Shown: in pieces, positions 1 through 20,000 of the stretch | Position numbering within the stretch: the stretch's first letter is position 1 | Layout: the number at the start of each line of letters is the position of its first letter | Assembly (NCBI GenBank): GCA_905331295.1 | Contig: CAJNYD010000555.1 | Location: 45,319 to 65,318 of the forward strand | Source of the DNA: Rotaria socialis | Lineage: Eukaryota | DNA length: 20,000 bases | Reading direction: 5' to 3' | Program-made: the position numbers and the translations under genes | Notes under the pieces: generated by a model | What the model was told of the DNA's origin: nothing | Seen by the model: the letters and a program-made list of their open reading frames with translations, nothing else | The model's database searches: none

Positions 1-806
1 CTTCATTGAATAGCGCTTTTGCAAATGTGTCATATATTGTGCTGTTTTATAAAACAAAATCCCCTGGAATATCTTCCATGATATGATAAGATAGATTAGA
101 TTCATAAAAGGCTTTTCATAATGGTAAATATTATTTTTTTTATGAGAGAATTATGACAAAGAATTAATTGTTGTATATTAAAAAAGATTCTAATTAAATT
201 TCGTTGTGGTAGCACAGAAAAGATTGCCGCATAGTGTTACTTACGTGATATGAAGAATGGTTCGAAAAATCAATGTACTTCTATAGAAATGAATGTAAAC
301 AATTAGAAAAATATATTTTATTTGTAGTAATAAAAACATATTCATATTGATCGCATGATTATAATGTGATGTAGTTGAACAATGGCACTTGCACTGTTTG
401 ATTGAGTATTAAGTAATTTTGTTTTCTGATGATCTTTCATTTAGGTATTCTCTTAAATTATCGTGAACGCTTTTGTTTCATTTGAGTTCATCATTTAAAA
501 AAAACTGATTTGCCACGATGATTTCGATTTAATGTCGATAGAAACTTTCATTAAAATTGCTTATCTTTGAAGGCGATGAGTTGAGTTTACCTTCAGTACG
601 AAACATTTTCCCGAGAAGTCTCAATAATCATAGGGACATTATTGTAGTTTCTCCATGTTGCCTGATTATAGCAATAGGGAATATAGATATTCAAAAGCTA
701 ATTGATACTTTCTCTATACGAAGAAGAACAGCTACAAAATCTTAACAGGCATGTATTTCTATCAACCGAATAAAATCTGTAACTAGCATCATGATCATGT
801 TAGAAT

Positions 807-1627
807 TAGGTATGCACCGAACCCGGGTACAAACCAGGTGGTTCGGGTCAGTACTACTCGGATTCGGTTGTACCGGTATTCAGTTATAGCCGGGTTCGGT
901 CATCCTCCGATTCTGTCTTACCCGGTATTCGGTACTACCCGGGTTTCTTCATATCCAGATTCGGTACTGGGATTCGCGGGTCCACTTATTCGTATCTCTC
1001 GAAGCATGGAAATCAATAATAAATAGCACCTATGGATATATAATAGATGGTAAAAAATGAGTTCATGTCAAAAATCCTTTGCCTTGCTCAGCCTATCATA
1101 GTTAATCTCATTTATCAGGAACGCATACAGTTAAATGAGCTTCTCTTAATATTTATATTGGACTCAACTACAAGAAATCGTCGAATGGTTCTCTTTATTA
1201 AATTTTCTAGAAACACATATGTATGATTTTTTTCCATCGGTCTACTAAGAATATCAATATCACCAATACTAAATTTTATTGGTATTGGTATTGGTAGTAT
1301 TCGAACTCTCACATCCCTACTTAGACTATCAGAAAGATCATTTCAATAAGGAGAACCATTCGACGATTTCCTGTAGCTGAATCCAGGAGAAATGTTAATA
1401 AAAGCTCATTTAATTCTATGCTTTCCTGATAATTAAGATTATCTATGATAAATTGAGGAAGAGACGATAAACCTTTGAAATAAAATCATTTTTTATTATC
1501 TATCTATATAGGTACTATTTGTTTTTCATTTCTATACTTCAAAGGATACGAATAAGTAAACACAGGAATCCCGTTATCCAATCTGGATATTACCGAACCC
1601 GAGTAGTTCGGGTTCAGTGCATGCCTA
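807..1627. mobile_element. Non-autonomous hAT-type DNA transposon (MITE, foldback-like)
   Basis: TIRs are TAGGTATGCACCGAACCCG (807-825) and the reverse complement of the right end, TAGGCATGCACTGAACCCG (17/19 match). A perfect 8-bp TSD, GTTAGAAT, lies at 799-806 and 1628-1635. There are many subterminal TTCGG/CCGAA motifs and long degenerate internal inverted arms (~950-1205 vs ~1340-1590). No transposase ORF. Confidence 0.9.
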
Positions 1628-2401
1628 GTTAGAATCCTGTAGACTATATTTAGTCAAAATTTTAAGAGATTATAATATTAATGCTAAATGCAAATATTTT
1701 CAACTAGGTAAAATTTTCATAATTTGCAGTGAGCCGGTTAGTTGTCATATTTTTCAATTGAAATATTTTTAAAACTTTGGAAATTACACGACTATTTCAT
1801 AGCAGTATATATAGATCACAATAGCAACTTCTTTTAAACTATATTTCTTTTTCTCCTGCAATGTGGGGATCGTAATATGAGTCAAGAGCAACAATGTATA
1901 GACGATCTGTATAGTATTGTCTTTATTTCGCAGATATTATTTATGTTTATTTAAATGTTCATCGTATTATTTTGACATACGGTATATAAGTATTTCTCTT
2001 CTTCAGTAAAACGTATGGCATACTTTGATTACTTGTCAACTAATTAAAATAAATTTACTTTTGCACTCTTCACTATTCGAGTTTTTTTCGGAAAAGAGAC
2101 ATTTCACACTAACTTTTCATTACGATTTGCCTGAGGAGATGTGCGTTACGATCTTCCTACATATAAAAACATACATGCTCTTCGGAATCACAAAAATTTA
2201 AAACAACCAGGGTGTTCGGAATGGAAGTTGTCCAGTAGGCCATAGCGGACAGCAGTATTTTTGAAAAACTGAAATTTGCGTGGCGTTCGGAATGAAAAGG
2301 GTGTGGGTGTAATAACAAATAGTCAAACCCATACCCTTATATAGTATTTCTATTTTCTTTAATATAGCGCACTCTATAAGTATTATGATATACTTACGAT
2401 C

Positions 2402-2650
2402 TCCAGGTAAAATAAGTTTACGGACATCCGGCCATTTTCGCTCCGATTTTCTGACAGTATTTTACATATTGTCGACCATTTCATTTCGATTTCCCTGTAT
2501 TTTTTTTAAATACGATATCTTAACCGACATGTGTTACGTACTTCCGGTAAATGTTTTAAAGGCAAAAAAGCAATTCCGAACACCTCAACGGATTACTGGG
2601 CGTCCGGGACACTGCTACGAAATGTCTTCGTCCCTTTTTTCCGACATGGT
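2402..2650. mobile_element. ~250-bp MITE-like element, degenerate
   Basis: It starts TCCAGGT and ends ACATGGT (reverse complement ACCATGT), with internal TCCG/CGGA motifs. Length and terminal motif resemble the elements at 6800-7051 and 12368-12614. The TIR match is short and no TSD is clear. Confidence 0.45.
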
Positions 2651-3262
2651 AATTTATAAATTAGAAAAATTGCAAAACTAAAATAAATTTCATCAAAGGT
2701 TTTCTCCCCTAGTACATATGGTATACTTTTACTTTCACTAACATAACTGAGGAGAAGACGAAAAAGTTTTTGTATGACTTTATTTTCTTGTCTCAAAAGT
2801 AAACATAAAACATTATTCAATTCCCGTGATTGATTGTTATGCAACTGTTGTTTTTTTTTATCGTACACAACGAGTTACGAATTATTTTGGTTTCAAAAAT
2901 GTATAGAATTGTTTTCTTTTCATCGAGTAAAAGAAATAAAACCCTAGAAATTATTTCATTGATTTGTCGAAGCCGAATTGAATTTCAATATGGAGAACTC
3001 TATACCACCTAGCAATGATAGTCACAAGACTGAAGTTACTCGTTAGAATATTCACTGAGAAATCAATTTTTTGATGGTGATGAATTATGAAATCGAATGA
3101 TCAAGTAACCATTGTAAAACAAAGCGCTGATTAAATACTTTTCTTCGATTATCAACATTTTTTGCATTTCGAAGGATCCCAAAGGTTCGCAAAATGCAAT
3201 TGAGAAAAAGTAGCATCATATTTCTTTTGGTTCATTTTCGCAAAATGTGTATAAACGATTAA

Positions 3263-4781
3263 TCAAGAGAGAGTTACTGTCGCAGTTATACCAGCGCCAA
3301 GTGAATCTGTGCTTAACCAAAAACTCACGATATACACTTGTCCAGCCGCAGCCGTAAATTGTTGACTAAGTCGATCGGCGCATGAATTACTTCCATCGCA
3401 GGCACAATAACTTCCACTTCGACAATTATAATTGCAAATTCGGGCTACGTACCCTCCACAACTTCCATATGGTCCAGTGCGTACCCAAGGTGAAAGTGAA
3501 CCAGTTTCGAAACCTATATTTGTTAGCATTTGTGTGCCTCCTTGATAGATAGAGGTATCATCAACATACCACTGACCTGGATCATTGCGCAGCTCAAACA
3601 TAAAAGTAACTGGACCTGTCGTAGGTGACGTCCATGAATATACATAGCAGCCGTATGTAGTGTCATTGGGAGACGAGATAGTCAAAAGAATACTTGCAAG
3701 ACCAACAGAAGTAGGAAGACATGGGGGTAACGGTGTAGTTGTTGTTGATGCTGTCGTTGTGGTTACCGATGTTGTTGAAGTTGCTGTCGTCGAAGTTGTT
3801 GTGGTTGCTGTTGTTGTCACAATATGTGTATTTGTGAGAAGAAAAACCAAGAGAGCAGCAATACCCATCAGAAGTAATAAAATACCAATAGATATTGAAA
3901 CACAACAACATGCCGAACAGGCCGGACAGATTTTACCAATACAGCGACGATTTCTTTTATTGGTTTTGTTTTTTTCAGTATTTTTCGCTGTTGTCTTTAA
4001 TCTGTCTTCAAGCACGCCCCATGCATATCGAAGACTTCTTGGTTTTGACTTTTGTTCTTGATATTCTTCCATTGATTTCATTCTCGATAAATTAGCTGAA
4101 ACATTATGGTTCATTACACTACTGAAAAGTTTACTGGATGATGATGCCTATGTCAGTAGTAAAGTAAATGAGGACTCAAAAAAAATAATATGTACCGAAA
4201 TCTCATTAAATTTATTTTTAGTTGTTCGAATACTGTGAGGATGAATGATATTGTGACGTTTTATTGATGAAGTTTCAGCCATTTCAATGACGAGTGGATG
4301 CATAGAAGTTGGTGAAACTGGATTTGATTTAAATTTATTAGTAGTAGTGGATATGCCACTCATTTTGCCTGAGCGTAAATCATCAGATAGTATCTAAATA
4401 AATAATTAAGAGATATTTATCAAATTAGAGGAAAACTATCGAGCATTGACTTCGCAGAATTATAGTAGATGTTCAATAGAACAAGAACAATTTCTTTTAA
4501 TAAAAGATTTTTATCTAGATTACATGGTTTACCTGTTTTTTTCGGATACGCTGATCATTGTTCTTATGCATGGAACGTTTTGTTTTCCTTCGGATTGATG
4601 AATTTCTACTAGCAAGAACTACTGTCACGGACCCCTTAAAAATAAAATCTCAGTAAATTAATGTGATACTTTCGAAAGAACTTGCGGTTTTTTTATATTT
4701 TTTATGAATGCTTGACTGCATATTTTCCCGACGAACAGGAACCACAGTGACTCGTATTTTCGGTTCAGTTTCGAACATCAT
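3263..4781 (-). CDS. Gene A: type II single-pass membrane protein with Thr-rich stalk and C-terminal CBM4/9-like (galactose-binding-like) domain, ~426 aa
   Basis: Exons are 4781-4686, 4634-4533, 4393-4196 and 4147-3263, all joined in phase 0 without stops. Introns are 51 nt (GC-AG), 139 nt and 48 nt. The protein runs MMFETEPKIRVTVVPV..., basic stretch KTNKRNRR, CIGKICPACSACCC, TM VSISIGILLLLMGIAALLVFLL, poly-Thr, then ...FELRNDPGQWYVDDTSI...TNIGFETGSLSPW...LSQQF...GQVYIVSFWL. Exons 1-3 match gene B in position (exons 2 and 3 are 102 and 198 nt in both). Confidence 0.85.
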
Positions 4782-5003
4782 ATTCACGTTACAACTTATA
4801 ATGAAAGAATGATTGTAATGAAATCACAGCAACTATCCGCATATAAAATTTCATTTCTCTGATTCAGCACGAGGTGCCACTAACTCAAAATGAGAGCCGA
4901 TTTTGAAGGCTTTCTTCTTCAAAAGTTTGTTACACTTTGCTTTATACAGAAACAAAAATAAGATTGCTTTATTTTGTTGTCATTGTCTTGATACATTAGT
5001 AAT

Positions 5004-5380
5004 AGGGCGCTATGGCTGAATGGTTAAGATGTTCGGCACATATCTACAAGATAGTGTGTTCAAACCTCGGCGCCATCATCCATAGAATAACCGTGGACAA
5101 GTTACTATCGGCTGTTTTGTCTCGGACCATCCATCCGATAGCACGCTGATTACATATGACATACATAAAAATATCCTCATGGATAGTATGTGGTTAGTCA
5201 GTATGCATGGGAAGCTTAAGTAATTAAGCGGAAGGAACTCTGAGTCAGGCCGGCCTTCTGTCCAGAGCTGCAGCTAGTAATAGTTGTAGGAAAAATATCG
5301 GGCTCTTGAAACTGTCTCCGGACAGCATCCTATACTGAAAGGTAGCCGCAAGGCAAGGGTTTCTTTCTTTCTTTTCTTTC
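5004..5380 (+). mobile_element. tRNA-derived SINE
   Basis: The 5' head is tRNA-like, with A box TGGCTGAATGG, B-box-like GTGTTCAAACC and GGCGC...GCGCC acceptor-like pairing (~5006-5074). A (TTTC)n tail runs ~5360-5380. A perfect 12-bp TSD, TACATTAGTAAT, lies at 4992-5003 and 5381-5392. Confidence 0.9.
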
Positions 5381-5782
5381 TACATTAGTAATTCAATATA
5401 GTTTGAGACAATATAAAAGACATGAGAAAAAAGAAGCTCTAATGCTTTAGAATACATATACATATTCCATTGTGCGGTAAATATTATTTAAATATTTACG
5501 AGCTAATATAAGGAAGAGATATATGTTGAGAATATAGATCAAAAGAGCATTTTAGTGTATGTTTTATTTTATTTAGGCTCAAAAACAGAAAGAAAAATAT
5601 TGATGAAAAAATGTTAATTCGGTTTGAGATTGATCAGATTTTGTATGCCTATTTTTTTCAGATGAAAAATAAACTTTCTTTGATCATTAATAGGGTTTGA
5701 ATTTAATCATAGATTTCAAGATGAAGAATAATATTGAATTCTACATCGAACAATGATTTTTGATGAATATTATGAGATTGTT

Positions 5783-6190
5783 TACTCGTCAAAAGTCGCA
5801 GCAGCAACGACTAAGAAAATGTCTACTCGGCTTCTTCTGCCTTCAAAGAATAGATGCTCAGATGACCAAAAGACTAGTAAAAAGACTAGTCTTTTTTCTA
5901 GACAAGTCGGCCCATCCAGTCTAGTCTTTTTCTCAAAAAGTCCTAGTACATGACTAGTCTGAAATCCCGTATAGTCCATAGTGCCCGTTCGGACTATGAA
6001 AGTGACTGGAGTCATTCTATTTATCATGCGTAGTCTTTTTCGAAAAAAGTCTAGACATGCTGTACCATCCTGACGCCCGTCAAAAATATGATTCTAAATA
6101 AAAGTAAGAGCGTCCATGACGTTTTGCATGGCGAGTTGTGGTCTTATATAATGAAGAGATCCTGACTAGTCTAAACTGAAATATTTTATG
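5783..6190. repeat. Degenerate repeat/MITE debris rich in GACTAGTC / TCTAGAC palindromic motifs
   Basis: GACTAG/CTAGTC/CTAGAC motifs recur many times between ~5870 and 6172, and CGTCAAAA appears at ~5787 and ~6078. Element boundaries cannot be resolved by eye. Confidence 0.4.
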
Positions 6191-6799
6191 ACTACAACTA
6201 GATTTGAACACACATACCAACTATTACTTATCCATCGTTCAGACCATTGAACCATTTGATCGAGAGATTAATTTATCAGTACTTCTAGTCATTCTAAGAT
6301 GCTTTAAAATACGAATTTTTCCTATGTTTTATTCAATTTTTCGTGTGAATAAAAATTTTTTTTATAAATTCAAAAATTATTCAGATGAAATTGAATAAAG
6401 TAAATCGAAAGCTGTGGTTATTTTATCCTATGTTTTTGTCTTGTTTCAGTCATTAATTTAGCAATTCAGCAGGACATTTTATTCAACAATTTTTTTCCTT
6501 CTAATATTTAGATAATTCAGAATTCGGACTGACGGTGTACTTAAAAAATACAGAATAATCTTTACGAACATACAACAGTTTATATTAGCCTAGGAACAGT
6601 CCTTCTAACTAGCATTAAAGGCATTTTCGGGTAGTGAGAATCAGTGTCCATCAAGTGATTTCTGCACGCATGGTATATGGAAGACACCCATTTGTGTTTT
6701 AGAATATATACATAGACATAAGGCTTACTGTATTATGGACTACCGCCAAGACGCCAGTCTGATAGTCTAGACGTCTGTGCGTGGTTGTCTTTTTTCTCT

Positions 6800-7051
6800 T
6801 CCAGGGTGAAGAATCCGATAGTCGGATCCTGTCGGATCCTAGTGGAAAATTATCGGATTTTATCGGATCCGATGGGAATTCATTGGAAATTGGCGGAATC
6901 CTTGGCATTGGATTCCGACAGGAAGTTGTCGGATGTCGGAAAATGCCTGAATGACCAGGACCCTGTCGGAACCCTAAAAATCCGACACCTTCGACATCCG
7001 ACAACTTCCGACGCACTCCCATCGGATCCGATGGGGTGAGTTCGACCTGGG
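6800..7051. mobile_element. ~250-bp MITE-like element with TCGGA/TCCGA internal repeats
   Basis: The left end is TCCAGGGTGAA and the right-end reverse complement is CCCAGGTCGAA. It is a GC-richer island made of many TCGGA/TCCGA motifs in both orientations. The overlapping ORFs are artefacts of this repeat. Confidence 0.65.
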
Positions 7052-7466
7052 AGCTTTTTTATTTATCGAAAAGTCGATGTTGCTGCGATTTGTATTAATT
7101 CTTTTCTTAATCGTCAGCTACAATTTAAACGTGTGCAATTTATGTGATTTTCTTTTTTTTGTCACATGGATGATGTTCGTGCATGACACCGAAGCGTGAG
7201 GACGAACCACACAGTTCTGGATGAAATAAAATTATTACAATAATAATAATCACTTGAAATCAACATTTTATTTTCTGTGGAAAAATAATTGAAGTTAAAT
7301 TATTCGGTATTTTATGACTATTTTTTATTTATTTTTATATATCTACCGATTTTATAGTCATTCAACAACTAAAATTGTATGCTATATCACGTTTGTTCAT
7401 CAGCAATCAGAATTTCATCGATGATGATACAATATATAAATGATTCGAGCTCTGTATTAAAATAAA

Positions 7467-10400
7467 TTACGTGAGAGTTACTGTCGCAGTTATACCAGCG
7501 CCAAGTGAATCTGTGCGTAACCAAAAACTCACGATATACACTTGTCCAGCCGCAGCCGTAAATTGTTGACTAAGTCGATCGGCACATGAATTACTTCCAT
7601 CGCAGGCACAATAACTTCCACTTCGACAATTATAATTGCAAATTCGGGCTACGTACCCTCCACAACTTCCATATGGTCCAGTGCGTACCCAAGGTGAAAG
7701 TGAACCAGTTTCGAAACCTATATTTGTTAGCATTTGTGTGCCTCCTTGATAGATAGAGGTATCATCAACATACCACTGACCTGGATCATTGCGCAGCTCA
7801 AACATAAAAGTAACTGGACCTGTGGTAGGTGACGTCCATGTATACGCGTAACAATTATACCCAGTAGCAGTAGGATTTGAGATAGTCAAAAGAGTACTTG
7901 CAGAACCTACTGAGGTTGGTATACAGGGAGGTGTCGGCGTCGTTGCTATTTACATTGGTAAAACAGATTATCAAAGGCAAGCAAAGTAAAATACAAGTTA
8001 CCTGTTGTGCTGGTAGAAGTTGAACCTAGAAAAATTAATAAAATTTATTTAAGCAAAACAAACAATCTCTTCTTTGAAGAATGATAGCAAAGGATCTACT
8101 TTTTTGTAGCTATCAGAGACCATCACAGGGCACAACAAACGACTTTGCCTTGGGAGCTGTGTACTGATCCTAATTTATTTTTTTCTGATTGACAATATTT
8201 GATGTCAATTTTAACCCAATTACTCTTTGTCCAATGTATTTTGATCGAGTGATATGAACTCAAGCTGTTTGTAAATTGAAATTAAGTAGTAATGTAATTG
8301 AGTCTTTATTTTAATACATATCTTATAAAGTATGAACGTCATATAAAGTTGTTGCTCAAGAACTTTATGAACGAAAAGAACTCTTTAACAAAAAAAAAGT
8401 AAATAAAAATTTTCTTTTCATTCAAAAGATCCAATTTTAATCGAGCCATTTAAAAAATAGGCGACTTTGAAGTAAATAACCAACAAAAATAGAAGATTAT
8501 TCTGTACTAGAAAACTGCTCACTAAAATATTTCATGAAGCTTTACAATTAAGAAATGACGATGTCATTTTGTCTTTTTAATCTATTTATAGTGACCGATA
8601 TATTCAATCTTTATTTTCAGAAATAAAAAATTTTGAAGAAATTTTGTAATAAATAGAAAGAATTTGTTTATGTCTATTTTATAAAAATTAAGATGAAATA
8701 GGACTCTCAGTAAAAAACCTTTTTTGTATTTAAATTACTTTCCTTCCAAAAAAAAAATGGTGTTTTTTTCTAGTGAAAATCCTAGTATTCAACAACACTT
8801 TCTCAATAAAAATGCTTAACTCAATAATAATAAAATTACCTCAAAAATTTTTGAATATAAATTTGAATGCTGTTATAAAACAAATATGTAAAGAATCAAC
8901 ACTTTCGGAGCAGCAATGTGGTATAGAATTTTTGAAAAACTTATGCATTTCTATTGCGCAGGGAAGGGCTGACTAATATTATTATCATTTTGGTTCACAC
9001 CAATAAGTGTCATTTCTCGTCACAAAGTGGAGCATGACATGTGTCTGGCGCTAAAATTGTGCTTAGCATCAACGAACAATCAAACAGTTTGATTGGAATA
9101 GTAGCATTTCAATCAATTTTTTAGGAGAAAAATACCAATTAAAATTGGATTTCTTCTCGAATCTTCGTACAAACACTGCTATCGGACACGCGATTCTATT
9201 TAATTGCATACTAATTTTTTGATTTTGACATTCTTTCGTGAAGACATAAAATGAATATGATCACTAGTCTTGAAAAGCAAATACATTACTTTAATCAAGC
9301 CTTACGATCTCATATAGGCATATTCAATTTAGAGATTTCATTTCAAATTGCCCTGCTCTGTGATACTCTATGGTAGCTATCAATCATAGCTGCGAAGCTG
9401 AGAAAAATAAAAACTATATTATCATTTTTCACTTTACTCACTTGTTGTTGTTGTTGTTGTTTGTGCTTGTATATACGAAAAAGAAAGAATTATACTGGTT
9501 TTCTCATGCGACAAAGACATTACTTACATGTAGATGATGTTGAACCTATCATAAACACAAAATAGTAAAGATTAATAGTAAAAAATTACAAATTACTTGT
9601 GGACGATGTCGTTGTAGTTGAAGTTGTCGATGTTGATGTTGTTGAAGTTGTCGACGTTGATGTCGTCGAAGTTGTTGTTGTTGCTGTTGTTGTCACAATA
9701 TGTGTATTTGTGAGAAGAAAAACCAAGAGAGCAGCAATACCCATCAGAAGTAATAAAATACCAATAGATATTGAAACACAACAACATGCCGAACAGGCCG
9801 GACAGATTTTACCAATACAGCGACGATTTCTTTTATCGGTTTTGTTTTTTTCAGTATTTTTCGCTGTTGTCTTTAATCTGTCTTCAAGCACGCCCCATGC
9901 ATATCGAAGACTTCTTCGTTTTGGCTTTTGTTCTTGATATTCTTCCATTGATTTCATTCTCGATAAATTACTTGAAACATCATGGTTCATTACACTACTG
10001 AAAAGTTTACTGGATGATAATGCCTATGTCAGTAGTAAAATCAACGAGAAATCAAGAAAACTAATTAGTACCGAAGTCACATTGAAGTTATCTGTAGTTG
10101 TTCGAATTCTTTGAGGGTGAATAATAGTTGGAGTTCGGATTGATGAAATTTCATGCATTTCGATGATGACTGGGTGCATAAAAGTTGGTGTAACTGTATT
10201 TGATTTAAATTTATTAACAGATGTTGATAGACCACCTATTTCATCTAAGTGTAAATCATCAGACAACATCTAAATAAATAATTAAAAAATATTTATGAAA
10301 TCAGATAAAATTACTTTCGTATTTACAATGGGAAAAAGAATTTCGACACAACAATATTTTAAGATAAAAGATTTTACTTCAGATCATACTATTTACCTGA

Positions 10401-10643
10401 TTTTCTTCATCACCTTGACCATTGTTTTGACGTATGGAACGACTCCTTCTTCTTCGAGTTGATGTATCTCTACTGTCAGGAACTACTTTCGCGGTCGCCT
10501 TGAAAACAAGACCTCAATAAAGTAAGGTTTTGCTATTCATAAGAGCTTACTTGTGTCTGATGGTTTTTATTAATGCTTAAATGAATATTTTTTCGATGAA
10601 CGGGAACTACAGTTACACATTTTTTCTCTCTAGATTCTGCCAT
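7467..10643 (-). CDS. Gene B: paralogue of gene A, type II membrane protein with micro-exon-encoded Thr/Ser stalk and CBM4/9-like domain, ~454 aa
   Basis: Exons are 10643-10551, 10498-10397, 10269-10072, 10023-9597, 9545-9528 (18 nt), 9465-9442 (24 nt), 8025-8002 (24 nt) and 7945-7467. All introns are GT-AG, phases are consistent (0,0,0,1,1,1,1) and the 1365-nt frame is open. It starts MAESREKKCVTVVPV. The TM and C-terminal domain are nearly identical to gene A. Confidence 0.85.
8114..9372. mobile_element. Non-autonomous hAT-type element inside an intron of gene B
   Basis: A perfect 8-bp TSD, GTAGCTAT, lies at 8106-8113 and 9373-9380. The imperfect TIRs are CAGAGACCATCACAGGGCA and CATAGAGTATCACAGAGCA (15/19). 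The interior is AT-rich with no transposase ORF. Removing the element leaves a 149-nt intron. Confidence 0.8.
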
Positions 10644-12367
10644 CGTGTACACTCGTCTCGCAAGAAATAATGAAAAAATGAATATGTAAAAACAACAGCA
10701 ACTATTCGTACGTGATTGTTTTTGCTAGGGCATTGCGGAGGCCACTGATTAATTCGAAGTGGGGATTGATTTTCAGGGTATTCTAGGTCAAAAGATGAAT
10801 GCTTTGCACAGAAGCCACATAACAAATACTTTACTTTCCACTGCTCTTATATATTACCAGTTGGATCCGCGTGTCAGCTAACAAGAAGACTTTTGTGAAA
10901 TAAAATTGAATATGTTCACAATATTTTTTTCTTACTGTATGACAACTGTTGTCCACAGATGTACACAGTTACACAGGGAAAATATTTGTACGCATGATGA
11001 AGAATAGATTGCAGAAGCTTTTCTCCGTATGTTTAATCGAGATTCAACTGAAGAATGAAAGATGCCAAGGAACATATACTAAATCACTGTGAGATTGCTT
11101 AATTAATATTTACTTTCGCGTACAATGATATTTAGGTTTTCTTTTTCATTCATACACTTTGTACCGAACCATAACTTCGAAAATGAGAAACAAAATTAAC
11201 TTCTACGCCGAAAGATAATTCTCGTTTAATATAGCATGATTCTTTGATAGTGACCAGCAAGATCAATTATTATAGCAACTGTTTTTCAATTGAGTATGCT
11301 GCAATTCAAAAACAAAAGATGAAATGTTTTCTGTTGGTTGTAATTTTAATAAGCAAGTGGTGGATGCACTCTTTTCTAATTGTCCATGTGCATCCAGAAC
11401 TATGAGAAATTTATATTTGACGATACTGTGAATTTGAATAATTAGCATGAAGTACATTATTAAAATTATAATAGTTGAATTTTCTGATATTCTATTTTGA
11501 ATGACAAGTTCATTTTCAATACGATTTCGTTCGGCGTCTTACATTTGATTAGCACCAAAATTTTTCGTTTAGCTAGACATCATCCAACGATACTTTTTTT
11601 ACACTTCGGCAATGCGAATTGAAAGCAATCTTCCATGGAAACTTGTTATTAATAGGTTTTGATGATATAAATTGTGAGAAAAAAAGGAAGTATGCATTAC
11701 TTGTAAAGATCTGATGTATCTCAACAAAGTTCTGTATATAGTTAAGCTATCTGTTTGATAGTAGATGCATTGAACGAAGTAGATAATTAGATGAAAATAC
11801 TTGTTGCTTTTATACTTTATTTTATGAAGAAACTTCAAAATAAAATTGTAAAAATTTAAATACCAAAAGCAATACATTCTATGATACTTTTATGGACATT
11901 ACAAAGTACTTGCATATTTTGGTCGGCAGAAATAACAATAATCTTGACAAGCATTCATAATTTTCTTATTCAACAGAAACAACTATACGCTTCATTGTGA
12001 AAAATAAGAAAAATAATAACAGATTAAGCTTGTTGCTTAATAGAATTATGCGTAGTTTTTAATCGGGCATATATTTTGAGAGAACATTAGTAATTTTTTT
12101 TTGTCTTTCCTGTAGTAATTTCATACAAACACTGCCATACAAGGGGGATTAAAGTAGGACATTATTGCGTCATAGTAGTTTTTTTAACATGTCAATAGAA
12201 AGCGCAGAGAAAAGAAAATTGTTTGTCTACAATTCTGGCGTTCGTTCAATCATATTTGAAAATGTCATGCTAACCATATCAAACGTTTTTGAAGTCTTCT
12301 GTGCCAGTAAAATTATAAAACGTTCTCGTATTACTAGCATTATCATGAATGAAATATCTCTCGTGTA

Positions 12368-12614
12368 CCAATGTAAAATAATTGGATTTATAATCAGATT
12401 AAAAATCTATTATAATGGCACTATTTTAATCGATTATAATAGTTTTTAGGTAATCAATTAAAATTGATTAAAATACAATCAAAATCAAAAATAATCTGCC
12501 TTTTAAGGCTGGAAAATCTGATTCAAATCAGGTTGTAATAGTATCATTAAAATAGATTTATAATCGCATAAAAATCAATTATAATCAGAATTTTTACGTT
12601 TCTTTTTACATGGG
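12368..12614. mobile_element. 247-bp MITE with TA flanks
   Basis: TIRs are CCAATGTAAAA and CCCATGTAAAA (10/11), flanked by TA at 12366-12367 and 12615-12616. The interior is built from TAATC/GATTA/AAAATC motifs. Confidence 0.7.
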
Positions 12615-13031
12615 TAGCAAGACGAATGGTGTGGTTACAATGAAAAAAACCGACGTAGTTTGCTTTCATATACACATCTACATGTAAAAATAATTATGCG
12701 CCCAATCACTTGTCATAGTTTTGTTCGAATCATGAATATCGTGCTAAGAATAACTACTAATATTTTACCTATTTTGATCATCAATCACGTGAGGATCTTG
12801 TAGGCCAATGCGTATAGTAAAAAGTATAAAAACTTAAGTCAAGTTTCTAGTTAGCTGGATTAAAAATGTGTATGAAAAATCACGAGAGCAAAACTCTTAA
12901 AAAGAATCAGTTCAATATATAAAAACTCATAATCATTAACGTCGAGTATAGGTACTGGAGATAAATCGATATTCTTGAATTATTGAAACATATTTTCTTC
13001 GTATCTTAGTTGAAGCTAGTTTCCGATAGCA

Positions 13032-15749
13032 ATGACTGAATTTATGTGCACTTATCTAATAATACTCTTCTGGTCAGTTTTACTAGTGCTGGGACGCAAC
13101 TCTGAAAACGTGGAAAATGTTAGTGAATTAAATTCAGCACACGTGAAAAGGGATGAAGAATCGAACTCAATGGAACCAAATAATTATAGTAGGATCTAGT
13201 TTCTTTTTTTATTTCATTGAATTTAACTTAGGTACTCTGTAGAGAAATTTGTTGCAACGTACAAGACTAATATTAATGTTTTGTCCGATAGCATCGATTT
13301 ATCGAAAATAGAGGAGGAGGTATCTGTATATATATATATATATACATACTCTTTCACTTGTAGTTCTTCATTTATTTTCCTTTATTCTTTTCATTCAACA
13401 GTTTGAATTAGCTCTAAAAGCTGAATCAGAAACTATTACCATAGAACAGATAGAAAGTGTATCAACAAGCGAACATAATCATCAATTGTTGTAAGCAATA
13501 CTTTTTGAATGACGTAAGCGATTTATGTTTATGTTTCTGTATCGCAAGAATAATACGTTCCAATACAAGCAATACGAACTTTGGAATTATTATTACATTT
13601 ATTATTAAATTTCCACGTAGCCAAGTATGTCAAACTACTAAATGTATCGATACGTTCTTCAATGGCATGCAACAGCGATTTGAACGTTTCTGTAACTTGA
13701 CTATCACACTTGTATACAAGGACCAAAATGGAGTATATAAAGTTCAGCTAAGACTGTGCTCAATTCAGATAACCAGTACGCAATCGATCAATACAACATC
13801 AACAACGACGACAACTAAGACACCAACTATCACAATCACCTCTCCAACCACAACCACAACTACAACTGCGACTACAACAACAACTGCATCAACAACAACA
13901 ACAACAACAACTACATCAACAACAACAGCATCAACAACTACCGTGTCGACTAAGGAAGATTCAAGTACCTTGTGGTTTACTATTGATTGCTAATGTGAAA
14001 AGTTATACATTCAATACCTGCAAAATATTTGAATTGGTTCATGGTAAAAAGGATTAAATTTTTACGAGATAAGCAAAGAGAAATTATCGTGCTATCCGAG
14101 TATAACATAACTTTAGAACTGTAATAGTGTTATTTAGATTTTATATTTTCTTGAAAGGGCTAAAGATTTCGAGGAAGTTGAGTCGATTGTTGGTATTGCA
14201 AGAGTTAAACAGACAGAAGTAAATTATACAGAAAAACTTTCGCTAATTGACGTTTGTTTGAAGTCTCCAGTGTTTTTATCCCTCCTAGATTAGATACCTC
14301 ATGTGAGCTTGAAAATAGATTAAATTTTTAAATATAGTAAGTATAGAAGCGTAACAGCTGCAGAATTAGCATTGATCTGACAACTCTATTAAAGTGTGAA
14401 CAGTAGCATTTCGGACTAAGCGATCTGAGAAATAATAATTATGTTTTTAAATGTATTCTAATTAACAAACTATATGTAGAAGATTATGCTAGTTGAACTA
14501 CTAATTCCTTTTTTTTGTAGTGAGTGGCATTGCTGGCAGTGGACTACCTTTTGATAATATGCAACCATCTTTGGTACTTACACAAATAGTACCATTGTCT
14601 ATTACATTTCCTCTATGTGCTATTCGTACTTTTGCATGCAACTTTGCTCCTGGTAATAGTCTTCTAGCATATGGACAACTACTCCCGATAGCATCCAATA
14701 CAGCGATATTTTCTATCATGGGTACAACTTATGGAGGTGACGGTAAAAAAACCTTTGCACTTCCGAATTTACAAGGTATTACAATTATTGGTAGTGGTCA
14801 AGGTAGTGGCTTATCACCTTATCGCCTAGGCGAACAGACCGGAAGTCAACAAGTAACACTGACTAAAAATCAGATGCCGGCACATGTACACTCAATCCCA
14901 AGCTCGATTGATTTCACAGGCGTGACAGGTTCATCACAATCATTCTCTTCTATTCAACCATCTTTAGCGATGAGCTATCTGATTTGTATAAGTGGTGTTT
15001 TTCCATCCGCTGGTTCCTCCGTAGGACAACTACCATTCATCGGTCAAATCGTTCCATATACTGGAAATGTTATACCGACGGGATGGGCACTAGCGGATGG
15101 AAGCTTATTGTCGATTGCATCAGATACAGCTCTGTTTTCAATACTTGGTACTACGTACGGAGGTGATGGAGTAACTAACTTTCGTTTACCAGACTTACAA
15201 GGCAGAGTACCTGTTGGCGTTTCTGGAAGTTTAAATACACAGATTGGTAATACTATTGGCGTCGAATCTGTTACTCTGTTAACCAATAACTTACCTTCAC
15301 ATGTGCATAGTCTAGTCGGTAGCAAGTATAATGCGACTCAAACTGGTGTTACAGGAGCTGGACAGACTTTCGATAATCGGCAACCTGGTTTGGGAATCAC
15401 TTATCTGATAACAATGCAAGGAGTATTTCCATCACAAGGAGGTACTGGTCCAGAACCTATGGCACCTTATCTTGGAGAGATTGTTGCATTTGCTGGTAAT
15501 TTTCAGCCAGGGGGTTACGCCTTTGCCAATGACCAACTACTATCAATTTCTCAAAATACAGCTCTCTTTGTTTTGCTGGGTACTACTTATGGTGGCAATG
15601 GTATAACAAGTTTTGCTCTTCCTGATCTTCGCGGTCGAGTCATCCTCGGATCTGGAAGAGGTTTTAGCATTGGGCAAACCCTTGGTTCATCGCTGATAAC
15701 GCTAACAGTAGATCAAATGCCATCTCATGCACATAGTCTTAGCCCATAA
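13032..15749 (+). CDS. Gene C: secreted protein with signal peptide, globular (possibly SEA-like) domain, Thr-rich stalk and three phage tail-collar/MdpB-like repeats, ~655 aa
   Basis: Exons are 13032-13188, 13243-13319, 13402-13490, 13549-13964 and 14521-15749. GT-AG introns are 54, 82, 58 and 556 nt with phases 1,0,2,1, giving an open 1968-nt frame. The N-terminus MTEFMCTYLIILFWSVLLVLG is signal-like and is followed by a KR site. The last exon has a strong acceptor (TTTTTTTTGTAG ending at 14520). The donor at 13965 (GTACCT) is weak, so the exon 4-5 join is the least certain part. Confidence 0.75.
13327..13344. repeat. (TA)n microsatellite in intron 2 of gene C
   Basis: The TA dinucleotide run is read directly from the sequence. 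Confidence 0.9.
14521..15749 (+). CDS. Terminal exon of gene C: three tandem phage tail-collar (Pfam Collar / COG4675 MdpB-like) domains
   Basis: It has three copies of the family motifs: (G)xIxxFAGNFxPxG, QLLxIxxNTALFSxLGTTYGGDGxxxFALPDLxGR, VTLTxxQMPxHxH and FDNxQPxL...GVFPS. The exon is intronless. Its first ATG in frame lies inside the repeat, and it is preceded by a polypyrimidine-AG acceptor. Confidence 0.92.
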
Positions 15750-16999
15750 AACATGATTTAGTATCACTGATATTTTTGTTAAATTTCAATATGACCGTTA
15801 ATGAAGTTTGATCATCACATTTGAACTATAATTTCAGTACTGATTCTTGTCTCCGAATATCCTATTTCATCTATGCAAATGAAAAAATTGCGTAGCATCA
15901 TTGATTTCGAATCAAAAATAAAGGGTAACTGCGTAACTAACCATAGGTTTTTCCCGCTTTGTCATGTCGATGATATGCTTCGTGGAATAATACCATATGA
16001 ACGTGTGAAAAATGCATAATTTATAGGAATATTTTTATAGCCATTCACAATCACGTATATATTGTATAGGGAGAAGAGTAGTAAGTAGCTCATAAAAAAT
16101 ACATCAAGAAAGTATCTTCAAGGAAGTCATAACTGCCGGTGAGGTACTCGTTTTTATTTACTTTTGCATTTCTATCAAAAACGTTTCTTATTTTACTAGC
16201 TTATTTCTACCTTTTCTCTAGCTAACAAACAATTAAACTAATTGTTAAATTCTACTCATACAACAAAACTAATCTTGAATATGTGTTGCTGTTGAGTCCG
16301 ATCATTTTTATTTTTGCCTCACTGCTTATCTTTTCACGTGAAAAATATTCTAGAAAATTCACTGATGATTTCTTCACTAGTATTTTCAGTAAAGTTAAGT
16401 ATTTTATAGCAAAATTAAAATTGTGATTGAGTAATCAAATGAAGCAGGCGTGAGTCATATTCAAAAATACTTGTTTCTTAATTTACAAGGCTGTATCATT
16501 GTATTGAAATTTTTGACTTGAATCTGATTAGATGTAGTTTCGAAACTGAAATATGTTTACAATTAGGTGTTACCGGCCATATCAAGACTCGATTCGTAAA
16601 GCAATGTGTGATTGGTATTGGACAATGAAAGAATAAATGTTTTAAGAATATATACTTGTTGGTTCTCTTTTCTGTTCTTTTATTCGCATTGTTTATTACA
16701 AGGGCATAAATATTTGTTTTCTATTTCTCTTCATTCCTTTTCTCTGCACAGTATTCGCTTCTTTTTCGCGTTATGTTGGTGCTCCTCCACGTGATATTAT
16801 ATCGTCTTAAATACTAAAAACTGAGCAAAACAAATGCATTTTTGACAACTAGTACATGTCAACACAAATCTATCTAAAGTAACGATTTTAATTAATCAAG
16901 CGTAACATATCCTGGCATTCATTTACGTGTACACTAAAACACAATAAAAAAAATAGAACGCATATCACCAACAACTTCAGCAAACATAATATTAAGTAA

Positions 17000-17635
17000 A
17001 TGAGCCAAGTTCATTTTTCTAATAACAAAGTATCGTTACCCTTGAATATGATGCATCGAACATGTCGTCGTTCTATGGAAAAATTAAATATTTACGACTC
17101 GAATACATCACCATCCATTTCATCAAAACCTCAATTACCTCCACCTTTACCACCACCCCGTAAAAATCGGCGCCATCTATACAATGGTGAAACTTTCGAA
17201 CGTTATCACTTTCTCTGTAATATGAAGCGCCATAGAACAGATCCGATTTATGCTGCTACGCCAATGTTTTCAACAATACCACAATCAACACCAGTAAAAC
17301 ATACTCGAACATTGCTAGGCGCTTATATACCTTCATATATTATTAAGCCTTTACCGATTCAATCTCCGATGTCTACTACATCTCCAGAACTATCAAATGC
17401 TAATAAAATTGATGATGCAGAAAGAGATAGAAATAAGAATAATGATCAAAATGCAAGTGATGGTGATAAAAATAGAGATGTCGATGACGATGATGATGAC
17501 GATCAAGGAAATTCATCAAGTAGTAGTGATGACATTGGTATTGATGATATTATTAATAATGATGATGATGTGATCGATGATAATGATAATGATCAAGGGA
17601 TGGTAGAAAAAATATTCAACACAAATAAGAAATGA
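17000..17635 (+). CDS. Gene D: hypothetical, largely disordered 211-aa protein (Pro-rich motif, Asp/Asn-rich tail)
   Basis: This is a 636-nt ATG-initiated ORF in very AT-rich DNA, with start context AAAATG-like (TAAATG) and AATAAA at 17694-17699. It contains PQLPPPLPPPRK and a D/N-rich C-terminus. I recognise no family. Confidence 0.6.
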   Translation: MSQVHFSNNKVSLPLNMMHRTCRRSMEKLNIYDSNTSPSISSKPQLPPPLPPPRKNRRHLYNGETFERYHFLCNMKRHRTDPIYAATPMFSTIPQSTPVKHTRTLLGAYIPSYIIKPLPIQSPMSTTSPELSNANKIDDAERDRNKNNDQNASDGDKNRDVDDDDDDDQGNSSSSSDDIGIDDIINNDDDVIDDNDNDQGMVEKIFNTNKK

Positions 17636-18376
17636 ATAATTGCGTCGCTTTTGTAGCTATTTCATAGTTAGTAAATTTTTATATTTTTTTATGAATAAAA
17701 CTCAAAAATTGTCGAAATCTTTCTTGTTCTTTTCATTATAAAGTAATACAACTAATTCTACTCGAAATATATACTTATATACAAGCAATTGAATTTCCAT
17801 ACATGGAAAATCATCTATGACAGACTTCTACATTATCGATTTAAAACTCACTGATAGAGTTAGATAAGAATACAAATTGAACGAATTCAGCACAAACATA
17901 TTTTATCATGTTTTCTACAAGAAATGCAAATCATATTTGCGAATCTACAATCAGTATAAAAAGTTTCACAAAATTCAATAATGCGTAAAAATTATCTATG
18001 AAAACAATGCCATATGAAAGCTCATTACAACGAAAGAGTACGGAAAATTTTCTGCTGCTCTCTGACATAAAAATGTGCAATCTCTACTCAGTGAGAACAA
18101 CACAGTTTGAATCTCAAACTACTTTAGATTGCTTTCTGGTAAACATTGAACTGAAACATGCTCTCGAAAGCGTCTGCTTCCAACAACGATCTGCCGATGC
18201 GGACATGCATGTATTGTGTAAGATTCTTCTCGGTATATTTTCTTACTAGAAGAGTGGTTTTGTCTCGGATAAAGCATCTTCCCAACTGAGTTCTAAGCGT
18301 AGATGAATGAAACGATCTGTATGAATAAATGAACTATTATTCCTCTTCCGATTTAATAATAATTCATTCGATGAAT

Positions 18377-18410
18377 GAAAGAAAAGAAAAGAAAAGAAAA
18401 GAAAGAAAAA
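18377..18410. repeat. (GAAAA)n simple repeat
   Basis: The GAAAA/GAAA tandem run is read directly from the sequence. Confidence 0.85.
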
Positions 18411-19830
18411 AATCTCATCAGTCAAAATGAATCATTGCTATCAATATTGAATTTTGAGAGAGAACAAGTAAGTAGAATATACTTATTGATATAAATGATT
18501 GTATTAATAAAATAGAATATAAAATATCAATAGAAATAAATTGGCAGATACTCTTCTAGATAGTAAAATACCCTAATGAGTTCTTTTTTCTTTTTAAATA
18601 AGATCAATTATTCGCTTCTAACAAGATTAGTAAAATGTATAAATGTTTTGACACTTTTTTCTTCTCATTAGAAAACATACTTTAATTGAATTAGAAAAAG
18701 AAAAATTTTGTTTTTCTTCGAAACTTTCGATGCGAGAAAAAAGATATTACCATTACATTAACATATATGTAACAGATTTACATTCTACTCAAGCATATGC
18801 AAGTTTGAATATCGAATATCGTTTAAAAACTTCAGATAATTATGATTATTGTGCATAAAAAACGAACAAAAAACCATAGGATTCTATAGTAAGTTTTCTT
18901 ACTTCCGTGTATGCCGCTTTTCAATAACATATATAATGTAATCGATAACATTTGTCATCTAGCGAAAGCTCAAGGTCTATGTTTCTGACGTAAACGAAGT
19001 TTCGCAATGAAAATAGAAAGCAATTAGTATTTATATCAGTATTTGATGTTCTTTTAAAAATAGTTTTCCGATATTTTTTTTCTATTGTTTTACCCGATGG
19101 AGCAAAATATTTTTCGATTCTATTTTCTTTTTGTTATACTAGTTTAATATGGTCTGAATCGTCGAGGAAAAACAAAATTTATTTTAACTTTTGACATAGT
19201 ATTGTAATTTAAATCTGAATATTAATTTTAATCCATACAATAAAATCTATCGTTATTATTTTCTTGTTTCTAAATTTAAACTTGGAACTCTTTCGCAAAA
19301 TTGATCCATTTCTACTATCGTACATTGATTACAAGTCAACCCTAGTAAATGACATTTGATGTAAATATTCTTTTGTTGTAATTCTAGAAATAACTATTTA
19401 CTCAGTTTAGCAGTCATGCGTATAACAAAAATTTATTACAGTTCTTCTATAAGTTCATTGAATACAGTTGCATTTTTCTGTTCTTAATAAACAAATGGAT
19501 ATTTGATTTCTATTAGTAGATTATTACCTAGTTTAGTATGGATATCCGATATTTTTCACAACACTCTTGTATATATGCTACTAACTCCACTATGATCATA
19601 TTACATATCTATTTTATTTTTCTGCTTTTTCTGACATCGTAAACAAAATCATCTATTCGACTCTTCTACAAAATAATTTATTTCGATGTGCTTCTATTAC
19701 ATTATTTTGAAAATTTGTTTTAGATCAAACATCGCTTTACTTACTATTTCATGCTAACTGTGATTATTTAATAAGAAATGATATTATCTAAGGTTCTGGA
19801 ATATAATGTTGTTTCCGCTTATAGTTCCTC

Positions 19831-20000
19831 TTTTTTGTGTACTCAAAAAGTGAGTACACTCTAGAATCGGTCAGTGTGTCCGTCCGGCCGTAGGCACGAT
19901 AACTTGCGAAAGGAGAGTCAGACCGTGATGAAATTTTCCACACAGTTCAATCTCATGAATATCTCGGTCGAGTTCGAAGATGAGAAGAATCCCTCAAGAA
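19831..20000 (+). mobile_element. 5' part of a Helentron-associated (HINE/DINE-1-like) non-autonomous element, truncated by the window end
   Basis: A T-run is followed by the palindrome GTGTACTC-N7-GAGTACAC (19837-19859), then a short GTCCGTCC repeat (19878-19885), then ATAACT...ATGAAATTT...ATCTCGG motifs. This order is typical of HINE/DINE-1 5' ends. Confidence 0.6.

What the first reader, a model, noticed from the sequence alone, without database searches (positions are those of the whole stretch)
13032..15749. Bacterial/phage tail-collar module domesticated as the tip of a eukaryotic secreted mucin-stalked protein
Seen: an intronless 1.2-kb exon of clear tail-collar/MdpB-type repeats sits behind a strong splice acceptor. 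It joins in phase to four upstream exons encoding a signal peptide, a KR site, a Cys-containing globular domain and a ~60-residue Thr-rich stalk. Known: Collar/MdpB domains are typical of phage tail fibres and bacterial tail-fibre-like proteins. Inference: a horizontally acquired binding module was exon-shuffled onto a host secretion and stalk scaffold. It may act as a secreted microbe-binding, adhesive or defence protein.
Basis: partly seen in the sequence, partly recalled or inferred. Interest (0 to 1): 0.88.

Follow-up and report, generated by a model that had tools for sequence, protein, structure and literature searches.

The report
Rotifer mucin-stalk with bacterial fibre knob
A bdelloid rotifer carries a bacteria-derived exon encoding a three-part phage-tail-fibre-like knob, predicted to be spliced onto the end of its own secreted, threonine-rich stalk protein, where it likely serves as a binding or adhesion head; neither expression nor binding has been shown.

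Summary
Real and largely as described. The window's proteins match Rotaria socialis (bdelloid rotifer) at 96-100%. Five GT-AG exons give an open 655-aa frame: signal-like N-terminus, orphan Cys domain (weak SEA lead), ~60-aa Thr stalk, three Collar domains. Corrections: (1) the donor is not a phage: nearest relatives are bacterial signal peptide + circularly permuted 3xCollar + PEP-CTERM surface proteins (89 of 110 top non-rotifer hits); the rotifer exon spans just the mature module and drops the anchor. (2) Eight rotifer copies form one clade (bootstrap 100) inside these bacterial proteins, so the transfer predates several Rotaria species. (3) The window's allele has an extra 91 nt and relies on a weak donor at 13965; a second allele lacks them and puts a canonical phase-1 donor (14044) right behind the stalk, the junction of 8 of 10 public models. 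The module folds confidently (pLDDT 96.5) and keeps six metal-site-like histidines. No RNA test of the splice was possible. Collar-type foreign transcripts of Rotaria sit undiscussed in a 2015 supplement; the fusion was not found in print. The scan had noted the bacterial family on other DNA, not in an animal.

The parts
13032..13188 (+). Exon 1: predicted signal peptide (aa 1-~21, 13032-13094) and short acidic segment with dibasic KR (13146-13151); phase-1 donor ATA|GTAGGA
   Evidence: no SignalP available; public model P0127 starts at Met47 in this exon
13243..13319 (+). Exon 2, start of an orphan globular domain (aa ~53-180, possibly SEA-like)
   Evidence: same exon in public model P0127; SEA lead 0.80 only; 0 HMMER hits in 1.84 billion representatives
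13402..13490 (+). Exon 3 (orphan domain)
13549..13964 (+). Exon 4 as in the window allele: rest of the Cys-containing domain plus Thr stalk; weak phase-1 donor CAA|GTACCT at 13965; read-through stops at 13991-13993
   Evidence: public model P0003 uses this donor
13772..13950 (+). Thr-rich mucin-like stalk, ~60 aa, length-polymorphic (48-77 aa by my measure among 10 public models)
   Evidence: Pfam Mucin only E 0.054
13951..14041 (+). 91-nt segment present in the window allele and absent from a second allele
   Evidence: loose ends at 14042 in X5, X6, X8 and joint in X7; reconstruction
14042..14049 (+). Canonical donor G|GTAAAA (14044): phase 1 and directly behind the stalk in the short allele (intron 477 nt, 651-aa protein)
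   Evidence: junction matches 8 of 10 public R. socialis models
14521..15749 (+). Exon 5: horizontally acquired, circularly permuted single-chain triple Collar (MdpB-like) module, 408 aa plus stop; phase-1 acceptor at 14520; stop falls where bacterial relatives begin PEP-CTERM
14883..14891 (+). His-x-His motif 1 (predicted metal site with motifs 2 and 3)
15300..15308 (+). His-x-His motif 2
15726..15734 (+). His-x-His motif 3

Best explanation
Exon 5 is a bacterial surface-protein module, acquired once by an ancestor of several Rotaria rotifers, that is likely spliced in phase 1 onto a host signal peptide, globular domain and threonine stalk, giving a predicted secreted protein whose glycosylated stalk would hold out a metal-locked three-fold knob that likely binds a carbohydrate or cell surface (microbes, or the substrate the animal sits on). 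Shown: sequence, frame, bacterial relatives, rotifer clade, two alleles. Predicted: fold, signal peptide, splice. Inferred: O-glycosylation, six-His metal site, binding. In bacteria the module is signal peptide + permuted 3xCollar + PEP-CTERM anchor; the rotifer keeps only the mature part and swaps a C-terminal anchor for an N-terminal stalk. Because the permutation cuts the chain in the loop after the His-x-His strand, both chain ends should lie at the needle-tip pole, so anchor and stalk would attach at the same pole and the collar face would point outward, the reverse of a phage fibre (inferred from sequence order, not from coordinates). The short allele is probably the working and ancestral one; the window's long allele may splice poorly.
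For: Open 5-exon frame, 0 of 300 shuffles. 89 of 110 top non-rotifer hits have hydrophobic leader + permuted first strand + PEP-like tail; PF07589 confirmed on the 2 closest tested. Eight rotifer-type sequences form a clade, UFBoot 100 (46 of 118 sequences) and SH 1.0 (118), nested among them. AlphaFold2 with 117 sequences: pLDDT 96.5, pTM 0.92, three repeating units; best folds are phage fibre tips 8KEC, 1OCY, 2XGF, though weak, Z 3.6-4.2. All six His kept in 7 of 8 rotifer and 99 of 110 other sequences. Short allele gives a canonical phase-1 donor behind the stalk, used by 8 of 10 public models. A neighbouring host gene has the same build, Thr-stalk exon with phase-1 donor and domain exon with phase-1 acceptor. 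No stop or frameshift variant listed in the exons in six DNA runs, outside the repeats the tool skipped; exon-5 variants 5 synonymous, 4 not (P 0.053). The leader of the Silwood1 paralogue P0017 ends in a Thr/Ser run and S-T-G-K, as a read-through of the short-allele donor would (a hint). A heterotrimer of three Collar proteins from a virophage binds Synechococcus LPS in ELISA (PMC12724248).
Against: 9 of 10 public models start inside exon 4 and none at 13032, although the 2021 assemblies were annotated with RNA-guided BRAKER (PMC7943196 passage). The N-terminal domain has no relative outside R. socialis, so its host origin rests on intron style and neighbours only. Models from other Rotaria show no such N-terminal domain, and the P0004 leader could be a real short signal peptide. 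The R. magnacalcarata orthologue looks decayed: two His motifs lost, two deletions, branch 0.162 against 0.014. The loop that forms the receptor-binding head in phage fibres is only ~22-25 residues here against ~110 in 8KEC, so ligand binding does not follow from the fold. No function is known for the bacterial family.
Confidence: 0.55

Rival explanations
1. The locus is a little-used or decaying gene: integrated and once functional, now silent or null in part of the population (the window's long allele in particular).
For: Long allele displaces the canonical donor and reads into a stop at 13991 unless a weak donor is used; it is common (X1, X4, X5, X6, X8). Sister-species copy looks degraded. 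Public models disagree on the start.
Against: Very short R. socialis branch since the split (0.014), all six His intact, all five exons open, synonymous-leaning variants. The long allele still has an in-phase donor.
Confidence: 0.22
2. Exon 5 is a gene of its own (short leader or other first exon), and exons 1-4 encode a separate secreted stalk protein; the fusion is an annotation guess.
For: Other Rotaria models are Collar-only with short or odd leaders; no long rotifer fusion among the best 120 of 485 longer hits; the first in-frame ATG of exon 5 is at 14559.
Against: A stop lies at 14502-14504, six codons before the module, and the 14559 start would cut the first strand and give no signal peptide; strong phase-matched donor and acceptor in the short allele; in that allele exon 4 ends at this donor.
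Confidence: 0.12
3. The protein is made and secreted but the knob is structural (a stable cap or cross-linker in mucus, cement or cuticle) or docks a protein partner through its collar face, with no microbe recognition.
For: Very short tip loops and inferred outward-facing collar pole; in the virophage paper the collar end is modelled as the part that docks on capsid protein.
Against: Nothing tested directly; the only assay on a three-Collar assembly that I read shows LPS-dependent cell binding.
Confidence: 0.1
4. Bacterial contamination or assembly chimera near 14000-14500.
For: Contigs break at the Thr repeat (13838-13943, skipped by the tool); the one contig that crosses it (X7) has only 25 letters on the short side, under the tool's bar for a bridge.
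Against: Overlapping contigs 13944-14071 and 14042 onward in five runs of two studies; exon 5 GC3 0.24, like exon 4 at 0.29; 10 of 10 public R. socialis models join stalk and module; orthologues in three other named Rotaria; the R. magnacalcarata model borrows its leader from the antisense of the neighbour at 9780-9846, which points to shared synteny.
Confidence: 0.01

Closest known systems
Bacterial fused triple-Collar PEP-CTERM surface proteins (annotated 'tail fiber protein' or 'microcystin-dependent protein'; unnamed, untested family)
   Same: Same permuted three-unit order, His-x-His triad, up to 56% identity over the whole module.
   Different: Rotifer form lacks PEP-CTERM and the bacterial signal peptide, has the first inter-unit linker shortened (span 23 aa against median 35), gains a Cys absent from bacteria (C155, 8 of 8 against 1%), and is predicted to hang from a spliced Thr stalk.
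Bacterial MdpB/Collar gene triads (three separate genes)
   Same: Three Collar units; 128 of 160 loci fetched show three separate Collar ORFs by my motif count.
   Different: Three chains, unpermuted, 33-46% best-segment identity; not the donor form.
Phage tail-fibre tips: T4 gp12 (1OCY), T4 gp37 (2XGF), cyanophage A-1(L) fibre (8KEC); virophage DSLV2 tail heterotrimer (PMC12724248)
   Same: Collar domain and His-x-His strand; top sequence and fold matches in PDB.
   Different: Trimers of separate chains on a virion with a long head or needle; here one chain, permuted, tip loop ~22-25 aa. Matches cover one unit only and are weak (Z up to 4.2).
Horizontally acquired genes of bdelloid rotifers (PMC4632278, PMC11258130)
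   Same: About 10% of Rotaria transcripts with a hit are foreign; four transcripts annotated tail-collar or microcystin-dependent protein stand in the 2015 foreign-gene table, from R. sordida, R. tardigrada and R. socialis.
   Different: Not discussed in either main text ('collar' 0 times); most described cases are enzymes. The listed R. socialis transcript matches the R. magnacalcarata genome at 99.8% in three pieces, so it is probably another gene.
SEA-domain mucins
   Same: Signal peptide, globular domain, Thr-rich stalk; ESM Atlas feature hits to SEA clusters at 0.80.
   Different: No Pfam SEA hit up to E 10, no structural match above TM 0.41, no transmembrane anchor.

Membership tests
Collar domain (PF07484) proteins | Pfam Collar above the curated cut-off | tested here: met
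   220 bits against 24, three stretches
Fused triple-Collar PEP-CTERM proteins | Three permuted units in one chain, beginning with the returning QP strand and ending after the third His-x-His | tested here: met
Fused triple-Collar PEP-CTERM proteins | C-terminal PEP-CTERM sorting signal | tested here: not met
   stop four residues after the last His-x-His; no PF07589 on P0127. A descendant, not a member
Phage tail fibre tip | Viral gene for a trimeric virion fibre | tested here: not met
   eukaryotic intron-exon context; 0 of 360 matching phage records cover 80%
Phage tail fibre tip | Collar plus His-x-His needle fold | tested here: inconclusive
   confident model, best PDB matches are fibre tips but Z 3.6-4.2 and Foldseek E 0.008
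Phage tail fibre tip | Metal binding and receptor binding | not testable with these tools
   six His conserved; no coordinates or assay
Horizontally acquired bdelloid gene | Nested among non-metazoan sequences in a tree | tested here: met
   no non-rotifer animal name among the 120 + 120 hits listed
Horizontally acquired bdelloid gene | Integrated in the host genome | tested here: met
Horizontally acquired bdelloid gene | Transcribed and spliced | tested here: inconclusive
   no run on record as RNA could test it (see Tried and rejected)
SEA-domain mucin | SEA domain (PF01390 or fold) | tested here: inconclusive
   Atlas feature lead 0.80; no Pfam, PDB or HMMER hit; not folded alone
SEA-domain mucin | O-glycosylated Thr/Ser stalk and cleaved signal peptide | not testable with these tools
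   composition and hydropathy only

The most novel reading that the evidence does not exclude
Rotaria rotifers built an animal microbe-recognition or adhesion receptor from a captured bacterial fibre-tip knob: one transfer, precise excision of the mature module from between its signal peptide and PEP-CTERM anchor, phase-1 shuffling onto a mucin stalk before the genus radiated, and display of the knob with its collar face outward, the reverse of a phage fibre. It would also be the first handle on what the widespread, untested bacterial triple-Collar proteins bind.
Probability: 0.2. Interest if true: 0.8.

Novelty: new variant of a known kind. Interest (0 to 1): 0.52.

Why it matters
Foreign genes are routine in bdelloids, but most described ones are enzymes. 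This is a candidate chimera in which a bacterial surface module was re-anchored on an animal secretory scaffold with its boundaries cut at the functional joints. It offers a single soluble chain for testing what a very common, uncharacterised bacterial Collar family binds, and a natural two-allele splice polymorphism for testing whether the gene matters to the animal.

Tried and rejected
No RNA holder listed for 13000-15800; the one run guessed to be RNA laid a single contig at 16947-17000 and none on the gene: no evidence either way. No whole genome held. Rotifer-specific motif in metagenome contigs: 0 matches; the 80 best of 566 metagenome loci, 80 of 585 genome loci and 80 of 96 viral loci held nothing above 50% identity, so no flanking DNA of other rotifers could be read. 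My idea that the R. magnacalcarata leader is an exon-4 remnant failed (174 of 200 shuffles score as high; it maps to 9780-9846 instead). Leaders of P0017 and P0004 give no significant DNA match upstream (50 and 47 of 200 shuffles as high). AlphaFold2 on 16 sequences failed (pLDDT 33). N-terminal domain: 0 HMMER hits, one PDB hit at E 0.14, Atlas structure rows TM up to 0.41. NCBIfam: nothing for exon 5. The locus classifier had a faulty pattern and was rerun; support labels were shifted by rerooting and were read from splits. The 91-nt segment shares no 12-mer with the rest of the window. A C32-C155 disulfide was considered but could not be checked without coordinates (C32 in 5 of 8). Paper searches found no description of a rotifer Collar protein or of Collar with PEP-CTERM; subscription journals and bioRxiv supplements are outside the library, and 4 of 16 supplement files of PMC11258130 were not searched. 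No complex prediction was run: no binding partner is claimed.

Full report
Observation. The five exons named under parts join through GT-AG introns of 54, 82, 58 and 556 nt into 655 codons without a stop. The product has a hydrophobic N-terminus, KR at 39-40, a region with four Cys, a ~60-residue Thr run and, in exon 5, three Pfam Collar domains (E 2e-66). A hydrophobic start with an open splice chain into exon 4 appeared in 0 of 300 shuffles of the upstream DNA (my thresholds, chosen after seeing the sequence). Exon 5 has GC 0.42 but GC3 0.24, close to exon 4 (0.29), so it is fully ameliorated.

Organism and integration. Exon 5 is 96-100% identical to Rotaria socialis proteins and 60-84% to proteins of R. 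magnacalcarata, R. sp. Silwood1, Silwood2 and three unnamed records. The DNA stands in eight runs of two studies at 83-90% of words; six were laid. Contigs overlap from 13944 through exon 5 in five of them and break only at the Thr repeat, which the tool skips. All 10 public R. socialis models examined join stalk and module. The R. magnacalcarata model takes its leader from the antisense strand of the neighbouring gene (55 bits, ending at 9846), which points to shared synteny. Contamination or chimera is very unlikely.

Two alleles. Contigs of X5, X6 and X8 carry the end of the stalk directly in front of position 14042, and X7 skips to it (4 of 4 runs): a second allele lacks 13951-14041. There the stalk runs into G|GTAAAA at 14044, phase 1, giving 651 aa and the junction found in 8 of 10 public models; one uses the window's donor and one an extra exon. 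In the window allele that donor is out of reach, read-through stops at 13991, and the frame depends on CAA|GTACCT. The long form is seen in X1, X4, X5, X6, X8 at roughly half to two thirds of the flanking depth, consistent with heterozygosity (the tool warns that depth is no copy number). I infer that the short allele is ancestral; the S-T-G-K end of the Thr/Ser-rich leader of the distant paralogue P0017 fits this but its DNA match was not significant.

Origin. Of the 110 non-rotifer proteins among the best 120 of 3131 hits, 102 begin with the strand that closes the domain in unpermuted proteins, 100 end in a PEP-like sorting tail, 98 have a short hydrophobic leader, and 89 have all three (pattern counts; PF07589 confirmed on 2 of 2 tested). 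The rotifer exon starts where their mature chain starts and stops where their anchor begins. The window plus seven rotifer-type proteins form one clade, SH 1.0 with 118 sequences and UFBoot 100 with 46 of them, nested among these bacterial proteins; the sister group is unresolved (three near-identical R. socialis rows left out; no outgroup, so nesting rests on the diversity of the bacterial side). Phage records match single units only (0 of 360 cover 80%). Separate-gene triads are common in bacteria (128 of 160 loci) but more distant. Named hits are all Rotaria; no Adineta or other animal name appears in the lists shown, which is weak evidence of absence.

Structure. With 117 aligned sequences AlphaFold2 gives pLDDT 96.5 and pTM 0.92 and three repeating units 44-52% identical to each other. 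Best PDB matches are fibre tips of cyanophage A-1(L) and T4, one unit each and weak (Z 4.2, 3.8, 3.6; Foldseek E 0.008); single-chain comparison cannot see a pseudo-trimer. Three His-x-His motifs are complete in 7 of 8 rotifer and 99 of 110 other sequences; that such triads bind a metal on the three-fold axis of T4 fibres is recalled knowledge. In 8KEC about 110 residues lie between His-x-His and the returning QP strand, here 22-25: the head is minimal. The permutation cuts one of these loops, so I infer that both termini, hence the bacterial anchor and the rotifer stalk, sit at the tip pole and the collar face points outward.

Host part. Residues 47-184 have no detectable relative outside R. 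socialis. ESM Atlas features point to SEA domains at 0.80, a lead only. Short introns and the neighbours argue for host origin: the gene on the minus strand at 10023-7467 also has a Thr-stalk exon with a phase-1 donor (9596) and a domain exon with a phase-1 acceptor (7945), and its paralogue at 3263-4147 has stalk and domain in one frame.

Is it functional? For: intact frame, short branch (0.014), His triad, 5 synonymous and 4 non-synonymous variants in exon 5 against 312 and 912 sites (P 0.053). Against: 9 of 10 public models start inside exon 4 and none at 13032; the sister-species copy is degraded; the window allele has a weak donor. Expression could not be tested.

Mechanism. Most likely (0.55) a secreted protein in which an O-glycosylated stalk presents a rigid, metal-locked knob that binds a glycan or cell surface. 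R. socialis lives on a waterlouse (PMC4632278 passage), but relatives occur in free-living Rotaria, so attachment to that host is not the general explanation. The only assay on a three-Collar assembly that I read is the virophage DSLV2 heterotrimer binding Synechococcus LPS (PMC12724248). Rivals: decaying gene (0.22), separate genes (0.12), structural cap or protein docking (0.10), artefact (0.01).

Literature seen. PMC4632278: abstract, passages, supplement rows (3 files searched); its foreign-gene table lists four tail-collar or microcystin-dependent transcripts in R. sordida (975 and 2276 nt), R. tardigrada and R. socialis, none tied to this gene, and the main text never says 'collar'. PMC7943196: passages. 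PMC11258130: passages and 12 of 16 supplement files, no 'collar'. PMC12724248: abstract, first part of Results, section 27. Others: search listings only. Ten searches found no account of this protein. Earlier scan notes describe the bacterial triads and the fused PEP-CTERM family on other DNA, none in a rotifer.

Verdict. Observation confirmed, interpretation partly supported. A new variant of a known kind (bdelloid horizontal transfer; bacterial triple-Collar surface protein), interesting for the clean anchor-for-stalk swap and the splice polymorphism, limited by missing expression and ligand data. Interest 0.52.

Noticed in passing
window 12366-12616: High-copy, internally palindromic element ~415 nt upstream of the ATG, with 13-nt terminal inverted repeats (92% complementary); summed contig depth 30-45 times the flanks: MITE-like.
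   Followed up: partly
window 3263-4147, 7467-7949, 9586-10023 (minus strand): Two paralogous genes for Cys-rich transmembrane segment + Thr stalk + C-terminal globular domain (weak NTTRR-F1 / CBM_4_9 hints); one has stalk and domain in one frame, the other is split by phase-1 introns. The tip domain's origin was not examined.
   Followed up: partly
window 17000-17635 (+): 211-aa ORF with Pro-rich and Asp-rich parts, no Pfam hit; one contig of the run guessed to be RNA begins at 16947.
   Followed up: no
proteins P0147-P0266: In bacteria the triple-Collar module is also fused to many large secreted proteins (peptidase M10, haemolysin-type Ca-binding, cadherin-like, Hint, dockerin, glycosyltransferase domains): a mobile surface module.
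   Followed up: no
window 13320-13349: TA microsatellite at the start of intron 2; contigs of X8 break there.
   Followed up: no
PMC4632278 supplement, row RSOCT0003677: An R. socialis 'microcystin-dependent protein' transcript matches the R. magnacalcarata genome at 99.8% in three pieces: probably a second, intron-containing Collar gene in Rotaria.
   Followed up: no

Follow-up and report, generated by a model that had tools for sequence, protein, structure and literature searches.

A circularly permuted, single-chain triple tail-collar domain in an intron-containing gene of the bdelloid rotifer Rotaria socialis

The last exon of a gene of Rotaria socialis, a bdelloid rotifer, encodes three tail-collar units fused in one chain and in circularly permuted order, an arrangement which is a real variant of a known fold family and whose structure is well supported. 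The gene lies on the forward strand of a 20,000-nucleotide stretch of contig CAJNYD010000555.1 (positions 45,319 to 65,318), referred to here as the window, within which all coordinates are given. As an overall reading we lean, with somewhat more conviction than doubt, towards a ring-closed, three-sided knob held by a six-His staple, which would be secreted on a stalk and would bind bacterial surface glycans.

Architecture of the last exon

Behind an AG acceptor, which ends at 14520 and is preceded by a run of T, the reading frame of the collar triple continues uninterrupted for 408 codons (14523-15746). The Pfam profile Collar (PF07484) matches it in exactly three stretches, with an E of 1.9e-66 and a score of 220 bits for a cut-off of 24, no second collar match being found in the window besides this triple. 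With N for the collar-arm-HxH part of a unit and C for its return segment, the exon reads C-N-C-N-C-N, while single-unit genes have N-C. In fact, the exon starts with GSGLPFDNMQPSL, a segment which, on comparison with single-unit genes, is found at the C-terminus of canonical MdpB-type proteins, and the stop codon comes 4 residues past the third HxH (His404). The parts of the exon are as follows.

14521..15749, + strand: last exon, permuted triple tail-collar domain, from a phase-1 acceptor to TAA; 408 residues from 14523
14526..14609, + strand: return segment C1, normally C-terminal in an MdpB-type chain (alignment; couplings to collar and arm 3, ring closure)
14610..14891, + strand: collar 1 and arm, with HVH end (His121, His123; 14883-14891) (Pfam, alignment)
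14916..15005, + strand: return segment C2, behind short tip loop 1 (sequence comparison)
15033..15308, + strand: collar 2 and arm, with HVH end (His260, His262; 15300-15308) (Pfam, alignment)
15342..15431, + strand: return segment C3, behind short tip loop 2 (sequence comparison)
15465..15734, + strand: collar 3 and arm, with HAH end (His402, His404; 15726-15734) (Pfam, alignment)

The first-pass annotation had described three repeats with HxH ends at 14883-14891, 15300-15308 and 15726-15734; these coordinates are exact and Pfam counts the same three units. The permuted register which it had proposed was likewise borne out, the exon opening with the MdpB C-terminal segment and a return segment following the third HxH in 0 of 118 aligned rows. 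Since all six His are moreover present in 115 of these 118 rows, the arrangement is not a matter of chance. The frame contains six His in total, all within HVH, HVH and HAH. Pairwise identity between the repeats is 43%, 49% and 50%, and the three faces are thus non-identical, as had been proposed. Repeats 2 and 3 have a 'G-x-F-P-S' base linker, which is missing from the first return segment, and G27, G32 and G39 are substituted in the 7 of 7 rotifer-clade rows covering these positions. Conservation is highest in the collar (0.73-0.77) and amounts to 0.37-0.48 in the tip loops.

Gene context in the rotifer

The 408 residues are 100% identical to an NCBI Rotaria socialis protein, and relatives with 60-76% identity occur in R. 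magnacalcarata and in Rotaria sp. Silwood1 and Silwood2. Upstream of the last exon, a gene model with GT-AG introns was constructed from the following predicted exons.

13032..13188, + strand: predicted exon 1, ATG and hydrophobic N-terminus (signal peptide suggested by a hydropathy of 2.0)
13243..13711, + strand: predicted exons 2-4 (13243-13319, 13402-13490, 13621-13711), with GT-AG introns and an open frame, for an extracellular domain of ~110 residues
13769..13964, + strand: predicted exon 5, Thr-rich mucin-like stalk (predicted gene model)

The resulting six-exon model (13032-15749) would encode 612 residues, comprising the hydrophobic N-terminus, the domain of ~110 residues, the Thr-rich stalk and the C-terminal collar triple. 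The public model P0291 agrees with it at the first two exon junctions, and the donor preceding the last exon varies among public gene models; a model passing through the 14158 exon ran into stops with the donors tried. As regards the ~110-residue domain, an Atlas feature score of 0.81 to SEA clusters, for a bar of 0.9, is a weak lead only, structural matches all had TM <=0.36 and Pfam gave nothing, while an upstream exon piece used as query matched only R. socialis itself. The six-exon model contains no membrane anchor, and a PEP-CTERM-type anchor was not recognised in the rotifer protein by NCBIfam, the C-terminal hydropathy being <=1.16 and the chain ending 4 residues after His404. Among the window ORFs of at least 100 residues, no GNAT or DUF6916 neighbour was found.

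The collar triple sits in an integrated, intron-containing, host-like gene. Its GC3 is 0.24, close to the 0.21-0.27 of three neighbouring ORFs, compared with 0.60-0.88 in seven bacterial copies, and intron and exon are joined on single contigs in each of two independent DNA runs, both of which indicate an integrated gene and not contamination. Contamination was therefore ruled out, on the introns, the host-like GC3, the contigs from independent runs and the presence in four Rotaria taxa.

Permuted triples in bacteria and likely transfer to Rotaria

Whether the fusion predates the transfer had been left to a search of bacterial proteins, and the answer is that it does: the C-N x3 order was found in 115 of the 121 proteins from the first homologue search (query included), the other 6 lacking only the first C, and the rotifer sequences form a single branch. 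Most proteins with the permuted triple are bacterial secreted proteins with PEP-CTERM-type anchors, carriers including Sphingomonas, Jannaschia, Planctomycetes and Desulfobulbaceae, and secretion signals were seen throughout the family. By a loose regex, a PEP/PAP/PLP-type motif follows His404 in 104 of 118 rows, at a distance of 1-9 residues in 96 of them, and NCBIfam confirmed PEP-CTERM in 2 of the 5 bacterial examples of PEP type which were scanned.

A quick-mode IQ-TREE analysis, with the gappy R. magnacalcarata sequences omitted and no root or donor claimed, comprised 54 rows, 47 of them non-rotifer and 7 of the rotifer clade. The latter formed a single branch (SH-aLRT 100), which joins an open fork of other rows; a 133-row FastTree likewise gave one rotifer clade (n=8). 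Among the best 120 rows in each of two homologue searches, the named eukaryotic matches came from Rotaria alone, and none of 360 matching phage records covered 80% of the query at one place. Since the bacterial family is broad and the animal copies belong to one genus, transfer from bacteria is indicated, and the triple was very likely already fused and permuted in bacteria before a single entry into Rotaria. Triplication within the rotifers was ruled out, since the rotifer repeats cluster by position and their register is the same as in bacteria. Nor was there support for deriving the permuted form from the standard three-gene operon by direct fusion: the repeats of P0157, a canonical-order fusion, are distributed over the three triad clades, one in or next to each, while most permuted repeats lie elsewhere. 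Both placements come from a 121-column FastTree of modest support.

The rule of three

Unit counts were obtained for the best 150 of the representatives clustered at 50% identity. Three units were present in 142 of them, six in 4, nine in 1, eleven in 1 and two in 2, with no protein of 4, 5, 7 or 8 units among these 150, though extra units would raise the score; canonical-order triple fusions accounted for 9 of the 150. At the level of genomes, the best 80 of 604 loci, ranked against a triple query and thus by a ranking which favours threes, consisted of 53 with three adjacent single-unit genes, 16 permuted triples, 3 with six or eight, 6 with two or a cut third and 2 partial canonical fusions. 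Where long flanks were available, GNAT or DUF6916 lay near 35 of 44 separate-gene loci, compared with 1 of 10 fused loci.

A predicted ring-closed pseudo-trimer

Applied to the 118-row alignment, AF2 gave a pLDDT of 96.4 and a pTM of 0.92, with all five models at 95-96, whereas a control with one canonical unit alone (109 rows) reached 84.3 and 0.69. The arm and His blocks scored 65-84 in the single unit and 97-99 in the triple, most arm strands being gone in the former. Values such as those of the triple are not expected of beads on flexible linkers, and the AlphaFold prediction called for in the first-pass annotation favours one rigid body over a string of independent domains.

How the repeats connect was examined by DCA. 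Of 365 proteins, the 315 in which C-N x3 is complete entered the analysis (Meff 251), the 8 best pairs being learnt from blocks 1-2 and 2-3 and the wrap-around block 3-1 being held out. In this held-out block, pairs from a collar to the next collar had a mean Z of 4.19 (-0.78 to -0.06 in the opposite-handed blocks) and pairs from a collar to the next return segment a Z of 3.9 (-0.72 to 0.67), while random sets of 8 pairs gave -0.03 +/- 0.35, with a maximum of 2.6 in 20,000. Replication was weak for return-return pairs (held-out Z 0.6-1.2) and for pairs from a collar to the return segment two ahead (1.3-1.9). Individual couplings join C1 to collar and arm 3 (I320-L19, Z 7.5; S377-V18, 6.1; L387-S16, 5.9; A403-I3, 5.5; L375-M13, 5.3), further couplings from repeat 3 to repeat 1 being I374-T36 and L352-A38, and the residues flanking HxH are coupled across repeats as well (S405-G133, Z 8.3; S263-G2, 7.8; and again A403-I3). 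Plain mutual information proved too noisy as a block test (3.2 vs 1.5-2.4) and was replaced by DCA. Ring closure between repeats 3 and 1 is supported, at the level of models, by the held-out DCA and the pTM of 0.92, which are two readings of similar data, since they share overlapping sequences chosen for their likeness to the triple.

The single-unit model matched chains of two trimeric fibres, 8KEC with E 4.9e-6 (TMq 0.58) and 1OCY with E 8.1e-4 (TMq 0.52). With the whole model, Foldseek found nothing in the PDB at E <=0.001 (best E 7.9e-3) and the BFVD matches of this model covered single units only (TMq <=0.26), while its repeats 2 and 3 align weakly to 8KEC, 2XGF, 5IV5 and 1OCY (VIA Z 3.7-4.2). 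The earlier proposal of a single chain which folds into an asymmetric, trimer-like tail-fibre tip therefore stands in part: the trimer mimicry is favoured by the comparison of AF2 with the single-unit control, by the handed cyclic DCA signal and by the rule of three, but the 'tip' has to be given up, since needle and head are absent.

Probable orientation and the missing tip

Wherever the regex located both ends of a tip loop, the residues between HxH and the return motif were counted. Of 187 such loops in fused proteins, 182 have 16-24 residues (median 19), those of the R. socialis protein having 19 and 22; in single-unit genes 122 of 124 have 49-69 (median 52), and in 8KEC ~100 residues separate the first HxH from the return segment. 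The R. socialis domain is the collar with the first putative metal site, from which the phage needle and head have been cut away, and not a receptor-binding tip. Because both termini come to lie at the stump, anchor or stalk would occupy the position of the phage head and the collar end would face outward; it is accordingly quite likely that the chain ends, the bacterial PEP-CTERM anchor and the rotifer stalk are all at the cut tip, with the collar end and flanks exposed. An insert of ~190 residues with an HExxH motif, located in the third base linker in ten proteins inspected and recognised by Pfam as Matrixin in the one protein scanned, fits an exposed base. The collar, as the most conserved part, may be the outward working end, yet folding alone could account for its conservation.

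The probable six-His site

T4 gp12 has a buried Zn, which lies on its 3-fold axis and is bound by His445 and His447 of the three chains (PMC3004832). PMC6116203 states that the HxH motif holds iron in R-pyocin fibres and gp37, that the native ion of gp12 is uncertain, and that a role of the six-His site in folding has been proposed without experimental support. By analogy with these sites, the three HxH pairs probably meet on the pseudo-3-fold axis around one ion, with a stabilising and not a catalytic role, and the ion is likely Zn or Fe acting as a structural staple. The motif is dispensable in places: HxH is absent from 7 of 16 fused genome loci, and among the 142 three-unit representatives 6 are His-free and 8 more lack one HxH. 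Of nine His-free rows in the 54-row tree, eight group together (SH-aLRT 99), among them 5 of alphaproteobacterial origin, and the ninth is placed elsewhere. Since His-free triples exist, the architecture is possible without metal, which a staple fits better than an active site.

Comparison with known systems

Among viral proteins, the arm of the cyanophage A-1(L) long tail fibre gp34 (8KEC; accessible text of PMC10966104) and the T4 gp37 tip (2XGF) share with the R. socialis domain the collar, the arm, the first HxH and the return segment, 8KEC aligning at the sequence level (E 3.1e-11) and in structure (VIA Z 4.2, rmsd 2.9 over 96 residues). Nevertheless, both are three-chain trimers with a long needle and attachment at the collar end, while R. 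socialis has one permuted chain, loops of 19-22 residues and probably attachment at the tip end. The T4 gp12 receptor-binding domain (1OCY, 1PDI, 5IV5; PMC3004832, in the part available) also has a collar and one HxH per unit, and repeat 2 (163-287) aligns along residues 332-514 of 1OCY (Z 3.7, rmsd 4.4, 89 residues); that viral protein is an exact 3-fold homotrimer with a knitted head, whereas the faces of the R. socialis domain differ (43-50% identity) and the head is absent. The tripartite tail proteins of virophage DSLV2 (PMC12724248) also have non-identical faces, three different PF07484 proteins forming one heterotrimer with reported LPS binding, but they derive from three viral genes in canonical order and keep needle and head, unlike the single permuted chain.

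In bacteria, the unit of the MdpB-like triad, a three-gene arrangement with GNAT and DUF6916 which we take to be COG4675-like, is ~40-48% identical to that of the rotifer and also occurs mostly in threes. Unlike the permuted fusions, which carry an export signal of their own, lack helpers and have a tip loop of 19 residues, the triad consists of separate chains without signals, with helper genes nearby and a tip loop of 52 residues. The presence of tail-collar genes within cellular operons was noted in 2010 (PMC2938197, part of the text). The bacterial permuted triples (Sphingomonas tabacisoli P0032, Jannaschia formosa P0092) have the same register, six His and 40-53% identity, but carry a signal peptide just before the domain and a PEP-CTERM-type anchor just after it, in contrast with the N-terminal stalk, introns and lack of anchor of the rotifer gene.

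In databases, the bacterial permuted triples are annotated merely as 'tail fiber protein', 'phage tail protein' or 'microcystin-dependent protein'. In the open-access literature searched, neither the permuted collar triple in a single chain nor its rotifer copy was found to be described. The foreign-gene tables of the bdelloid genome papers may list the R. socialis gene. The permuted triple-collar thus appears to be a widespread surface domain, mislabelled and undescribed, which occurs in an animal.

Proposed mechanism and alternatives

The chain would start at the tip end with a return strand running down to the collar base, after which collar, arm, HxH, short loop and return segment would follow twice, the chain ending after the third HxH beside its own N-terminus. 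The models make this path very probable, one chain providing what three chains provide in phages. The six His would clamp one Zn or Fe ion and so staple the knob, which the rotifer would secrete on its mucin-like stalk, and the knob would bind bacterial surface glycans for the capture or recognition of bacteria. This last step, with a bacterial surface polysaccharide as the ligand, is put forward tentatively and at somewhat less than even weight. It is suggested by the fact that the family sits on surface or secreted proteins without helper genes and that the closest tested homologues bind cells or LPS, the 8KEC arm binding Anabaena cells (PMC10966104, part of the text) and the collar-family heterotrimer of DSLV2 binding Synechococcus LPS (PMC12724248, part of the text). 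The analogy is weak, since the binding patch proposed for the viral homologues is on the head (same part of PMC12724248), which is missing here.

The same pseudo-trimer could instead act through its collar end in protein-protein docking or in matrix or adhesive assembly (cuticle, mucus, foot-gland glue), which we regard as unlikely. Such a role would agree with the collar being the best conserved part, with the modelling of the collar end of the virophage heterotrimer as its capsid-docking end (PMC12724248, in the text available), and with the location of bacterial copies at the N-terminus, in the middle or at the C-terminus of cadherin, DUF11, RTX, FG-GAP and Hint proteins. Nevertheless, folding alone predicts collar conservation, a conserved partner gene is absent beside the fused forms, as the GNAT/DUF6916 counts given above indicate, and a domain dependent on a bacterial partner would presumably be of little use after the transfer of a single gene. 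Less probable still is a gene which specifies this fold but is decaying in this rotifer lineage, a relic with little or no function left. There are signs of relaxed constraint, consisting of an excess of departures from the family consensus (13 of 117 conserved positions in the R. socialis copy, for a non-rotifer median of 5), of variants, and of the R. magnacalcarata gene models, which look decayed, collar 3 being incomplete, the first HxH arm absent and the changes H262Y and G213E present. Moreover, the R. socialis copy carries G337D at a conserved site, and one of the variants, S206P, introduces a Pro into a conserved helix. Against a relic stand the intact 408-codon frame with its six His, the variants between the two DNA runs themselves (5 of 8 synonymous, 3 protein-changing), the preservation of full length and six His in Silwood2 and in two genes of Rotaria sp. 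Silwood1, with 60-69% identity, and the clean gene model, in which six exons are joined across GT-AG introns and a signal peptide is predicted.

The conservation of the six His in 115 of 118 rows, together with the secretion signals across the family, could also be explained by a secreted scavenger or store of metal, although this is very improbable for a single buried ion per 43 kDa, all the more so as the site of the phage homologues is buried and proposed to aid folding (accessible parts of PMC3004832 and PMC6116203), and an entire clade without His retains the domain. Scarcely credible, finally, are three independent beads along a string, or an obligate homotrimer whose contacts join each repeat to its counterparts in two further chains. 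Every solved homologue is a trimer of separate chains, by the text available of PMC3004832, PMC6116203 and PMC10966104, the single unit still reaches a pLDDT of 84, and same-position couplings between repeats rank among the top DCA pairs; but the monomer has a pTM of 0.92, the couplings are cyclic and handed and include those from repeat 3 to repeat 1, proteins of 4, 5, 7 or 8 units are absent among the best 150 representatives, and the split third unit, with C1 at the start and collar 3 at the end, would be completed only by ring closure or by a domain swap.

Significance

In the fused form, nature provides a monomeric substitute for the MdpB-like three-gene triad, which is very common; expression, structure determination and ligand screening need only a single chain of 43 kDa. 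The natural His-free relatives offer a built-in test of the role of the HxH metal site in trimeric fibres, and a single chain with three independent faces would be useful as an asymmetric display scaffold. The permutation also predicts the working end, with the anchor taking the place of the phage receptor-binding head. In its widest form, which for the time being we hold to be doubtful, the proposal is that bacteria domesticated the end of a phage fibre into an inverted, single-chain, three-faced module, and that the rotifer grafted it onto a mucin of its own as a phage-derived receptor for bacterial recognition or food capture. If this were true, the working surface would be the collar end, which in phages is buried against the fibre shaft, and the protein would represent an animal lectin class without described precedent.

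Fusion state and unit number

Two of the three genes of the bacterial triad, in which each collar unit is encoded separately, are fused in canonical order at each of two genome loci (L042:6499-7542 and L067:6034-7053), and these two-gene fusions are an intermediate between the operon and the full fusion. Another homologous protein, P0137 (795 aa), carries nine collar-only units without arm or His, a unit count which is once more a multiple of three.

Variants of the permuted triple

One subfamily of the permuted triples has its third base linker enlarged by an insertion of about 190 residues, which contains the motif HEQGHxLGxxH; its members are P0135, P0141, P0147, P0149, P0177, P0182, P0188, P0196, P0206 and P0219. 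In the one subfamily protein submitted to a Pfam scan, the insert matched Matrixin. His-free permuted triples of Alphaproteobacteria are N-terminal in RTX, FG-GAP and Hint-domain proteins (loci L013, L015, L027, L036, L037, L051 and L054, each with the collar region near the match), and in them the HxH and the tip loop have been lost jointly, by deletion. Further permuted triples (P0145, P0197 and P0240) have 'RRL..' linkers, which may be reminiscent of diatom secreted proteins; these three would possibly represent a second acquisition by eukaryotes.

Most of the named Rotaria copies share Cys32 and Cys155 (window 14616-14639 and 14985-14987), the former replacing a Gly conserved in the family, and the two might form a rotifer-specific disulfide.

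Genomic surroundings of the Rotaria gene

A high-copy repeat (12500-12640; summed depth 176-640, against 10-37) lies about 400 bases 5' of the predicted start of the main gene. Inspection by eye also revealed stretches of higher G+C with recurring short palindromic words (6800-7050 and 810-990 / 1590-1630), which look like small transposon remnants. Other genes and ORFs of the window include:

3263-4147, minus strand, hydrophobic segment, Thr-rich stalk and Cys-rich head
7467-10023, minus strand, near-identical paralogue of the preceding gene, with the same organization
17000-17635, plus strand, ORF of 211 aa, Pro-rich and Asp-rich

A Pfam search with the 211-aa ORF gave no match, and the Cys-rich head of the paralogues gave a weak one to CBM_4_9 (E 0.07). 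Stalked surface proteins may be encoded in a cluster here.
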